A stretch of DNA of 64,000 nt from an uncultured Clostridia bacterium (GCA_946412355.1 CAMKGX010000004.1:476-64475), one strand, 5' to 3'; counted from the stretch's first letter, positions 1 through 64,000 are shown. A program made the numbers and translations. The notes: generated from the sequence alone by a model not told the origin.

Positions 1-1
1 G

Positions 2-178
2 GTGTTCGCCGCCGCCCCCTTCGCCCCCATCCCGGAGGCGGTGGTGCGGGAGGCCCTGGCGGCCATGGAGACGTGCGACGAGGTCATCGTCACCGATTTC
101 CCCATCGCCGAGACCAACGCAGCGGTGAAAGACCTCATCGCCCGGGCGGAAGCGCGGGGCATTCTCCGCCGGGAATGA
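2..178 (+). CDS. 3' end of a gene running in from the left edge; possibly the C-terminus of an iron/cobalamin ABC transporter ATP-binding protein
   Basis: Open frame VFAAAPFAPIPEAVVREALAAMETCDEVIVTDFPIAETNAAVKDLIARAEARGILRRE* with host-like codon usage, ending TGA 176-178 just before a terminator. The family guess rests on resemblance only. Confidence 0.5.
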   Translation: MFAAAPFAPIPEAVVREALAAMETCDEVIVTDFPIAETNAAVKDLIARAEARGILRRE

Positions 179-187
179 TACAATCTG

Positions 188-216
188 AAAAGACCACCCG
201 AAAGGGTGGCCTTTTT
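188..216. terminator. Bidirectional intrinsic terminator
   Basis: AAAAGACCACCC-GAAA-GGGTGGCCTTTTT between convergent genes. Confidence 0.8.
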
Positions 217-230
217 CATGGGTGAAACCG

Positions 231-1385
231 TTACGCCGCGCAGGTTTGGTGGATTAACGCCCGGTGCAGCAGCGCCATGGCGACGAGCAGCGCCGCCATG
301 TACCAGGGAAAGAGGGCCAGGGTGGTGCGCCCCGCCAGCAGGCCGAACAGGGGCGGCATCAGCGTGGTGCCCAGGTAGGCGGTGGCCATCTGCAACCCGA
401 TGACCGCCTGGGACCGCTCCGCACCGAACCGAATGGGGGCGGCGTGGATGAGGGAGGGGTACACCGGCGCGCAGCCCAGGCCCAGCAAAATGAGCCCGGC
501 AAAGGCGGCCCAGCGGGGGAGAGGAAGCAGCAGCAGCCCCAGGCCCGCCGCCATCATGGCGCTGCCCAGCCGGATGAGGGCCGTGTCCTTGAGCCGCAGG
601 GTCAAAAAGCCGTTTACGGCCCGGCCCGCCGTAATGCCCAGGTAAAACAGGCTGGCCCATCTGGCCGCCGTCACCGCGTCCAGCCCCCGGCAGGCCACCA
701 GGTAGCTGCTGGCCCACAGCCCCGCCGTCTGCTCCAGGGCGCAGTAGCAGAAGAAGCAGGCCACCGCCGCCTTCACCCCCGGCAGGGCGGCCACCCGGCC
801 CAGGGGCATGGGGCGATTGTCGCCGTTTTCGGCGGCAGGGGCGGCTTTCCAAAGCGGCAGCGACAGCAGTAAAATCGCCGTCAGCCCCAGCTGCAGCCAG
901 CCGATGGCCCGGTAGCCCCCCTGCCAGCCCCGGCCCACCGTCAGGGCCCGGGCCATGATGGCGGGGCCGATGGAGGTGCCCACGCCCCACATGCAGTGGA
1001 GCCAGCTCATGTGGCGGGAGGCGTAGTGGAGGGCCACGTAGTTGTTCAGCGCCGCGTCCACGCCGCCGGCCCCCAGGCCGTAGGGCACGGCCCACAGCAG
1101 CAGCGCCCAGTAGTGGCGGCAGCAGGAGAAGCCAAAGAGCGCCCCGCAGGTCAGCGCCACCGACATGGCGGTGACCCGTCCGGGGCCAAACCGCCGGGTA
1201 AGGGCGTCGCTGGCCAAGCTGGACACGATGGTGCCCGCGGAAATCACAGTGAAAATACCGCCGGAGAAGGCCAGGGGCACCCCCAGCTCGCCGTGCATAA
1301 TGGGCCACGCCGCCCCCAAAAGGGGATCCGGAAGCCCCAGGCTGATAAAGGCCATGTAAATCACGGCCAGAAGAAGCGTTACCAT
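231..1385 (-). CDS. MFS transporter
   Basis: About 12 hydrophobic segments, N-terminal LLAVIYMAFISLGLPDPLLGAAWP. Start moved to ATG 1385 (AAGGA upstream); the longer ORF-track start lies inside a repeat. Confidence 0.85.
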   Translation of the reverse strand: MVTLLLAVIYMAFISLGLPDPLLGAAWPIMHGELGVPLAFSGGIFTVISAGTIVSSLASDALTRRFGPGRVTAMSVALTCGALFGFSCCRHYWALLLWAVPYGLGAGGVDAALNNYVALHYASRHMSWLHCMWGVGTSIGPAIMARALTVGRGWQGGYRAIGWLQLGLTAILLLSLPLWKAAPAAENGDNRPMPLGRVAALPGVKAAVACFFCYCALEQTAGLWASSYLVACRGLDAVTAARWASLFYLGITAGRAVNGFLTLRLKDTALIRLGSAMMAAGLGLLLLPLPRWAAFAGLILLGLGCAPVYPSLIHAAPIRFGAERSQAVIGLQMATAYLGTTLMPPLFGLLAGRTTLALFPWYMAALLVAMALLHRALIHQTCAA

Positions 1386-1418
1386 AGCAATGATGTCCTT
1401 ATCGATAAAATGAAACAG

Positions 1419-1997
1419 CCTTCCCCATGGGGGGGGGGGGGAGGTGGCACGGCCGCAGGCCGTGACGGATGAGGGGGCGATGACCAAAGACGTTGTGTGT
1501 TCACCGCCCCACCCATCTCTCCGTAGGGCGGGACCTGTGTGTCCCGCCTACCCCGGTTGCGGGTTTTACAAACGGTTTCGTTGGCTGAAAAGGCTTGCCG
1601 CCTCGGTCGTAGGGGCGGACGACTCTGTCCGCCCCAGCCTTCCCCCCGAGGGGGAAGGCAGGCCAATAGCGTGCCTTTCCGCAGCCAACGACACCTTTCC
1701 CGTCATTGCCAACCCGCAAGCGGGCGATTCGTGAATCGCCCCTACGGTATTTACGCCCCGCTGCCCGTTTCTCCGTAGGGGCGCTTCATGAAGCGCCCGT
1801 CCCCCCCGGCGGCGGATTTGATAAAGGTCCCCATCGGCTGCGGAGAGGCCCCGTTTTGCCTGTAGGGGCGGGGCTCTGCTCCGCCCTAACGCCACAGGAT
1901 TTCGCTCCATGTGGGCGGAGCAGCGTCAGCGACCCCCTGCGAAGAATGAGCAGTTGGTGGAGCCAGTGCCCTTGGGGTAAGCCCCGCCCCTACGCAG
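1419..1997. repeat. Intergenic cluster of REP-like palindromes (GTAG family) plus a CCTTCCC-type repeat
   Basis: GTAGGG(G)CG-palindrome-CGCCC units at 1523, 1609, 1775 and 1862, with inverted units near 1745 and 1993. Confidence 0.8.
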
Positions 1998-2014
1998 GGA
2001 ACGGGCCCATTCCC

Positions 2015-2989
2015 TCACAGCGCCACAATCAGCGGCACCAGCAACGGCACCAGCAGCGACAGCACCACGCCGGAGGTGAAGGAATACAGCGTCAGCCGCT
2101 GGTGGGTGGCCCCCACCACCACGGGCAGCACCGTGTCCATGGCGGCGGCGCCGGGCATGGCCACGCACTCTAAATACCCCACGTGCTTTGCTACCATCGG
2201 GACGAGGATGATGGCCAGCACCTCCCGCATCACGTTGGACAAAAACGCCACCGCCGAGATTTCCAGGGAGTAGGGGGCCAGCAGCGTGGTGGCCAGGGAG
2301 TACCACCCCATGCCGGAGGCGGAGGCCATGGCGTCCTTTACGGTCATGGGCAGCAGCGTCCCCGCCAGCGCGGCGAAGGCCAGCGTCCCCGCCGCCACCG
2401 CAGCGGGAAGGAGCAGCACCCGCCACCCGGCGGCCTTTATCTCCTGCAAAATGGTGCCCTGGCGGCCCATGTCCATACCCACTAAAAACAGCAGCACGTA
2501 CAGCCCCACGTCGATGACCGTGCCGCACACGTCCCGCGCCGCCGCCGGCAGCACGAAGCGGCCCAGGGCCATGCCCGCCGCCACCGCCGCCACGATCCAC
2601 CAGGTCATGGCGTTGTCCGCCTTGCCGCCGCCGGCAGGGGAGGGGTCGTCCCCCGTCTCCGCCGCCGCGCCCAGGGGCCGGGCGTACCGATCCAGATGCA
2701 GCACGAAGCGCCGCAGCGCCGTCACCGCCAGCACCGACCCGGTCATGGCAAACAGCGTAATGACCGCCGCCGCCAGGCCGATTTGCCCCAGGGAGGCGAT
2801 GATCTTTTCGTTGCCCCCCAATGACACGCCCAGGGAGAGAATCATCACCATCAGCGCCAGGGTTTGGAGCCGCCCCAGCCATCTGGCCTCCCGCTTTTGG
2901 CCGATGGCCTTGGCCCCGATGAGGGCGCCCACCACCATCAGCACCACGTAGATGCCCATATTCAGCAGCGTACCCGCTGTGGTACTCAT
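2015..2989 (-). CDS. LysO/YbjE (DUF340) family lysine exporter, two-domain form
   Basis: Hydrophobic protein with SGMGWYSL and FLSNVMREVLAI motifs and GAAAMDTVLP; GAGG RBS before ATG 2989. Confidence 0.8.
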   Translation of the reverse strand: MSTTAGTLLNMGIYVVLMVVGALIGAKAIGQKREARWLGRLQTLALMVMILSLGVSLGGNEKIIASLGQIGLAAAVITLFAMTGSVLAVTALRRFVLHLDRYARPLGAAAETGDDPSPAGGGKADNAMTWWIVAAVAAGMALGRFVLPAAARDVCGTVIDVGLYVLLFLVGMDMGRQGTILQEIKAAGWRVLLLPAAVAAGTLAFAALAGTLLPMTVKDAMASASGMGWYSLATTLLAPYSLEISAVAFLSNVMREVLAIILVPMVAKHVGYLECVAMPGAAAMDTVLPVVVGATHQRLTLYSFTSGVVLSLLVPLLVPLIVAL

Positions 2990-3009
2990 GTCCATCACCT
3001 CAAAAATGA

Positions 3010-5757
3010 TTACGCCGTCACCGTCACCCGGCTGCCGCCGGCGGCGTCCTTTTTTACGATAATCTGCCTGTCAATGCGGCCCTTCAGCTCCGCCACGTGG
3101 GAGATGATGCCCACCAGGCGGCGGCTCTCGGACAGCCCCTGCAGCGCCCGAAGCGCCATGGAGAGGGATTCCTCGTCCAATGAGCCGAAGCCCTCGTCCA
3201 CGAAAAGGGTGTCCAGCCGGATGCCTCCGGCGGAGGACTGCACCTCGTCGGCCAGCCCCAGGGCCAGGGCCAGCGACGCCTGGAACGACTCACCGCCGGA
3301 CAGCGTTTTCACGCTGCGGCGACTGCCGTTGTAGTGGTCGATGACATCCAGCTCCAGCCCCGACTGGCTGCGGTTGTTCTCCGCCGCGGCGCGGCGGCAC
3401 AGCTCGTAGTGGCCTCCGGTCATCACCAGCAGCCGGGTGTTGGCCCGGGCCAGGATGCGGTCGAAATACGTCATCTGCACGTAGGTTTCCAGCATCACCT
3501 TTTCCCTGCCGGACACAGCGCCGTTGGCGGTATTGGACAGGGCTTGCAGCCATGTGCTGCGCTGCTCCAGGGCCCCCAGCTCCCGGCCCACCTCCGCCAC
3601 TTTTCCGGCGGCGGTACGGTTGGCGGTGAGGGTGGCCATCAGGGCGGTGTATTGCCCGTCAACGGTTTTCTTCTCCTCGCTCACCTGCTGCCACAGGGTT
3701 TCCAATGCCGCCATATCCACGGCGGGCAGGGCGGTGAGCTGCCGCTCCAGCTCCGCTGTACGCTCCCGGGCGGCGGTAAGGGCCAGGGCCGCGTCGTGGT
3801 GTGCCCGCTGCAGGGCGTCTATGGCCGTGGCGGCCTCGTTGCGCTGCAGCGTCAGCGCCGCCGCCTGCTGCCGGGCCTCATCGGCGGTGGGGTAGGGCAG
3901 GGTGCGCCGCACCTCGGCGGCGGACTGCTGCTGCCCCTCGTACTGCCGGGCCAGGGCCTCCGCCTGCTGCCGCTGGGCTTCGGCGGTGTCGGTGGCGGCG
4001 GTGAGCTGCTGCTCCAGCCGGGGCAGCTCCCGCTGTATCTCCCCCCGCCGGGCCATCCGCTGCTCCTGGGAGCGCAGCGCCGCGGCGCACTGGGCAAGGT
4101 CGTCCGCCAATGCTTGGGCCTCTGCCTGGGCCGCGGGCCGCAGCGTTCCCTTTTCCAGGGGGCCGAACAGGGCCTGGCCGCTGTCCGAAATGGCCCGGCC
4201 CAGGGTGTCCCGCCGCCCCTTGGCCTCCGAGGCCCGTGCGGCGGCGGTCTCCACAGCGGCCCGAGTGGCGTCCGCCACTTGCCTGGCTGTTTGCAGCGCC
4301 GCCTCCGTGGGGGCGCCGTGGGCCAGGGCCGCCGGGGCGGGGTGGGCTGTGGAGCCGCATACCGGGCAGGGAAGGCCCGGGGAGAGCTTCTCCGCCAGCA
4401 GCCCCGCCTGGGCCTGGTAAAAGGCCCGCTCCATGGTCAGCACCGTCTGGGCGGTGACCTCATAGCGCGCCTGGGCGGCCCGGTACGCCTCTGCATCCCG
4501 GCGGTACGCCGCCTCCCGGCCGTCATATTCCTGTATTTTTTCCAGCAAATCCGTGATCTGGGCCCGGCGGGCGGCCTGGGCCTCCTGCTGCCGCAGCAGC
4601 GCCTGGTGCTTGGCGGGGGCGTCCTCCCACTCCGCCAATTGCGCCCGCCGCTGCCCCAGCGTCCGGGAGAGGGCTGCCGCCTTTTCCTGCTCCGCCTGGG
4701 CGGTCTGCCGGACGGCGTTGAGGGCGGTCTCTGTCTGCTGCAAGGCGATTTCCAGCTCGGTCAGCCGTCCGTAGTCATCCATCCGGGCCTGGAGGGCGGC
4801 CAGGGCCCGGTCGGCCTCCTGCTGCCGCGCCGTCAGGTTTTCGGTGGCGGTCAGGGCCGTTTCCGCCTGGCGGAGAGCCGCCTCCGCCCCCAGGTGCTGC
4901 TGCTGCGCCGCCGCCAGATCCCGGGCTGTTTTCTCCCGCTGCAAGCCCTGCTGCCGCTGCTGCGTCAGGCCCAGCAGCCGCTCTTGCAGTTCATTTTGCC
5001 GCCCCTCCAGCATCTGGCAGCGCTGCTGCTGGCTGTGGATGACGGCTTGCAGCGCCGACAACGTGTCCTCCAGGGGCATCTCCCGCCCCAGCGGCGCCAA
5101 CAGCACCTCCTCGCCGGCAACGCCGTCCACATACTGCTGCACGCTCTGCCGCAGCTCCCGGCACCGGCGGTACAGCCCGGCGGCCTCGTCCTTCACCGCC
5201 TCCTGGAATTTCTGGTAGTTCTCCGTGTGGAACAGCTGGCGAAAGATGGCCTGCCGCTCCCGGGTGTCGGACAGCAGCAGACGCAAAAAGTCCCCCTGGG
5301 CGATCATGGCAATCTGCCGGAACTGCTGCCGGTCCACCCCCAAAATGGCGGTGACTGCCTCGTTCACCTCCCGCACCTTGGTGACGATGCGGCCGTCGGG
5401 ATAGGTGAGCATGGCGTCGGCGGGCTGCTTCACCGTGCCCTCGCCCCGGGCCTTGGGCCGCAGGTATTCGGGGCTGCGGCGGACGGTGTACCGCTGGCCG
5501 CCGTAGGCGAAGGTCAGCGCCACAAAGGTGGGGGTGTCCGCCGCGGCGTAGAGGGAGCGCAGCATGGTGCTCTGGCGGTTCTCGCCGCTGGCCTCGCCGA
5601 ACAGGGCGAAGCTGATGGCGTCGAAGATGGTGGTCTTGCCCGCCCCGGTGTCGCCGGTGATGAGGTAGAGCCCCGCCTCCCCCAGGGCGGTGAAGTCGAT
5701 GGTGGTCTCCCCAGCATAGGGCCCGAAGGCGGATACGGTCAGTTGCAGCGGTCTCAT
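3010..5757 (-). CDS. sbcC: SbcC/Rad50-like SMC ATPase
   Basis: Walker A GDTGAGKT, coiled coils, Zn-hook CPVCG, signature LSGGE, Walker B LFVDEGFG. Confidence 0.95.
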   Translation of the reverse strand: MRPLQLTVSAFGPYAGETTIDFTALGEAGLYLITGDTGAGKTTIFDAISFALFGEASGENRQSTMLRSLYAAADTPTFVALTFAYGGQRYTVRRSPEYLRPKARGEGTVKQPADAMLTYPDGRIVTKVREVNEAVTAILGVDRQQFRQIAMIAQGDFLRLLLSDTRERQAIFRQLFHTENYQKFQEAVKDEAAGLYRRCRELRQSVQQYVDGVAGEEVLLAPLGREMPLEDTLSALQAVIHSQQQRCQMLEGRQNELQERLLGLTQQRQQGLQREKTARDLAAAQQQHLGAEAALRQAETALTATENLTARQQEADRALAALQARMDDYGRLTELEIALQQTETALNAVRQTAQAEQEKAAALSRTLGQRRAQLAEWEDAPAKHQALLRQQEAQAARRAQITDLLEKIQEYDGREAAYRRDAEAYRAAQARYEVTAQTVLTMERAFYQAQAGLLAEKLSPGLPCPVCGSTAHPAPAALAHGAPTEAALQTARQVADATRAAVETAAARASEAKGRRDTLGRAISDSGQALFGPLEKGTLRPAAQAEAQALADDLAQCAAALRSQEQRMARRGEIQRELPRLEQQLTAATDTAEAQRQQAEALARQYEGQQQSAAEVRRTLPYPTADEARQQAAALTLQRNEAATAIDALQRAHHDAALALTAARERTAELERQLTALPAVDMAALETLWQQVSEEKKTVDGQYTALMATLTANRTAAGKVAEVGRELGALEQRSTWLQALSNTANGAVSGREKVMLETYVQMTYFDRILARANTRLLVMTGGHYELCRRAAAENNRSQSGLELDVIDHYNGSRRSVKTLSGGESFQASLALALGLADEVQSSAGGIRLDTLFVDEGFGSLDEESLSMALRALQGLSESRRLVGIISHVAELKGRIDRQIIVKKDAAGGSRVTVTA

Positions 5758-6890
5758 CTCTCACCCTCCCAGATTTTCGCCATCAGCTCTTTCACATAGG
5801 CCGATTGCGCCTCGTTCATGTCGGCGCCGTTCTGCTGTCGGTACAGCCGTCCCATCAGCTCCGGCGGCGTCAGTTTTTCCGCCGCCTGGGCCGCCGCCAG
5901 GGCCGCATCGGTGCGGGTGCGGCGGTTGTCGTAGGTCAGCTGTACCAGGTGGGGGTACACCGTCCGCAGCCGGGCCGCGCCGTCGGGGATGTCCTCCTCG
6001 TCGGTAAGGGTCACGTATACGTAGTCGTCGGTGGCAGTGTTTTCATAGTTGCGCCGGTCCATCAGTTCCATGTAGCTGCCCCGCAGGGCCCGCACGTCCC
6101 GCCGGGGCGTGAGAGGCAGGGCCTCCACCGTCACGTGGCCTTTTTCCCCCAGCGTTACCAGTGTCACGGACTTCTCCTGCCCCGCCTCGGACAGGGAGTA
6201 TTTCAGCGGCGTGCCGCAGTAGCGCAACGTCTCCCGCCCCACGCTCTGGGGGCCGTGGAGGTGGCCCAGGGCCACGTAGTCGATGCCGTCAAACACGGCG
6301 GCGTCCACGTTGTCCGCCCCGCCCAGGGAGATCTCCTCCGACTCCGTCCTCGCCGCCCCGGTGACGAACTGGTGGGCCACCAGCACGTTGCGCTGCGTCT
6401 CATCCATGCCCATCGCCCGGATGGCCACGGCCAATGCGTCGGTGGTGGCGGCGATGTCGGCGTCGGGGTAAAACCGCTTTACGTGGGCGGTTTTCACAAA
6501 GGGCAGCAGGTAGAAATGCACCGGGCCGTGTTCGTCGGTGAGGGTGACGGGGGTCACATGACCGTCATACACCGGCGCGATGTGTACGCCGCTGCCCGCC
6601 ATCAGCCGGGCGCCGAAGGCCAGGCGCTCCGCCGAGTCATGGTTGCCGGCGATGAGCAGCACCTCCGTCCGCCGCTGCTGCAGCGCCCACAAAAAGCCGT
6701 CCAGCAGCGTCACCGCCTCCGCCGGCGGCAGGGGCTTGTCGTACACATCCCCGGCGATGACCACCGCTTGGGGCGCCAGGGCGTCCACCTTGTCCAATAT
6801 GGCCTGCAAAATGTACGCCTGGTCGTCCAGCAGGCTGAATTCGTTTAGCCGCTTGCCCAGGTGCAGGTCGGAGATGTGCAGCACACGCAT
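5754..6890 (-). CDS. sbcD: SbcD/Mre11-like exonuclease subunit
   Basis: HISDLHLG, AGDVYD, AGNHDS and LGHLH metallophosphoesterase motifs; 4-bp overlap with sbcC. Confidence 0.95.
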   Translation of the reverse strand: MRVLHISDLHLGKRLNEFSLLDDQAYILQAILDKVDALAPQAVVIAGDVYDKPLPPAEAVTLLDGFLWALQQRRTEVLLIAGNHDSAERLAFGARLMAGSGVHIAPVYDGHVTPVTLTDEHGPVHFYLLPFVKTAHVKRFYPDADIAATTDALAVAIRAMGMDETQRNVLVAHQFVTGAARTESEEISLGGADNVDAAVFDGIDYVALGHLHGPQSVGRETLRYCGTPLKYSLSEAGQEKSVTLVTLGEKGHVTVEALPLTPRRDVRALRGSYMELMDRRNYENTATDDYVYVTLTDEEDIPDGAARLRTVYPHLVQLTYDNRRTRTDAALAAAQAAEKLTPPELMGRLYRQQNGADMNEAQSAYVKELMAKIWEGER

Positions 6891-6980
6891 GGCCTTGCCC
6901 TCCCGCGTCAAAATCTACCCCATATTATATAATGCGACACCCGCCGCCGTCAACGGCCCGCAAATCTCTATAATCAGGCC

Positions 6981-7009
6981 TTGACCTGGCGGGGGATTTG
7001 TGTTATTCT
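6981..7009 (+). promoter_or_regulatory. Sigma-A type promoter for the ABC operon
   Basis: TTGACC-17 bp-TATTCT with TGn extended -10. Confidence 0.55.
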
Positions 7010-7071
7010 GCACCTTGCCTGAGAAAATTGAATACAGGAGCCATTTTTATTGGAGTAAAAAGGAGTAAACC

Positions 7072-8616
7072 ATGAAAAAAAGACTTTTTGCGCTGGTTCT
7101 GGCTCTGGCCATGACTGTTGCACTCTGCGCCTGCGGAGGCGACAAGCCCTCTGATCAGACCGCTGATCCTACCAACACCGGCTCCACCGGCGAAAAGCTG
7201 ACGGGCGGAACACTGACCGTCGGTATCGCCGCAGACCTGGACACCAGTCTTGACCCCCACGTCTCATCGTCGTCGGCAGGAACACGAGAGGTCCTCTTCA
7301 ACATCTATGAAGGGCTGATGAAGCCCGACACCGAAGGTAATCTCATCCCCGCTGTCGCCGAGAGCTGCACCGTCAATGAAACCGCCGACGTCTACACCTA
7401 CACCCTGCGTGAAGGCGTCAAGTTCCATAACGGGGCCGACGTGACGGTCGGGGATGTTGTGTATTCTCTCACCAGGGCTGCGGGTCTGGAAACCGGTGAG
7501 CCCTTAGTGGGCGAGGTAAAGGGTATTGCCTCCGTGGAGGCCACCGACGACCGCACCGTCGTCGTCACCCTGAAAGCCCCCGACGCCGAGTTCAACGCCT
7601 ATATGAGCGTGGCCATTATCCCCCAGGACGTCGACCCCAACGACAGCCCCGTGGGCACCGGCCCCTTCCGCTTCGTGTCCCACATCGCCCAGGACAGCGT
7701 GGTGCTGGAGAAGTTTGATGAATACTGGGGCCAGGGCGCCTATCTGGATCAGGTGATCTTGAAGGTCATCCCCGACCCCCAGACCCTGGTGATGAGCCTG
7801 CGCTCCGGCGCCATCGACCTGGCCTGCCACCTGGACGCCACCCAGATTGCCAACATGGCGGATATGACCGTCATGGAGGGCAGCAGCAACGTCATCCAGG
7901 CGCTGTATCTCAACCACGATTTCGCCCCCTTTGCCGACGAGCGTGTCCGCCAGGCGCTGTGCTATGCCGTGGATAAGCAGGCCGTCATCGACCTGGCCAT
8001 GGACGGCCACGGCACCCCCGTGGGCACCAGCATGCTCTCCACCCTGGGCCGCTACGCCATGCCCGAGCTGGCTGACTACTACAAGCCCGACGTGGAAAAG
8101 GCCAAGGCCCTGCTGAAAGAGGCGGGCTATGAGAATTTGAGCTTCACCATCACCGTTCCCTCCAACTACGCCTCCCACGTGGGCACCGCCCAGGTGCTGG
8201 TGGAGCAGCTGAAGGCCGCCGGTGTGGACGCCAAGATCGACCTGGTGGACTGGAACACCTGGCTGACGGAAACCTACCAGGGCCGCAACTTTGAGGCCAC
8301 CGTCAGCGGGTTCGACTCCCACAGCCTGTCCGCCACCGGGTGCCTTGCCCGGTTCCAGAGCGAGAGCGGCAAGAACTTCATCAACTTCAAGAATGATGAC
8401 TACGACGCGGCCTACGCCGCCGCCGTGTCCAGCCTGAACGCCGACGAGCAGACGGCCCTGTTCAAGCAGTGCGAGACCATCCTGGCGGAGACCGCCGCCA
8501 ACGTGTATCTCCAGGATATGTCCACCTTCGCCGTGATGCAGAGCGACGTGGGCGGCTTCGTGTACTATCCCGCGCTGTACATCATGGACCTGGCCACGCT
8601 GTATCGCATTGGATAA
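7072..8616 (+). CDS. Peptide/nickel ABC transporter substrate-binding lipoprotein (family 5)
   Basis: Lipobox ALCAC, SLDPH, IYEGL, LREGVKFHNG, PVGTGPF. Confidence 0.93.
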   Translation: MKKRLFALVLALAMTVALCACGGDKPSDQTADPTNTGSTGEKLTGGTLTVGIAADLDTSLDPHVSSSSAGTREVLFNIYEGLMKPDTEGNLIPAVAESCTVNETADVYTYTLREGVKFHNGADVTVGDVVYSLTRAAGLETGEPLVGEVKGIASVEATDDRTVVVTLKAPDAEFNAYMSVAIIPQDVDPNDSPVGTGPFRFVSHIAQDSVVLEKFDEYWGQGAYLDQVILKVIPDPQTLVMSLRSGAIDLACHLDATQIANMADMTVMEGSSNVIQALYLNHDFAPFADERVRQALCYAVDKQAVIDLAMDGHGTPVGTSMLSTLGRYAMPELADYYKPDVEKAKALLKEAGYENLSFTITVPSNYASHVGTAQVLVEQLKAAGVDAKIDLVDWNTWLTETYQGRNFEATVSGFDSHSLSATGCLARFQSESGKNFINFKNDDYDAAYAAAVSSLNADEQTALFKQCETILAETAANVYLQDMSTFAVMQSDVGGFVYYPALYIMDLATLYRIG

Positions 8617-8656
8617 AAAGCTATAACGGCGGGGGGCGAAAATCCCCACACCCAAA

Positions 8657-8828
8657 AAGCATCGCAGATTTCGCGCCGCCGCGCGGCGCGAACCCGTACA
8701 ATCGAAATTTCTGACGACATGCGCGTCAGAAATTTCACCGCTCAGGCCACGCAGTGTGCGAGCGAAGCGAGTGCGCGGAGTGGACTGCAAAAAAGTGGCA
8801 AAAAACGGCGCAGCCGATTTTTGCCAGA
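8657..8828. repeat. Structured dispersed repeat, copy 1 (MITE-like)
   Basis: AAGCATCGCAGATTTCGCGCC...CTGACGACATGCGCGTCAG...GACTGCAA is shared with 41510-41658. Confidence 0.7.
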
Positions 8829-8839
8829 GAAAGGCCGCT

Positions 8840-9781
8840 ATGGGAACGATTGCAAAAAAAACAGGCACTTTACTGCTGACACTGCTCCTGGTATCAGCTA
8901 TGGCCTTTCTGGCCTTTCAGATCATCCCCGGCGACCCCGTCACCAAGATCCTGGGCACGGACTACACGCCGGAGCGGGCCGCCACGCTGCGCCACGAGCT
9001 GGGGCTGGAGGGAGATCTCTCCGCCCGGTATCTCCGGTGGCTGGCCGGCTTCATCACCGGCGACTTCGGCATCTCTTACAGCTACATGAAGCCCGTGCGG
9101 CAGGTCATGCAGGGCAAACTGGCAGTCACGGCGGCACTTTCGGTGCTGTCGTGGCTGCTTGTGCTGCTTTTCAGCATCCCTCTGGGCATCGCCCTGGCCC
9201 GGTACCACAAGGGCGTTTTCGCCCGGGCTGCCGCCACGGTGAACCAGGTGTTCATGGCGGTGCCGCCGTTTTTCATCGGCATTTTGTTCACCTATCTCTT
9301 CGGCCTGCTGCTGAAATGGTTTGTGCCGGGTAAATTCGTCCCCTTTTCCGAGAGCTTTTGGGGCTGCCTGGGCTATCTCTTCTTCCCGGCCCTTGCCATC
9401 GCCATCCCCAAGGCCGCCAAAACGGCCCGACTGCTGGTGTCGTCCATCATGGGCGAGATGCAAAAGGACTACGTCCGCACCGCCTACAGCCGGGGCAACT
9501 CCCGCTGGATGGTGATACGCACCCACGTGCTGCGCAACGCCCTTTTGCCGGTGGTCACGTACCTGGCCATGTCCCTGGCGGACATCGTGGCCGGCTCCAT
9601 CATCGTGGAGCAGGTGTTCGTGGTGCCGGGCATCGGGCGGCTGCTGGTGGCCTCCATCGCCTCCCGGGACTTCCCCGTGGCGCTGACCATCGTGGTCATC
9701 ATCGCGGCGCTGGTGGTGTTTATGAACTACGTGGCCGACCTGGTCACCCAGTTCATCGACCCCCGGGTCAGACTGTCGTAA
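8840..9781 (+). CDS. Peptide/nickel ABC transporter permease (OppB/DppB-like)
   Basis: IIPGDP, GDFGISY, YVRTAYSRG, LRNALLP. Confidence 0.93.
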   Translation: MGTIAKKTGTLLLTLLLVSAMAFLAFQIIPGDPVTKILGTDYTPERAATLRHELGLEGDLSARYLRWLAGFITGDFGISYSYMKPVRQVMQGKLAVTAALSVLSWLLVLLFSIPLGIALARYHKGVFARAAATVNQVFMAVPPFFIGILFTYLFGLLLKWFVPGKFVPFSESFWGCLGYLFFPALAIAIPKAAKTARLLVSSIMGEMQKDYVRTAYSRGNSRWMVIRTHVLRNALLPVVTYLAMSLADIVAGSIIVEQVFVVPGIGRLLVASIASRDFPVALTIVVIIAALVVFMNYVADLVTQFIDPRVRLS

Positions 9782-9795
9782 AGGGGGACCGGGCC

Positions 9796-10599
9796 ATGAT
9801 TGATACCCACAACAGAACCTTCCGGGCCGGGGCGGTGATTACCGGTATCATGCTGCTCATCATCCTCGTCGGCCTTGTCTGGACGCCCTATGACCCCAAC
9901 GCCATGAACGGCGCGGCCAAGCTGGCCTCCCCCAGCCTTGCCCACCTGCTGGGCACCGACAACTTCGGCCGGGACATCTTCTCCCGTGTGGTGCAGGGGG
10001 CCGGGGCCACGTTCCTCATCGCCGCCGTGTCGGTGGCGGCGGGGCTGGTCATCGGCGTGGTGCTGGGGGGCCTCACCGGCTGGTACGGCGGCTGGGTGGA
10101 TGAGCTTTTGATGCGGCTCAACGATACCCTTACCGCCTTTCCCAGTATCCTGCTGGCCCTGGTGCTGATTGCCCTTTTCGGCAGCGGGAAATACAACATC
10201 ATCTTCGCCCTGGGCCTGCTGTTCGTGCCCACCTTTGCCCGCATCGTCCGCATGGAGGTGGCCAAGCAGAAGGAGCTGGACTACGTCCGCAGCGCCCGGC
10301 TCATGGGCGTGGGCAGCATGCGGATATTGTTCGTCCATATCCTGCCCAACATCGTGCCGGTGCTGCTGTCCACCATCGCCATCAGCTTCAATAACGCGGT
10401 GCTGGCGGAGGCATCCATGAGCTATCTGGGGGTGGGCGTGCAGCCCCCGGACCCCAGCCTGGGCCGTATGCTCAACGAGGCCCAGAGCTATCTGCTCTCC
10501 GCGCCGTGGTACGCCCTGTCCAGCGGCGTGGCCATCGTGCTGCTGGTGCTGGGCTTCGGACTGCTCAGCGAGGGCCTGGGAGGTGAAACCGATGCTTGA
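9796..10599 (+). CDS. Peptide/nickel ABC transporter permease (OppC/DppC-like)
   Basis: LLGTDNFGRDIFSR, HILPN, LSYLGVGVQPPDPSLG-like motifs. Confidence 0.93.
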   Translation: MIDTHNRTFRAGAVITGIMLLIILVGLVWTPYDPNAMNGAAKLASPSLAHLLGTDNFGRDIFSRVVQGAGATFLIAAVSVAAGLVIGVVLGGLTGWYGGWVDELLMRLNDTLTAFPSILLALVLIALFGSGKYNIIFALGLLFVPTFARIVRMEVAKQKELDYVRSARLMGVGSMRILFVHILPNIVPVLLSTIAISFNNAVLAEASMSYLGVGVQPPDPSLGRMLNEAQSYLLSAPWYALSSGVAIVLLVLGFGLLSEGLGGETDA

Positions 10600-11392
10600 A
10601 ATCCGTGATTTGCACGTCACCTTTACCACCACCGGCAAGGAGGCGGTAAAGGGCATCGACCTCACCATCCAGCCGGGAGAGCGGGTGGGCCTGGTGGGGG
10701 AGTCGGGCTCGGGGAAAACCGTGACCGCCATGACCCTCTCCGGCCTTATCGAGCGCAGCATCGTGCAGCTCTCCGGCCAGGTGCTGCTGGACGGCCGTGA
10801 CATTCTCCACTGCTCCCGGGCGGAGCTGCGACAGGTCCACGGCCGGGAGATCGGCATGGTGTTCCAGGAACCCATGACCAGCTTGAACCCCCTCATGCGG
10901 GTGGGGGAGCAGATTGAGGAGACCCTCCGCATCCACACCCACCGCACCCCGGCCCAGCGCAAGGCCCTGGCCCTGGAGGCCATGGCCCAGGTGGGCCTGC
11001 CTGACCCGGAGACCACCTATTATAAATATCCCCATCAGCTCTCCGGCGGCCAGCGGCAGCGGGCCATCATCGCCTCGGCCATGATTATCCTGCCCAAGCT
11101 GCTGATTTGCGACGAGCCCACCACCGCCCTGGATGTGACGGTGCAGAAGCAGATTCTGGATTTGCTGCGCCGCCTCAGCGAGGAATACCACGTGGCGGTG
11201 CTGCTCATCAGCCACGATATGACCGTGGTGCGCCGCCTGTGCGAGAACGTGGCGGTGATGTACCAGGGCCGCATTGTGGAGCGGGGCAGGACGGAGGATA
11301 TCTTCCGCCATCCCCAGGACGAATACACCCGGCGGCTCATCGCCGCCATCCCCACGAGGAAACGCCATGACGCAACCGGAAAAGACAACTGA
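10592..11392 (+). CDS. Peptide ABC transporter ATP-binding protein (OppD-like)
   Basis: [24 protein letters not shown]. Confidence 0.93.
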
Positions 11393-12125
11393 ACACGTGC
11401 TGGAGGTGGCGCATCTCTCCGTCACCTACCACGATAAGCACCTTTTCGCCCCGGACACGTCCTTTCAGGCCCTCACCGACGTGACCTTCCACGTGAACCA
11501 CGGGGAGATTCTGGGCCTGGTGGGGGAGTCGGGCTGCGGCAAATCCACCTTGAGCAAGGCCATTTTGGGCATGCTGCCCCGGGCGGAGGTAAAGGGTGAG
11601 ATCCGCCACTTCACCAAGCGGCCCCAGATGGTGTTCCAGGACCCCTTCGGCAGCCTGAACCCCGCCAAAACCGTGGGTTGGATTCTGGAGGAGCCCTTAC
11701 GGGTGTTCGGCAAGTACGACGCCCCGGAGCGCCGCCGCCGGGTATTGGATATGCTGGAGCGCGTGGGGCTGGGGGAGGAGTACGCCTCCCGGCGGCCCGC
11801 CCAGCTCTCCGGCGGCCAGCGGCAGCGGCTGTCCATCGCCGTGGCGCTGATCCAGCGGCCCCGGTTCATCCTGGCCGACGAGCCGGTGTCCGCCCTGGAT
11901 GTCACCATCCAGGCCCAGATACTGGACTTGCTGTGGGACTTGCGGCAGGAGCTGGATTTGAGCTACCTCTTCATCAGCCATGATCTGAACGTGATCTACT
12001 CTATCTGCGACCGTGTCATGGTGATGGAAAAGGGCCGCATCATCGAGCAGGGCACCGTGGATGAGGTCTACGACCACCCCCAGCAGGAGTACACCCGCAA
12101 GCTGCTGGGCGCGGTGCAGCTATGA
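11367..12125 (+). CDS. Peptide ABC transporter ATP-binding protein (OppF-like)
   Basis: [24 protein letters not shown]. Confidence 0.93.
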
Positions 12126-12139
12126 AAGGAGCAAGGGAA

Positions 12140-12292
12140 ATGAAACGGTTTCTCAGCGTAATCCTGGCGCTGCTGGCCCTCACCGGCCTGGCACTGGCCT
12201 ACATCCTGCGGTGGGACGTGAAATGGATCAAAGCCATCGAGCCCATCGGATTGAAAATCTTCAAGCCCATCCGGCGTAAGGAAGAAGAATAA
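12140..12292 (+). CDS. Small (50 aa) putative membrane protein, not in the ORF track
   Basis: AAAGGAG RBS; MKRFLSVILALLALTGLALAYILRWDVKWIKAIEPIGLKIFKPIRRKEEE*; followed at once by a terminator. Confidence 0.6.
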   Translation: MKRFLSVILALLALTGLALAYILRWDVKWIKAIEPIGLKIFKPIRRKEEE

Positions 12293-12293
12293 G

Positions 12294-12322
12294 AAAAAGC
12301 CACCCGGAAGGGTGGCTTTTTT
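12294..12322 (+). terminator. Intrinsic terminator of the ABC operon
   Basis: AAAAAGCCACCC-GGAA-GGGTGGCTTTTTT. Confidence 0.85.
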
Positions 12323-12362
12323 GCCGGTGAAGAGAGAAAAGGGAGGAGGGAAAGGAGGCGGC

Positions 12363-13009
12363 GTCCGCTGCGCGAACGGATTGGAATGACATCATTCTGA
12401 TGCGCCGCAGCGCAAATCATGTGCCGTCAGGCACCATTCATGCCGCAAGGCAATTCATGCGCCTTTGGCGCAATTCATTTTTCCATGCGCCCACCGCCCC
12501 GCCCGGATGAACGGCACCCGGTAACGCCAACCATGCGTAGGGGCGGGGCTCTGCTCCGCCCAAACCCGGCACCGCCCACCATTCCGCCCGTTTGGATGGC
12601 AACGGCGTCAAATCACTCCGTAGGGGCGCTTCACGAAGCGCCCGCCGCCCAGGCAACGCCTACCGCCGAGCCGGGTTGCACGCCACCCGGCGGCAGATAC
12701 CACCGTAGGGGCCGACGCCCCGGCGGCCCGCACCCCGGCAACAATCACCGTCCATGTTGGCTGAATGGCACATGCCTTCCTATTGTCCGTAGGGGCGCTT
12801 CAGGTCGCGCCCGCCACCCAGGCAACGCCTACCAACCCGCCTGGATGAATGGCACACGGTAACATCACCCATTCGTAGGGGCGGACGACTCTGTCCGCCC
12901 GATGCCCGGGCGCAGCATCGCAAAAAGGGCGGAGCAGCGCCAGCGACACCCTGCGAAGAATGAGCAGTTGGTGGAGCCAGTGCCCTTGGGGTAAGCCCCG
13001 CCCCTACGA
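12363..13009. repeat. Intergenic REP-like array
   Basis: GTAGGGGC-palindrome units at 12537, 12620, 12705, 12789 and 12875; inverted 82-bp module at 12927-13008. Confidence 0.85.
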
Positions 13010-13030
13010 GCCATTTGGCAATATCCCCGG

Positions 13031-14086
13031 TCATCCCCCGTAATACACGCCGGTTTCCTTGCCGTTCAGCATGTAATACGCCGTGTCCGCCGCCTCGTCC
13101 AGCCGCGTCAGGTGGGACCCGGCGGGGAAGCACAGCGTCTCCGTGTCGGCGGGGAACCGGGAGGCGGAAAGACTGACCCAGAACCGGGGCAGCAGGGGCA
13201 CCGTCAGGTCGTCCACCGGGCAACCGGATTGGGCCCGCATCTCTCCCGTCATCAGGAAATAGGTCAGGTCCAGGGGCTCAGCGGGGTCCCGCAGCCCCCA
13301 GGTGACGTCGGAGTGATACCCCGCCCCGTCCAGCACCAGGTAGACCCACTCGTGGTCCATGCCGTCGGAGAAGCAGCTGACATCCACCGCCTCCACCCCG
13401 GCCTGCACCAGCAAAAAGGCATAGAGCCCCGCCAGATCCACGCACTGGCCCTCCCGGGAATGGAAGGTGACGAAAACGGAGCCGTCCCCCTTGTCCGGCA
13501 CGAAGTCGTATTCGTACAGGAAGTTGAGGGACATATAGTTGTACAGCTTCAGGGCCTTTTCAAAATCGGTGTCGCAGTTGCGGAGGACCTTGTTCAGCAG
13601 CGCCGCCACGTCGGCCTCAAACTGGGCCTGCCGGCCCAAAAACTCCTCCACGGGAACCTCGTAATGCACCCGGCCCACGCCGTCCGAGAAGCCGTCCTCC
13701 ACCGGCGTGACCCTGGTGCAGGCGGCGGGGAAGAGGTGGTTCAGCGTGGCCTGGTCGGTGGCCCAGCGGTAGGCCTCCTGGCTGGCGCAGGCGAAGGTGT
13801 CCTCCCCGGAGCGCAGGGCGTCGCAGAGGCTGTGCAGCGCCTGCCAGTATTCCTCCGGCACGTCCGCCGCCACCAGAGGCACGGTGAGGTGGGGGTTATA
13901 GACGTAGGGCTCCCCCGGCTCCTCCGCCTCGCTGCCCGCCTCGCTGTCGGTCTCGCCGCCGTCTTCACCGGCGATTTCGCCGCTCTCCACGGGGGCGGCG
14001 TCGTCCTCCGGCGCCGCGGTTTCCTTTGCCCCGCAGCCGGCGAGCAGCAGCAGCGCCAATATCACACATAGCCATTTTTTCAGCAT
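13031..14086 (-). CDS. Transglutaminase-like domain lipoprotein
   Basis: Lipobox LLLAGC; Cys-His-Asp triad in GQCVDLA, DHEWV and HSDVTW. Confidence 0.8.
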   Translation of the reverse strand: MLKKWLCVILALLLLAGCGAKETAAPEDDAAPVESGEIAGEDGGETDSEAGSEAEEPGEPYVYNPHLTVPLVAADVPEEYWQALHSLCDALRSGEDTFACASQEAYRWATDQATLNHLFPAACTRVTPVEDGFSDGVGRVHYEVPVEEFLGRQAQFEADVAALLNKVLRNCDTDFEKALKLYNYMSLNFLYEYDFVPDKGDGSVFVTFHSREGQCVDLAGLYAFLLVQAGVEAVDVSCFSDGMDHEWVYLVLDGAGYHSDVTWGLRDPAEPLDLTYFLMTGEMRAQSGCPVDDLTVPLLPRFWVSLSASRFPADTETLCFPAGSHLTRLDEAADTAYYMLNGKETGVYYGG

Positions 14087-14169
14087 AATCATTTTCCTTT
14101 CTGAGATGGGAGAAAAGCGCCACCCATAGAGGGTGGCGTTTTATCATAGCATAACCTTTGTCAGCCCTA

Positions 14170-15060
14170 TTATTCCGGCCGCGGCTCCTTGCCCCAGAAG
14201 TATACCGCCACGGTGCCGGGGCCGCAGTGGGCGGCGATGATGGTGCCGATGTCGTGAATCCGCACCTCCTCCACGTGGGGGAAGCGATCCAGCAGCATCT
14301 GCCGCACCTCGGCGGCGTCCTCGGGCACGTTGGCGTGGGAGATGAAGATCTTCTTGCTGTAATCGGTGCCGTCCAATGCGTAGCGCTCCACCTCGTCCAC
14401 GATTTTCTTCATGGCGGCCTTCTTGCCCCGCACCTTGTCGTAGGCGATGATGCGGCCGTCGATGTTCAGCCGCAGGATGGGGCAGATGTTGAGGATGGAG
14501 GCGATGGTGGCCGTGGGGCCGGACATCCGTCCGCTGCGGCGGAAATACTGGATGTCGGTGGTGAAGAACTGGTGGTGCATGATCATGCAGTGGTCGTCGC
14601 ACCATTGCAAAAGCTCGTCCATGGTGGCGCCGTTGTCCCACTGGTCCGCCGCCTCGTCCACGAACAGGCCGTAGCCGGAGGAGCTGCAATAGGAGTCCAC
14701 CACCACCAGCTTCCTGTCGGGGAACTCCTCACGCATCATCTCCGCCGCCTCCCGGGCGTTGTTCACGCTGGGGGTCATGCCGGAGCCGAAGGCGATGTGG
14801 AACACGTCGCCCTTTGCCAGCAGGGCGCGGAAATACTCACAGTAGGTATAGGTGTTCACCTGAGAGGTCTTGGGCACTTTCCCGTCCGCGATAAACTGAT
14901 AGAATCGAGGCAAAGCCTGGCTGTCCCGGCCCATATCGTCCACGTATTCCACGCCGTCCACGGTGTAGGAATAGAACAGCACGCTCAGTCCCCGTCCGTC
15001 CACGTAGGAAAAAGGCATATCCACCGTGGACTCACAGGAAAGTTGATAGTTTTGGCGCAT
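14170..15060 (-). CDS. DegV family fatty-acid-binding protein
   Basis: PKTSQVN, SGMTPS, FRRSGR, AHCGPG. Confidence 0.92.
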   Translation of the reverse strand: MRQNYQLSCESTVDMPFSYVDGRGLSVLFYSYTVDGVEYVDDMGRDSQALPRFYQFIADGKVPKTSQVNTYTYCEYFRALLAKGDVFHIAFGSGMTPSVNNAREAAEMMREEFPDRKLVVVDSYCSSSGYGLFVDEAADQWDNGATMDELLQWCDDHCMIMHHQFFTTDIQYFRRSGRMSGPTATIASILNICPILRLNIDGRIIAYDKVRGKKAAMKKIVDEVERYALDGTDYSKKIFISHANVPEDAAEVRQMLLDRFPHVEEVRIHDIGTIIAAHCGPGTVAVYFWGKEPRPE

Positions 15061-15111
15061 GGTAGAGTCTCCTTGTCTTTAATCTATATAAGGTAAGTGC
15101 GGCGCAGGCCG

Positions 15112-15963
15112 TCACGCTTCCTTTTTGAAAAACAGCACGCCCAGGCAATCGGGCCCGCAGTGGCTGGAGACGGTGCAGCCCGCCTCCGTCACCAGCACCT
15201 CCTCAAAGGGATGGAGCTGGCGCACCAGGGCCACCACCTGGTCCACGATCTCCCGGGGGGCCTTGGCGTGGGTGATGAAAATGCGATGGGTGTCCACGTC
15301 GGTGCGGCCCTCCAGCCGGCCCTTTACGTAGTCCAGAATGGTGCGCTGGGCGTCGCCGCGGTACTTTTTGCCCACGATCATCTTGCCGTCCACCACCCGG
15401 ATCTCCGGCCGCAGCTTCAAAAGGGACGCGCCCAGCGCCACCACGCCGGGGCACCGTCCGCCCATGGACAGGTAGTCCAGCCGCTGCAATACGAAGCTGA
15501 CGTCCAGCAGCGCCTTTTTCCGCTCCACCTCGTCCACAATGGTCTGGGCCTCCAGACCCTGCTGCGCCAGCTCTGCCGCCAGCACCGCCAGATGGCCAGA
15601 GCCGGAGGACAGGTTGCGGCTGTCGATGGGGTGGACGTGGCCCAGCTCCGCCGCCGCCAGACAGGCGTTCTGGTAGCAGGCGGAGAACTCGGAGGAGATG
15701 TTGATGTGGATGACCTCATACCCCTGCTCCACGTAGGGGCGGAACTGCGCCTCGTAATCGGCGGGGCTGACGGCGCTGGTCTTGGGGAGCTGGCCCTTGG
15801 CGTCGGCGTAGGCGAAAATCTCCTGTGCGCCGATGTCCACGCCGTCGCTGTACAGCGTGTCCCCCAGGGTGATGCCCAGGGGCACCACGTGGATGTCGTA
15901 TTTTTGGTAAAGCTCCTGTGTCAGGTCGCAGGTGGAGTCGCAGGTCACTTTGATTTTGGCCAT
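15112..15963 (-). CDS. DegV family fatty-acid-binding protein
   Basis: CDSTCDL, PKTSAV, ISSEFS, DSRNLS, GGR, SHCGP. Confidence 0.92.
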   Translation of the reverse strand: MAKIKVTCDSTCDLTQELYQKYDIHVVPLGITLGDTLYSDGVDIGAQEIFAYADAKGQLPKTSAVSPADYEAQFRPYVEQGYEVIHINISSEFSACYQNACLAAAELGHVHPIDSRNLSSGSGHLAVLAAELAQQGLEAQTIVDEVERKKALLDVSFVLQRLDYLSMGGRCPGVVALGASLLKLRPEIRVVDGKMIVGKKYRGDAQRTILDYVKGRLEGRTDVDTHRIFITHAKAPREIVDQVVALVRQLHPFEEVLVTEAGCTVSSHCGPDCLGVLFFKKEA

Positions 15964-16141
15964 GATAAGGCTCCTTTCTTCAAAGGGGCGGGGCAAAAGG
16001 CCCCCAATCGCCCATAATAAAGCATTCTAATAGTACACGATTCCGCCTTTTCTGTCAAGGGAGGCGCCGGGCCCATGGGGAATGGTTGATTTCCCGGCGG
16101 TATGGTGGTACAATACCCCCGTGAGAAAGGAAGTGACAGCG

Positions 16142-16747
16142 GTGGCGTATGATAACGATTTGGTGGCCGGCAAGCTGCGCCGCTGGGAGACGTATCTGGA
16201 CCATTTCCGCCTGCCCCCCTGGGAGGAGATTCCTGACCTGGGCCTCTATATGGAGCAGGTCATCGACCTTTTGCGGCAGTATCTGGACTACCTGCCCCCG
16301 GAGCTGAAGGAGGAGCAGCAGTTCATCACCGCCGCCGCCATCAACAACTACGTCCGCACCCGCATCATGCCCCAGCCCCGGAAAAAGCGGTATTACCGGG
16401 AGCACATTGCCTACCTTATCATGATCCTGACGCTGAAGCCCACTCTGTCCATGGCGCTGATCCAGCGGCTTATCCCCGCCGACCTGCCACCGGAGGAGGT
16501 GCAGCGGGTGTACACCGCCTACGCCCGGTGCCACGCCATGGCCGCCGTGAATTTCCTGCGGCAGGCCCGGGCCATGGGCGACGGCATCTTGCAGCACGAC
16601 GACCCCAGCGACATGGCCGCCGACACGGTGGAGGATCTCATCGCCATGTCCGCCATCACCGCCGGCTTTTCCCGTCTGCTGGCGGAAAAGCTGCTGCTGT
16701 TGCAGGACAAGGCCGCCACGGAGAAGCCCACCGAAAAAACGGAATAA
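16142..16747 (+). CDS. DUF1836 domain putative transcriptional regulator
   Basis: LPPWEEIPDLGLYMEQVI, INNYVR, KKRYYREHIAYL; GTG start after AAAGGAAG; divergent from degV. Confidence 0.85.
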   Translation: MAYDNDLVAGKLRRWETYLDHFRLPPWEEIPDLGLYMEQVIDLLRQYLDYLPPELKEEQQFITAAAINNYVRTRIMPQPRKKRYYREHIAYLIMILTLKPTLSMALIQRLIPADLPPEEVQRVYTAYARCHAMAAVNFLRQARAMGDGILQHDDPSDMAADTVEDLIAMSAITAGFSRLLAEKLLLLQDKAATEKPTEKTE

Positions 16748-16780
16748 CAGGGCCATGCCGCCCCAAAGGGAGGAAGAACG

Positions 16781-17179
16781 ATGCGCCGACTGTTTTCTGC
16801 TGCCCTCTTACTGACCCTGCTCTGCACCGGCTGCGGCGCCGCCCCCGCCCGCCCTGCGGCGGAGCCGCCTGTGCTGGCGGGCACCTTTGCCGGGCCCGGG
16901 GGCACCCTGGCCTTCAACGCCGACGGCGTTACCGTTACCATGACGCTGACGGCGGAATTCGCCGCCGCCACCGGCCTGCCGGAGGGGGAGACGGCGGGGC
17001 AGTACGGTTACACCTGGCCGGAGGGGGAGCGCAGCCGGGAGTTTGACCGTGCCTCCCGTTTTTCCCTCACCGCCGGCGGCGTCACCGTCACCTTTGCCAA
17101 CGACGCCGCCGCCACCGACGGCGACACCATCGCCTTCTTCCTGCCGGAGGGCGAGAGCGTGCAGTTCAAGCGGCAGTAA
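16781..17179 (+). CDS. Hypothetical lipoprotein
   Basis: GGAGG RBS; lipobox LCTGC. Confidence 0.7.
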   Translation: MRRLFSAALLLTLLCTGCGAAPARPAAEPPVLAGTFAGPGGTLAFNADGVTVTMTLTAEFAAATGLPEGETAGQYGYTWPEGERSREFDRASRFSLTAGGVTVTFANDAAATDGDTIAFFLPEGESVQFKRQ

Positions 17180-17188
17180 ATGAAACGC

Positions 17189-17226
17189 AAAAGGCCGACC
17201 CGCTTGGCGGGTCGGCCCTGTTTTTT
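17189..17226. terminator. Bidirectional intrinsic terminator
   Basis: AAAAGGCCGACCCGC-TTG-GCGGGTCGGCC..TTTTTT between convergent genes. Confidence 0.8.
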
Positions 17227-17239
17227 GGAAGTCAGCCGT

Positions 17240-18070
17240 TCAGGAGATGGGCACCAGCTCCCCCAGCACCACGTAGCGCCAGTTCTCATGCTCGTAGGAG
17301 CAGGTGGACAGTGTGAGGATGTTGCCGGTGGGGTTCACCGTGGAGGTGAAGGTGGACTGGGCCTTGAAGCGGTCTATTTTCTCCTGCTCCAGGCCGGTGA
17401 AATACACTTCGCCGTCCGCCGGGGTGGGGAAGCCTGCGAACAGGTCCACCCGGTAGGTCTGCCCCGGGGTGTACAGGTACATGCAGGGGTGGTTCAGGTA
17501 GAAGTCGTGGCTCTTGTAGTATTGGAGGGAGGCGAACATGTTGCCCGCCTTCATGTTGTGGCCGTACAGAATGCTGTTGCCATCAGAGAAATCGCTGTGG
17601 TTTTCGCTGGCCAGAATGATGGAGCCGTTGATGTCCTCCCGGCCGTCCAGGTCGTGGTGAAGGTAGAAGTCGGTGTCGCCGTACACGATGGGGTAGCTGA
17701 TGGCGGTGCCGGGGTTGTAGATATAGCCCACCACGTCGCTGTATTTGTCCATCCAGTACCCCAGGTCAATGGATGCCGGGCCCCGGGGGGTGGCGGCCTG
17801 CCGGGCGGCCTCCTCGGCCTCCTTTTGAAGCCGCTCCTGCTCCTGCTGCTCCCAGATGGCCCTGGCCTGCTCCTCCGCCAGCGCCTGGGCCTGGGCCATG
17901 GCCTCATCCAGCTGCTGCCGCAGGGCCTGCCCCTCATCCTGGGCCTGCAACAGCGCCTGCTGCGCCGCCGCCACCTGGGCCCGGGCCTGCCGGTATTCCA
18001 CGCCCAACGCGGCGGCGGTCACGCCGCCCACGGCCACTACCGCCAGCAGCATCGCCAAAAGACGGTTCAT
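17240..18070 (-). CDS. Class B sortase with N-terminal anchor and coiled coil
   Basis: YGHNM (His), TLSTCSYE (Cys), WRYVV (Arg). Confidence 0.88.
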   Translation of the reverse strand: MNRLLAMLLAVVAVGGVTAAALGVEYRQARAQVAAAQQALLQAQDEGQALRQQLDEAMAQAQALAEEQARAIWEQQEQERLQKEAEEAARQAATPRGPASIDLGYWMDKYSDVVGYIYNPGTAISYPIVYGDTDFYLHHDLDGREDINGSIILASENHSDFSDGNSILYGHNMKAGNMFASLQYYKSHDFYLNHPCMYLYTPGQTYRVDLFAGFPTPADGEVYFTGLEQEKIDRFKAQSTFTSTVNPTGNILTLSTCSYEHENWRYVVLGELVPIS

Positions 18071-18196
18071 GGTTCCGCCCTCCTTGTGTCTTTTTCTTCC
18101 CTATATTATACGGAAAGCGAGGAAAAACGCAATCATTTCCAGGGAAAATTTTACCGCTTCCGCCAGTCAAAAGGCAATCGGCATCCTCAACCCTTC

Positions 18197-18592
18197 GTAG
18201 GGCGTGAAAATCGTAGGGGCGCTTCACGAAGCGCCCGCGCCCGGTTGAATGGCAAACGGCCACGTCTCCCACCGTAGGGGCCGCCGCCCCGGCGGCCCGT
18301 TGCACGGTGACGATGATAATGAACGGTATCGTTGGGTGAGGTGGGTTGCGATGTTGTTCGTAGGGGCGGGGCTCTGCTCCGCCCATGACGGCGACGGGTT
18401 TGATGAAAGGCCGGTTGGTTGCGGGGCGGTTTTTGCTTTCTTTTGCCATTCACCCGCCCTTGGCGGTAATCGTTACCGGGCAACGGCGCGCCGAGTCGTC
18501 GCGCCCTACGGTGGATTTCGATGCCGTTCACCATTCACCCGCCCTTGGCGGTGGTCGTTACCGGGTTCGGGCGATTCGTGAATCGCCCCTAC
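18197..18592. repeat. Intergenic REP-like array
   Basis: GTAG units at 18197, 18213, 18274 and 18360; inverted units ending near 18510 and 18592. Confidence 0.8.
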
Positions 18593-18641
18593 AGAATCAT
18601 CGCCGCCAACGGAACCGTCCAAAAGCTGCTCCCTCGCCCCC

Positions 18642-18672
18642 AAAAGAAAACCGCCCTTTCGGGCGGTTTTCT
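18642..18672 (-). terminator. Intrinsic terminator of the PFOR gene
   Basis: AGAAAACCGCCC-TTTC-GGGCGGTTTTCT, A-run on the + strand side. Confidence 0.8.
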
Positions 18673-18696
18673 CGTTATACCGTAAAGCGTGACGCC

Positions 18697-21600
18697 TTAC
18701 TTGTACATCTCAATGAGCTTCAGCAGGTGCTCGTAGCGAGCCTTGGCCTCTGCCTCGTTGCGCTGGAACAGATCGCCCGCGCGCTCGGGGAACTCCCGGG
18801 TCAGACGGCTGTAACGGGCCTCGTTCATCAGGAACTCCTGATAGCCGCCGGCAGGGGCCTTGGAGTCCAGGGTGAACTTCTGCTCGGCCTCGGGATTGAA
18901 GCGGAACAGGTTCCAGTAGCCGCAATCCACGGCCTTCTTCATTTCCTTCTGGCAGTTCATCATGCCGCCCTTGATGCTGTGCATCTCGCAGGGGCTGTAG
19001 CCGATGATCAGGGACGGGCCGTGATAGGCCTCGGCCTCGGTGATGGCCTTGATGGTCTGAGCGGGGTTGGCGCCCATGGCGATCTGGGCCACGTACACGT
19101 AGCCATACTGCATGGCGATCTCCGCCAGGCTCTTCTTCTTGACCTCCTTACCGGCGGCGGCGAACTGTGCCACCTGGCCGATGTTGGAAGCCTTGGAGGC
19201 CTGACCGCCGGTGTTGGAGTAGACCTCGGTGTCGAACACGAACACGTTCACGTCCTGCTTGGAGGCCAGCACGTGGTCCAGTCCGCCGTAGCCGATGTCG
19301 TAAGCCCAACCGTCGCCGCCGAAGATCCACATGGTCTTCTTGGCCAGGTAATCCTTCTTGTCCAGGATCCGGGCCACCAGGGTGCAGGCGCTGCAATCGC
19401 AGAACTGCTCACCGGCGGCCTTGCGCTCCTGGGCGTGGGCGAGCATCTCGGCGGCCTTGTCGCCGAAGAGCTCCTTGCCCTTCTCGCTGCCGAACAGGGC
19501 GATGTTCTCGTCCACGGTGGCGATGTTGGCCATCAGGGCCTTCACGTACTCCTTGGCGGGCTCGGCGTTGGCGTTGCCGTCGTCCATGGTGTCCAGCCAC
19601 TTCTGGGCGGCGTCCTTCAGCTGGGGACGGGTCTGGGGCTGGGCGATGAGCTCCCGGGTCATCGCGGCCAGATCGTCGCGAATCTTCTGCTGGCCGATGT
19701 ACATGCCCAGGCCGTGCTCGGCGTTATCCTCAAACAGGCTGTTGCACCAGGCGGGGCCGTGGCCCTCCTTGTTGGTGCAGTAGGGGGAGGTGGCAGCGGG
19801 GCCGCCCCAGATGGAGGAGCAGCCGGTGGCGTTGGAGACGTACATTCTGTCGCCGAAGAGCTGGGTCACCAGGCGGGCATAGCTGGTCTCGGCGCAGCCG
19901 GCGCAGGAGCCGGAGAACTCCAGCATGGGCTGACGGAACTGGCTGCCCTTGACGGTGTTGTCCTGCATGTCCTTCTTGTCGCTGACCTTCTCCACGCAGT
20001 AGTCAAAGACCTTCTGCTGGGGCAGCTCGCCCTCCTGGGCCACCATGCTCAATGCGCTGGTGGGGCACACGCCCACGCACACGCCGCAGCCCATGCAGTC
20101 CAGGGGGCTGATGGCCATGGTGAACTTGTAGGTGCCCTTGCCCTTGCCGGCCTTCACGTCCACGATCTTGGCCTCGGCGGGCGCCGCAGCGGCCTCAGCC
20201 TCGGTGAGAGCGAAGGGACGGATGGTGGCGTGGGGGCAGACGTAGGCGCACTGGTTGCACTGGATGCACTTGGCGCTGTCCCAGGCGGGGACGGACACGG
20301 CCACGCCGCGCTTCTCATAGGCGGAGGCGCCCAGCTCGAACTGGCCGTCCACGTGATCCATAAAGGCGGACACGGGCAGGCTGTCGCCGTCCATCTTGCC
20401 CACGGGGTCGAGAATGTCGTTGACCATCTTGACAAGCTCCGCCTTGCCATGGCGCTCCACAGCGGGCTTGTTGTCCTGGGCGTCGGCCCAGTCGGCGGGC
20501 ACGTCGATCTTCTTGAAGGCGGAGGCGCCCAGGTCGATGGCCTTGTAGTTCATGTCCACGATGTCCTGGCCCTTCTTCAGGTAGGACTTCTTGGCGGCCT
20601 CCTTCATGTAGCCGATGGCCTCCTCCTGGGGCATGACCTTGGCCAGGGTGAAGAAAGCGGACTGGAGAATGGTGTTGTTGCGCTTGCCCATGCCGATCTC
20701 AATGGCCAGGTCAATGGCATCGATGGTGTAGAGCTGGATGTTGTTGCGGGCGATGTAGCGCTTGGAGGCGGCGTCCAGATGGTGGTTCAGCTCGTCGAAG
20801 TCCCACTGGCAGTTGATCATGTACACGCCGCCGGGCTTCACGTCCTGCACCATCTTGAAGCCCTTGGTCACGTAGCTGGGGTTGTGGCAGGCCACGAAGT
20901 CAGCCTTGTTGATGTAGTAGGGGCTGCGGATGGGCTTGTCGCCGAAGCGCAGGTGGCTGATGGTCACGCCGCCGGTCTTCTTGGAGTCGTACTGGAAGTA
21001 GGCCTGCACGAACTTGTCGGTGTGGTCGCCGATGATCTTGATGGAGTTCTTGTTGGCGCCCACGGTGCCGTCGCCGCCCAGACCCCAGAACTTGCACTCG
21101 ATGGTGCCTTCCGCGGCGGTGTTGGGGCAGTTGGGATCCTCAGGCAGGGACATGTTGGTCACGTCGTCCACGATGCCGATGGTGAACTGGCGCTTCATGT
21201 GGTCGCGCTTCAGCTCGCTGTACACGGCGAACACGGAGGCAGGAGGCGTGTCCTTGCTGCCCAGGCCGTAGCGGCCGCCGATGATCTGCACGTCGTTGCG
21301 GCCGGCGTTGGCAAGAGCCGTGACCACGTCCTGATACAGGGGCTCGCCCAGAGCGCCGGGCTCCTTGGTGCGGTCCAGGACGGCAATCTTCTTGGCGGTG
21401 GCGGGGATGGCCTCGATCAGCTTCTCGGGGGCGAAGGGGCGGAAGAGGCGGACCTTCACCAGGCCCACCTTCTCGCCGTGGGCGTTGAGGTAGTCGATGA
21501 CCTCCTCGGCCACGTCGCAGATGGAGCCCATGGCGATGATGACGCGGTCGGCGTCGGCAGCGCCGTAGTAGTTGAACAGCTTATAGTCGGTGCCCAGCTT

Positions 21601-22356
21601 GGCGTTGATCTTGTCCATGTACTTCTCGACCACGGCGGGCAGCGCGTTGTAGTAGCTGTTGCAGGCCTCGCGGTGCTGGAAGAAGATATCGCCGTTCTCG
21701 TGGGAGCCGCGCATGTGGGGATGCTCGGGGTTCAGGGCGTGCTCGCGGAAGGCCTTCACGGCGTCCATGTCGCACATTTCCTTCAGGTCCTCGTAGTCCC
21801 ACACGGCGATCTTCTGGATCTCATGGCTGGTGCGGAAGCCGTCGAAGAAGTTGATGAAGGGCACCTTGCCGGTGAGGGCGGCCAGATGGGCCACGGGGCT
21901 CAGGTCCATGACCTCCTGCACGTTGCCCTCGCACAGCATGGCAAAGCCGGTCTGGCGACATGCCATCACGTCGCTGTGGTCACCGAAGATGTTCAGCGCG
22001 TGGGTGGACACGGTACGGGCGGACACGTGGAACACGCAGGGCAGCTGCTCGGCGGCGATCTTGTACATGTTGGGGATCATCAGCAGCAGGCCCTGGGAGG
22101 CGGTGTAGGTGGTGGTGAGAGCGCCGGCGCCCAGAGAGCCGTGCACCGCGCCGGCGGCGCCGGCCTCGCTCTGCATCTCCACAACCTTCACCTGAGTGCC
22201 GAAGATGTTCTTAAGACCATTGGCGCTCCACTGGTCCACAAAGTCGGCCATGGGGGAGGAAGGGGTGATGGGGTAGATGGCTGCCACTTCGCTGAACGCA
22301 TAGGAAACGTGCGCCGCAGCGTTGTTGCCATCCATGGATTTCATTTTTCTTGCCAT
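18697..22356 (-). CDS. nifJ: Pyruvate:ferredoxin (flavodoxin) oxidoreductase
   Basis: YPITPSS, EMQSEAGAAG, ferredoxin CIQCNQC and CMGCGVC, FSGSCAGCAE, GGDGWAYDIG. Confidence 0.97.
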   Translation of the reverse strand: MARKMKSMDGNNAAAHVSYAFSEVAAIYPITPSSPMADFVDQWSANGLKNIFGTQVKVVEMQSEAGAAGAVHGSLGAGALTTTYTASQGLLLMIPNMYKIAAEQLPCVFHVSARTVSTHALNIFGDHSDVMACRQTGFAMLCEGNVQEVMDLSPVAHLAALTGKVPFINFFDGFRTSHEIQKIAVWDYEDLKEMCDMDAVKAFREHALNPEHPHMRGSHENGDIFFQHREACNSYYNALPAVVEKYMDKINAKLGTDYKLFNYYGAADADRVIIAMGSICDVAEEVIDYLNAHGEKVGLVKVRLFRPFAPEKLIEAIPATAKKIAVLDRTKEPGALGEPLYQDVVTALANAGRNDVQIIGGRYGLGSKDTPPASVFAVYSELKRDHMKRQFTIGIVDDVTNMSLPEDPNCPNTAAEGTIECKFWGLGGDGTVGANKNSIKIIGDHTDKFVQAYFQYDSKKTGGVTISHLRFGDKPIRSPYYINKADFVACHNPSYVTKGFKMVQDVKPGGVYMINCQWDFDELNHHLDAASKRYIARNNIQLYTIDAIDLAIEIGMGKRNNTILQSAFFTLAKVMPQEEAIGYMKEAAKKSYLKKGQDIVDMNYKAIDLGASAFKKIDVPADWADAQDNKPAVERHGKAELVKMVNDILDPVGKMDGDSLPVSAFMDHVDGQFELGASAYEKRGVAVSVPAWDSAKCIQCNQCAYVCPHATIRPFALTEAEAAAAPAEAKIVDVKAGKGKGTYKFTMAISPLDCMGCGVCVGVCPTSALSMVAQEGELPQQKVFDYCVEKVSDKKDMQDNTVKGSQFRQPMLEFSGSCAGCAETSYARLVTQLFGDRMYVSNATGCSSIWGGPAATSPYCTNKEGHGPAWCNSLFEDNAEHGLGMYIGQQKIRDDLAAMTRELIAQPQTRPQLKDAAQKWLDTMDDGNANAEPAKEYVKALMANIATVDENIALFGSEKGKELFGDKAAEMLAHAQERKAAGEQFCDCSACTLVARILDKKDYLAKKTMWIFGGDGWAYDIGYGGLDHVLASKQDVNVFVFDTEVYSNTGGQASKASNIGQVAQFAAAGKEVKKKSLAEIAMQYGYVYVAQIAMGANPAQTIKAITEAEAYHGPSLIIGYSPCEMHSIKGGMMNCQKEMKKAVDCGYWNLFRFNPEAEQKFTLDSKAPAGGYQEFLMNEARYSRLTREFPERAGDLFQRNEAEAKARYEHLLKLIEMYK

Positions 22357-22647
22357 GAAATGAACCTCCTAATTGTTATGTCACCGTGCCATTCTACACG
22401 GCAGTATACATTGTACAGAATACCACAATTCCCTCCCCTTGTAAATCAAAAAATGCACCGATTTCACAAGCTTTGAAAGAATTATCGAAATGCGAAAATT
22501 CCCTTAATATTTTGCCCCAAACCCTGTGAATAATGGCGAAGGGCAGGGGAGAGGGGCCAAATCTTTCGCAAAAAATCATTCACAACGGCGGCGGAATATG
22601 GTATCATCATACAAATAGGTATTTTTAGCAAAAAGGAGGCGGGCGAT

Positions 22648-24165
22648 ATGGTGGTGACGGTGCGGTCCCTGGGCCTTTCCGGCATGACGGGCTACGAGGT
22701 CAGCGTGGAGTGTATGCTCTCCGGAGGTCTGCCCGCTTTTGACGTGGTGGGCCTGCCCGACGCGGCGGTGAAGGAGGCCCGGGAGCGGGCCCGTGCCGCC
22801 GTGAAGAACTGCGGCGCCAAGTTCCCCGTCAGCCACATCACCGTCAACCTGGCCCCCGCCCGGGTGCGGAAGGAGGGCACGGTGTACGACCTGCCCATCC
22901 TGCTGGGCATTCTCACGGCGGCGGAGGAGATTCGCCGCCTGCCGGAGGACGCCGCCTTTCTGGGGGAGCTGAGCCTCACCGGGGCGTTGCGGGGCGTGAC
23001 GGGGGTGCTGCCCATGGCGCTGTGGGCCCGGCAGCACGGCATACGGCAATTATTCGTCCCCGCCGCCAACGCCGCCGAGGCCACGTTGGCCCAGGGGCTG
23101 ACGGTGTACGGCGTGGAGGACGTGAAGGCGCTGGTGGCCCACTTGAAGGGGGAGCAGACGCTGACCCCCGCCCCCGCCTGGCATCCCGCTGCCGCCCCCA
23201 CCGCCACGCTGCCGGATATGGCGGAGGTCATGGGCCAGGAAGCGGTGAAGCGGGCGCTGGAGATCGCCGCCGCCGGGGGCCACAACGTGCTGATGGTGGG
23301 CTCCCCCGGGGCGGGCAAGTCCATGCTGGCCCGGCGTCTGCCCTCCATTCTGCCGGATATGACCGACGCCGAGTCGCTGGAGACCACGGAGATCTACTCC
23401 GTGGCGGGCCTTACCGACCCCCATCACCCCCTGGTGGACGTGCGGCCCTTCCGCTCGCCCCATCACACCGCCTCCACCGTGTCCCTCAGCGGCGGCGGCA
23501 CCGTGCCCCGGCCCGGCGAAATCTCATTGGCCCACAACGGCGTGCTGTTTTTAGACGAGCTGCCGGAGTTTGACCGGGCGGCGCTGGAGACGCTGCGCCA
23601 GCCCCTGGAGGACGGGGAGGTGACCATCACCCGTGCCGCCGGATCGCTGACCATCCCCAGCCGGTTCATGCTGGTGTGCGCCATGAACCCCTGCCGCTGC
23701 GGCTGGTACGGCCACCCCTCCGGGCGGTGTACCTGCTCCCGCCAGCAGGTGGAGAGCTACCTGCGCCGCATCTCCGGGCCGCTCCTGGACCGTATGGATA
23801 TCCACATCGAGGTGCCCTCGGTGGAGTACAGCGCCATGCGCCGCCGTGACGCGGTGGAGACCTCGGCGGACATCCGCAAAAGGGTCAACGCCGCCCGGGA
23901 GATACAAAAGCAGCGCTACGCCGGAACCGGCGTGTCCTGCAACGCCTACATGACCCCCGCCATGATCGGCAAGTACTGCGCCCTGGACGAGCCGTGCGAC
24001 GCCATCATGCGCCGGGCCTTTGAGCGCCTGGGCCTTACGGGCCGCAGCCACGACAGGATTTTGCGCCTGGGCCGCACCATTGCGGATTTGGCGGGCAGCG
24101 AGGCCATCCGCCCGGAGCATCTGGCGGAGGCCATCCAGTACCGCAGCCATTCCATTTTGAAATAA
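22648..24165 (+). CDS. YifB/ComM Mg-chelatase-like AAA+ ATPase
   Basis: VGLPDAAVKE, GSPGAGKS, PFRSPHHT, LFLDELPEF, SGPLLDR. Confidence 0.95.
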   Translation: MVVTVRSLGLSGMTGYEVSVECMLSGGLPAFDVVGLPDAAVKEARERARAAVKNCGAKFPVSHITVNLAPARVRKEGTVYDLPILLGILTAAEEIRRLPEDAAFLGELSLTGALRGVTGVLPMALWARQHGIRQLFVPAANAAEATLAQGLTVYGVEDVKALVAHLKGEQTLTPAPAWHPAAAPTATLPDMAEVMGQEAVKRALEIAAAGGHNVLMVGSPGAGKSMLARRLPSILPDMTDAESLETTEIYSVAGLTDPHHPLVDVRPFRSPHHTASTVSLSGGGTVPRPGEISLAHNGVLFLDELPEFDRAALETLRQPLEDGEVTITRAAGSLTIPSRFMLVCAMNPCRCGWYGHPSGRCTCSRQQVESYLRRISGPLLDRMDIHIEVPSVEYSAMRRRDAVETSADIRKRVNAAREIQKQRYAGTGVSCNAYMTPAMIGKYCALDEPCDAIMRRAFERLGLTGRSHDRILRLGRTIADLAGSEAIRPEHLAEAIQYRSHSILK

Positions 24166-24202
24166 TTTAGTGGGCATTTTGCCCCACAGGAGGTATTTTG
24201 TT

Positions 24203-24316
24203 ATGAAAAAAGTCTCTTTTATCCTTTCCTGCGTGCTGCTGGGCGTAGCCGTGGGCAACTTCGTGGTGTGCCTGCTGACCATGGCGCGGCGCGAAAAGCG
24301 CCCCTTTGACATGTGA
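24203..24316 (+). CDS. Small (37 aa) single-pass membrane protein, not in the ORF track
   Basis: AGGAGGT RBS; MKKVSFILSCVLLGVAVGNFVVCLLTMARREKRPFDM*; stop lies 8 nt before the thiI start. Confidence 0.6.
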   Translation: MKKVSFILSCVLLGVAVGNFVVCLLTMARREKRPFDM

Positions 24317-24324
24317 GGCCGCCC

Positions 24325-25497
24325 ATGCAGGAAATCATCCTTTGCAAGCTGGGCGAGGTGGTCTTGAAGGGCCTCAACCGCCGCAGCTTTGAGCAGAAGC
24401 TCATCAGCAACATCCGCCGCCGCACCAATCGCTTCGGCAACTTCAAAATCTACTCCCGCCAGTCCACCATCTACGTGGAGCCCCAGGGGGAGGACTGCAA
24501 CGTGTCCGCCGCCTACGACGCCTGCCGCCAGATTTTCGGCATCATCGCCATCGCCCGGGCCGTGCCCTGCGAGAAGGACAAGGTGGCCATTTTCAAAACC
24601 GCCAAAACCTACCTGGGGGACGCCCTCCGGGAGGCCAAGTCCTTCAAGGTGGAGTCCAAGCGGGCGGACAAGAGCTTCCCCATGAGCTCCATCCAGGTGA
24701 GCCAGTGGGTGGGCGGTGCCCTCCACGACGCCTTCCCCCATCTGACGGTGGACGTGCATCACCCGGAGCTGACGGTGTACGTGGAGATTCGGGAGGACGC
24801 GGCCTACGTCCACGCCCCCTCCCAGAGCGCCGCCGGCGGCCTGCCCATCGGCATGGGCGGTACGGCGGTGAGCCTCCTCTCCGGCGGCATCGACTCCCCT
24901 GTGTCCTCCTATATGATGGCCAAGCGCGGCGTGCAGCTGGAGATGATTCACTTCGCCTCGCCCCCCTACACCAGTGAGCTGGCCCGGGAAAAGGTGCTGC
25001 AGCTGGCGAAGGAGCTGACCCCTTGGACGGGGCGGCTGAACGTGTACATCATCCCCTTTACGGAGATTCAGGAGGCCATCCGGCAGCATTGCCCGGAGGA
25101 TCATTTCACCCTCATTATGCGCCGCTTCATGATGCGCCTGGCCCATCAGCTGGCGAAAGAATTGCACTGTAAAGCGTTGGTGACAGGCGAATGTCTGGGC
25201 CAGGTGGCCAGCCAGACCATGCAGGCCCTGGCCGTCAGCGGCGACGTCACCGACCTGCCCATCCTGCGGCCCCTCATCGGCATGGACAAGGAGGAGATCG
25301 TCCGCCTGGCCCGCCATATCGGCACCTTCGACACCTCCATCCTGCCCTATGAGGACTGCTGCACCGTCTTCACCCCCCGCCACCCCAAGACCAAGCCTGA
25401 CGTGGCGGAGGTGCGGGAGCTGGAAAGCGCGCTGGATATCGACGGCCTATGCGCTCGCGCCATGGCAGGCCGGGAAATGGTGCGGGTGCGGTTTTGA
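24325..25497 (+). CDS. thiI: tRNA 4-thiouridine(8) synthase ThiI
   Basis: GEVVLKGLNR, THUMP region, LLSGGIDSPV PP-loop, GECLGQVASQT, EDCC. Confidence 0.95.
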   Translation: MQEIILCKLGEVVLKGLNRRSFEQKLISNIRRRTNRFGNFKIYSRQSTIYVEPQGEDCNVSAAYDACRQIFGIIAIARAVPCEKDKVAIFKTAKTYLGDALREAKSFKVESKRADKSFPMSSIQVSQWVGGALHDAFPHLTVDVHHPELTVYVEIREDAAYVHAPSQSAAGGLPIGMGGTAVSLLSGGIDSPVSSYMMAKRGVQLEMIHFASPPYTSELAREKVLQLAKELTPWTGRLNVYIIPFTEIQEAIRQHCPEDHFTLIMRRFMMRLAHQLAKELHCKALVTGECLGQVASQTMQALAVSGDVTDLPILRPLIGMDKEEIVRLARHIGTFDTSILPYEDCCTVFTPRHPKTKPDVAEVRELESALDIDGLCARAMAGREMVRVRF

Positions 25498-25967
25498 CGG
25501 CGGCGGAGGTGCTGGCCCTGTGTAGGCAGCAGGGCCTGACGCTGACCACCGCCGAGAGCTGCACCGGGGGCCTTGCCGCCAAGGAATTGACCGACGTGCC
25601 CGGGGCATCGGCGGTGTTCGTAGGCGGCGTGGTCAGCTATTGGAGCGAGGTGAAAGCCAAGGTGCTGGGGGTGTCCCGGCCCCTTTTGGCGGAATACGGC
25701 GCCGTGTCCGAGCCGGTGGCCCGTGCCATGGCGGAGGGCGCCCGCCGCCTCACCGGGGCCGACGTGGCCCTCGCCGTCACCGGCGTGGCGGGCCCGGACC
25801 GGGACGATCGGGGCAACGACGTGGGCACGGTGTTCATCGCCCTGGCGGCGGAGGGCGCCACGGTGTGCCGTCCGCTGGCCCTCTCCGGCAGCCGTGATGA
25901 AATACGCCGCGACGCGGTGTCCGCCATGTGGGCGCTGCTGGCAGACTATATCAACAAGGAGATTTGA
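25494..25967 (+). CDS. CinA C-terminal / PncC-like NMN deamidase family protein
   Basis: TAESCTGG, GAVSEPVARAMAEG, TGVAGP; TTG start overlapping the thiI stop. Confidence 0.88.
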   Translation: MTAAEVLALCRQQGLTLTTAESCTGGLAAKELTDVPGASAVFVGGVVSYWSEVKAKVLGVSRPLLAEYGAVSEPVARAMAEGARRLTGADVALAVTGVAGPDRDDRGNDVGTVFIALAAEGATVCRPLALSGSRDEIRRDAVSAMWALLADYINKEI

Positions 25968-25970
25968 CCG

Positions 25971-26453
25971 ATGGCTAAAAAAGAGCTGGACTATAATCCC
26001 ATCGCCGACCGGGAGGAGGCCCGCCGCAAGGGCCGGGGCAACCCCAACCGGAATAACCACACCAAGCGAAAAAACAGCAACTACGGCGGCTACGACGCCC
26101 CGGTGAAGAAAAAGGTGGCCGCCGTCACCGGCGAGGGCCGGGCCAAGACCAAGCGCCGGGAGCTGCCCGCCTGGGCCAAGGTGCTGCTGATGGTGGACTT
26201 CGCGGCGGTGCTGGCGCTGCTGGTGCTGCGCCTGGCGGTGCTGCCGGACAGCGTGGTGCTGAACCACTTGACCACCGTTGTCCTGGGCGTTTCCTGCCTT
26301 GCCGTGTTCGCCACCCGCCGCTACCAGTACCAGTTCACCGAGAAGAAGGGCGGCTACACCTTTTTGCAGGTGCTGCTGGCGGCCATCGGCGCGCTGTATA
26401 TCGTCATGGGCGCCGCCGGCATCCTCATGGACCTGGGCCTTATCACCGCCTGA
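25971..26453 (+). CDS. Hypothetical membrane protein
   Basis: Basic N-terminus then three hydrophobic segments; GGAG RBS. Confidence 0.7.
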   Translation: MAKKELDYNPIADREEARRKGRGNPNRNNHTKRKNSNYGGYDAPVKKKVAAVTGEGRAKTKRRELPAWAKVLLMVDFAAVLALLVLRLAVLPDSVVLNHLTTVVLGVSCLAVFATRRYQYQFTEKKGGYTFLQVLLAAIGALYIVMGAAGILMDLGLITA

Positions 26454-26490
26454 AAACGGCGGAAAAAGGCCATATCCCCCCATTTTGCTG

Positions 26491-26519
26491 TTGACAAACG
26501 GGAGGAAAGTTTGTATATT
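26491..26519 (+). promoter_or_regulatory. Sigma-A promoter of the T-box-ileS unit
   Basis: TTGACA-17 bp-TATATT. Confidence 0.75.
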
Positions 26520-26539
26520 GTTCTGTGCATAACGACACA

Positions 26540-26812
26540 TACGATGAAGGGGACCCAGTACCCTGCCGCGTCCACGCGAAGAGAGCCGCCGTTTGGTGCA
26601 AGGCGGACGGGGGGCGGCTGCGGGAATATCACCCCGGAGTATCCGGCTGAACACAGCAGTAAGCCAGGACGGCGGAGGGCCGTTACCATCCCTCGCCCCA
26701 TTCCGGTGGGGCACGAGCGGTCGCGCCGGAACGGCGCGGCAACGAGAGTGGTACCGCAGAGGATAACACGCCTTTGTCTCTTGAGAGGGACAAAGGCGTT
26801 TTTCTTTTTCCC
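26540..26812 (+). promoter_or_regulatory. T-box riboswitch, Ile (AUC) specifier
   Basis: Stem I AGAGA..GGTGCAA motifs, GGAAT-ATC-ACC specifier (ATC 26628-26630), T-box AACGAGAGTGGTACCGC 26741-26757, terminator CGCCTTTGTC..GACAAAGGCG-TTTTT; upstream of ileS. Confidence 0.9.
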
Positions 26813-26866
26813 CGGCAAAAAGTGTATTTACTATATGGTATTCATACCGTAATCAGGAGGAACAAC

Positions 26867-29680
26867 ATGGACTACAAAAGCACCCTGAATATGCCCAAGA
26901 GCGGCTTCCCCATGCGGGCGGGCCTGCCCATGCGGGAGCCGGATATGCTTGCCCGCTGGCAGGAGATGGATTTGTACAATGAGCTTCTCAAGAAGAACGA
27001 GGGCAAGCCCCGCTTCTCCCTCCACGACGGCCCCCCGTTCTCCAACGGCAACATCCACATGGGCCACGCCCTCAATAAGGCCCTGAAGGACTTCATCGTC
27101 CGCAGCCACGCCATGCGGGGCTATTATACCCCCTACGTCCCCGGCTGGGACAACCACGGCATGCCCATCGAGAGCGCCATCATCAAGGAGCAGAAGCTGA
27201 ACCACAAGGCCATGTCCACCTCCGACTTCCGCAGCGCCTGCCACGACTACGCCGAGAAGTACATCCAGCTCCAGATGGCGGGCTTCAAGCGCATGGGCGT
27301 GGTGGCGGACTGGGAGCACCCCTACCGCACCATGGACAAGACCTTTGAGGCCCAGGAGGTGAAGGTCTTCGGCCAGATGTACAAAAAGGGCTACATCTAC
27401 AAGGGCCTGAAGCCGGTGTACTGGTGCCCCAAGGATGAAACGGCTCTGGCCGAGGCGGAGATCGAGTATCAGGACGACCCCTGCACCACCGTGTACGTGA
27501 AGTTCGCCATGGAAGACGATCAGGGCAAGCTGTCCCATCTGGACTGCGATAAGCTCTACTTCGTCATCTGGACCACCACCATCTGGACCCTGCCCGGCAA
27601 CCTGGCCATCGCCATGCATCCGGCGGAGGACTACGCCGTGGTGAAGGCCCCCAATGGCGAAATGTACATCATGGCCCTGGCCCTCACCGAAAAGGTGATG
27701 AAGATCGGCGGCTTTGAGAGCTGGGAGATCGTGGAGACCCATCCCGGCGCCTTCTATGAGAATATGCTGGCCCGCCATCCCTTCCTGCCCAAGACCTCCC
27801 GCCTGGTGCTGGCGGACTACGTCACCATGGACTCCGGTACCGGCTGCGTCCACACCGCCCCCGGCTTCGGCGCCGACGACTATCAGACCTGCATGCGCTA
27901 CGGCATGGACATGGTGGTGCCTGTGGACGACCAGGGCCGCCATACCGACTACGCCGGCAAGTACGCCGGCCTGCGCACCGAGGAGTCCAACCCCGTCATT
28001 CTGGCGGATATGAAGGCCAGCGGCGCCCTCTTTGCCAGCCAGGACATCGTCCACAGCTATCCCCACTGCTGGCGCTGCAAGCACCCCATCATCTTCCGGG
28101 CCACCCCCCAGTGGTTCTGCTCCGTGGAGTCCTTCAAGGACGATGCCACCGCCGCCTGCGACGACGTGCGCTGGCTGCCCGCCTGGGGCGAGGACCGCAT
28201 CAAGGCCATGATCGCCGAGCGCAAGGACTGGTGCATCAGCCGCCAGCGCCGGTGGGGCCTGCCCATCCCCGTGTTCTACTGCAAGTGCTGCGGCAAACCC
28301 GTCTGCACCGACGATACCATCCATTCCGTCTCCGCCGTGTTTGAGGAAAAGGGCTCCAATGCCTGGTTCGACCTGCCCGCCGCCGACTTGCTGCCCCAGG
28401 GCTTCACCTGCCCCCACTGCGGCAAGGCCGAGGGCTTCGACAAGGAGACCGACACCCTGGACGGCTGGTTCGACTCTGGCTCCAGCCACTTCTGCTCCAT
28501 GGAGCGTGACCAGCACTTCTGGCCCGCCGACGTGTATCTGGAGGGCGCCGATCAGTATCGCGGCTGGTTCCAGTCGTCCCTGCTCACTGCCGTGGGCGCC
28601 CTGGGCCGCACCGCGCCCTTCCGCCAGTGCCTGACCCACGGCTGGACGGTGGACGGCGAGGGCCGTGCCATGCACAAGTCCCTGGGCAACGGCGTGGACC
28701 CCAACGAGGTCATCAAGAAGTACGGCGCCGACCTGCTGCGCCTGTGGGCCGGCAGCGCCGACTACCGGGTGGATGTCCGCTGCAGCGACGATATCTTCAA
28801 GCAACTGAGCCAGAATTATTTGAAGTTCCGCAACACCTCCAAATTCTGCCTGGATAATCTGGTGGACTTCGACGCCAACGATCTGGTGTCCCCCGCTGAG
28901 ATGCTGCCCCTGGACCGCTGGGCCGTCACCCGCCTTAACGGCCTCATTGAGAAGGTCTTTGCCGCCTATGACGACTATGAGTTCCACACCATCACCCACG
29001 CCATCAACGATTTCTGCGTGGTGGATTTGAGCTCCTTCTACTTCGACGTCATCAAGGACCGCCTCTATTGCGATGAAAAGGAGGGCCTGTCCCGCCGCAG
29101 CGCCCAGACTGCCATCTGGATGATCCTGGACGCCATGACCCGGATGTTCGCCCCCATCCTGTCCTTCACCTGCGATGAAATCTGGCAGGCCATGCCCCAC
29201 AGAAGCGGCGACGACGGCCGCAACGTGCTGCTCAACGAGATGGTGGCCCCCTATACCACCTACGCCCTGAGCGCCGACGCCATGGCCGCCTGGGACGAGC
29301 TCCACCGCCTCCGGGACGACGTGAACAGCGCCCTGGAAAAGGCCCGCTCCGACAAGCGCATCGGCAAGGCGCTGGAGGCCCACGTCACGCTGCTCCGCGC
29401 CCCGGACGCCGCGGCCCTCTCCGCCGCCGGCCGTCCCACCGATGAGCTGGCCGATCTCTTCATCGTGTCCGACGTGGCGCTGGAGGAGGACGCCGCCCGC
29501 TTCGCCGCCGCCGAGCCCACCCGCTTCGAGGGCTGGCGGGTGGAGGTCAGCGAGGCCAAGGGCGACAAGTGCTGCCGCTGCTGGAAGCACCACGCCGCCG
29601 TGGGCAGCGACAGCCGCTACTCCGACCTGTGCCCGAGATGCGCCGCCGTGGTAGAGAAAATCCCCCAGATCGCGGAGTAA
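26867..29680 (+). CDS. ileS: Isoleucine--tRNA ligase (bacterial type 1)
   Basis: HDGPPFSNGNIHMGH (HIGH), GWDNHG, WCISRQRRWG, AMHKS (KMSKS variant), C-terminal CCRCW..CPRC zinc finger. Confidence 0.97.
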   Translation: MDYKSTLNMPKSGFPMRAGLPMREPDMLARWQEMDLYNELLKKNEGKPRFSLHDGPPFSNGNIHMGHALNKALKDFIVRSHAMRGYYTPYVPGWDNHGMPIESAIIKEQKLNHKAMSTSDFRSACHDYAEKYIQLQMAGFKRMGVVADWEHPYRTMDKTFEAQEVKVFGQMYKKGYIYKGLKPVYWCPKDETALAEAEIEYQDDPCTTVYVKFAMEDDQGKLSHLDCDKLYFVIWTTTIWTLPGNLAIAMHPAEDYAVVKAPNGEMYIMALALTEKVMKIGGFESWEIVETHPGAFYENMLARHPFLPKTSRLVLADYVTMDSGTGCVHTAPGFGADDYQTCMRYGMDMVVPVDDQGRHTDYAGKYAGLRTEESNPVILADMKASGALFASQDIVHSYPHCWRCKHPIIFRATPQWFCSVESFKDDATAACDDVRWLPAWGEDRIKAMIAERKDWCISRQRRWGLPIPVFYCKCCGKPVCTDDTIHSVSAVFEEKGSNAWFDLPAADLLPQGFTCPHCGKAEGFDKETDTLDGWFDSGSSHFCSMERDQHFWPADVYLEGADQYRGWFQSSLLTAVGALGRTAPFRQCLTHGWTVDGEGRAMHKSLGNGVDPNEVIKKYGADLLRLWAGSADYRVDVRCSDDIFKQLSQNYLKFRNTSKFCLDNLVDFDANDLVSPAEMLPLDRWAVTRLNGLIEKVFAAYDDYEFHTITHAINDFCVVDLSSFYFDVIKDRLYCDEKEGLSRRSAQTAIWMILDAMTRMFAPILSFTCDEIWQAMPHRSGDDGRNVLLNEMVAPYTTYALSADAMAAWDELHRLRDDVNSALEKARSDKRIGKALEAHVTLLRAPDAAALSAAGRPTDELADLFIVSDVALEEDAARFAAAEPTRFEGWRVEVSEAKGDKCCRCWKHHAAVGSDSRYSDLCPRCAAVVEKIPQIAE

Positions 29681-29708
29681 AAGAGCAGTTATTACCCTGA
29701 ATAGTTAT

Positions 29709-29742
29709 AAAAAATCCCGCTCCACCCGGAGCGGGATTCTTT
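29709..29742 (+). terminator. Intrinsic terminator
   Basis: AAAAATCCCGCTCC-ACCC-GGAGCGGGATTCTTT. Confidence 0.75.
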
Positions 29743-29754
29743 ATTCGTACCCGG

Positions 29755-29818
29755 CCTTCCCCTCGGGGGGAAGGTGGCACGGCCTGTAAAGGCCGTGACG
29801 GATGAGGGGGCGACGACC
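29755..29818. repeat. CCTTCCC-GGGAAGGTGG...GGATGAGGGGG dispersed repeat
   Basis: Near-copy of 1419-1483 and of 32052-32106. Confidence 0.7.
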
Positions 29819-29910
29819 GCCAACGCCGGATGAATGGTATGCGGAAACGAAAAACATGGGTAGGGGCGGAGATGCCCTCCGCCCCTACGGTTTTTTACTT
29901 TACCGGCCTC

Positions 29911-30621
29911 TCAATACTTCCACCCGCGGCTCTCCTCGTGGAACTCCGCCACCCGCTTGCGGTAGCTGTCCATGGCGGCGTCCTCAAAGGCCAGGGTGTC
30001 GTCCAATCCCAGACGGCGCAGCAGCCATTTGGTCAGCGGCGGGTTAAGAATCAGCAGCGGCCCAATGAGACTGGTGGCCATCAGGCCGCCCCGGCGGAAG
30101 CCCTCGGCGGCGGTGGCGCCGTCCCGGCCCACGCCCCGGACGGCCCGGAACCACGCCTCCGCGTCCCCGGCGCCCTGGATATGGCCGAACAGGGACTTGA
30201 AGCCCACGATCTCCATATCGGCAAAGGTGCCCAGGAAAAAGCTGTTGTGCCGCTGCATCATCCGGTATTTCGCCTGCCCCGGCACCAGCCCCAGGCCGGT
30301 AATGGCCAGGCCGCTGTCGCTGCGGATGCCCTCCGTCAGCATATCCACCGCGTTGCCCACGGCCAAAAACCGTTGTCCCGCGTCGATTTTGGCGGCAATT
30401 TCCTCCCGCCAGGGCATGAGGGCCTCCGTGGCCAGCTTGAGGCCCTGCTCCGTGGTGCTGCCCATAAACACCAGGCCAATGTCCTCGCTTAAAAACCGGG
30501 GCTTCGTGTGCAAGTCCGTCTCCACGATGGTAAGCTGGGGGCAGCAGGCTTTCAGATACCGCACGTTGGCCAGGTCGCCGTACAGGTTGCACACCTCGCT
30601 GAACAATACTTCGATTTTCAC
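29911..30621 (-). CDS. gatD: GatD-like (CobQ-type) glutamine amidotransferase homologue with degenerate active site
   Basis: NLYGD..N N-terminal motif, GLGL, EIVGF, GPLL..NP; GTGA overlap with murT. Confidence 0.8.
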   Translation of the reverse strand: MKIEVLFSEVCNLYGDLANVRYLKACCPQLTIVETDLHTKPRFLSEDIGLVFMGSTTEQGLKLATEALMPWREEIAAKIDAGQRFLAVGNAVDMLTEGIRSDSGLAITGLGLVPGQAKYRMMQRHNSFFLGTFADMEIVGFKSLFGHIQGAGDAEAWFRAVRGVGRDGATAAEGFRRGGLMATSLIGPLLILNPPLTKWLLRRLGLDDTLAFEDAAMDSYRKRVAEFHEESRGWKY

Positions 30622-31997
30622 GCCGCGCCGCCCCCTTTCTCCAGGAGATTCTTCAAATGGGCCTTCACCCGGAAGGCCAGCGGCATGCCGTCCACGCCGT
30701 AGAGAATGTAGACCTGATGGCCGGGCTTGCGCTGCAGCCGCTCCGCCGCCCGGAACTCGTCCTCCTCCACGGTGATCTTCTCCTCGGGGATGCCCGCCAG
30801 CAGCAGCCGCAGCTTATAGTCCCTGGCTCTCGGCCCGGCGCACACCAGCTGCACCACGTCATCCCGGTTCAGGAATTCAAAGTCGGTGTCGTACATCCAA
30901 CTGGGGTTTTCCGACCAGTTTTTGGCCACGCCCATGCAGTTCATCATCACCAGCAGCTCCTTGTCCCCCGCCGTGTGGCGGATGGCGTCGAAGTTGCGGC
31001 TGCAGGCCAGGGCATTTTTGTCCTTGGACATCTGCATGATGATGTCCACGCCGCCCACCGTCTCCCGGCTCAGCCGGGTGGAGAGGATGGCGGTGTGGTC
31101 AAAGCCCTCCCGGATCTCCTCATGGGTGAGGCCCAGCTGGCGCAGGGCGGCAATCACCGTCACCATATTGTAAATATTGTGTACGCCGTCGGCAATGAGG
31201 CGGTAATCGTAATCCTGCCCCGCCTCGGTGAGGGCCATGGTGCCCGATGCCACGTCCACATCGTGGGCGAAATAGTCCGCCGCCGGGGAGGCGAAGCCGC
31301 AGCTTTCGCACACCGCGTGGCCGATGTGGTGGTAGCGGCGGTAGTCGTACCGCAGCTTCCCGGCGCAGCGGGGGCAGATGCGCATATCGTTCAGCAGGTT
31401 TTCGCACTCCTGCACGTCGCCCTCCATGGGCCCGATGGCGAAATAGACCCGGTCATTTTCCGGGGCCACCGTGGCGGAGATGAGGTCGTCGGCGTTGAGG
31501 ATGAGCTTGCTCTCCCTGGGGAAGTTAGCGGTCAGAATGTCGGCGATATAGCCGGGGTGGGCGTTGCGCATGATGCTGTCCCGGAACAGGTTGGTCACCA
31601 CGATATAGTCCGGCTTCACGTAGGGGTAAATCCGGGGGGCGGAGCGCTCGTCGATTTCCAGCACCGCCATGTCGCATTTCGTCCGCCCCAGCAGGTCGCT
31701 GCCGTAGATAAAGGCGGTGCTGACGCCGCTGGCAATGTTGGACCCGGCCCGATTGGTCAGCAGCCGGTGGCCCCGGCGCTCCAAAATGTCCTCCAGCATA
31801 TTGGCCACGGTGGTCTTGCCGTTGGTGCCCGTCACCGCGATCATTTTCGGCGGCCGGGGCACATAGCGCAAAAAGTCGGGGCACAGCTTCAGCGCCAGCG
31901 CGCCGGGAAAGTCCGTGCCGTTGTGATGGGTGATTTTCAGCGCCGGAATGGACAGCTTCGCCGCCCACAGCGCCAGTAAAAACCGTGCTTTACCCAT
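30618..31997 (-). CDS. murT: MurT-like Mur ligase (DUF1727) subunit
   Basis: VTGTNGKTT, NRAGSN, LEIDE, NLFRD, Cys4 finger CPRC..CESC, SWMYDTDFE. Confidence 0.85.
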   Translation of the reverse strand: MGKARFLLALWAAKLSIPALKITHHNGTDFPGALALKLCPDFLRYVPRPPKMIAVTGTNGKTTVANMLEDILERRGHRLLTNRAGSNIASGVSTAFIYGSDLLGRTKCDMAVLEIDERSAPRIYPYVKPDYIVVTNLFRDSIMRNAHPGYIADILTANFPRESKLILNADDLISATVAPENDRVYFAIGPMEGDVQECENLLNDMRICPRCAGKLRYDYRRYHHIGHAVCESCGFASPAADYFAHDVDVASGTMALTEAGQDYDYRLIADGVHNIYNMVTVIAALRQLGLTHEEIREGFDHTAILSTRLSRETVGGVDIIMQMSKDKNALACSRNFDAIRHTAGDKELLVMMNCMGVAKNWSENPSWMYDTDFEFLNRDDVVQLVCAGPRARDYKLRLLLAGIPEEKITVEEDEFRAAERLQRKPGHQVYILYGVDGMPLAFRVKAHLKNLLEKGGGAA

Positions 31998-32051
31998 GGT
32001 GGGTTCCTCCTTGGTCTATCATCACAAAAAACGTGAAAAAACAAACAAAAC

Positions 32052-32307
32052 GCCTTCTCCTCGGGGAGAAGGTGCCCCAGTGCGCACACTGGGGCGGATG
32101 AGGGGGCGTGCGGGCACAGCGCCGCCTGTGGCGGATGAAGCGTGCCCGCCGCAAGGCAGCGGCCCGATTTTCACGGCCCGAAGGGCCTGGAAATCGGTTT
32201 GCCGCAACGAGAGCACGAGGCAGCCTGCCCCGCCGTATGAGGGGGCGACAACCGCCCCGCCGGATGGGGGGCGCGATAACCGCCCCGCCGGATGAGGGGG
32301 CCACAGC
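32052..32307. repeat. CCTTCTCC repeat plus three 27-28 bp tandem units
   Basis: CCTTCTCCTCGGGGAGAAGGTG..GGATGAGGGGG; GCCCCGCCG(G/T)ATG(A/G)GGGGG units starting at 32226, 32253 and 32281. Confidence 0.7.
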
Positions 32308-32321
32308 CGAAGCGCCGCCCC

Positions 32322-34190
32322 TCAGCGTTTTTCCAAATAAATCATCAGCGCGGCGATGTCCGCCGGGCTCACCCCGGACACACGCCCGGCCTGCCCCAGG
32401 TTCCGGGGCTGCACCAGGGCCAATTTCTCCCGTGCCTCCAGCCGCAGGCCCTGGATGGCGCTGTAATCGGTGTTCTGGGGGATCAGATGCTTTTCCAGGT
32501 TGGCGAAGTCCTCCACCTGCCGGAGCTGCCGGCGGATGTAGCCCTCGTATTTCACCGTGATCTCCACCTGCTCCGCCTCCGCCGCCGTCAACTGTGCCGG
32601 GGCGGGGTCAAAGGGCCGCAGGTCGGCGTAGGACAGCTCCGGCCGCCGCAGCAGGTCGATGAGCCGGGCCCCGTCGGTGAGGGGCGCCGTGCCCCGCCGG
32701 GCCAGCAGACTGTTGATCACCGCCGAGGCCGCCACGCCGGTGTGTGAAAGGCGCTGTATCTCCCGCTCCACGGCGGCGTATTTCGCCTCCACCGCCGCCA
32801 TCTGCCCGTCGCTGACCAGGCCCAGGGCGTGGCCGATGGGCATCAGCCGCCGGTCGGCGTTGTCCTGGCGCAGCAGCAGCCGGTATTCGCTGCGGCTGGT
32901 CATCATCCGGTAGGGCTCCTGGGTGCCCTTGGTCACCAGGTCGTCAATCAGCGTGCCGATGTAGCTTTCGCTGCGCTTGAGAACAAGCGGCTCCCTGCCC
33001 AGGAGGGCCAGCGCCGCGTTGACGCCCGCCACAAAGCCCTGCACCGCCGCCTCCTCGTAGCCGCTGGAGCCGTTGAACTGCCCCGCGCCGTAGAGCCCCG
33101 CCACCGCCTTTGTCTCCAGGGTGGGCTTCAGGGCCAGGGGGTCGATGCAGTCGTACTCGATGGCGTAGGCGGGCCGCTGCATCACGGCCTTTTCCAGCCC
33201 CGGCACGGTGTGCAGCATCTGAATCTGCACCTCCTCCGGCAGGGAGGAGGAGAAGCCCTGCACGTATAATTCCTCGGTGTCCAGCCCCATGGGCTCGATG
33301 AACAGCTGGTGCCGGGGCTTGTCGACAAACCGCACCACCTTCGTCTCAATGGAGGGGCAGTACCGCGGCCCCACGCCGTCGATGACGCCGGTGTAAATGG
33401 GGCTGCGGTCTAAATTCTCCCGGATAATCTGGTGGGTGCGCTCGTTGGTGTAGGTGAGGTAGCACACCGCCCGGTTCTCCGGCGTCTCCCGGGTGGAGAA
33501 GCTGAAGGGGAGGGGGTGTTCGTCCCCGGTCTGGACCTCCATTTTGGAAAAGTCCACCGTCCGGGCGTTGATGCGGGGCGGCGTCCCGGTTTTGAACCGC
33601 CGCAATGGCAGCCCCATGGCAAGCAGCGAGTCGGTGAGGGCGGTGGCGGCGTGCATACCGTCGGGGCCGGATTCCTCAATGCATTCCCCGATGATGGTGC
33701 GGCCCCGGAGATACGTGCCTGAGGCGATGATGACCGCTTTGGCCTCGTACACGGCCCCTGTCCGCAGCACCACCCGGCGCACCCGGCCCTCCTCCGCCTC
33801 GATGGCCACCACCTCGCCCTGGCGCACCGTCAGGCGCTCCTGCCGCTCCAGCGTGGCCTTCATAATCCGCTGGTACTCCCGCCGGTCGGCCTGGGCCCGC
33901 AGCGACCACACCGCCGGCCCCTTGCCCCGGTTCAGCATCCGGTACTGGATGCAGGCCCGGTCGGCGGCCTTGGCCATCTCGCCGCCCAGGGCGTCCAGCT
34001 CCCGCACCAGATGGCCCTTGCCGGTGCCGCCGATGGCGGGGTTGCAGGGCATGTTGCCCACGGCGTCCAGGTTGATGGTGAACACAATGGTGTCCAGGCC
34101 CATCCGGGCCGCCGCCAGCGCCGCTTCAATGCCGGCGTGGCCCGCGCCGATGACCGCAATATCCACCTGTCCTGCCAAAAACCGCTCCAT
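32322..34190 (-). CDS. mnmG: tRNA uridine-5-carboxymethylaminomethyl(34) synthesis enzyme MnmG
   Basis: [61 protein letters not shown]. Confidence 0.97.
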
Positions 34191-34515
34191 GGCGCCACCT
34201 CGTTTCTCTGTCTAACCCCATTATTATACCCATTTTTTCCGTAAAGGCAAGAAACTTGTAGCCCCCGCCAAAAGCGGCCCGGAAAAATCAGCATATTGCA
34301 CAGGAACGCCCCGCCCCGCCGATGCATAGAATGCCCCATTAGCCATGAAAAGGGAAGGGGGGCAGCAGAAATGGAAGAGCGCAGACCCGACCGTGGCGAC
34401 GTGGACGACATGATTTTCGCCGGGGAGGAATGGCACCCCAGCGAACGATAGGGGAGGGCGCCGTTTCTCACATGAAAATGCCCCAAAATGGCGTCGCCAT
34501 TTTGGGGCAAAGGTC

Positions 34516-34866
34516 TTATTCCCGGTTGGCCGTGGCCACCACGTCCACGCCGGTGCCGCACACGTCGGCGATCACCACGTCGCCGATGTGGAGGGGCGCG
34601 GCGGGCCGGGCCTTGTTAAAGGCGTCCGCCACGTCGAACATCTTGGCCTTGGGCACGTCCGTCCGTGTCCGCACGGAGATCACCCGGCCGTCCGCCATGC
34701 GCACGGTGCCGGTGATGGTGCGCATAGGCGCCACGCACTCCTTCCGGGCGTAGTCGTCGCCCCGCTTGCAGGTGTTGCCCGTCACGGTCGTCACTACGCC
34801 GTTTTCGATGGTGGCGGTAAGCTGGCAGCCCATGGGGCAGCCGATGCAGGTCAGTTGTCTCGTCAT
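34516..34866 (-). CDS. DUF1667 small Cys-rich (Fe-S-like) subunit
   Basis: TCIGCPMGC, GNTCKRG; ATGA overlap with the upstream gene. Confidence 0.88.
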   Translation of the reverse strand: MTRQLTCIGCPMGCQLTATIENGVVTTVTGNTCKRGDDYARKECVAPMRTITGTVRMADGRVISVRTRTDVPKAKMFDVADAFNKARPAAPLHIGDVVIADVCGTGVDVVATANRE

Positions 34867-36122
34867 TGTGCCGCCTCCTCTACGGTAAAGGTGATGGTGT
34901 CGCAGTCCGCGGGGATGTCCGCCTTGCGGATGGGGAAGCTCTCCATCTCGCCGGGGGTCAATATCCGCTTGGGGATGCGGCGCAGCAGCTTGTCCCCCGC
35001 CCAGGCGCACAGCGCCGCGCCCCGGTAGGGCTGGCCCACCCGGAACCGGACGGTGACGGTGTCGGCCATGGCATCGGCGTCAATGTGCTGGGGCACGGTG
35101 TAGCGCACGCCGTTTTTGCCCCGCAGGGCCACGGTGCGGCCGGCGCTGCGGCGGTGCAGCACGTATTCCGCCGCGCTGCGGCCCGCCCGGCCCGCCTCCT
35201 CGCTGACGAAGTCCACCAGGTCGTGTACGTGGAGCACGTTGCCGCAGGCGAACACGCCGGGGAGGGAGGTGGAAAGGTCGTCCCCCACCACCGGCCCGCC
35301 GGTGACACCGTCCAGCGCCACCCCGGCGCTGAGGCTCAATTCATTCTCCGGCAGCAGACCCACGCTCAGCAGCAGCGTGTCGCAGGGAATGACCTGCTCC
35401 GTGCCGGGGATGGGCTTGCGCCGCCCGTCTACCTTGGCCAGTGTCACGCTCTCGATGTGGCCCTGGCCCTGGATGTCCACCACCGTGGTGGACAGCAGCA
35501 GGGGAATGTTGAAGTCGTCCAGACACTGGACGATGTTCCGCTTCAATCCGCCGGAATAGGGCATCACCTCTGCTACGGCGTGGACCTTGGCCCCCTCCAG
35601 CGTCATGCGGCGGGCCATGATGAGGCCGATGTCGCCGCTGCCCAGGATGACCACGTCACGGCCGGGCAGATAGCCCTCCAGGTTCACCAGCCGCTGGGCG
35701 GTGCCGGCGCTGTAAATGCCGGCGGGCCGTGTGCCGGGGATGTTCAGCGCGCCACGGGGCCGCTCCCGGCAGCCCATGGCCAGCACGATGGCCTCGGCCT
35801 GGATCTGAATGAGCCCCGTCTCCCGCCCGGTGACGGTCAATACCTTATTTTCATTGATGTCCAGCACCATGGTGCCCAATAGGTAGGGGATTTTCATATC
35901 CTCCACCCGGTCGATGAACCGCTGGGCGTACTCCGGGCCCGTCAGCTCCTGGCCGAAGGTGTGGAGGCCGAAGCCGGCGTGGATGCACTGGCCCAGGATA
36001 CCGCCCAGCGCCTCGCCCCGCTCGATGATGAGAATGTCCTGCAAGCCCGCCTCCCGGGCGGCGATGGCGGCTGCCAGCCCCGCGGGGCCGCCGCCTACGA
36101 TAGCCAGTTGTACCTTCTTCAT
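34863..36122 (-). CDS. NAD(P)/FAD-dependent oxidoreductase (thioredoxin-reductase-like)
   Basis: GGGPAGL, GGILGQCIHAGFG, MGCRER, GSGDIG, CGNVLHVHDLVD. Confidence 0.9.
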   Translation of the reverse strand: MKKVQLAIVGGGPAGLAAAIAAREAGLQDILIIERGEALGGILGQCIHAGFGLHTFGQELTGPEYAQRFIDRVEDMKIPYLLGTMVLDINENKVLTVTGRETGLIQIQAEAIVLAMGCRERPRGALNIPGTRPAGIYSAGTAQRLVNLEGYLPGRDVVILGSGDIGLIMARRMTLEGAKVHAVAEVMPYSGGLKRNIVQCLDDFNIPLLLSTTVVDIQGQGHIESVTLAKVDGRRKPIPGTEQVIPCDTLLLSVGLLPENELSLSAGVALDGVTGGPVVGDDLSTSLPGVFACGNVLHVHDLVDFVSEEAGRAGRSAAEYVLHRRSAGRTVALRGKNGVRYTVPQHIDADAMADTVTVRFRVGQPYRGAALCAWAGDKLLRRIPKRILTPGEMESFPIRKADIPADCDTITFTVEEAAQ

Positions 36123-37549
36123 GCCTGCGCCTCCTTGGTCTTGCCCTGCACCAGATAGCTGCCGCCGCCGGACTTGGTCAGCGCCTCCATGGGCACCCCC
36201 AGCTCCCGGCACAGCAGCGCCATCACCTTGGGGGAGCAGAAGCCGCCCTGGCACCGGCCCATCCCGGCCCGGCACCGCCGCTTCACGCCGTCCAGCGACC
36301 GTGCGCCCCGGTGAATGGCCTCCACGATCTCGCCCTCACTGATGCCCTCGCAGCGGCAAATCACGTTGCCGTAGGCGGGGTTCTCCGCCACCAGGGCGGC
36401 CCGCTTTTCAAAAGTCATCTCCCGCAGATGGGGAATGTCCCGGCGGGTGGGGTCGAAATCCGCCTTTTCGGCGGCGCGGAGCTTTTCCGCCACCGCCTTT
36501 GCCAGATGCCGGCCGATGGCGGGGGCGGAGGTGAGGCCGGGGCTCTCGATGCCCAGTGCCTCAAAGAAATTCTCGGCGCTCTCGCCGATGACGAAGTCGT
36601 CGGTCTCCGCCAGATGGGCCCGCAGCCCGGCAAAGCTGGTGATCACGTCCCGCACCGGCAGGTTCGGCACGCTGCGTCCGGCGGTGGACAGCACCGTGTC
36701 CAGCCCGGCGGCGGAGGTGGCCACGCTGTCCCTGTCCTCCTGGTCGGTGGCGGTGGGGCCCAGCAGCAGGTTGCCGTGTACCGTGGGGCTCACCAGAATG
36801 CCCTTGCCCATGGCGGAGGGCAGCTGGAAGATGGTGCGGTCCACGATCTTGCCGTCCTTCTTGTCCAGCAGACAGTATTCGCCCCGGCGGGGCACGGTGT
36901 GGTACTGCTTGTGGCACAGCTGGTTGTGCAGCGTGTCGCCGTGTACCCCGGCGCAGCTCACCACCACCTTTGCCGCCATGTCGCCCCGGGAGGTGTGCAC
37001 GGTGAAGTGGTCGCCGGTGCGCTCGATGCGCTCCACGGCGGTGTCAAATTGGAACCGGCAGCCGTTTTTCCGGGCGTTTTCATAGAAGGCGATGGTCATA
37101 CCGAAGGGGCACACAATGGCGCTGGTGGGGGCGTACAGCGCGGCGTACACCTTGTCCGACAGGGCCGGCTCCTTCTTCCGCAAGGCGTCGCCCCACAGGA
37201 TCTCCAGGCCCTGGACGTGGTTTTTCTTCCCCCGCTGGTGCAGCTCCCGCAGCCGGGGCATGTCCGCCTCGTCGAAGCACAGCACCAGGGCGCCGTTGCG
37301 CCGGTAGTCAAAGTCCAGCTCCCGGCTCAGCCCCTCCATCATCTCGCTGCCTTCCACGTTGAAGCGGGCCTTCAGCGTGCCGGGGGCCGCGTCAAAGCCG
37401 GCGTGAACGATGGCGCTGTTGGCCTTGGAGGTGCCCACGCACACATCCTCGCCCCGCTCCACCAGACACATATTTAATTGGTATCGGCTCAGCTCCCGCG
37501 CCACCGCGCAGCCCACCGCGCCGCCGCCCACAATGAGCACGTCGTACAT
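36119..37549 (-). CDS. FAD-dependent oxidoreductase, GlpA/LhgO-like, with C-terminal BFD-type [2Fe-2S] domain
   Basis: GGGAVG, TSKANSAIVHAG, SPGLTSAPAIG, CRCE...RAGMGRCQGGFC. Confidence 0.88.
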   Translation of the reverse strand: MYDVLIVGGGAVGCAVARELSRYQLNMCLVERGEDVCVGTSKANSAIVHAGFDAAPGTLKARFNVEGSEMMEGLSRELDFDYRRNGALVLCFDEADMPRLRELHQRGKKNHVQGLEILWGDALRKKEPALSDKVYAALYAPTSAIVCPFGMTIAFYENARKNGCRFQFDTAVERIERTGDHFTVHTSRGDMAAKVVVSCAGVHGDTLHNQLCHKQYHTVPRRGEYCLLDKKDGKIVDRTIFQLPSAMGKGILVSPTVHGNLLLGPTATDQEDRDSVATSAAGLDTVLSTAGRSVPNLPVRDVITSFAGLRAHLAETDDFVIGESAENFFEALGIESPGLTSAPAIGRHLAKAVAEKLRAAEKADFDPTRRDIPHLREMTFEKRAALVAENPAYGNVICRCEGISEGEIVEAIHRGARSLDGVKRRCRAGMGRCQGGFCSPKVMALLCRELGVPMEALTKSGGGSYLVQGKTKEAQA

Positions 37550-37595
37550 ATTCCATTCCTCCACTGGCGAAAAATCGCCTTAAATCACGCTTTGT

Positions 37596-37624
37596 AGCAT
37601 AACAAAAGCCCTCTGCAAAGTCAA
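37596..37624 (-). promoter_or_regulatory. Sigma-A promoter for the oxidoreductase trio
   Basis: TTGACT-17 bp-TATGCT with TGn, on the minus strand. Confidence 0.6.
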
Positions 37625-37808
37625 GCCGCGCCGCCGCCAAAAGGCGAAAAAACGCCGACCCTCCCGACAAAAACCGTCGCTTCGCGCACTTTTCCGCCGC
37701 CATGGGGCGGTGAAGCCCGACGCAGGCCCCATAATTATGAATAATTTGTGACTTTAGCCAATTCATTGGGGTTTTTATTGTGGGAATGGCAAAAAAATGA
37801 TTGAGAAC

Positions 37809-37837
37809 TTGACAAATTTTTTGGTCAAGACTACAAT
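37809..37837 (+). promoter_or_regulatory. Sigma-A promoter for the NhaC-type gene
   Basis: TTGACA-17 bp-TACAAT. Confidence 0.7.
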
Positions 37838-37872
37838 GATACTACCAATTTAATGAGGAGGTAAATCTCATA

Positions 37873-39552
37873 ATGGAAAAGAAGAGTACGAAAATCGCAT
37901 ACGGCGTAGCCCTGTGCGTCATCGTCGTGCTGCTGGTCGCCCTGAAGTTCCTGTACCCCGACGGCGTGTACGGAACCGTGTGGAGCCTGCTGCCCCCGGC
38001 GGTGGCTATCATCCTGGCGCTCATTAGCAAGGAAGTGTATTCCTCTCTGTTCCTGGGCGTGCTCGCCGGCTCTCTGCTGGTGGCCAACTTCCGCCCCTGG
38101 GATACCGTCCGTGTGTTCATCGGCGGCGGCGAGGATGAGTTCGGCAACGGCCTCATCAGCAACATCGGCGATGGCTGGAACGTTGGTATTCTGATCTTCC
38201 TGGTGATTCTGGGCATCATGGTGGACCTGATGAACAAGGGCGGCGGCTCCGCTGCCTTCGGTCGTTGGGCCAAGAAGACCGTGCATACCCGCGCCGGCGC
38301 ACAGCTGATGACCATGCTGCTGGGCGTGCTGATCTTCATCGACGACTATTTCAACTGCCTGACCGTGGGCTCCGTGATGCGTCCCGTCACCGAGAGCCAC
38401 AAGATCTCCCGGGCCAAGCTGGCCTACGTCATCGACGCCACTGCCGCCCCCGTCTGCATGCTGGCTCCCGTGTCCTCTTGGGCCGCCGCCGTGGCCGGCT
38501 ACGTGGATGACAGCTACGTCTCCGGCATCCAGATGTTCATTCAGCAGATCCCCTATAACTACTACTGCCTGCTGACCCTGGTGATGATTATCGTCATCTC
38601 CCTGCTGAACATCGACTACGGCCCCATGCTGACCCATGAGTACAACGCCCAGGTGAAGGACGACCTGTTCACCACCGAGCATCGTCCCTTCGCCGGCGCC
38701 GACAACTATGAGGAAGGCAACGGCAAGTCCTCCGTGCTGGATCTGATCCTGCCCGTGGTGGTGCTGATTGTCATGTGCATCATCGGCATGATCTACACCG
38801 GCGGCTTCTGGGACGGCGAGACCTTCATGGACGCCTTCGCCAATGCTGACGCCTCTGTCGGCCTGTGCCTGGGCTCCATCGTGGCCCTGGTGTTCACCTT
38901 CATCTACTTCTGGCTGCGCAAGGCCATCTCCTTCGAGAAGAGCTTTGAGTCCGTGCCCAACGGCTTCATCCAGATGGTCAGCCCCATTCTGATCCTCTGC
39001 TTCGCCTGGACCCTGGGCGCTATGACCAAGGGCGGCCTGGGCTCCGGCGACTTCGTGCAGAACCTGCTGGCTGACGCCGACGCGCTGATGAACTTCCTGC
39101 CCGTCGTCATCTTCCTGCTGTCCTCCATCATCGCCTTCGCCACCGGTACCTCCTGGGGCACCATCGGCATCATGGCTCCCATTGTCTGCCAGGTGTTCGA
39201 CTACGGCACCAATCCCACCCTGTGCGTCATCGGCCTGGCTGCCTGCTGCGCCGGCGGCGTGTGCGGCGACCACTGCTCCCCCATCTCCGATACCACCATC
39301 ATGGCGTCCGCCGGTGCCCACTGCTACCACATCAACCACGTGGCCACCCAGCTGCCCTATGCCATCACCGTGGTGTGCGTCAGCGCCGTTGGCTTCCTGA
39401 TCGCCCCCTTCATCAAGAGCTGGCCCATCTGCCTGGCCATTGAGATCGTCCTGATGGTCTGCGTCCTGCTGGTCATCAAGGCTATCGTGGCCAAGAAGCA
39501 CGCCGGCATCTTCGAGGAAATGGCAAAGGCCGACAAGGCCCTGGCCAAGTAA
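37873..39552 (+). CDS. Na+/H+ antiporter NhaC family transporter
   Basis: FIDDYFN, DATAAPVC, FATGTSWGT, GDHCSPISDTT. Confidence 0.9.
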   Translation: MEKKSTKIAYGVALCVIVVLLVALKFLYPDGVYGTVWSLLPPAVAIILALISKEVYSSLFLGVLAGSLLVANFRPWDTVRVFIGGGEDEFGNGLISNIGDGWNVGILIFLVILGIMVDLMNKGGGSAAFGRWAKKTVHTRAGAQLMTMLLGVLIFIDDYFNCLTVGSVMRPVTESHKISRAKLAYVIDATAAPVCMLAPVSSWAAAVAGYVDDSYVSGIQMFIQQIPYNYYCLLTLVMIIVISLLNIDYGPMLTHEYNAQVKDDLFTTEHRPFAGADNYEEGNGKSSVLDLILPVVVLIVMCIIGMIYTGGFWDGETFMDAFANADASVGLCLGSIVALVFTFIYFWLRKAISFEKSFESVPNGFIQMVSPILILCFAWTLGAMTKGGLGSGDFVQNLLADADALMNFLPVVIFLLSSIIAFATGTSWGTIGIMAPIVCQVFDYGTNPTLCVIGLAACCAGGVCGDHCSPISDTTIMASAGAHCYHINHVATQLPYAITVVCVSAVGFLIAPFIKSWPICLAIEIVLMVCVLLVIKAIVAKKHAGIFEEMAKADKALAK

Positions 39553-39586
39553 GCGAAGAGACCTTTGCTTGCCGAAGTGACATAAC

Positions 39587-39622
39587 AAAAGAAGCGCCCC
39601 GGACAACCGGGGCGCTTTTCTT
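39587..39622 (+). terminator. Intrinsic terminator
   Basis: AAAAGAAGCGCCCCGG-ACAA-CCGGGGCGCTTTTCTT. Confidence 0.8.
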
Positions 39623-39691
39623 GTGGAATGAATACTGAATGAGGACCACCGCCAAGGCCGGGTGAATGGTGAACGGAAGCGATGACCATGC

Positions 39692-40200
39692 GTAGGGCGC
39701 GACGACCCGGCGCGCCGCACCCAGGCGCGAACACCGTCAAGGCCGGGTGAATGGTGAACGGTGGCAATTTCCTCCGTAGGGGCGCTTCATGAAGCGCCCG
39801 TTTGCACGGCGGCGGGGTCGCTGAAAGGCAGGTTGGTTGCGGAGGGGTACGATGATTCCGTAGGGCGCGACGACCCGGCGCGCCGCCCCGGCAGCGTCCG
39901 CCGCCCTGCCCGGATAAATGGCACCCAGGCACAACAACAATTCGTAGGAGCGGGGCTTACCCCAAGGGCACTGGCTCCACCGACTGCTCATTCTTCGCAG
40001 GGTGTCGCTGGCGCTGCTCCGCCCTATGCCGTCCCGCACCCGGGCCGGGGGAGGACAGGGTCGTCCTCCCCTACGAACAAAATGCCAACCGCCCGCAAAC
40101 AGCCCGCCTTTTGTAAAACCAGCCACCGGGCAAGGCGGGACACATAGGTCCCGCCCTACGGAGAAATGACGCGCCCTCTCCGTAGGGCGGCACCTGCGTG
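39692..40200. repeat. Intergenic REP-like array with exact 84-bp phasing
   Basis: GTAGG units at 39692, 39776, 39860 and 39944; further inverted and direct units to ~40195. Confidence 0.85.
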
Positions 40201-40285
40201 TCTCGCCAATACGGCAGCGCCGCCCCGCCGATAAAGAAACAGGGAGGAGCAGAGCCCCTCCCTTACATTATTCATCATTCATTTT

Positions 40286-41353
40286 TCAATCTTCGATCCC
40301 CTCAATGGTCCCGCCGCCCAGCACCTCTTCGCCGTCGTACAGCACCGCTGCCTGGCCGGGTGTCATGGCCCGCTGTGGCTGGTCAAAGGTGAGGCGCAGC
40401 GTGCCGTCGGGCAGGGGAAAGGCGGTGGCGGTGGCCTCCCGCTGGCTGTACCGCGTTTTGGCGGTGCAGCGGATGGGTCCGCCGGGAATGGGGATGATCC
40501 AGTTCACGTGGGAGGCCGTCAGCGTGCGGTGCATCAGCCTGCCGTTGTCCCCCAGGGTGACCGTGTTCGTTTCCGGGTCCTTGTCCAGCACGTACACGTG
40601 GCGGCCCAGGGCGATGCCCAGGCCCTTGCCCTGTCCGGTGGTGTAGCAGGGCAGCCCCTTGTGGCGGCCCAGCACATTGCCCGCCTCGTCCACAAAGTCG
40701 CCGGGGGTCAGCGTCACGCCGCTGCGCTGCAGAAAGCCCACGTAGTCCCCGTCCGGCACGAAGCAGATGTCCTGACTGTCGGGCCGGTCGGCGTTGGTGA
40801 GCCCTGCCTCCCGGGCCAGCGCCCGGATGGCGGGCTTGTCGTAGTCCCCCAGGGGCAGCAGCAGGTGGGCAAGCTGGGCCTGGGTGAGCTGATAGAGCAC
40901 ATAGGTCTGGTCCTTGCTGCGGTCCGCGGCCCGCAGCAGCCGGTAGCGGCCCGCCGCGGCGTCGTATGCCACCCTCGCGTAGTGCCCGGTGGCGATGTAG
41001 TCATACCCCAGGGTGAGGGCCCTGTCCAGCAGGGCGCCGAATTTCAGGCAGCGGTTGCAGTCGATGCAGGGGTTGGGGGTGCGCCCGGCGCAGTACTCCG
41101 CCACAAAGCGGTCCATCACGTCTTTTTGGAACCGCTCCGTCTCGTTGAACACGTAAAAGGGCATCCCCAAACGGCAGGCCACGGCCCGGGCGTCGTCGGC
41201 GGCGTCGGCGGAGCAGCACTTGCCGTCCTCGCCGGGGAATAATTTCAGCATGGCCCCGGCACATTGATACCCGGCGCGCTGCAGCAGCAGCGCAGCGGCG
41301 GAGCTGTCCACCCCGCCGGACATGGCGATGAGCACTTTCTTCGTTTGCGGCAT
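40286..41353 (-). CDS. mnmA: tRNA 2-thiouridine(34) synthase MnmA
   Basis: AMSGGVDS, TPNPCIDCN, ATGHYA, KDQTY, DSQDICF, PGQAAVLY. Confidence 0.96.
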   Translation of the reverse strand: MPQTKKVLIAMSGGVDSSAAALLLQRAGYQCAGAMLKLFPGEDGKCCSADAADDARAVACRLGMPFYVFNETERFQKDVMDRFVAEYCAGRTPNPCIDCNRCLKFGALLDRALTLGYDYIATGHYARVAYDAAAGRYRLLRAADRSKDQTYVLYQLTQAQLAHLLLPLGDYDKPAIRALAREAGLTNADRPDSQDICFVPDGDYVGFLQRSGVTLTPGDFVDEAGNVLGRHKGLPCYTTGQGKGLGIALGRHVYVLDKDPETNTVTLGDNGRLMHRTLTASHVNWIIPIPGGPIRCTAKTRYSQREATATAFPLPDGTLRLTFDQPQRAMTPGQAAVLYDGEEVLGGGTIEGIED

Positions 41354-41476
41354 GGAAAACACCTCCGGCGAAATGGAATGAATCATGGCGGTATCCGCTG
41401 CGCGGGTAGACTATAATGCCGCGCAGCAGCCACCTAAATTATTCATTCTTCAGTTTTCTGTATTTATTAAAACGAG

Positions 41477-41722
41477 ACAGCGCCGCCCAGGCGCTGTCAG
41501 ATTGTCAATAAGCATCGCAGATTTCGCGCCTCGCAAGGCGCGAACCCATGAAATCGAAAAAACTGACGACATGCGCGTCAGTTTTTTCACTTCTCAGGCT
41601 ACGAAGTGTGCGAATTGTGCGCCAAAGGCGCACGATTCGTGCGCGTAGTAGACTGCAACCCCATTGTCAAAAAACGGCTATGCCGTTTTTTGACAGGCTC
41701 ACAGCGCCGCCCCGGCGCTGTT
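41477..41722. repeat. Structured dispersed repeat, copy 2 (MITE-like)
   Basis: Core 41510-41658 matches 8657-8790; bracketed by ACAGCGCCGCCC(A/C)GGCGCTGT at both ends. Confidence 0.7.
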
Positions 41723-41729
41723 TCGTCAC

Positions 41730-42563
41730 TCAGTCCAGCTTTTCCGCGGTAAAGGCGGTGTAGGGCAGGGCGTCAGACAGGGCCAGCAGCACCCGACTGT
41801 GGCCGCCGGCGTAATCCCCCGCCGTCTGGCGCAGCTCGCCGCTCTCTACCCGGCGGTCCGGCAGCGCCACGGTGACGGTGGTGCCCTCTCCCTCCCGGGA
41901 ATCCAGCATCAGCCGACCGCCGTGGGCCTCGGCGATGGCCCGGCACAGGGGCAGCCCCAGCCCCACGCCGTATTGGGCGGGGTCGGGGGCGAAGCCGTGG
42001 TGCCACCGGTCAAACACGGTGTCCATCCGGTCCTCCGGAATGCCGCAGCCGGTGTCGGACACCGTCAGCAGCAGTTGGGCCCCGGCCCGGCGCACCGTCA
42101 CGGTGACGGCCCCGCCGGCAGGGGTGAATTTCAGCGCGTTGCTCAGAAGATTCCAGAGGAGCCTGTCCATCTGCTCCCGGTCCAGACCCACGATGTGGCC
42201 CGTCAGGTCGCAGCGCCAGCTAAGGGCCACGCCCTTTTCCCGGAACAGGCCCTCGGCCTCTGCACAGCGCTCCTCCAGCCAGCGGTCCACGGCCACGTTG
42301 GCCTTGCGCGGCACCGCCTCGCCCGCCAGCAGCCCGGCGGCGGAGAGCTGGTCGGCCAGGCGCATCATGCGGTAGTAGCTCTGCTGCAAAATGGCGGCGG
42401 ACCGCTGCTCCCGCTCCCCGGCGTCCTCCGGCAGCAGCCACTGTAAGGCAAGGCCGATATTGTTCAGCGGCAGCCGCATCTGCCGGGCCACCGACGCCAG
42501 TATTTCATGGAGCGTCTGCTCCCTGTTCTCCTCCACGGCCTGCGCCTCCTCTCTACCCTCCAT
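41730..42563 (-). CDS. Orphan histidine-kinase-like protein (HATPase_c) without sensor domain or H-box His
   Basis: N-box NLLSNALKFT, G1 DTGCGI, G2 GVGLGL; H-box region reads SVARQMRLPL. Confidence 0.8.
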   Translation of the reverse strand: MEGREEAQAVEENREQTLHEILASVARQMRLPLNNIGLALQWLLPEDAGEREQRSAAILQQSYYRMMRLADQLSAAGLLAGEAVPRKANVAVDRWLEERCAEAEGLFREKGVALSWRCDLTGHIVGLDREQMDRLLWNLLSNALKFTPAGGAVTVTVRRAGAQLLLTVSDTGCGIPEDRMDTVFDRWHHGFAPDPAQYGVGLGLPLCRAIAEAHGGRLMLDSREGEGTTVTVALPDRRVESGELRQTAGDYAGGHSRVLLALSDALPYTAFTAEKLD

Positions 42564-42731
42564 CTTGCCCCGCGCCAGGGCGATTTTCCCATGGAAAGAT
42601 GGGGATTTACGGCCATATCATACCAAATGGCCGGGGAAAAAACAAGGCATTTGTCGTCTTTTGCCGAAATCGGCCCTCCAATGAAATTTTTTTCAGAAAA
42701 GGTATTGCATTTTTGCGAAAATCGCATATAA

Positions 42732-43793
<1,062 letters not shown>

Positions 43794-43972
43794 TTTGCGT
43801 CGCAAGGCCAAATTTATATCCGCTATCTGAGTTTTCCTTCTTTTGTTCCGGGAATTACGCCGTCTATTCAGACGGCGTTTTTCCTTTTGAGAAAATTTTT
43901 CCAAAAGGGGTACCATAATACACAAATGTATGGTACAATAGGTACAAGAGAACATTCTGCGAAAGCGAGGGC

Positions 43973-44761
43973 ATGAGCCTTATGGATGTCAATCCCATTC
44001 TGCGGGAGCATCTGTCGCTGGACAGCGACATCCCGCTGTATACCCAGCTGGTGGGCATCATCAAGCGCAATATCTCCACCGGCGTCATGCAGGTGGGCGA
44101 CCTGATGCCCAGCGAGGCGGAGCTGTGCCGGGCCCTGGGCATCAGCCGCAACACGGTGCGCCAGGCCATCGGCGAGCTGGAGGATGAGGGCTTGGTGGTG
44201 CGCAAGCGGGGCCGGGGCACCTTCGTGGCCGACCCGGCCACCAATCCCCGAGGCGTGCGCTACTCCTTCACCACGGAGATCAACTCCATGGGCAAGACCC
44301 CCAGCAATACCCTGGTGGATTTCCGGGTCATCGAACAGCCGGAGCCCCACATCTGCCAGCGGATGGAGCTGCGCAGCGGCACGCCGGTGTATTGCTTCAC
44401 CCGCGTCCGCAACGTGGACGGCCAGCCTCTGATTTTGGAGACCAGCTACTATCCCCAGTACACCTATCCCCAGCTTTCCCGGGAGCTGGTGGAGACCCAC
44501 AGCTTTTACAGCCTCCTCTACCACATGGGCATCACCCCCTTCTCCGCCGAGGAGAGCTACGAGGCGGTGACGGTGTCCGGCCGGGAGGCGGAGCTGCTGC
44601 AGGTGCCGTCCGGCAGTTGCGCCTTCTACCACCAGCGCCGCACCCGCACCGAGGACGGCCGGGTGTACGAGTACACCTGCAGCTTCATCCGGGGCGACCG
44701 GGTGCATCTCAACGTGAAGATGCAAAAAAGCGGCGTCAGCTTCATGCGCACAGTGGACTGA
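43973..44761 (+). CDS. GntR family (HutC/UTRA) transcriptional regulator
   Basis: PSEAEL, ISRNTVRQA, RGRGTFV, C-terminal UTRA domain. Confidence 0.92.
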   Translation: MSLMDVNPILREHLSLDSDIPLYTQLVGIIKRNISTGVMQVGDLMPSEAELCRALGISRNTVRQAIGELEDEGLVVRKRGRGTFVADPATNPRGVRYSFTTEINSMGKTPSNTLVDFRVIEQPEPHICQRMELRSGTPVYCFTRVRNVDGQPLILETSYYPQYTYPQLSRELVETHSFYSLLYHMGITPFSAEESYEAVTVSGREAELLQVPSGSCAFYHQRRTRTEDGRVYEYTCSFIRGDRVHLNVKMQKSGVSFMRTVD

Positions 44762-44789
44762 CCGTGGCGGACAATGGAATACAGCCAGA

Positions 44790-44819
44790 AGGGAGGAGCA
44801 ACGCTCCTCTCTTTTTTTG
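44790..44819 (+). terminator. Intrinsic terminator
   Basis: GAGGAGC-AAC-GCTCCTC followed by a T-run. Confidence 0.65.
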
Positions 44820-45073
44820 ATAAGAGAAAAGAGAAGAGGGAAGAGAAAAGGTGTCCGCTGCGCGGACGGATTTTAAAGGACGGCATCGCCTTCTCCTTGG
44901 GGGAATGTAAGAGTGCGATAAACGGCGGAAACGATGGGGCACCAATAGGAGGGAAACGATACTGCGCGGGGCAGGCAAAAGAATGGAACGGAGTTCTGTT
45001 AAGAACGAAAGATGCTTTTTTAGCGAAAAGGAAGCGCAAAAAAGCAAGGAATACCGCGGCCTTTCGGGTTTTC

Positions 45074-45320
45074 ATGCCGGAATTTGCCACAGGTTAAAAC
45101 GGAAGAAATGCCGTGTAATGCCGCCGATAGAAAAGGAGGAAAAGCCGGAAAAAGCGCAGCATGGAAACAAACAGAATGCCGGGATCGGCTTACGCAGAAA
45201 AGAGAGAAAATGCCGGGTAATGCTACCATATAAAACGGACAAAATGCCGGAATATCCGCTGGGAATGGGTTCGGCAATTTGTCTAAAACTGAGGACTAAA
45301 TGCCGGAATTTGCCGCTTTA
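45074..45320 (+). repeat. Degenerate 34-bp tandem array with an ATGCCG core
   Basis: Cores at 45074, 45108, 45142 (AAGCCG), 45176, 45210 and 45244; one off-phase copy at 45300. Confidence 0.8.
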
Positions 45321-45406
45321 TACTATCCTGTGAGCGCCTTTGCGGCGGGATGCGCTGCCTGCGCAGCGCACTGTGTGGCGGCGATGGGGGGAGACGAAAA
45401 TCCGGC

Positions 45407-45435
45407 TTGTATAAAATGGCCATTCGTGGTAAACT
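45407..45435 (+). promoter_or_regulatory. Promoter of the DUF4160 pair
   Basis: TTGTAT-17 bp-TAAACT with TGn. Confidence 0.55.
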
Positions 45436-45461
45436 GAAAGCGAGAAAGGCGGGTGTTTTCC

Positions 45462-45734
45462 ATGATGTATCCATTTTTGCAGATCGACGGCGATACGGAA
45501 ATTGTGCACTCTGAAATGCTTCCCGGCGGGGAAGTGAAGGTATATGTAGAGAAGCCTGACGCAAAGGACGGTTTTCATCATGCCACCTGTTTTCTGCCGA
45601 CCTATCGCTGGGAGGACATTCAGGGCTTTTCCGCGAAAGAGATTGACCGGTACCAGGAGGTCATCGAGTCGACCGCGCATTTGATTATGGAGTTTGCACA
45701 GACAGGAGGCTTCGACCATGCCGCAGGTCTTTAA
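45462..45734 (+). CDS. Small acidic protein, putative antitoxin partner of DUF4160
   Basis: MMYPFLQIDGDTEIVHS..VKVYVEKPDAKDGFHHA; AAAGG RBS; overlaps the next gene by 17 nt. Confidence 0.7.
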   Translation: MMYPFLQIDGDTEIVHSEMLPGGEVKVYVEKPDAKDGFHHATCFLPTYRWEDIQGFSAKEIDRYQEVIESTAHLIMEFAQTGGFDHAAGL

Positions 45735-45996
45735 GATCGGCGCCTACTGGGTGTATTTCTGGGCAAATGAGAATGAGCCGTTAGAGCCGGTGCACGTTCA
45801 CATTTCGGAGGGGGCACCGGTGGCGAATGGTACAAAAGTATGGATTACAAAGTCCGGAAAATGCCTGCGGTGCAATAACGACTCTCATATCCCTGAAAAA
45901 GTGCTGCGGAACATCATCAGAGTGATTGAAGCGCGCAGCGGCGAAGTCATCGAAAAGTGGGTGGACTTCTTCGGCGAGGCAACATTTTTTTGTTGA
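45718..45996 (+). CDS. DUF4160 domain protein (putative toxin)
   Basis: YWVYFWANENEPLEPVHVH..TKVWI resembles the DUF4160 motif; GGAGG RBS. Confidence 0.75.
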   Translation: MPQVFKIGAYWVYFWANENEPLEPVHVHISEGAPVANGTKVWITKSGKCLRCNNDSHIPEKVLRNIIRVIEARSGEVIEKWVDFFGEATFFC

Positions 45997-46020
45997 TGCT
46001 GCCCACGTCATGAGCATATA

Positions 46021-46066
46021 AAACCCACCCCCGCTTTCAGAATGAAAGCGGGGGTGGGTCTGTTTT
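46021..46066. terminator. Bidirectional intrinsic terminator
   Basis: ACCCACCCCCGCTTTCA-GAA-TGAAAGCGGGGGTGGGT between convergent genes. Confidence 0.8.
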
Positions 46067-46102
46067 ATGGGAAATGACGGTGCGGCACTTGCCGCCAAAG
46101 AG

Positions 46103-47794
46103 TTATGTTGCGCTTTTTACGGCGCCACCGGGATTGGGCTGGGTACCTTGGCGAGGACTTGCCTGCTGACTGGCTTTGCCTTTTCTTGCAGCGGATTTCC
46201 GCTTCGGTTTTCCGTTCTGCACGAGGCGCGGCTTTGTGGAGAGGGAGACACCGTTGAGACATTCAACAGAAACATGTCCGCCTGGAGGAATGCGAAGGGT
46301 AATGTCAGCAGCAACGGTGCTCCTGGTGTTCGGCGGGCTGAAATAAGTGGTAGAAATCCCGTTGTCGGTGTTGGCAGGCGGCTCGATGATTTTCATGAGC
46401 GGTTGGACTGCCATCTGGGCGATATGCATACGCTTTGCCGCAGCCGGTTCGGTGAAGGAGGTGTAGTGATCGCTGGTGACATCCCCCAACGGCTTACCCT
46501 GCAAAAAATGCACGGTAGCAGGATCGTCTGCCAAGCCGCAGTTGTTTTGCAGGAGAGAATCGTAGGTGTTGAACATGATCCGCTCAGAGACAGCGGATTT
46601 TGGAGCGCGCCAGCAGCGGAATGTTTCCTCTTTTACGCCGATATCGCGCAGCCGCTTATTGGCACATTGCAGGACAACATTGCGGCCCATTGCCTTAGCG
46701 GGATTGGTATCCTGGGAGATAATGGGCATTGTACGCAGCTTTTTCGGCTTGTAACGGCTTTGCAGGCTGCGGTAACGGTCCCTCAGAATCAGCGCCGCCT
46801 GGGGGAAAAGCGGACGGGTATAGTCGTGAGTAGCTCCTGCATTGTTGCTTTTCGTGATTCGCACGCGAGCCAGCGACGCATCACCCGGGTCGAAAAGGAT
46901 GTCGCCCCACACAAGGGCTTCTGAAGGGGGAACACGCCCCCAGAGCATCAGCGCTACACCGCAGTCACACCCGCTGGGCGGATGCTGCATGATTAAGGTA
47001 TAGAGTTCATCGCACATGGTCAGGTCGAGCACTGCGGGATTGGCGGCGCGTGCCTGCAGGAGCTTGGTAGATATCTTTTGCTGTGCGTTGGAGGGGACCG
47101 GGTTGACACCGGTACAAAGCGCTTTTTCCAACAGGTATTTCCAAAACCGATACAGAAGCCGTTGCCCGCGATTGGAGATGTTATCCTTTTTGACGGCGGC
47201 GGCAATTTCCGCCTGGGAGATTTCTCTCATGGCTTTATTGGGCAGCGATGCGCATGTGCTCGTTAAGCGAGAGATATGAGCATCAGCTGTTTTCTGGGAA
47301 GCCTTTTTTCCGTCTTCCAATGTAAACTGCTCGGCATAGAGCTGAGCCGCCTCGGACGGCGTAATCGTTTCCGGCTTGCACACGCCACGAAGCAACGAGT
47401 TCAGCAAAACGGCATTCTCGGCAAATAACCGCTTTGCGGTTTCCTCAATGTGCGACTTCACCGCGTCGACATTGCCGCCGTTAAACTTGGTATCTTTAAA
47501 GACCGCACACTGCTTACAGTGCGGCGTATCTATATTGACATTGCCGTGTTTACGCTGATAACTATTGATCCGCTGGCGCCGCGCCTTGCCAGTCAATTGC
47601 AGCACCTTCCCGCTCTCGGGCGAGAGGACGCTGACGCGGCCAGTATAGTCATATTCCCCGTTGACCTGCTTGGTAATGCTGAATTTAAACGCAACACCGT
47701 TATGCCAGTATATCCCCTTATAATGCTCACGTCCGTCAGCAAGCTGCCGCACATCAAATGTGGTGCGTTTGTTATCCCACTCCTTGTCCGTCAT
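46103..47794 (-). CDS. Tyrosine-recombinase-fold protein, predicted catalytically deficient
   Basis: Box I-like LMLWGRVPPSEALVWGDI, box II-like FLQGK..TSDHY; AGGAGGT RBS 14 nt downstream of the upstream recombinase stop region. Confidence 0.7.
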   Translation of the reverse strand: MTDKEWDNKRTTFDVRQLADGREHYKGIYWHNGVAFKFSITKQVNGEYDYTGRVSVLSPESGKVLQLTGKARRQRINSYQRKHGNVNIDTPHCKQCAVFKDTKFNGGNVDAVKSHIEETAKRLFAENAVLLNSLLRGVCKPETITPSEAAQLYAEQFTLEDGKKASQKTADAHISRLTSTCASLPNKAMREISQAEIAAAVKKDNISNRGQRLLYRFWKYLLEKALCTGVNPVPSNAQQKISTKLLQARAANPAVLDLTMCDELYTLIMQHPPSGCDCGVALMLWGRVPPSEALVWGDILFDPGDASLARVRITKSNNAGATHDYTRPLFPQAALILRDRYRSLQSRYKPKKLRTMPIISQDTNPAKAMGRNVVLQCANKRLRDIGVKEETFRCWRAPKSAVSERIMFNTYDSLLQNNCGLADDPATVHFLQGKPLGDVTSDHYTSFTEPAAAKRMHIAQMAVQPLMKIIEPPANTDNGISTTYFSPPNTRSTVAADITLRIPPGGHVSVECLNGVSLSTKPRLVQNGKPKRKSAARKGKASQQASPRQGTQPNPGGAVKSAT

Positions 47795-47808
47795 GATTAA
47801 CCTCCTGA

Positions 47809-49374
47809 TTAAGACCCGATGGCGGGCTTGTTTTCGCGAATACCGCGGGTATTTTTCGACACGTTGCTTGCCTGAAGCATGGTAACTCCTGTATCACAGG
47901 AGACAGAAATGGTACTGCCCGCCTCTTCGGCGTGGACTGTCAGAGTGAGCATCAGCTCCTCACTGCCGTCATTGACAAGCTTGAACTTGTCATAGGCAAT
48001 ATAATTGACATCCTGGTTTGCACACAGTGAGATGGGCGTCAAGGCAGGATGGTGAGATCCGATGGGGAAAAGGACATCCCGCTCCATCTTGGCGGCCAAA
48101 AGCGCCTGGTTGGAAGGCAGCCTGTAATCCGGCTTTGCGGTGATACTCTTGGAGGACTCGTGCCCCATGAGATAGTCAATTTCGTCCTGTGTCAGACCAC
48201 ACTTGTTGCGCCAACGAGAGGCACAGTCCCGGCGGAGCACATAGGCGGTAACCTCATTGTTGTCCACAGCGTCCTTCTGCGGGTCCAAATAGGCCACGTT
48301 GGATACATCGTCCCAAAAAGTGGGGCTCGCAATAAAAGTGCTGAGGTTAGTCCGCACCCAGGCGGAGAGGTCATCTGCTTTCATCAGCGGTTGTGGAGAC
48401 GTGGGGCGGGTCAGATGGCCAAGACAACTTCGGATGACACTTGTGGGACCGGCGGGGATGACTACGGTGCGGTAGGCGTTGTTGGTCTTGAGGGTGGGAC
48501 ACCGTGCGCTGTCTTTCTCCTGAAATAGAATCGTGACAGTGCAACCGAAGTCTGTAAAGGTAATGTCCGTCCACGGATCCACTCCTGCGGCTTCCGCTGT
48601 TCGCGCGGCCCCGGCAAACATCAGCATGGCGCACAGCGCATGCTTGGGATCGGATTCAGCGGCGGTCTGCAAGAATTCGGCAAATTGCTGCCGCACGGAG
48701 TCGCTCAGTGCTTTGACCTGCTCCGGACGAATAAGCTTGAGCCGATTACGCGACCTGAGCACAATAGTGGGGAGGGTGGGATCCACTCCGCACATGGCGT
48801 CATAGATCTTCTGCGCGGCGGTCAGATTGCTATTGGCGGTGTTAATCACGGAGGACGTGCCGGTGTGGCTGTTGCCATTGTTTGTGATGTCCTGGATGAT
48901 GGCTTGCCGCAGTTCATAACGATCCTGGTCAGTGAAGGGCTGGTTCAGATAATCCTGGAGTCTCGGGAGAATGTTAATTCCGAAATAGGTGAGCCACCGT
49001 TTGGCGACGGTGCTGCGCCACTGAGTCCAATCTTTTGGTTCGGTTTTTTCCAGTTTTCTGAAGCTGAGCGTCATGGCGTTATTTTCGTCCAGGCCGTTGC
49101 TGCTATGGGCGGACTGCTGCCGCGCCTGCACCGGGTGACGCAACGCGGACAGGATAGAGTCCACAAGACTCCGCTTTGCCGAATCGATTGCAGTCGGGTT
49201 ATCGGGGACGCCCCTGCGCGGCAGCGTTTTGGACCCGTCAACCCGCGTTTGCGTTCCGTGCTGTACAGCGTAGCCCTGTAGATTGACCGTGGACCTTCCG
49301 GCTTTGCGGGATATGGTGATGTGAGCATCTACATCCGGCCTTTTGGTCGGTACATTAATTGCATTGATTGCCGT
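47809..49374 (-). CDS. Tyrosine recombinase/integrase, apparently active; start codon uncertain
   Basis: MFAGAARTAEA (Arg), LKT (Lys), YVLRR (Arg), LMGH (His), KPDY (Tyr). AAAGGAGG RBS at 49383-49390 points to a start near 49374; the 794-aa ORF-track call overlaps the divergent gene. Confidence 0.8.
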   Translation of the reverse strand, partial: TAINAINVPTKRPDVDAHITISRKAGRSTVNLQGYAVQHGTQTRVDGSKTLPRRGVPDNPTAIDSAKRSLVDSILSALRHPVQARQQSAHSSNGLDENNAMTLSFRKLEKTEPKDWTQWRSTVAKRWLTYFGINILPRLQDYLNQPFTDQDRYELRQAIIQDITNNGNSHTGTSSVINTANSNLTAAQKIYDAMCGVDPTLPTIVLRSRNRLKLIRPEQVKALSDSVRQQFAEFLQTAAESDPKHALCAMLMFAGAARTAEAAGVDPWTDITFTDFGCTVTILFQEKDSARCPTLKTNNAYRTVVIPAGPTSVIRSCLGHLTRPTSPQPLMKADDLSAWVRTNLSTFIASPTFWDDVSNVAYLDPQKDAVDNNEVTAYVLRRDCASRWRNKCGLTQDEIDYLMGHESSKSITAKPDYRLPSNQALLAAKMERDVLFPIGSHHPALTPISLCANQDVNYIAYDKFKLVNDGSEELMLTLTVHAEEAGSTISVSCDTGVTMLQASNVSKNTRGIRENKPAIGS

Positions 49375-49531
49375 GGGATCGCCTCCTTTAGAAAAAGCTC
49401 TGGTATAGTATAGAACTATTAAAGGCGACAAAGCTAGCCAATCGTTCACTTTAGCGGGGAAGAATGTATTGTGAACCGAGGCAGATGTGGTATACTGGAT
49501 CTGGTAGTGAAAATAAGGGAGGGGAATATAC

Positions 49532-51085
49532 ATGGCAGAATCTATAGAATCTGTGTGGAAACGTGGTGTCGATTGTGAACGTACGGAGCTGCTGGGAATC
49601 GACGGGCTGAATGTACTATCGGGGGATATTGATCCGGTGTTCACAGCTGTCAAGAGCGGTGACAGGGGTTGGTACTGTGATACGTGCAGAGAAAGATTGT
49701 ATGTCAAGGAGTATTCCCGGCGCGATCTGCACGATGTCATCCCCCAATGGGTTTGCGACAACAACAAAGCGTCACCATATGATAGGCTTAAATATTTAGG
49801 ACCCAGATTACTATGCCCCAACTGTAACAAGCGGGTATCACCTAAAGAAGAGTTTGCGGCCCCAAAAGCGCGCTGCACATACAGGATGCAGCAGTATATA
49901 GGCCTGGGGGTGATGCTCTCTCCCATCAGACAAGTCAGAAAGAGCATTGACAACCAGATTAGCATAAGCGGCATCGAGAAGATTTTTTCGGGGTGGCTGA
50001 AAGAATTTGATGCAAAGGTACATGAAAGAATGAAATCGCCCGATGTTCTGGGTGTTTTCGTTATTCGCACGGAGGCAGAGCAGGAGTTAACAATTCTGCT
50101 GGATTGCTGGAGTGGGAATCTGCTGGATATTGTGGAACCGGGCGATGCTGATGCGCTGAAGGACAGGTTAAGTGCGCTGCAGGGTAAAAACAAAACAAAA
50201 GAATTGTTTATTGACCCTTATAACTGGATATATGATGCAGTAAAGGCTGTATACAAAAGGGCGTCCATCAAGATGGCCCCATTGCGTGTATCGGAAACGG
50301 TTCGAAGAGAGGCGTCAGCCGATATTGCGGCGATAGTCCGGAAGAAAGCGGACAGGAAGCTATTTCGGGATGACCCGAAACAGCTATCCCCGAGGAGGAA
50401 GAAGAAAAAGGATTGGTTACAGCAGACAATCCAGGGCCTGGAGGATCTGGAAAAGGGTATCTGCGTGATGGCAGAAGCCGCCAAAAGAGAATCGATAAGT
50501 CCACGTTTGTCTACTTTCTCAAAAAACCTACAGCGCTATTGGCGTAATAACGAGATAGCTATTTCAAACTGTGAAGTTGATAGTTTACCTGACAGCGCGA
50601 TAGATGCCATTCGGACGGAACAGGAAGCTCTTTCCTACACCAACGGATGTGGGCTGCCGGCCTTGCGGGCCCGCACGCTGTACACAGACGCGGCAGAGAA
50701 TTGCTTTAACGACTTCTTCGGCATAGGGGGGGAAAACGGATTCAACCTGAGGAAAATGGATGACGGGATAATGTATAACGCACTGATGAGTTGGGAGCTG
50801 AACAAATCATCACGCTATGTGCCCATTGACATGATCCCCTATTTGATAGCCGCCATTGAGCCGGCGGTTGATGTGCTGAATAGTGAAGGCTCCATGAGAG
50901 AGATGTGCTTCCACCCGGAAAACCGTGACCGGCTGCTGAAAGAAGCATATCAATTCGGATTTCCACAATTGGTTGTAGAGAGAAACCTTGCTGCCGCAAA
51001 CAGGCTGATTCGACAGCAACGCAGAAACAGACGAGGGGACGCAATCGAAAGAAGCGCATGGACAGAAGAGGACTGGCAGAAGTGA
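49532..51085 (+). CDS. ISL3-family transposase-derived protein with degenerate DDE motif
   Basis: CxxC..CxxC zinc finger (CDTC, CPNC), KARCTYRM, LGVFVI, LDIVE, FIDPY, LRARTLY; GGAGG RBS. Confidence 0.72.
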   Translation: MAESIESVWKRGVDCERTELLGIDGLNVLSGDIDPVFTAVKSGDRGWYCDTCRERLYVKEYSRRDLHDVIPQWVCDNNKASPYDRLKYLGPRLLCPNCNKRVSPKEEFAAPKARCTYRMQQYIGLGVMLSPIRQVRKSIDNQISISGIEKIFSGWLKEFDAKVHERMKSPDVLGVFVIRTEAEQELTILLDCWSGNLLDIVEPGDADALKDRLSALQGKNKTKELFIDPYNWIYDAVKAVYKRASIKMAPLRVSETVRREASADIAAIVRKKADRKLFRDDPKQLSPRRKKKKDWLQQTIQGLEDLEKGICVMAEAAKRESISPRLSTFSKNLQRYWRNNEIAISNCEVDSLPDSAIDAIRTEQEALSYTNGCGLPALRARTLYTDAAENCFNDFFGIGGENGFNLRKMDDGIMYNALMSWELNKSSRYVPIDMIPYLIAAIEPAVDVLNSEGSMREMCFHPENRDRLLKEAYQFGFPQLVVERNLAAANRLIRQQRRNRRGDAIERSAWTEEDWQK

Positions 51086-51105
51086 TATAGCCGGGGCATA
51101 CAGAT

Positions 51106-51154
51106 AAAAACAGCGGGCCGGGTGAGCAGAGATGCTCTCCCGGCCCGCTGTTTT
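51106..51154 (+). terminator. Intrinsic terminator
   Basis: AAAACAGCGGGCCGGG..CCCGGCCCGCTGTTTT. Confidence 0.8.
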
Positions 51155-51253
51155 GCGGAGACCGACCTACTGATACTATATTTAATATAGCGTATGTCAC
51201 GTAAAACTGGGCTGTGCAGCAGCAAAATGATTCAAAAAAGCCAAAAAAAGTGC

Positions 51254-51282
51254 TTGCAATAGGGGACACATAGTGTTATAAT
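51254..51282 (+). promoter_or_regulatory. Strong sigma-A promoter upstream of the serine recombinase unit
   Basis: TTGCAA-17 bp-TATAAT with TGn. Confidence 0.7.
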
Positions 51283-51599
51283 AGGGTAAAAGAAAAAAGT
51301 GCGGCAGCAAGAGGGGGCGGCAACCCCCACTTGCCTGCATAGGTGAAGTGAGCACCTACACAGCAGAAATGAATCTGCACCGCACCTGTAGTATATTCTT
51401 TTTTCGCTTCGTTTGCAAGGGGGGAAAGGGTATGCGAAGGGACGGGGCAGTATGTGCACCGTGTAGGACTGACCTGCACGGTTTTTCTTATTTCTTCGGA
51501 AAGGAGGTTCGTCCGGCCTGCGGGGGCAGGCTGGGCAGGTATGTTTGCCGGCATACCTTCATATGTTGGAACAACAAAACGCATATGGAGGGTATCATA

Positions 51600-51704
51600 A
51601 TGAAACGCAAAGACACGACGACCTATCGCGTTACGCGTCACTTTGAGGGGACCCGCTCCGCCAGGGAGGTAGTGGCGGCGCTGGTCAGGACCCACAGCCG
51701 ATAA
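51600..51704 (+). CDS. Small (34 aa) protein coupled to the serine recombinase
   Basis: GGAGG RBS; MKRKDTTTYRVTRHFEGTRSAREVVAALVRTHSR*; stop 4 nt before the recombinase ATG. Confidence 0.6.
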   Translation: MKRKDTTTYRVTRHFEGTRSAREVVAALVRTHSR

Positions 51705-51708
51705 GCCT

Positions 51709-53319
51709 ATGGGTACGAAAGATACATACCGCGTCGGGCGCTACGCCCGACTTTCCCGGGAGGACGGGGACAAGCTGGAGAGCGACAGCATCGTCAACCA
51801 GCAGCGGGTGATAGAGGACTACTGCGCGGTCCATGCCGGGCTGGTCATCGTAGAGGACTATGCGGACGACGGCTTTACCGGCACCAACTTTAACCGCCCT
51901 GCGTTCCGGCGGATGCTGGACGACATTGAGAAGAACAAAATCGACTGCATCGTCGTGAAGGACCTGTCCCGTTTCGGCCGTGACTATATCGACATGGGCT
52001 ACTACCTGGAGCGGTACCTGCCCAGCCGGAATATACGGTTCATTGCCATCAATGACAATGTGGACAGCCTGAATGGGCCCTATGACATGCTGCTGCCGCT
52101 GAAGAACGTCTTCAACACACAGTACGCCAAGGACATCTCCGGGAAGGTGCGGAGTGCCTTCCGCGTCAAGCAGCAGCGGGGCGAATTCGTGGGCGCCTTT
52201 GCCTCCTACGGCTACCAGAAGGACCCGGAGAACCACAACAGGCTGATGGTTGACCCGGTGGCAGCCCGGGTGGTTTTGCGGGTGTTTCAGATGGCAGCCC
52301 AGGGCATCGGGCAGGTGCGCATTGCCAAGACACTGAACGAGGAGAAGATTCCCTGTCCCAGTGAGTATAAGAAGATGATGGGCATGAAGTACTGCAACAA
52401 CCACCGCCTGGAGACCACCCGGTACTGGACCTACGCCACCATTCACCGCATGCTGACCAATGAAATGTACGCGGGTGCCATGGTGCAGAACCGCAGTGTG
52501 CGGCCCACGATGCACGGCAAGGCAAAGGCGCTGGATAAGAAGGACTGGGTGGTGGTGGACAATACCCACGAGGCCATTATCTCCCGGGAGCTGTGGGACA
52601 CGGTGCAGGCGCAGGTGGCCAAGAATGGCCGGGAGATCGACTTCCAGGGCAACCTGGGCCTGTTCGCAGGCTTTCTGTTCTGCGGTGATTGCGGACGGGC
52701 CATGGTCAAGACTATTTGGGGCAAGAAGACCACCTACTCCTGCGGCTCCTACCGCCGGTATGGGGCGACGGTGTGCAGCAGTCATTCCACGCCTATGGAA
52801 ACGCTGGAGGCCATCATTCTGGCGGACCTGAATCGCATTATCGCAGAGGTGAAGGATCTGCGCCAGGTGGCGGAGTCGTGCCGGGAGGAGAGCCCCCTGC
52901 AGGCGCGGCGCTCGTCCGAGCAGCAGCGTCTTACCGCCGCCTTGACACGGGTGCAGCACCTGAAGAAGGGCGCCTATGAAGATTACAAGGAGAACCTGCT
53001 GTCCCGGGACGAGTATCTCCGCTATAAGGAGGACTACGACAAGCAGGAGGCGTCATTGCAGGGGCAACTGGCTCAGCTGGCGCAGCAGGAGGACCCTCAA
53101 GAGCTTTTGCAGGAGCCCTGGGTGGACCAGCTCCTGCGGTTGGGCTGCCTCACAACGCTGGACCGGGCGACCCTGGCGCAGACGGTGAAGGAAATCCGGG
53201 TGTTTGAGGACAAGCACATCGAGATTACCTACCTCTTCTCCGACGCGCTGCGGGTGCTGTTGGAAAAACCCGGCGAGGAGGAGGGACAGGCCGCCCGCGA
53301 GGAGAACTGCACACCTTAA
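51709..53319 (+). CDS. Large serine recombinase (resolvase + recombinase + zinc-ribbon + coiled coil; TnpX/TndX-like)
   Basis: YARLSREDG (catalytic Ser), SIVNQ, DDGFTGTNFNRPAF, VKDLSRFGRDY, FCGDCG..CGSY..CSSH. Confidence 0.93.
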   Translation: MGTKDTYRVGRYARLSREDGDKLESDSIVNQQRVIEDYCAVHAGLVIVEDYADDGFTGTNFNRPAFRRMLDDIEKNKIDCIVVKDLSRFGRDYIDMGYYLERYLPSRNIRFIAINDNVDSLNGPYDMLLPLKNVFNTQYAKDISGKVRSAFRVKQQRGEFVGAFASYGYQKDPENHNRLMVDPVAARVVLRVFQMAAQGIGQVRIAKTLNEEKIPCPSEYKKMMGMKYCNNHRLETTRYWTYATIHRMLTNEMYAGAMVQNRSVRPTMHGKAKALDKKDWVVVDNTHEAIISRELWDTVQAQVAKNGREIDFQGNLGLFAGFLFCGDCGRAMVKTIWGKKTTYSCGSYRRYGATVCSSHSTPMETLEAIILADLNRIIAEVKDLRQVAESCREESPLQARRSSEQQRLTAALTRVQHLKKGAYEDYKENLLSRDEYLRYKEDYDKQEASLQGQLAQLAQQEDPQELLQEPWVDQLLRLGCLTTLDRATLAQTVKEIRVFEDKHIEITYLFSDALRVLLEKPGEEEGQAAREENCTP

Positions 53320-53499
53320 GGGCAGCGAACAGCTGCCCCAAAAGGACGGCAGGATGCGCAACCTGCTATTTTCAACAGAAGAAAAGGATGGGTGCGGTGA
53401 GAAAGAAAACCGTTTCTCGCCGGGCCCAAATAAAGGTACATATAGGGGACACATAAGCGAGGGCGTGTGCCCAGATAATATGATAAGGAGGTAATACAT

Positions 53500-53859
53500 A
53501 TGAAACGTCACGGTAAACAAGCAAACGCAAGGCTGTATCACTTCGGCAGGAGGGAGAGCAGCACCACCGCTCCGGCTGGGTGGGGGAGGGAGCGGATGAT
53601 GCTCTCGGGTGGGCTGGATATGGACTGTCGTAGCCGCGGCGCATTCACGGCTTGGGGGGTACCTGAAGCTGATAGGGTGAGCCTGTACCGGCAGGGCTGT
53701 GTGCTGACGGGAGGAGGTGCGGCGTAAAAAACGAATTTGCACAGCATTGACAATCTGTTTACTCTGGCAGAGCCGCTTGGCGTTACCGTGGGTAAAATGA
53801 TTGCGAGAAAACACTATTGCAACGGCAGAGAGGGGCTGTTCCCCTCCCGCACACAATAA
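53500..53859 (+). pseudogene. Possible decayed XRE-type HTH gene (in-frame TAA at 53725-53727)
   Basis: AAGGAGGT RBS and ATG 53500; the same frame after the stop reads HSIDNLFTLAEPLGVTVGKMI, resembling the C-terminal helices of XRE HTH domains. Confidence 0.35.
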
Positions 53860-53885
53860 TAATTTACGAGAGAAGAGGTAAGAAA

Positions 53886-54857
53886 ATGAGCATTATGGAC
53901 GATTATCAGAATAGCCAGAAGTTTTTCTTTGGCATGGCCGGTGGTTATAACGCCTTCGACGTGTGCGCCGCCTTCATCCTGGAGGAGGTGCGGCTGTATC
54001 GGAACAAGAACGGCGGGCAGAACATGGTGTGCACGCTGCGGAACTGCAAGGGCGCCATCGCCGGCATCTGCTTTGATTACTGCGGAGAGTTGGATGAGTC
54101 CAGCGCCGGCACCCCTGTGATGGTGCAGGGTAGGATGGGCTCCTACAAGGGCGCGCCCCAGATTCGGATTATCGACATCTGGCCTCTGGATGCTGACGAC
54201 GCGCAGAACGACATCCGGACGCTGCTGCCCCACGGGTTGTTGTCGGGGGAAGAGGGGTTTAAGACGTTCCGGGATGCCATGGTGGCGAAGATCCAGGACG
54301 GGGACTATCTCCTGTTGTGCAAGGCGTTGGTGGACGAAAACAAGGAGGTGTTCAGTTCCTGCCCGGCGTCCACCGGCAGCCATCACGCCTGCGTGGGCGG
54401 TCTGCTGACCCACACCTTCGAGGTGATGGAGTGGGCGTATAACTTCGCTGAATACTACAATGATACCTATGACTTTGGCATTGACAAAGAGCTGCTGACT
54501 GCCGGGGCGGTGCTCCACGACATCGGCAAGGTGCGTGAGTATGGCTTTGACAGCACCGGCGCGGCAATGCGGCCCACGGATGCCATGAAGGAGAACGCCC
54601 ATGCGCTGGAGGGCGCCATGATGATTCGGGAGATGGCCCAGGAGCTGGGCACGCCGGAGGATAAGGCAAGGAAGCTGGAAAACCTGGTGGCCAGCCACCA
54701 CACCGCCTATCCGTTCCGCGTTGGCGTGAGCCCCATCACGCCGGAGGCCAAGCTGCTGGCGGTGGTGGACAACCTGGACAGCAGCGTGAGCAGTAACTTC
54801 GGTAAGGACGTCACTTTTTTGGAGGGCAAGCCGGTGCACACCGGAGACGTAGCGTGA
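53886..54857 (+). CDS. YhaM/CBF1-like OB-fold + HD-domain 3'-5' exoribonuclease family protein
   Basis: HHACVGGLLTHT, GAVLHDIGKVREY, HALEG, ASHH, DNLD; GAGGT RBS. Confidence 0.85.
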   Translation: MSIMDDYQNSQKFFFGMAGGYNAFDVCAAFILEEVRLYRNKNGGQNMVCTLRNCKGAIAGICFDYCGELDESSAGTPVMVQGRMGSYKGAPQIRIIDIWPLDADDAQNDIRTLLPHGLLSGEEGFKTFRDAMVAKIQDGDYLLLCKALVDENKEVFSSCPASTGSHHACVGGLLTHTFEVMEWAYNFAEYYNDTYDFGIDKELLTAGAVLHDIGKVREYGFDSTGAAMRPTDAMKENAHALEGAMMIREMAQELGTPEDKARKLENLVASHHTAYPFRVGVSPITPEAKLLAVVDNLDSSVSSNFGKDVTFLEGKPVHTGDVA

Positions 54858-54890
54858 GGGGCCGCGGGAATGTGTATAACGGGATAATCA

Positions 54891-54921
54891 TCGTGGAGGG
54901 CTGCACAGCAGTCCTCCACGA
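54891..54921. terminator. Strong hairpin between the HD gene and the CRISPR trailer (likely terminator)
   Basis: TCGTGGAGG-G-CTGC-ACA-GCAG-T-CCTCCACGA. Confidence 0.55.
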
Positions 54922-54936
54922 AATCAGTTATCGACT

Positions 54937-55434
54937 ATTTGAGACCCCTACAGAATTACACTGCTCTCAAACGTTCAGGCTCTTGCCCACGTTTCTGCCG
55001 AGGTTTGAGACCCCTACAGAATTACACTGCTCTCAAACGACCATTTGTTGACCACGGCACAATTTTCCGTTTGAGACCCCTACAGAATTACACTGCTCTC
55101 AAACCCCGCGACCATGCTGATTTTGAAAAGCGCCGTTTGAGACCCCTACAGAATTACACTGCTCTCAAACCACCTCACAGCTGCAGGCATACGTTTGCAA
55201 GTTTGAGACCCCTACAGAATTACACTGCTCCCAAACTCACGGGCAGTATCAGCCAGCGGGATATGGGTTTGAGACCCCTACAGAATTACACTGCTCTCAA
55301 ACCGTGATTTATTTACCCCTGCTGCGATTGCCGTTTGAGACCCCTACAGAATCACACTGCTCTCAAACGTTGACGGCCTTTGCTAATAGGCAAAGGGAGT
55401 TTGAGACCCCTACAGAATTGCACTGCTCTCAAAC
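54937..55434 (-). CRISPR. Type II-A CRISPR array: 8 repeats of 36 bp, 7 spacers of 30 bp
   Basis: Repeat (minus sense) GTTTGAGAGCAGTGTAATTCTGTAGGGGTCTCAAAC at 54937, 55003, 55069, 55135, 55201, 55267, 55333 and 55399 (66-bp period); terminal repeat at 54937 is degenerate. Confidence 0.98.
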
Positions 55435-55508
55435 CTCAAATCCTGACCTACGTCGGGAAAAGCGGGCTGTACCGCCGGGGCTTGGAGGCATACAGGGTCT
55501 CAAATCCG
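55435..55508 (-). promoter_or_regulatory. CRISPR leader ending in the ATTTGAG leader-anchoring motif
   Basis: Minus strand reads GGATTTGAG immediately before the first GTTTGAGAG repeat, as in many type II-A loci. Confidence 0.8.
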
Positions 55509-55670
55509 TCAGCAAATTTCGCAGAGGGACTCGTCTACGATGTACCTCTGCTCTCCGGGCAGCTTTGCGTGTTCGCAGCTGTCCAGCAGAACAGCATTAT
55601 AACCGTGCCGGAGCGCAGAATCAAGAAACAATTCTGCATCCCGGTCGGCAATCAGACTGCGCCAGCTCAT
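55509..55670 (-). pseudogene. cas1::csn2 in-frame deletion scar (53 codons)
   Basis: ATG overlaps the cas9 stop and reads MSWRS (type II Cas1-like start); the rest, ..ELFLDSALRHGYNAVLLDS..RYIVDESLCEIC*, resembles a Csn2 C-terminus. Confidence 0.8.
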
Positions 55671-58600
55671 ACCAGCTCCAAGAGGTTCCCGGATTGCTTC
55701 TCCCACAGGCCGGAGGCGGAGACGTCGATCACCCGCACATCGGAGTAGTTCTTTTTCCAATTAGACGCTGTGGTACTGAAGTTGACTGTTGCCGCAGCTT
55801 TTCCGGCCCCTCCAATGGCTGTCAAATCACATCCTCCGGCAATGCGCCCAAAGACCTGATGGATGTTCAGCAATGCCTTTGCTTGCTCCGGAACTGTCAA
55901 GGAGCGGAAGGCTTCCTGCCCGTCGCGGAGGATTTCTGTGGGCGGATTGACGCGCTTTCGGTAGATAGAAGACTCCAGCTTTGTAAGATACAGCTCGTAC
56001 AATGCCAGGTTTTTCTCGGCAGACACCTTGTCGTAAGTCTCGTCAAACATATAGGACGGGTTTTTGCTTACTTTTTCGGCCAGCATCTCCAACTTCTTGA
56101 GATAGAATTGCCAGAACGGCGCATCGGAGAATTGCACAATAGGTTGGACAATCAGGGATTTCCCCTTACTGGAGCTGCCGGAAATACACACCCGGAAGCC
56201 ATCCAGCGACAACACGGTGTTGATCTTCCAGGGACGCATCCCCAGAGGGAAGGACACCTCGTCCACCGGCTTGCCCAGAATCCGTCCTACGCGATCCTTC
56301 GCATACTCCCGGGCAAAAGCTTCATCTTCAAGGAATCTCTGCCCGTGGAGAAGCTCCACCGGCATGATAAAAAGCTCCGCCTTTTTCCCTGCCCTGTAAC
56401 GCACAGGGATAAAGAACATGACGCTGGCGCTATTATATCCACCGTATTTCTCCGGGGGCAAATCCTTCTTGCGAGGCACAAGGCCCGCAGAGGGGGAGTA
56501 GATCGTCTGGTCAAACAATTTTCCGGTCTTAAAGAAAGCGTATTTGCTGAAGTGTGCCGTATTCTTCACGGCAGTGGCCTTGACCTTGGCAAGCATCCCC
56601 TCGCCGTCCCAGACCGTCCTGCCGCCGGCGATCACCGGGTTGGTAAAGAGGGTCTTCGTCTTGATGCTGTACTTGCTGTGAACGTCGAAGTTCGGGGTGA
56701 ACTTTGCGTGATACACATTGCCGGTGACAATGTTCAAGTAGGCGTCAACGGCGTGGTGCAGGTCGTTGAAGGCGCGGGATTTCAGCAGCTCAAATTCCTG
56801 GCGGAATTCAGAGGTGAGCCGTGCCTTACAGTAGACGATTTCCGCATCCGGATAGCGTTCTTTCAGCAGCGTGGCCACCGCCTTGGCGGACTGGGAGGTT
56901 TCCGTGAGCTGCCGGTTGATAAAGCCGCGCCGCTCCTCATCCGTGAATGGAGTTTCGCGGGTCAGACGCCGGTATTTTTCCTCGCTGATCAATTCAGCGT
57001 CCTTCAGGTATTTCCAGAAGCCTGCCCTCACCTGGCGGATCTCACTCTTTATAGGATAGTCATCGCTCTTGGCTCCGTTCTCCGTGGAGAGCACCAGCAC
57101 CTTATTGTTGATGATGCTGTCGTCTTTTACGTAGGCCTGCGGATAAATGTGGTCAATGTCGTACTTCTTGGTCCACAGCTTCTCCAGACTGATGGGCGTA
57201 TCGCTGTACATGGACTTGCCCAACTGGCGATAATAGAGAAACAGCTTATCGCTTTGCAGACGGCTGTCAGCGCTGTCACCCATCGCTTCCAACTCCTGCC
57301 GAAGCCGCGGGACATCCTCGTGCCGGCAGTGGTCGTAGAGTTCCATCAGCTGCTGGTAGCGGGACTTGGTGCGTTTGCCCTTCTGATCCTCTCGCGCCCC
57401 ACGAGTCATCTCCACAAAAATCTTTTTCGGGGTGCCGAATGCCTTCGTGACGTCCTTGACGATATCCAGCGTCCTGTAAACAGAGCGCTTCACAGTGCTA
57501 GACAGATACATAGCGTCCATGCGTTCGGAAAGACTCTGGGGGTTGTGGGCATAGTATTCGCGCTGCGCAGCCTCGATTTCGGCGGCAAACGTGAATCGGT
57601 CAGAAAGGAGCTCCATCAGGTTGCACTGGGTACGCCACAATGCGTCAATGACGGTGAAGGCTTCGCCGGTATCCTTCGATGCGCCCATAAGTTCCGCCAG
57701 GAAAGCCCGGGAAAGGCGGCCAAAATCCTTCCATCGCTGTAAGCAAAGGTAACGGCGATTCTCCTCGCTCAAATCGGGATACTCCCGCTCCAGCCACTTT
57801 GCCAGACGCGTCTTGTCCTCGGCATAAGATGCCCGCTCAACAATGCGTTCTGCGTCGTGCTCGGTCAGCGCACCGGCCTCCAGCAGCCGCTTAAATGCCA
57901 TCTGCGGCGCCAGATTGGATTTGATTTCCTCGTCAATGCCACTGACGCTGTCCTCCTCGCCCCTGGCGATGACTCCCTCTGAAAGCAGGTAATCCAGCAG
58001 CTTCTTCCGGGTGACTTTCTTTTTGCAGAGGAACAGCTCGCTGTAAATCCGCTGCTTCAGGTCAACTGAAATCCGAACACCGTTGATGCGGAGGTTGTTG
58101 ATTTCATTGAGCACGGTGAACTTGTGGTACAGCAGGGAGTCCTTGGGGAGCACATCTTCGCCCGGCAGATAGGCGCACTTTCCTGTCAGGTTCCGGATAA
58201 AGGCGTCCTCGCTGGCATCCAGATCCACCATCTGTTCAAAATTCCAAGGGTAGATTTTCCCCGGCTTGCGTACGACCCACGCATGCGCTGAGGCCGTGTT
58301 CAACGGCCCCACATAGTAGGGGATGCGGAACAGGAAAATGGATTCAATCTTGTCGGCTACCGTCAACCCCTGGCTATCAGCCTGAGCCAGGAAGGGGAGG
58401 TAGCGCTGTGCGTTGGCCAGGATTTTTTTAAGCTCGAACCAGTATAGCTGGTGGGGGATAACCCGGTTATCCCCATCACGTTGCTTGGGCATGAAAGTGC
58501 GCAGCCCGAGGCGCTCCTTCATGTCCGCAAATTCAGCCTGGTCCTCAGCATCGGGTGTGATATCCTTGATAGAGGCAAGAACGTATTTGGAGAATGCCTC

Positions 58601-59731
58601 TTTGTCTTTCCTCTTCAAATCGGATGTGTTCTTGCTATCCGTGTGATAGGAGTACGCAACGTAGTTGTCCTGCCCAACGGCGCGGAACATGGCATCATAT
58701 CGCTCCGGACAGTATTTGCGGATTACCTTCTTCAAGAAGGCAAGATCCGCCCGGTGTTGCTCATAGGTGTGCACCTTTGCTGCGGAAATCGTGTCAAACG
58801 CTCCGATTGCATCCACCAGCACAGACCAGTCGTATACGCTGCGCAAGGCGGTAATCAGCTCGAAGTCATCACCGAGCTTCGCTGCCAGCTCACCCAACTT
58901 ATCATCGTCCCATGCCAGTGAGACAGAGCCCAGCTCGCCGTAACCTTCCCGTCCGGGGAATAGTTCTTTCACTTGACGGGTTCCGCCGGCGAGAAGCTTG
59001 ATAATGGCTGCCTGGCTGAACGGAAACCCCTCCGTGCCATCCTTCGGAGCCTTGGCACCGCCCAGAAGAGCAGCCGTAAGCTCTTTTTCTTTCGCTGTAA
59101 CGCCTATATGCTTGCGCAGAGCGGCGGACACCTTTTCCTCATCTGCCCCATCCCAGGGATAGAGATAGTCCCGGTCATCAAAGAATTTGCGGAACGAAGT
59201 ATAGGTACCGGAAAAGCTCTTGAGTTCAGCAAGACTGTTTTTATCAATGTTGCTGAGAAAATGTCCGCGGTGTGCCGCGAGCCAGGCACAGGCAAGATAG
59301 ACCAGCCGCACATCGTGGGGGCGGGCATCGTTCATCAAATCACAAATCAGGTGGTGGATGGTAGGATATTGGGTGTAGTACTCCACATCCGTATAGCCTG
59401 CATCATTAAACAGAGAGAACTGCTGACCCGACTCATCACGGAACAGCGCACTTTCGCGCAGCCGCTTGAAAAATCCCGGATCGACCTTGGCGATCTCCTC
59501 CGCAAAAAGCTCCTGCGTCAGCAAAACCCGCTGCTGCCGCCGATCGAGGCGGCGTCTTCCGGTGCGAAAGCCACGCCGAGCGGCATTGAGTTCTGCCGCA
59601 TCGAAAACCTGTACACCCCAGGCTGGCTCCCCGTGGAATTTTAAGAGAGAATACTGCTCGTCCGTCACAGCGTAACCCACAGAGTCAGTACCGATATCCA
59701 GACCGAGATAAAAGTTTTTTTGCCCGCTCAT
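55667..59731 (-). CDS. cas9: Type II-A CRISPR effector Cas9 (1354 aa)
   Basis: RuvC-I LGLDIGTDSVG, Arg-rich bridge helix, RIPYYVGPL, RuvC-II IFVEMTR, HNH YDIDHIYPQ..NNKVL..N..K, RuvC-III HHAVDAYL; all catalytic residues present; GGAGG RBS before ATG 59731. Confidence 0.98.
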   Translation of the reverse strand: MSGQKNFYLGLDIGTDSVGYAVTDEQYSLLKFHGEPAWGVQVFDAAELNAARRGFRTGRRRLDRRQQRVLLTQELFAEEIAKVDPGFFKRLRESALFRDESGQQFSLFNDAGYTDVEYYTQYPTIHHLICDLMNDARPHDVRLVYLACAWLAAHRGHFLSNIDKNSLAELKSFSGTYTSFRKFFDDRDYLYPWDGADEEKVSAALRKHIGVTAKEKELTAALLGGAKAPKDGTEGFPFSQAAIIKLLAGGTRQVKELFPGREGYGELGSVSLAWDDDKLGELAAKLGDDFELITALRSVYDWSVLVDAIGAFDTISAAKVHTYEQHRADLAFLKKVIRKYCPERYDAMFRAVGQDNYVAYSYHTDSKNTSDLKRKDKEAFSKYVLASIKDITPDAEDQAEFADMKERLGLRTFMPKQRDGDNRVIPHQLYWFELKKILANAQRYLPFLAQADSQGLTVADKIESIFLFRIPYYVGPLNTASAHAWVVRKPGKIYPWNFEQMVDLDASEDAFIRNLTGKCAYLPGEDVLPKDSLLYHKFTVLNEINNLRINGVRISVDLKQRIYSELFLCKKKVTRKKLLDYLLSEGVIARGEEDSVSGIDEEIKSNLAPQMAFKRLLEAGALTEHDAERIVERASYAEDKTRLAKWLEREYPDLSEENRRYLCLQRWKDFGRLSRAFLAELMGASKDTGEAFTVIDALWRTQCNLMELLSDRFTFAAEIEAAQREYYAHNPQSLSERMDAMYLSSTVKRSVYRTLDIVKDVTKAFGTPKKIFVEMTRGAREDQKGKRTKSRYQQLMELYDHCRHEDVPRLRQELEAMGDSADSRLQSDKLFLYYRQLGKSMYSDTPISLEKLWTKKYDIDHIYPQAYVKDDSIINNKVLVLSTENGAKSDDYPIKSEIRQVRAGFWKYLKDAELISEEKYRRLTRETPFTDEERRGFINRQLTETSQSAKAVATLLKERYPDAEIVYCKARLTSEFRQEFELLKSRAFNDLHHAVDAYLNIVTGNVYHAKFTPNFDVHSKYSIKTKTLFTNPVIAGGRTVWDGEGMLAKVKATAVKNTAHFSKYAFFKTGKLFDQTIYSPSAGLVPRKKDLPPEKYGGYNSASVMFFIPVRYRAGKKAELFIMPVELLHGQRFLEDEAFAREYAKDRVGRILGKPVDEVSFPLGMRPWKINTVLSLDGFRVCISGSSSKGKSLIVQPIVQFSDAPFWQFYLKKLEMLAEKVSKNPSYMFDETYDKVSAEKNLALYELYLTKLESSIYRKRVNPPTEILRDGQEAFRSLTVPEQAKALLNIHQVFGRIAGGCDLTAIGGAGKAAATVNFSTTASNWKKNYSDVRVIDVSASGLWEKQSGNLLELV

Positions 59732-59732
59732 C

Positions 59733-59761
59733 TTGACAACCTCCCTAAACCGTCGTATTAT
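59733..59761 (+). promoter_or_regulatory. tracrRNA promoter
   Basis: TTGACA-17 bp-TATTAT directly upstream of the anti-repeat. Confidence 0.75.
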
Positions 59762-59768
59762 GACCATG

Positions 59769-59889
59769 CAGTTTGGTAGACCCCTACAGAATTGCGCTGT
59801 GAGTTCAAATAAAAGTTAACTCAAACCGTTGGGCTTGCCCAACCGCACAGTGTGTGCACGAAGGACTTCTTCAGTGAAGTCCTTTTTTT
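59769..59889 (+). ncRNA. tracrRNA
   Basis: Anti-repeat GTTTGGTAGACCCCTACAGAATTGCGCTGTGAGTTCAAAT, nexus-like AAATAAAAGTTAACTCAAACCG, two hairpins, then terminator AAGGACTTC-TTCAGT-GAAGTCCTTTTTTT. Confidence 0.9.
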
Positions 59890-60104
59890 ATTTCTCAAAC
59901 AGATGCGGGGTTTTCGCATCCCTGTGGTATTTCTCTTATTTTAGCATATCAATTCGATAATATCTTCTTTTCGTTTTATATCACTTCTTTCGATACTATT
60001 ATAACCATCACATTCCAACGACACAAGAGACAAAGACCAAAAGCTTAGATACAAATGAGATAAACAATCACGTAAAAAGTATTATTTTGAAAAGCCATCT
60101 ACAA

Positions 60105-60146
60105 GCAAGAGCCCGACAAATCGAATGGGATTTGTCGGGCTCTTGC
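60105..60146 (-). terminator. Long hairpin terminating the LacI fusion gene
   Basis: GCAAGAGCCCGACAAATC-GAATGG-GATTTGTCGGGCTCTTGC. Confidence 0.75.
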
Positions 60147-60158
60147 TATTTGTACACT

Positions 60159-62084
60159 TTATTGCTTCGTTATTGCTGACAGAGAGTAATCCCCGCTAAA
60201 AAGATCATCCAGCAGGTCGGGACTGATAATTGCGTTCTGCACGCCCTCCTTGGACACGCTGTAGGAAGCGGCGATCGTAGCAAGTTTAATGGATGTGTCT
60301 ATGTCGTTCCCTTTTGAGAGTTGTGCCGCAAGGCAGCTGATGAAAATGTCGCTTGCGCCTGTTGCATCTACAGACGGGAAATCCACAGCAGGATAAGCGC
60401 GCATCTCATCCTTTCTTGCATACAGGCAACCTTTATCAGCCAACGTGATAATCACGTTCTCAACACCTTGATTAAGGAAAGCCTTTGCCTGTCCCTCCGG
60501 GGAGAGATCCGGAGCAATGATATCAGCTTCCTCTTGATTAGGGATCAGCAGGAACAGACCGTCTAGCAGTTCCGCGGAAAGCTCCTGCGCGGGAGAGGGC
60601 TTCAGGATCACCTTCACGTTGAGTTCTTTGCAGAGCCGAATGATTGCTTTTACTGTCTCGAGCGGGATCTCCATCTGTACCAGGCAATACTGAGCTTCCG
60701 CAAAGATAGAGCGATTATTTTCTATATATTCAGGCGTCACAGAGGCGTTAGCGCCGGGATTGACAACGATCGTGTTTTGACCATCGCTCTGAACATTGAT
60801 GAACGCCGTGCCGGAGAGTTGATCCTGCGAAAAGCTGACGCCCTGCATGTTGACCTGCTCGCGTGTCAGGCGCTCGAAAAGCTGCTTCCCGTACAAGTCG
60901 TTGCCGAGACGTCCTACCATAAATGCATCCGCTCCAAAGCGGCTGACACCGATGGCCTGGTTGGCTCCTTTGCCACCGGGCCATGAACTTTGCCCGGAAG
61001 CAAGAACGGTTTCCCCGCTGTGCGGTAGCCTCGTCACATTCAGTGTGACGTCCATGTTGATACTGCCCACAATGACAATCTTATGCTTCGGCTTCGCGTG
61101 GCGCTTAACACTCTCACGCCGGATCAGCTGCACAGGAAGGTTGGTAGCAAACGCAGGGGCCTGGTTGCCGTTGATCTGAGAAATGAGTGTTTCAACGGCA
61201 AGGCGCGCCAGCTCGTTCACATCGGTTTTCACAGAGGTGACTGTCGGAGAAAGTTGCTCCATGAGGGGGCTGTCCTCCAGACAGATAACCGAAATATCAT
61301 CCGGGATCTTATATTGTTTCTGAGAAAGAATGCGATAGGTTTCACCGGCCGATGCGCTGTCCTGGCATACAACAGCATCAATCCCCGCGTCAATTAAGTT
61401 GCCAAGCTGATACCCAAATTCATCACCGGTCAAGACCAAAAGCTGATCGTCAAATGGAGCTCTGTAAGAAGAGAGCCCGGTTTTATACCCGGAAATAACT
61501 CTATCTCGTGTATCAGAGGAGGTGCTGCTTTGCAGGACAAGTGCGATTCTACGATGATTATTCTTCAATAGATACGCTGTGCCTGTTTCTGAGGCAGCAG
61601 CAAAATCACGGCTTAACTGCGGAAAAGGAAGATTGGCATACGCAGAATCCAGCAGAACTACGCTGCCGATATTACAATCGTCGTTACACAGAAATGAAAC
61701 GCTTTCGGGATCGCAGGGGAAAACCAGCATTCCAGCAATATACGCCTCGCTCAGTTCGGAGAAGATCGTCTTTTCGTTTTCTGACCGGCCAGAGGAGGAT
61801 TGTACCGTTAAGGCAAAGCCTTGGCTCCGTGCAAGGCTTTGAACTCTGTCAGCAAAATCAGAAAGAAAGGTGTCCTTTAACGAGGGCATAACAAGAGCGA
61901 TCTGATTGTTTTGAGAGAGCAGCCTCCCGCGGACACCGGCATAGGGGATATAGTTACTTTGCTCTATGACCTGCAGCACACGCTGCCGCGTTTCTTCGCT
62001 GATGCGGGCGTCCTTCTGGTTAATAACCAGAGAGACCGTTGACGGGGAAACGCCTGCTGCTTTCGCTATATCTTTAATCGTCAC
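60159..62084 (-). CDS. LacI-family regulator fused to a C-terminal PfkB/ribokinase-like domain
   Basis: MTIKDIAKAAGVSPSTVS HTH, periplasmic-binding-type core, then VGSINMD, PGGKGANQA, LIPNQEEA, DATGASD. Confidence 0.9.
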   Translation of the reverse strand: MTIKDIAKAAGVSPSTVSLVINQKDARISEETRQRVLQVIEQSNYIPYAGVRGRLLSQNNQIALVMPSLKDTFLSDFADRVQSLARSQGFALTVQSSSGRSENEKTIFSELSEAYIAGMLVFPCDPESVSFLCNDDCNIGSVVLLDSAYANLPFPQLSRDFAAASETGTAYLLKNNHRRIALVLQSSTSSDTRDRVISGYKTGLSSYRAPFDDQLLVLTGDEFGYQLGNLIDAGIDAVVCQDSASAGETYRILSQKQYKIPDDISVICLEDSPLMEQLSPTVTSVKTDVNELARLAVETLISQINGNQAPAFATNLPVQLIRRESVKRHAKPKHKIVIVGSINMDVTLNVTRLPHSGETVLASGQSSWPGGKGANQAIGVSRFGADAFMVGRLGNDLYGKQLFERLTREQVNMQGVSFSQDQLSGTAFINVQSDGQNTIVVNPGANASVTPEYIENNRSIFAEAQYCLVQMEIPLETVKAIIRLCKELNVKVILKPSPAQELSAELLDGLFLLIPNQEEADIIAPDLSPEGQAKAFLNQGVENVIITLADKGCLYARKDEMRAYPAVDFPSVDATGASDIFISCLAAQLSKGNDIDTSIKLATIAASYSVSKEGVQNAIISPDLLDDLFSGDYSLSAITKQ

Positions 62085-62249
62085 ACGAATGCCCCCTTCA
62101 AACCATTGGGAAGTCTGTTCTTTTGTATCATCTTACATGAACTTTCTGCACTTGTCGAGATGATTTTTAAATCATTGGGCAAAATAAACAATTTTATTAG
62201 ATGGATTTACTTAAAAACATAGAAATTGAGGTCGAGACTGAAATCGTAC

Positions 62250-62278
62250 TTGAAAACAACGTCGCAGTTTGCTAAATT
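62250..62278 (+). promoter_or_regulatory. Promoter of the ribokinase-ABC operon
   Basis: TTGAAA-17 bp-TAAATT with TGn. Confidence 0.55.
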
Positions 62279-62342
62279 GAAGATGTAAAATGATTTTAAT
62301 AAAATAATTTAACAAGAATTACTGAGGAAAGGATGCCTGCCT

Positions 62343-63278
62343 ATGAGAGTCCTTGTCTTTGGATCAGCCAATATAGATCGCACATATGCCGTCGAGCACT
62401 TTGTAAATGCAGGAGAAACGCTTTCCGCAGATAAGATGGACTTACACTGCGGCGGCAAAGGATTCAATCAAGCCATTGCCTTTGCCAGAGCCGGGAGTGA
62501 TGTGTACTTTGCCGGTGCGGTCGGAGAAGACGGCGGCATGCTCATCGACACATTAAAAGAAAATGGCGTCAATGTCGATCATCTGAAGCAAGTCCCAGGG
62601 CCGAGCGGCCATGCAGTGATCCAAGTCACACCGGAGGGGCAGAACAGCATCATCATTCTTGCCGGAGCAAACGGCGAGATAACACACGAAGATGTTGATC
62701 AGGTTCTCAAAGCGTTTTCATCTGGTGACCTTGTCGTATTGCAGAATGAGATTTCAAGCGTCGATTACATCATTGACCAGGCAAAAGAACGCGGCATGAT
62801 CATCGCTCTGAATCCCTCCCCGTTTAATGATAGAATCAAAACCTACGATCTTTCAAAGGTTGACTATCTGCTGGTAAATGAGGTCGAGGGCGCGCTTTTG
62901 ACAGACTGTGACGATCCGAAGAAGATGGTAGGCGCAATTCATGCGAAGTATCCTAATGCGAATGTCGTTCTGACACTTGGCTGTGCCGGATCCGTTTTCG
63001 TGAGTGCAACCGGAACAGTGCTTAGCTCAGGAATCTATCAGACTGAAGCGGTGGACACAACAGCTGCCGGTGATACATACACAGGGTTCTTCCTTTCGGA
63101 AGCGGTAAAAAGCGGAGATATCAAAGTGGCTTTGAAAACAGCGGCGATTGCAAGCGGCATATCCGTTTCCCGACCCGGAGCCTCGCAGTCTATTCCTAGT
63201 ATTCAAGAGGTCATGAAAGCGGACGAAAAAAAACTTACCGCTTTTTCTGCATCAACCTGCAAGGAGGTCAAAGTATGA
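62343..63278 (+). CDS. rbsK: Ribokinase / PfkB family sugar kinase
   Basis: GSANID, GGKGFNQA, LQNE, NPSP, VNEVE, DTTAAGDT. Confidence 0.88.
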   Translation: MRVLVFGSANIDRTYAVEHFVNAGETLSADKMDLHCGGKGFNQAIAFARAGSDVYFAGAVGEDGGMLIDTLKENGVNVDHLKQVPGPSGHAVIQVTPEGQNSIIILAGANGEITHEDVDQVLKAFSSGDLVVLQNEISSVDYIIDQAKERGMIIALNPSPFNDRIKTYDLSKVDYLLVNEVEGALLTDCDDPKKMVGAIHAKYPNANVVLTLGCAGSVFVSATGTVLSSGIYQTEAVDTTAAGDTYTGFFLSEAVKSGDIKVALKTAAIASGISVSRPGASQSIPSIQEVMKADEKKLTAFSASTCKEVKV

Positions 63279-64000
63279 GTGAAGGAAAAAACAACGATAT
63301 TGTCCTCCGAGTAGAAGGAATATATAAAAGCTTCGGACCTACGAAAGCACTTGTGGATGTCAGCCTTGATCTTCATAAAGGCGAAGTCCTCGGCCTGATT
63401 GGTGAGAACGGCTCTGGTAAATCAACTCTATCAACCATTATCGCTGGTATCCAGAAAGCAGATCAGGGAAGTATGTTCCTGGAGGGCGAGCCGTATGTTC
63501 CTACTGACATTACAGACGCAATCAGCAAAGGTGTCAGCATGGTTGTGCAGGAGCAGGGTACGCTGAATAACATCACTGTTGCATCCAACATATTTGCCGG
63601 TAAGGAAAGCGAGTTTACCAGGCATGGCCTTCTGGATATTCACAAAATGAACAAGGCTGCTGCCGAGCTTCTTTCCTCTATCGGCGTTGAAGGGATCAAC
63701 CCTGCACAGCTCGTAAACGGAATGTCGTTTGAAGAGCGTAAGTTGTTGGAGGTTGCTCGTGCAGAGTACACAAATCCCAAGGTCCTTCTGATCGACGAAA
63801 CGACCACAGCCCTCGGTAAAGAAGGGCGCGATGTCATGTATCGCTTGATCAACACCATGCGTGACTCCGGACGCTCCGTCATCTTCATCTCTCACGACAT
63901 CGAGGAGCTGATGGCGATCTGTGATTCCATTACGGTTCTCCGTGATGGACACCTCATTGGCACGCTGAGTCGTGATGAAATGAATATTCACACAATGCGC
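63275..64000 (+). CDS. Sugar ABC transporter ATP-binding protein (RbsA/MglA type), 5' part; runs off the window and is absent from the ORF track
   Basis: ATGA overlap with rbsK; MSEGKNNDIVLRVEGIYKSFG..GENGSGKSTL..LLIDETTTAL..IFISHDIEE..VLRDG. Confidence 0.92.
   Translation, partial: MSEGKNNDIVLRVEGIYKSFGPTKALVDVSLDLHKGEVLGLIGENGSGKSTLSTIIAGIQKADQGSMFLEGEPYVPTDITDAISKGVSMVVQEQGTLNNITVASNIFAGKESEFTRHGLLDIHKMNKAAAELLSSIGVEGINPAQLVNGMSFEERKLLEVARAEYTNPKVLLIDETTTALGKEGRDVMYRLINTMRDSGRSVIFISHDIEELMAICDSITVLRDGHLIGTLSRDEMNIHTMR

What the first reader, a model, noticed from the sequence alone, without database searches (positions are those of the whole stretch)
55435..55670. Cas9 locus with the adaptation block cleanly deleted: in-frame cas1::csn2 scar
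Seen: only 232 bp separate the cas9 stop from the array. An ATG overlapping the cas9 stop (GTATGA) starts MSWRS and continues in frame into LIADRDAELFLDSALRHGYNAVLLDSCEHAKLPGEQRYIVDESLCEIC*, then the leader. Established: type II-A order is cas9-cas1-cas2-csn2-leader-array; these Cas1 proteins often begin MSWR and Csn2 ends with a xIDxDLCEI-like motif and has an LRS motif about 50 aa from its end. Inference: recombination between short WRS/LRS-coding microhomologies removed cas1, cas2 and most of csn2. Cas9, tracrRNA and array remain intact, so the locus can interfere but cannot acquire spacers by itself; it may be kept by the island as a fixed weapon or regulator.
Basis: partly seen in the sequence, partly recalled or inferred. 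Interest (0 to 1): 0.7.

Follow-up and report, generated by a model that had tools for sequence, protein, structure and literature searches.

The report
Cas9 locus that lost its spacer-acquisition genes
This is an ordinary Cas9 (type II-A) CRISPR immune locus of a gut Clostridia bacterium in which one short-homology deletion removed the three genes that capture new spacers, leaving a 53-codon cas1'-'csn2 remnant. Relatives have lost the same genes independently at least three more times.

Summary
The cas9 stop (55667-55669) is followed by 232 bp and then an 8-repeat array. A 53-codon ORF (55509-55670, minus strand) starts at an ATG that overlaps the stop.

The closest intact loci (Cas9 76-77% identical) have Cas1 starting MSWRTVIV... 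and Csn2 ending ...NLRSLIADRDAELFLDS...CEI(G/C). The ORF is therefore cas1 nt 1-13 joined to the last ~154 nt of csn2 across a 5-nt microhomology, GCGCA.

- Two other assemblies carry the same junction, so it is not a misassembly.
- The genome has no cas1 or cas2 anywhere.
- cas9 stays under purifying selection (dN/dS 0.16). The tracrRNA, the leader and its ATTTGAG end are intact.
- The remnant drifts (4 non-synonymous to 1 synonymous change), and one strain has lost its ATG, so the peptide is probably junk.

I infer that the csn2 tail is kept because it carries the array promoter. A TTGATT-17-TATAAT element is conserved in nine of ten related loci.

Three more independent in-frame excisions occur in relatives. 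One has a different junction but the same 53-codon register.

One point is unexplained. Near-identical scar-bearing strains share no spacers.

This is a decay variant of a known system. Cas9-only loci are already described.

The parts
59733..59761 (+). Promoter-like element of the tracrRNA (TTGACA-17-TATTAT, 11 of 12)
   Evidence: The same element stands at the same place in seven related loci.
59769..59893 (+). tracrRNA gene, divergent from cas9 (ends approximate). It has an anti-repeat, three 3' hairpins and an intrinsic terminator at 59860-59885 followed by a T run.
   Evidence: Duplex with the repeat is -49.5 kcal/mol, against -21.5 +/- 2.6 for 200 shuffles. Terminator. Sequence and hairpins are conserved in 7 loci. 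Rfam gave no match.
55667..59731 (-). cas9, intact, 1354 aa from the ATG at 59731 (GGGAGG ribosome-binding site upstream). An upstream in-frame ATG at 59767 gives 1366 aa.
   Evidence: TIGR01865 E 1e-259. Pfam Cas9_REC, Cas9_PI, HNH_4, Cas9-BH and Cas9_RuvC. No stop codons. dN/dS 0.16 against the 98%-identical L052.
55509..55670 (-). 53-codon in-frame cas1'-'csn2 deletion remnant. Its ATG overlaps the cas9 stop.
   Evidence: Nt 1-13 match cas1 of L050 (13 of 13). Nt 13-39 match csn2 of L049 at 24 of 27, against cas1 at 13 of 27. Nt 40-162 match csn2 at 93-98 of 123.
55658..55662 (-). Junction microhomology GCGCA, shared by cas1 (TGGCGCAC) and csn2 (CTGCGCAGT) of the intact relatives
55596..55624 (-). 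Inferred pre-crRNA promoter inside the csn2 remnant: TTGATT-17-TATAAT, 161 nt upstream of the first repeat
   Evidence: The element is conserved in WIN, L047, L052, G033, L048, L049, L050, L051, L055, L056 and L017 (perfect TTGACA-17-TATAAT in L017). It is absent in L018 (no TTGA). Synonymous third positions in the key bases are conserved in 9-10 of 10 loci, against a mean of 6.3 of 10 elsewhere. No transcript data.
55435..55508 (-). CRISPR leader, 74 nt. Its 3' end is ATTTGAG (55435-55441). Its 5' end carries an anti-repeat-like ATTTGAGACCC (55495-55505), predicted to pair with the 3' part of repeat 1.
   Evidence: Identical at 74 of 74 positions in L047, while the flanks differ by 2-6%. Fold. 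The ATTTGAG motif is described in PMC5382924 and the II-A leader-repeat hairpin in PMC12080349.
54937..55434 (-). CRISPR array: 8 repeats (GTTTGAGAGCAGTGTAATTCTGTAGGGGTCTCAAAC) and 7 spacers of 30 nt. Repeats 1, 2 and 4 each carry a point mutation. The terminal repeat ends in T.
   Evidence: No spacer matches the own genome, the phage collection or, for the four spacers tried, IMG/VR.

Best explanation
What it is: a type II-A CRISPR-Cas9 locus (tracrRNA, cas9, leader, array) whose adaptation module cas1-cas2-csn2 (about 1.9 kb) was excised in one step.

How the deletion happened (shown): illegitimate recombination on a 5-nt microhomology (GCGCA) joined codon 4 of cas1 to codon -50 of csn2. The product is an in-frame 53-codon remnant: cas1 codons 1-4 followed by the last 49-50 codons of csn2.

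What remains (shown):
- An interference-only module survives and is maintained by selection. cas9 has dN/dS of about 0.16 between strains that all carry the scar.
- The tracrRNA and leader are conserved.
- No integrase genes exist in the genome, so the locus cannot add spacers by itself.

The peptide (inferred, about 0.8): the remnant has no function of its own. It drifts, and one strain has lost its start codon.

Why the csn2 tail is kept (inferred, about 0.6): it carries the promoter of the array, TTGATT-17-TATAAT, written in the Leu-Asp-Ser ... His-Gly-Tyr-Asn codons. Only deletions ending upstream of that promoter leave a working crRNA supply.

Recurrence (shown): a same-genus species (G033) lost the module independently. 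Its junction differs (cas1 codon 12 joined to csn2 codon -41) but the 53-codon register is the same. L019 and G343 lost it at longer microhomologies.
For: Anatomy.

Intact relatives and junction:
- L049, L050 and L051 have cas9-cas1-cas2-csn2 with Pfam Cas_Cas1, CRISPR_Cas2 and Cas_Csn2. L048 is a short contig carrying an intact csn2 and array.
- The Csn2 C-terminus of L049 is identical to the scar from R4 to S18.

Independent assemblies: L047 (AUXO015831748.1) and L052 (Logan SRR21912366) carry the same scar.

Loss of adaptation genes: no Cas1 or Cas2 by HMM and none by tblastn with close relatives.

Selection:
- cas9 dN/dS is 0.16 (WIN vs L052) and 0.18 (G033 vs L053).
- The scar shows 1 synonymous and 4 non-synonymous changes (WIN vs L047).
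- L052 has ATA instead of ATG at the scar start.
- The leader is identical at 74 of 74 positions.

tracrRNA.

Promoter.

Independence of the events:
- The Cas9 tree places intact L050 as sister to WIN+L052 (support 99/99), with G033 outside.
- Nt 13-39 are csn2-like in WIN (24 of 27) but cas1-like in G033 (22 of 27).

Other events: L019, G343/L058 against its intact sister L059, and the partly decayed G391/L035.
Against: - No read-level or RNA evidence could be obtained.
- The promoter is a consensus match plus conservation. The amino-acid motif HGYN also constrains those bases. One relative (L018) has TATCAT and no TTGA, and the more distant L014 has a separate promoter-like element in a longer leader.
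- The genome is a 92-contig assembly, 96.5% complete. A cas1-cas2 on an unbinned plasmid cannot be excluded.
- The arrays of scar-bearing strains with 98-99% identical loci share no spacer. A strictly frozen array does not predict that.
- No protospacer was found, so targeting activity and PAM are unknown.
Confidence: 0.9

Rival explanations
1. The remnant encodes a functional 53-aa micropeptide, for example a Csn2 C-terminal tail that still binds Cas9 or another partner. That would be why the fusions are in frame and the tail is kept.
For: All four independent excisions seen are in-frame fusions ending at the natural csn2 stop. WIN and G033 reach the same 53-codon length from different junctions. 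The last 14 residues (GEQRYIVDESLCEI) are identical in WIN and G033 despite 7 synonymous differences.
Against: - L052 (Cas9 98% identical) has lost the ATG (ATA).
- Within the scar-bearing lineage, substitutions are 4 non-synonymous to 1 synonymous, against 3 to 7 in the adjacent cas9 3' end, with omega about 0.7-1.2.
- The low dN/dS between lineages (0.11-0.13) equals that between intact csn2 genes (0.15). It therefore reflects the time before the deletions.
- L019 keeps only 21 Csn2 residues and G343 only 5.
- No family or homologue exists for the peptide as such.
- In-frame matches between two coding sequences are favoured by codon periodicity, so four of four is weak evidence (my own reasoning).
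Confidence: 0.07
2. Assembly artefact: cas1-cas2-csn2 are present in the organism but were collapsed out of the contig.
For: The genome is a metagenome-type assembly of 92 contigs. Reads could not be inspected.
Against: The same junction appears to the base in two other assemblies from other samples (L047, L052). The G033-type junction is on three contigs. No cas1, cas2 or csn2 fragment lies on any other contig of the genome. No long repeat exists at the junction that could cause a collapse; the shared stretch is 5 nt.
Confidence: 0.01
3. One ancient deletion is shared by the window's species and G033 and was inherited or transferred as a unit.
For: Both remnants are 53 codons long, in the same register, in species of one genus. 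The two loci lie in unrelated genomic contexts, so the module has moved.
Against: Nt 13-39 derive from csn2 in WIN and from cas1 in G033. Intact L050 and L049 nest between them in the Cas9 tree. Regaining exactly cas1-cas2-csn2 is implausible.
Confidence: 0.03
4. The locus is not frozen. Spacers are still added or replaced after the deletion. This could happen through Cas1-Cas2-Csn2 supplied in trans by a transient element, or through import of array segments from related intact loci by homologous recombination at the repeats and leader.
For: - WIN and L047 (cas9 3' end 97.9% identical, leader 100%) share none of 7 and 5 spacers.
- G033 and L053 (533 of 540 identical) share none of 6 and 10 spacers.
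- A derived repeat variant (GTATTTTCG) occupies repeats 1, 2 and 4 in G033 but none in L053.
- The leader end ATTTGAG needed for integration is intact.
- Exchange of spacers by transformation was proposed for cas9-only Campylobacter coli (PMC4607530).
Against: - One block deletion per lineage from a long ancestral array also gives disjoint spacer sets. L017 has at least 29 repeats.
- Repeat 1 of the window has a private mutation that has not been copied into any other repeat.
- Several repeats carry point mutations, as expected for an ageing array.
- No cas1 or cas2 in G000 or G033.
- No viral contig carries this repeat or this Csn2.
- No spacer is shared with any intact locus sampled.
Confidence: 0.2

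Closest known systems
Canonical type II-A CRISPR-Cas ('Group 1' loci with an ATTTGAG leader end, e.g. Streptococcus thermophilus CRISPR1; PMC5382924)
   Same: - Long Cas9 with REC, HNH, RuvC and PI domains.
- tracrRNA upstream of and divergent from cas9.
- 36-nt repeats beginning GTTTGAGAG, with 30-nt spacers.
- Leader ending in ATTTGAG.
- A leader segment complementary to the repeat (PMC12080349).
- Intact relatives have cas9-cas1-cas2-csn2 with the cas1 ATG overlapping the cas9 stop.
   Different: cas1, cas2 and all but the last 49-50 codons of csn2 are deleted. The subtype signature gene csn2 survives only as a remnant.
Cas9-only type II-C loci of Campylobacter coli clade 3 (PMC4607530)
   Same: cas9 plus repeats without cas1 or cas2. 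No other cas genes in the genome. Presumed able to interfere but not to adapt. Spacer exchange by recombination was proposed.
   Different: That case is subtype II-C, which has no csn2. No mapped deletion scar or microhomology junction was found in the passages I read. It occurs in a different phylum.
Decaying CRISPR-Cas9 of Mycoplasma gallisepticum house-finch isolates (PMC11893278)
   Same: Natural loss of parts of a type II-A locus within a lineage.
   Different: There the cas genes, including cas9, and the tracrRNA are lost or cas9 is truncated, so interference is lost. Here only the adaptation module is lost and cas9 stays under purifying selection.

Membership tests
Type II CRISPR-Cas (Cas9 effector) | Cas9 with RuvC-like and HNH nuclease domains, REC lobe and PAM-interacting domain | tested here: met
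   TIGR01865 E 1e-259 over model positions 2-1070 of 1070. Pfam Cas9_REC 1.6e-121, Cas9_PI 7e-39, HNH_4 1e-17, Cas9-BH and Cas9_RuvC. The motifs DIGTDSVG, DIDHIYPQ and HHAVDAY can be read in the translation.
Type II CRISPR-Cas (Cas9 effector) | tracrRNA with an anti-repeat complementary to the CRISPR repeat | tested here: met
   Anti-repeat at about 59771-59806 (+). Duplex -49.5 kcal/mol against -21.5 +/- 2.6 for shuffles. Promoter and terminator. Conserved in 7 loci. Expression was not tested.
Type II-A subtype | Presence of csn2 (signature gene) after cas1-cas2 | tested here: not met
   Only the last 49-50 codons of csn2 remain. By descent the locus is II-A, because its nearest relatives L049, L050 and L051 have Cas_Csn2. 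By gene content it is a degenerate II-A.
Type II-A subtype | Adaptation module cas1-cas2 in the locus | tested here: not met
   Absent from the locus and from the whole assembly.
Type II-A subtype | Leader end ATTTGAG abutting a 36-nt repeat (Group 1 of PMC5382924) | tested here: met
   The sequence reads ...GGATTTGAG|GTTTGAGAGCAGTG.
Csn2 (TIGR01866 / PF09711) | Full-length protein of about 220 aa matching the family model above its cut-off | tested here: not met
   The 53-aa peptide scores 13.7 bits against a cut-off of 35, and only on model positions 182-222. There is no Pfam hit. It is a fragment, not a member.
Functional interference-only CRISPR-Cas9 module | crRNA production and Cas9-dependent cleavage of matching targets | not testable with these tools
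   Support is indirect only: cas9 dN/dS 0.16, a conserved leader, tracrRNA and promoter-like element.

The most novel reading that the evidence does not exclude
Loss of the adaptation module may be a recurrent, favoured state in gut Oscillospirales-type II-A loci rather than random decay. Excisions repeatedly run from within a few codons of the cas9 stop to just upstream of a csn2-embedded array promoter. Twice this happened in the same register. The resulting cas9-only loci may still renew their spacers, through integrases supplied in trans by transient elements or by importing array segments from intact relatives. That would explain why scar-bearing strains with 98-99% identical loci share no spacer.
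Probability: 0.15. Interest if true: 0.7.

Novelty: new variant of a known kind. Interest (0 to 1): 0.42.

Why it matters
- It is a clean natural example, mapped to the base, of how a CRISPR-Cas9 locus sheds its adaptation genes while keeping a selected interference module.
- Such excisions recur by short homology in one Cas9 clade of gut bacteria: four or five events among about 45 loci inspected.
- It suggests that in this clade the array promoter sits inside the 3' end of csn2. That would limit which deletions are viable. It also matters for anyone cloning these minimal loci, because the 74-nt 'leader' alone may not drive crRNA.
- The complete lack of shared spacers between near-identical adaptation-less strains is a testable hint that such loci are less frozen than assumed.
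- None of this changes the known picture of type II systems. Cas9-only loci are already described.

Tried and rejected
- Pfam gives nothing for the 53-aa peptide. The 5.8-billion-protein search found only the window's own peptide, so gene callers rarely call these remnants.
- Rfam has no tracrRNA match. The tracrRNA was found by anti-repeat pairing instead.
- Spacer targets: none in the own genome. A concatenate of the 7 spacers found nothing in 50,697 phage records. Four spacers found nothing in IMG/VR. No PAM can therefore be derived.
- A trans source of adaptation genes: neither the repeat nor the closest Csn2 occurs in viral contigs.
- A single shared deletion for WIN and G033 was considered and rejected.
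- A strong in-register homology between the cas1 5' end and csn2 was tested as the cause of the identical register. The register has 18 of 42 matches, rank 15-22 of about 1790 offsets. That is elevated but not unique, so the coincidence is only partly explained.
- Synteny between the G033 and window loci: none outside tracrRNA-cas9-scar-array.

Full report
**1. What is in the window**

On the minus strand, cas9 ends with TGA at 55667-55669. Its protein matches TIGR01865 at E 1e-259 and carries the Cas9_REC, Cas9_PI, HNH_4, bridge-helix and RuvC Pfam domains. Relatives begin MS.QK.YYLGLD, so the true start is most likely the ATG at 59731 (1354 aa), preceded by GGGAGG, rather than the upstream ATG at 59767.

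An ATG overlapping the stop (ATGA, 55668-55670) opens a 53-codon frame, MSWRSLIADRDAELFLDSALRHGYNAVLLDSCEHAKLPGEQRYIVDESLCEIC*, which ends at 55509. A 74-nt leader follows (55435-55508). Then comes an array of 8 repeats (GTTTGAGAGCAGTGTAATTCTGTAGGGGTCTCAAAC) and 7 spacers of 30 nt (54937-55434).

**2. tracrRNA**

Upstream of cas9, on the opposite strand, lies a strong promoter-like site (TTGACA-17-TATTAT, 59733-59761). After it come an anti-repeat, three hairpins and an intrinsic terminator at 59860-59885.
- The anti-repeat pairs with the repeat at -49.5 kcal/mol, against -21.5 +/- 2.6 for shuffles.
- The whole RNA is conserved in seven related loci, most of them intact.
- Rfam has no match.

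**3. The 53-codon frame is a cas1'-'csn2 deletion remnant**

NCBIfam places the peptide on the last 41 positions of the Csn2 model, weakly (E 0.037). Csn2 of a related intact locus hits this place by tblastn at E 4e-13.

The decisive evidence is the closest intact loci, found through Cas9 homologues and a metagenome scan. L049 (Cas9 77% identical), L050 (76%) and L051 (73%) have cas9-cas1-cas2-csn2 with the expected Pfam families. L048 is a short metagenome contig (2,261 nt) that carries an intact csn2 and array. L049 gives Cas1 = MSWRTVIVANQAKLDYK... and Csn2 = ...KLFVLYNLRSLIADRDAELFLDSVLRHGYNVFMIESGEHTRLSGEQRYIVDESLCEIG*.

| Scar segment (nt) | Identity to cas1 | Identity to csn2 |
|---|---|---|
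| 1-13 | 13/13 (L050) | not computed for this segment |
| 13-39 | 13/27 (L049) | 24/27 (L049) |
| 40-162 | not listed | 93-98/123 |

The two parental stretches overlap in GCGCA (window 55658-55662).

**4. Not an artefact, and the genes are gone**

- Two independent assemblies carry the same junction. L047 (AUXO015831748.1) has a cas9 3' end 97.9% identical. L052 (Logan SRR21912366) has a Cas9 98% identical.
- The own assembly is 96.5% complete.
- It has no Cas1 or Cas2 by HMM.
- tblastn with the relatives' proteins finds no cas1, cas2 or further csn2 piece in it.
- It has no second array of this repeat.

**5. What is under selection**

| Comparison | Result |
|---|---|
| cas9, WIN vs L052 (both scar-bearing) | dN/dS 0.16 (53.5 syn, 30.5 non-syn) |
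| cas9, G033 vs L053 (both scar-bearing) | dN/dS 0.18 |
| Leader, WIN vs L047 | 74/74 identical; trailer flank 93.6% |
| Scar, WIN vs L047 | 1 syn, 4 non-syn |
| Adjacent cas9 3' end, WIN vs L047 | 7 syn, 3 non-syn |
| csn2-derived part, scars vs intact genes | dN/dS 0.12-0.13 |
| csn2 3' end, intact vs intact | dN/dS 0.15 |

In L052 the ATG of the scar has become ATA, with the cas9 stop now TAA. The peptide is therefore most likely not needed.

The csn2-derived part shows the same low dN/dS against intact genes as intact genes show against each other. Most of that divergence therefore predates the deletion. The deletion is younger than the split from L050 (dS about 1) and older than the WIN/L047/L052 split (dS 0.03-0.06).

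**6. Why the csn2 tail is kept (inference)**

The scan for sigma-70-type sites finds TTGATT-17-TATAAT at 55624-55596, inside the remnant and 161 nt upstream of repeat 1.
- The element is present at the same place in WIN, L047, L052, G033, L048, L049 (TTGACT/TACAAT), L050, L051, L055, L056 (TTGAAA) and L017 (perfect TTGACA-17-TATAAT).
- L018 has no TTGA there and reads TATCAT at the -10 position.
- The synonymous third positions that form the first T of TTGA and the TAT-AAT are conserved in 9-10 of 10 loci, against a mean of 6.3 of 10 for other third positions.
- The 74-nt leader is G+C-rich and has no comparable site.
- The leader begins with an anti-repeat-like ATTTGAGACCC predicted to pair with repeat 1. 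This fits the leader-repeat hairpin described for II-A systems (PMC12080349), and it must be transcribed to act.

I therefore propose that the array promoter lies in the csn2 3' end, and that only deletions ending upstream of it keep crRNA expression. Both 53-codon scars end 6-36 nt upstream of the -35 box. This is not shown. It needs a mapped 5' end.

**7. Recurrence**

In a sample of 401 genomes of the same order, 30 have this Cas9 clade. Nearly all evaluable loci have cas1 (MSWR...) starting at the cas9 stop. The exceptions and other finds are these.

(a) G033, a same-genus species with Cas9 75% identical, has a 53-codon remnant, MSWRTVVVANQAGLFLDSVIRH... Its nt 13-39 are cas1-like (22/27) and not csn2-like (12/27). 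Its junction is at a GCG microhomology at nt 34-36. The Cas9 tree places intact L050 as sister to WIN+L052 (support 99/99), with L049 and G033 outside. The two deletions are therefore independent, yet they are in the same register. The loci also sit in unrelated genomic contexts.

(b) L019, a horse-faeces Clostridia MAG, has a 64-codon in-frame fusion at a shared LMIEN-coding stretch.

(c) G343, a complete genome, has cas9 fused in frame to the last five codons of csn2 at an ATTGATTTAT microhomology. Its array starts 27 nt after the stop, and its sister genome is intact.

(d) G391 has a partial, out-of-frame decay.

The in-register similarity between the cas1 5' end and csn2 is raised (18/42, top 1% of offsets). 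It does not fully explain the identical register.

**8. Unexplained: spacer content**

WIN (7 spacers) and L047 (5) share none, although both carry the scar and an identical leader. G033 (6) and L053 (10; 533/540 identical across the cas9 3' end, scar and leader) also share none. No spacer is shared among any of 16 arrays.

Block deletions from a long ancestral array could do this. Several features also fit an ageing array:
- Repeat 1 of the window has a private mutation that has not been copied into other repeats.
- Repeats 2 and 4 also carry point mutations.

Other features leave room for post-deletion turnover:
- A derived repeat variant is spread over repeats 1, 2 and 4 of G033 but is absent from L053.
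- Repeat 2 carries the same variant in WIN and L047, flanked by different spacers.

Such turnover could come from adaptation in trans or from array exchange, as suggested for cas9-only C. coli (PMC4607530). Neither G000 nor G033 has any cas1 or cas2. No viral contig carries this repeat or this Csn2.

**9. Comparison with what is known, and verdict**

By descent this is a Group-1 (ATTTGAG leader end) type II-A system (PMC5382924). By content it fails the II-A signature, since csn2, cas1 and cas2 are absent.

Cas9-only loci are already described (PMC4607530). Earlier notes of this scan record similar cases in other genomes; I did not test those notes.

It is a decay variant of a known system. 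The added value is in four points:
- the base-level junction;
- the demonstration of independent recurrent excisions;
- the candidate csn2-embedded promoter;
- the spacer-turnover puzzle.

Noticed in passing
window 55495-55505 (-) with 55399-55410 (-): The first bases of the leader (ATTTGAGACCC) are complementary to the 3' part of repeat 1 and pair with it in the predicted fold. A similar anti-repeat-like piece directly follows the csn2 stop in G033, L048-L051, L017 and L018. This fits the II-A leader-repeat hairpin reported to suppress the extraneous crRNA (PMC12080349).
   Followed up: partly
window 55333-55368 (-) and L047 779-814: Repeat 2 carries the same A-to-G variant (GTGTGATT) in the window and in L047, yet the spacers on both sides of it differ between the two strains. 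A simple loss-only history does not easily explain this.
   Followed up: no
L058 (G343:C1, about 1097390) against L059 (G066:C9): In a complete genome, cas9 is fused in frame to the last five codons of csn2 (...SVDL|SDKLF*) at a 10-nt microhomology. The array starts 27 nt after the stop. The sister genome has the full cas1-cas2-csn2. G343 has another Cas1 about 830 kb away.
   Followed up: partly
L019 10117-10400 (JAKSQK010000009.1): This is a third independent in-frame cas1'-'csn2 remnant, 64 codons long. It joins Cas1 residues 1-43 to the last 21 residues of Csn2 at a shared LMIEN-coding stretch. That MAG has no Cas1.
   Followed up: partly
L035 / L060 (G391:C97): An intermediate state of decay. 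cas1 is cut to 23 codons out of frame, only the 3' 68 codons of cas2 remain, csn2 has a premature stop near its end, and the array is still present.
   Followed up: no
L053, array spacers 5 and 7: Two spacers of one scar-bearing array differ at 3 of 30 positions (CCGGCACATTATTTCTCACAGATAGCATAG and CCGGCACATTATTTTTCACACTTAGCATAG). This is as expected from two separate captures of variants of one target.
   Followed up: no
window 47809-53319: A large serine recombinase (51709-53319, +; Resolvase, Recombinase and Zn_ribbon_recom domains) and two ORFs with weak integrase or transposase PHROG matches lie 1.6-7 kb beyond the trailer end of the array. A mobile element may abut the CRISPR locus. An HD-domain gene (53817-54857, +) lies between them and the array.
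   Followed up: partly
window 60159-62084 (-): One 641-aa ORF combines a LacI-type HTH, a periplasmic-binding-like sugar sensor domain and a complete PfkB carbohydrate kinase. This is a regulator-kinase fusion. A second PfkB kinase and an ABC-transporter ATPase lie next to it.
   Followed up: no
window 59957-59984 (-) against 59769-59893 (+): The only promoter-like site upstream of cas9 on its own strand lies beyond the tracrRNA gene. The cas9 5' UTR would then be antisense to the whole tracrRNA. This arrangement could couple their expression.
   Followed up: no
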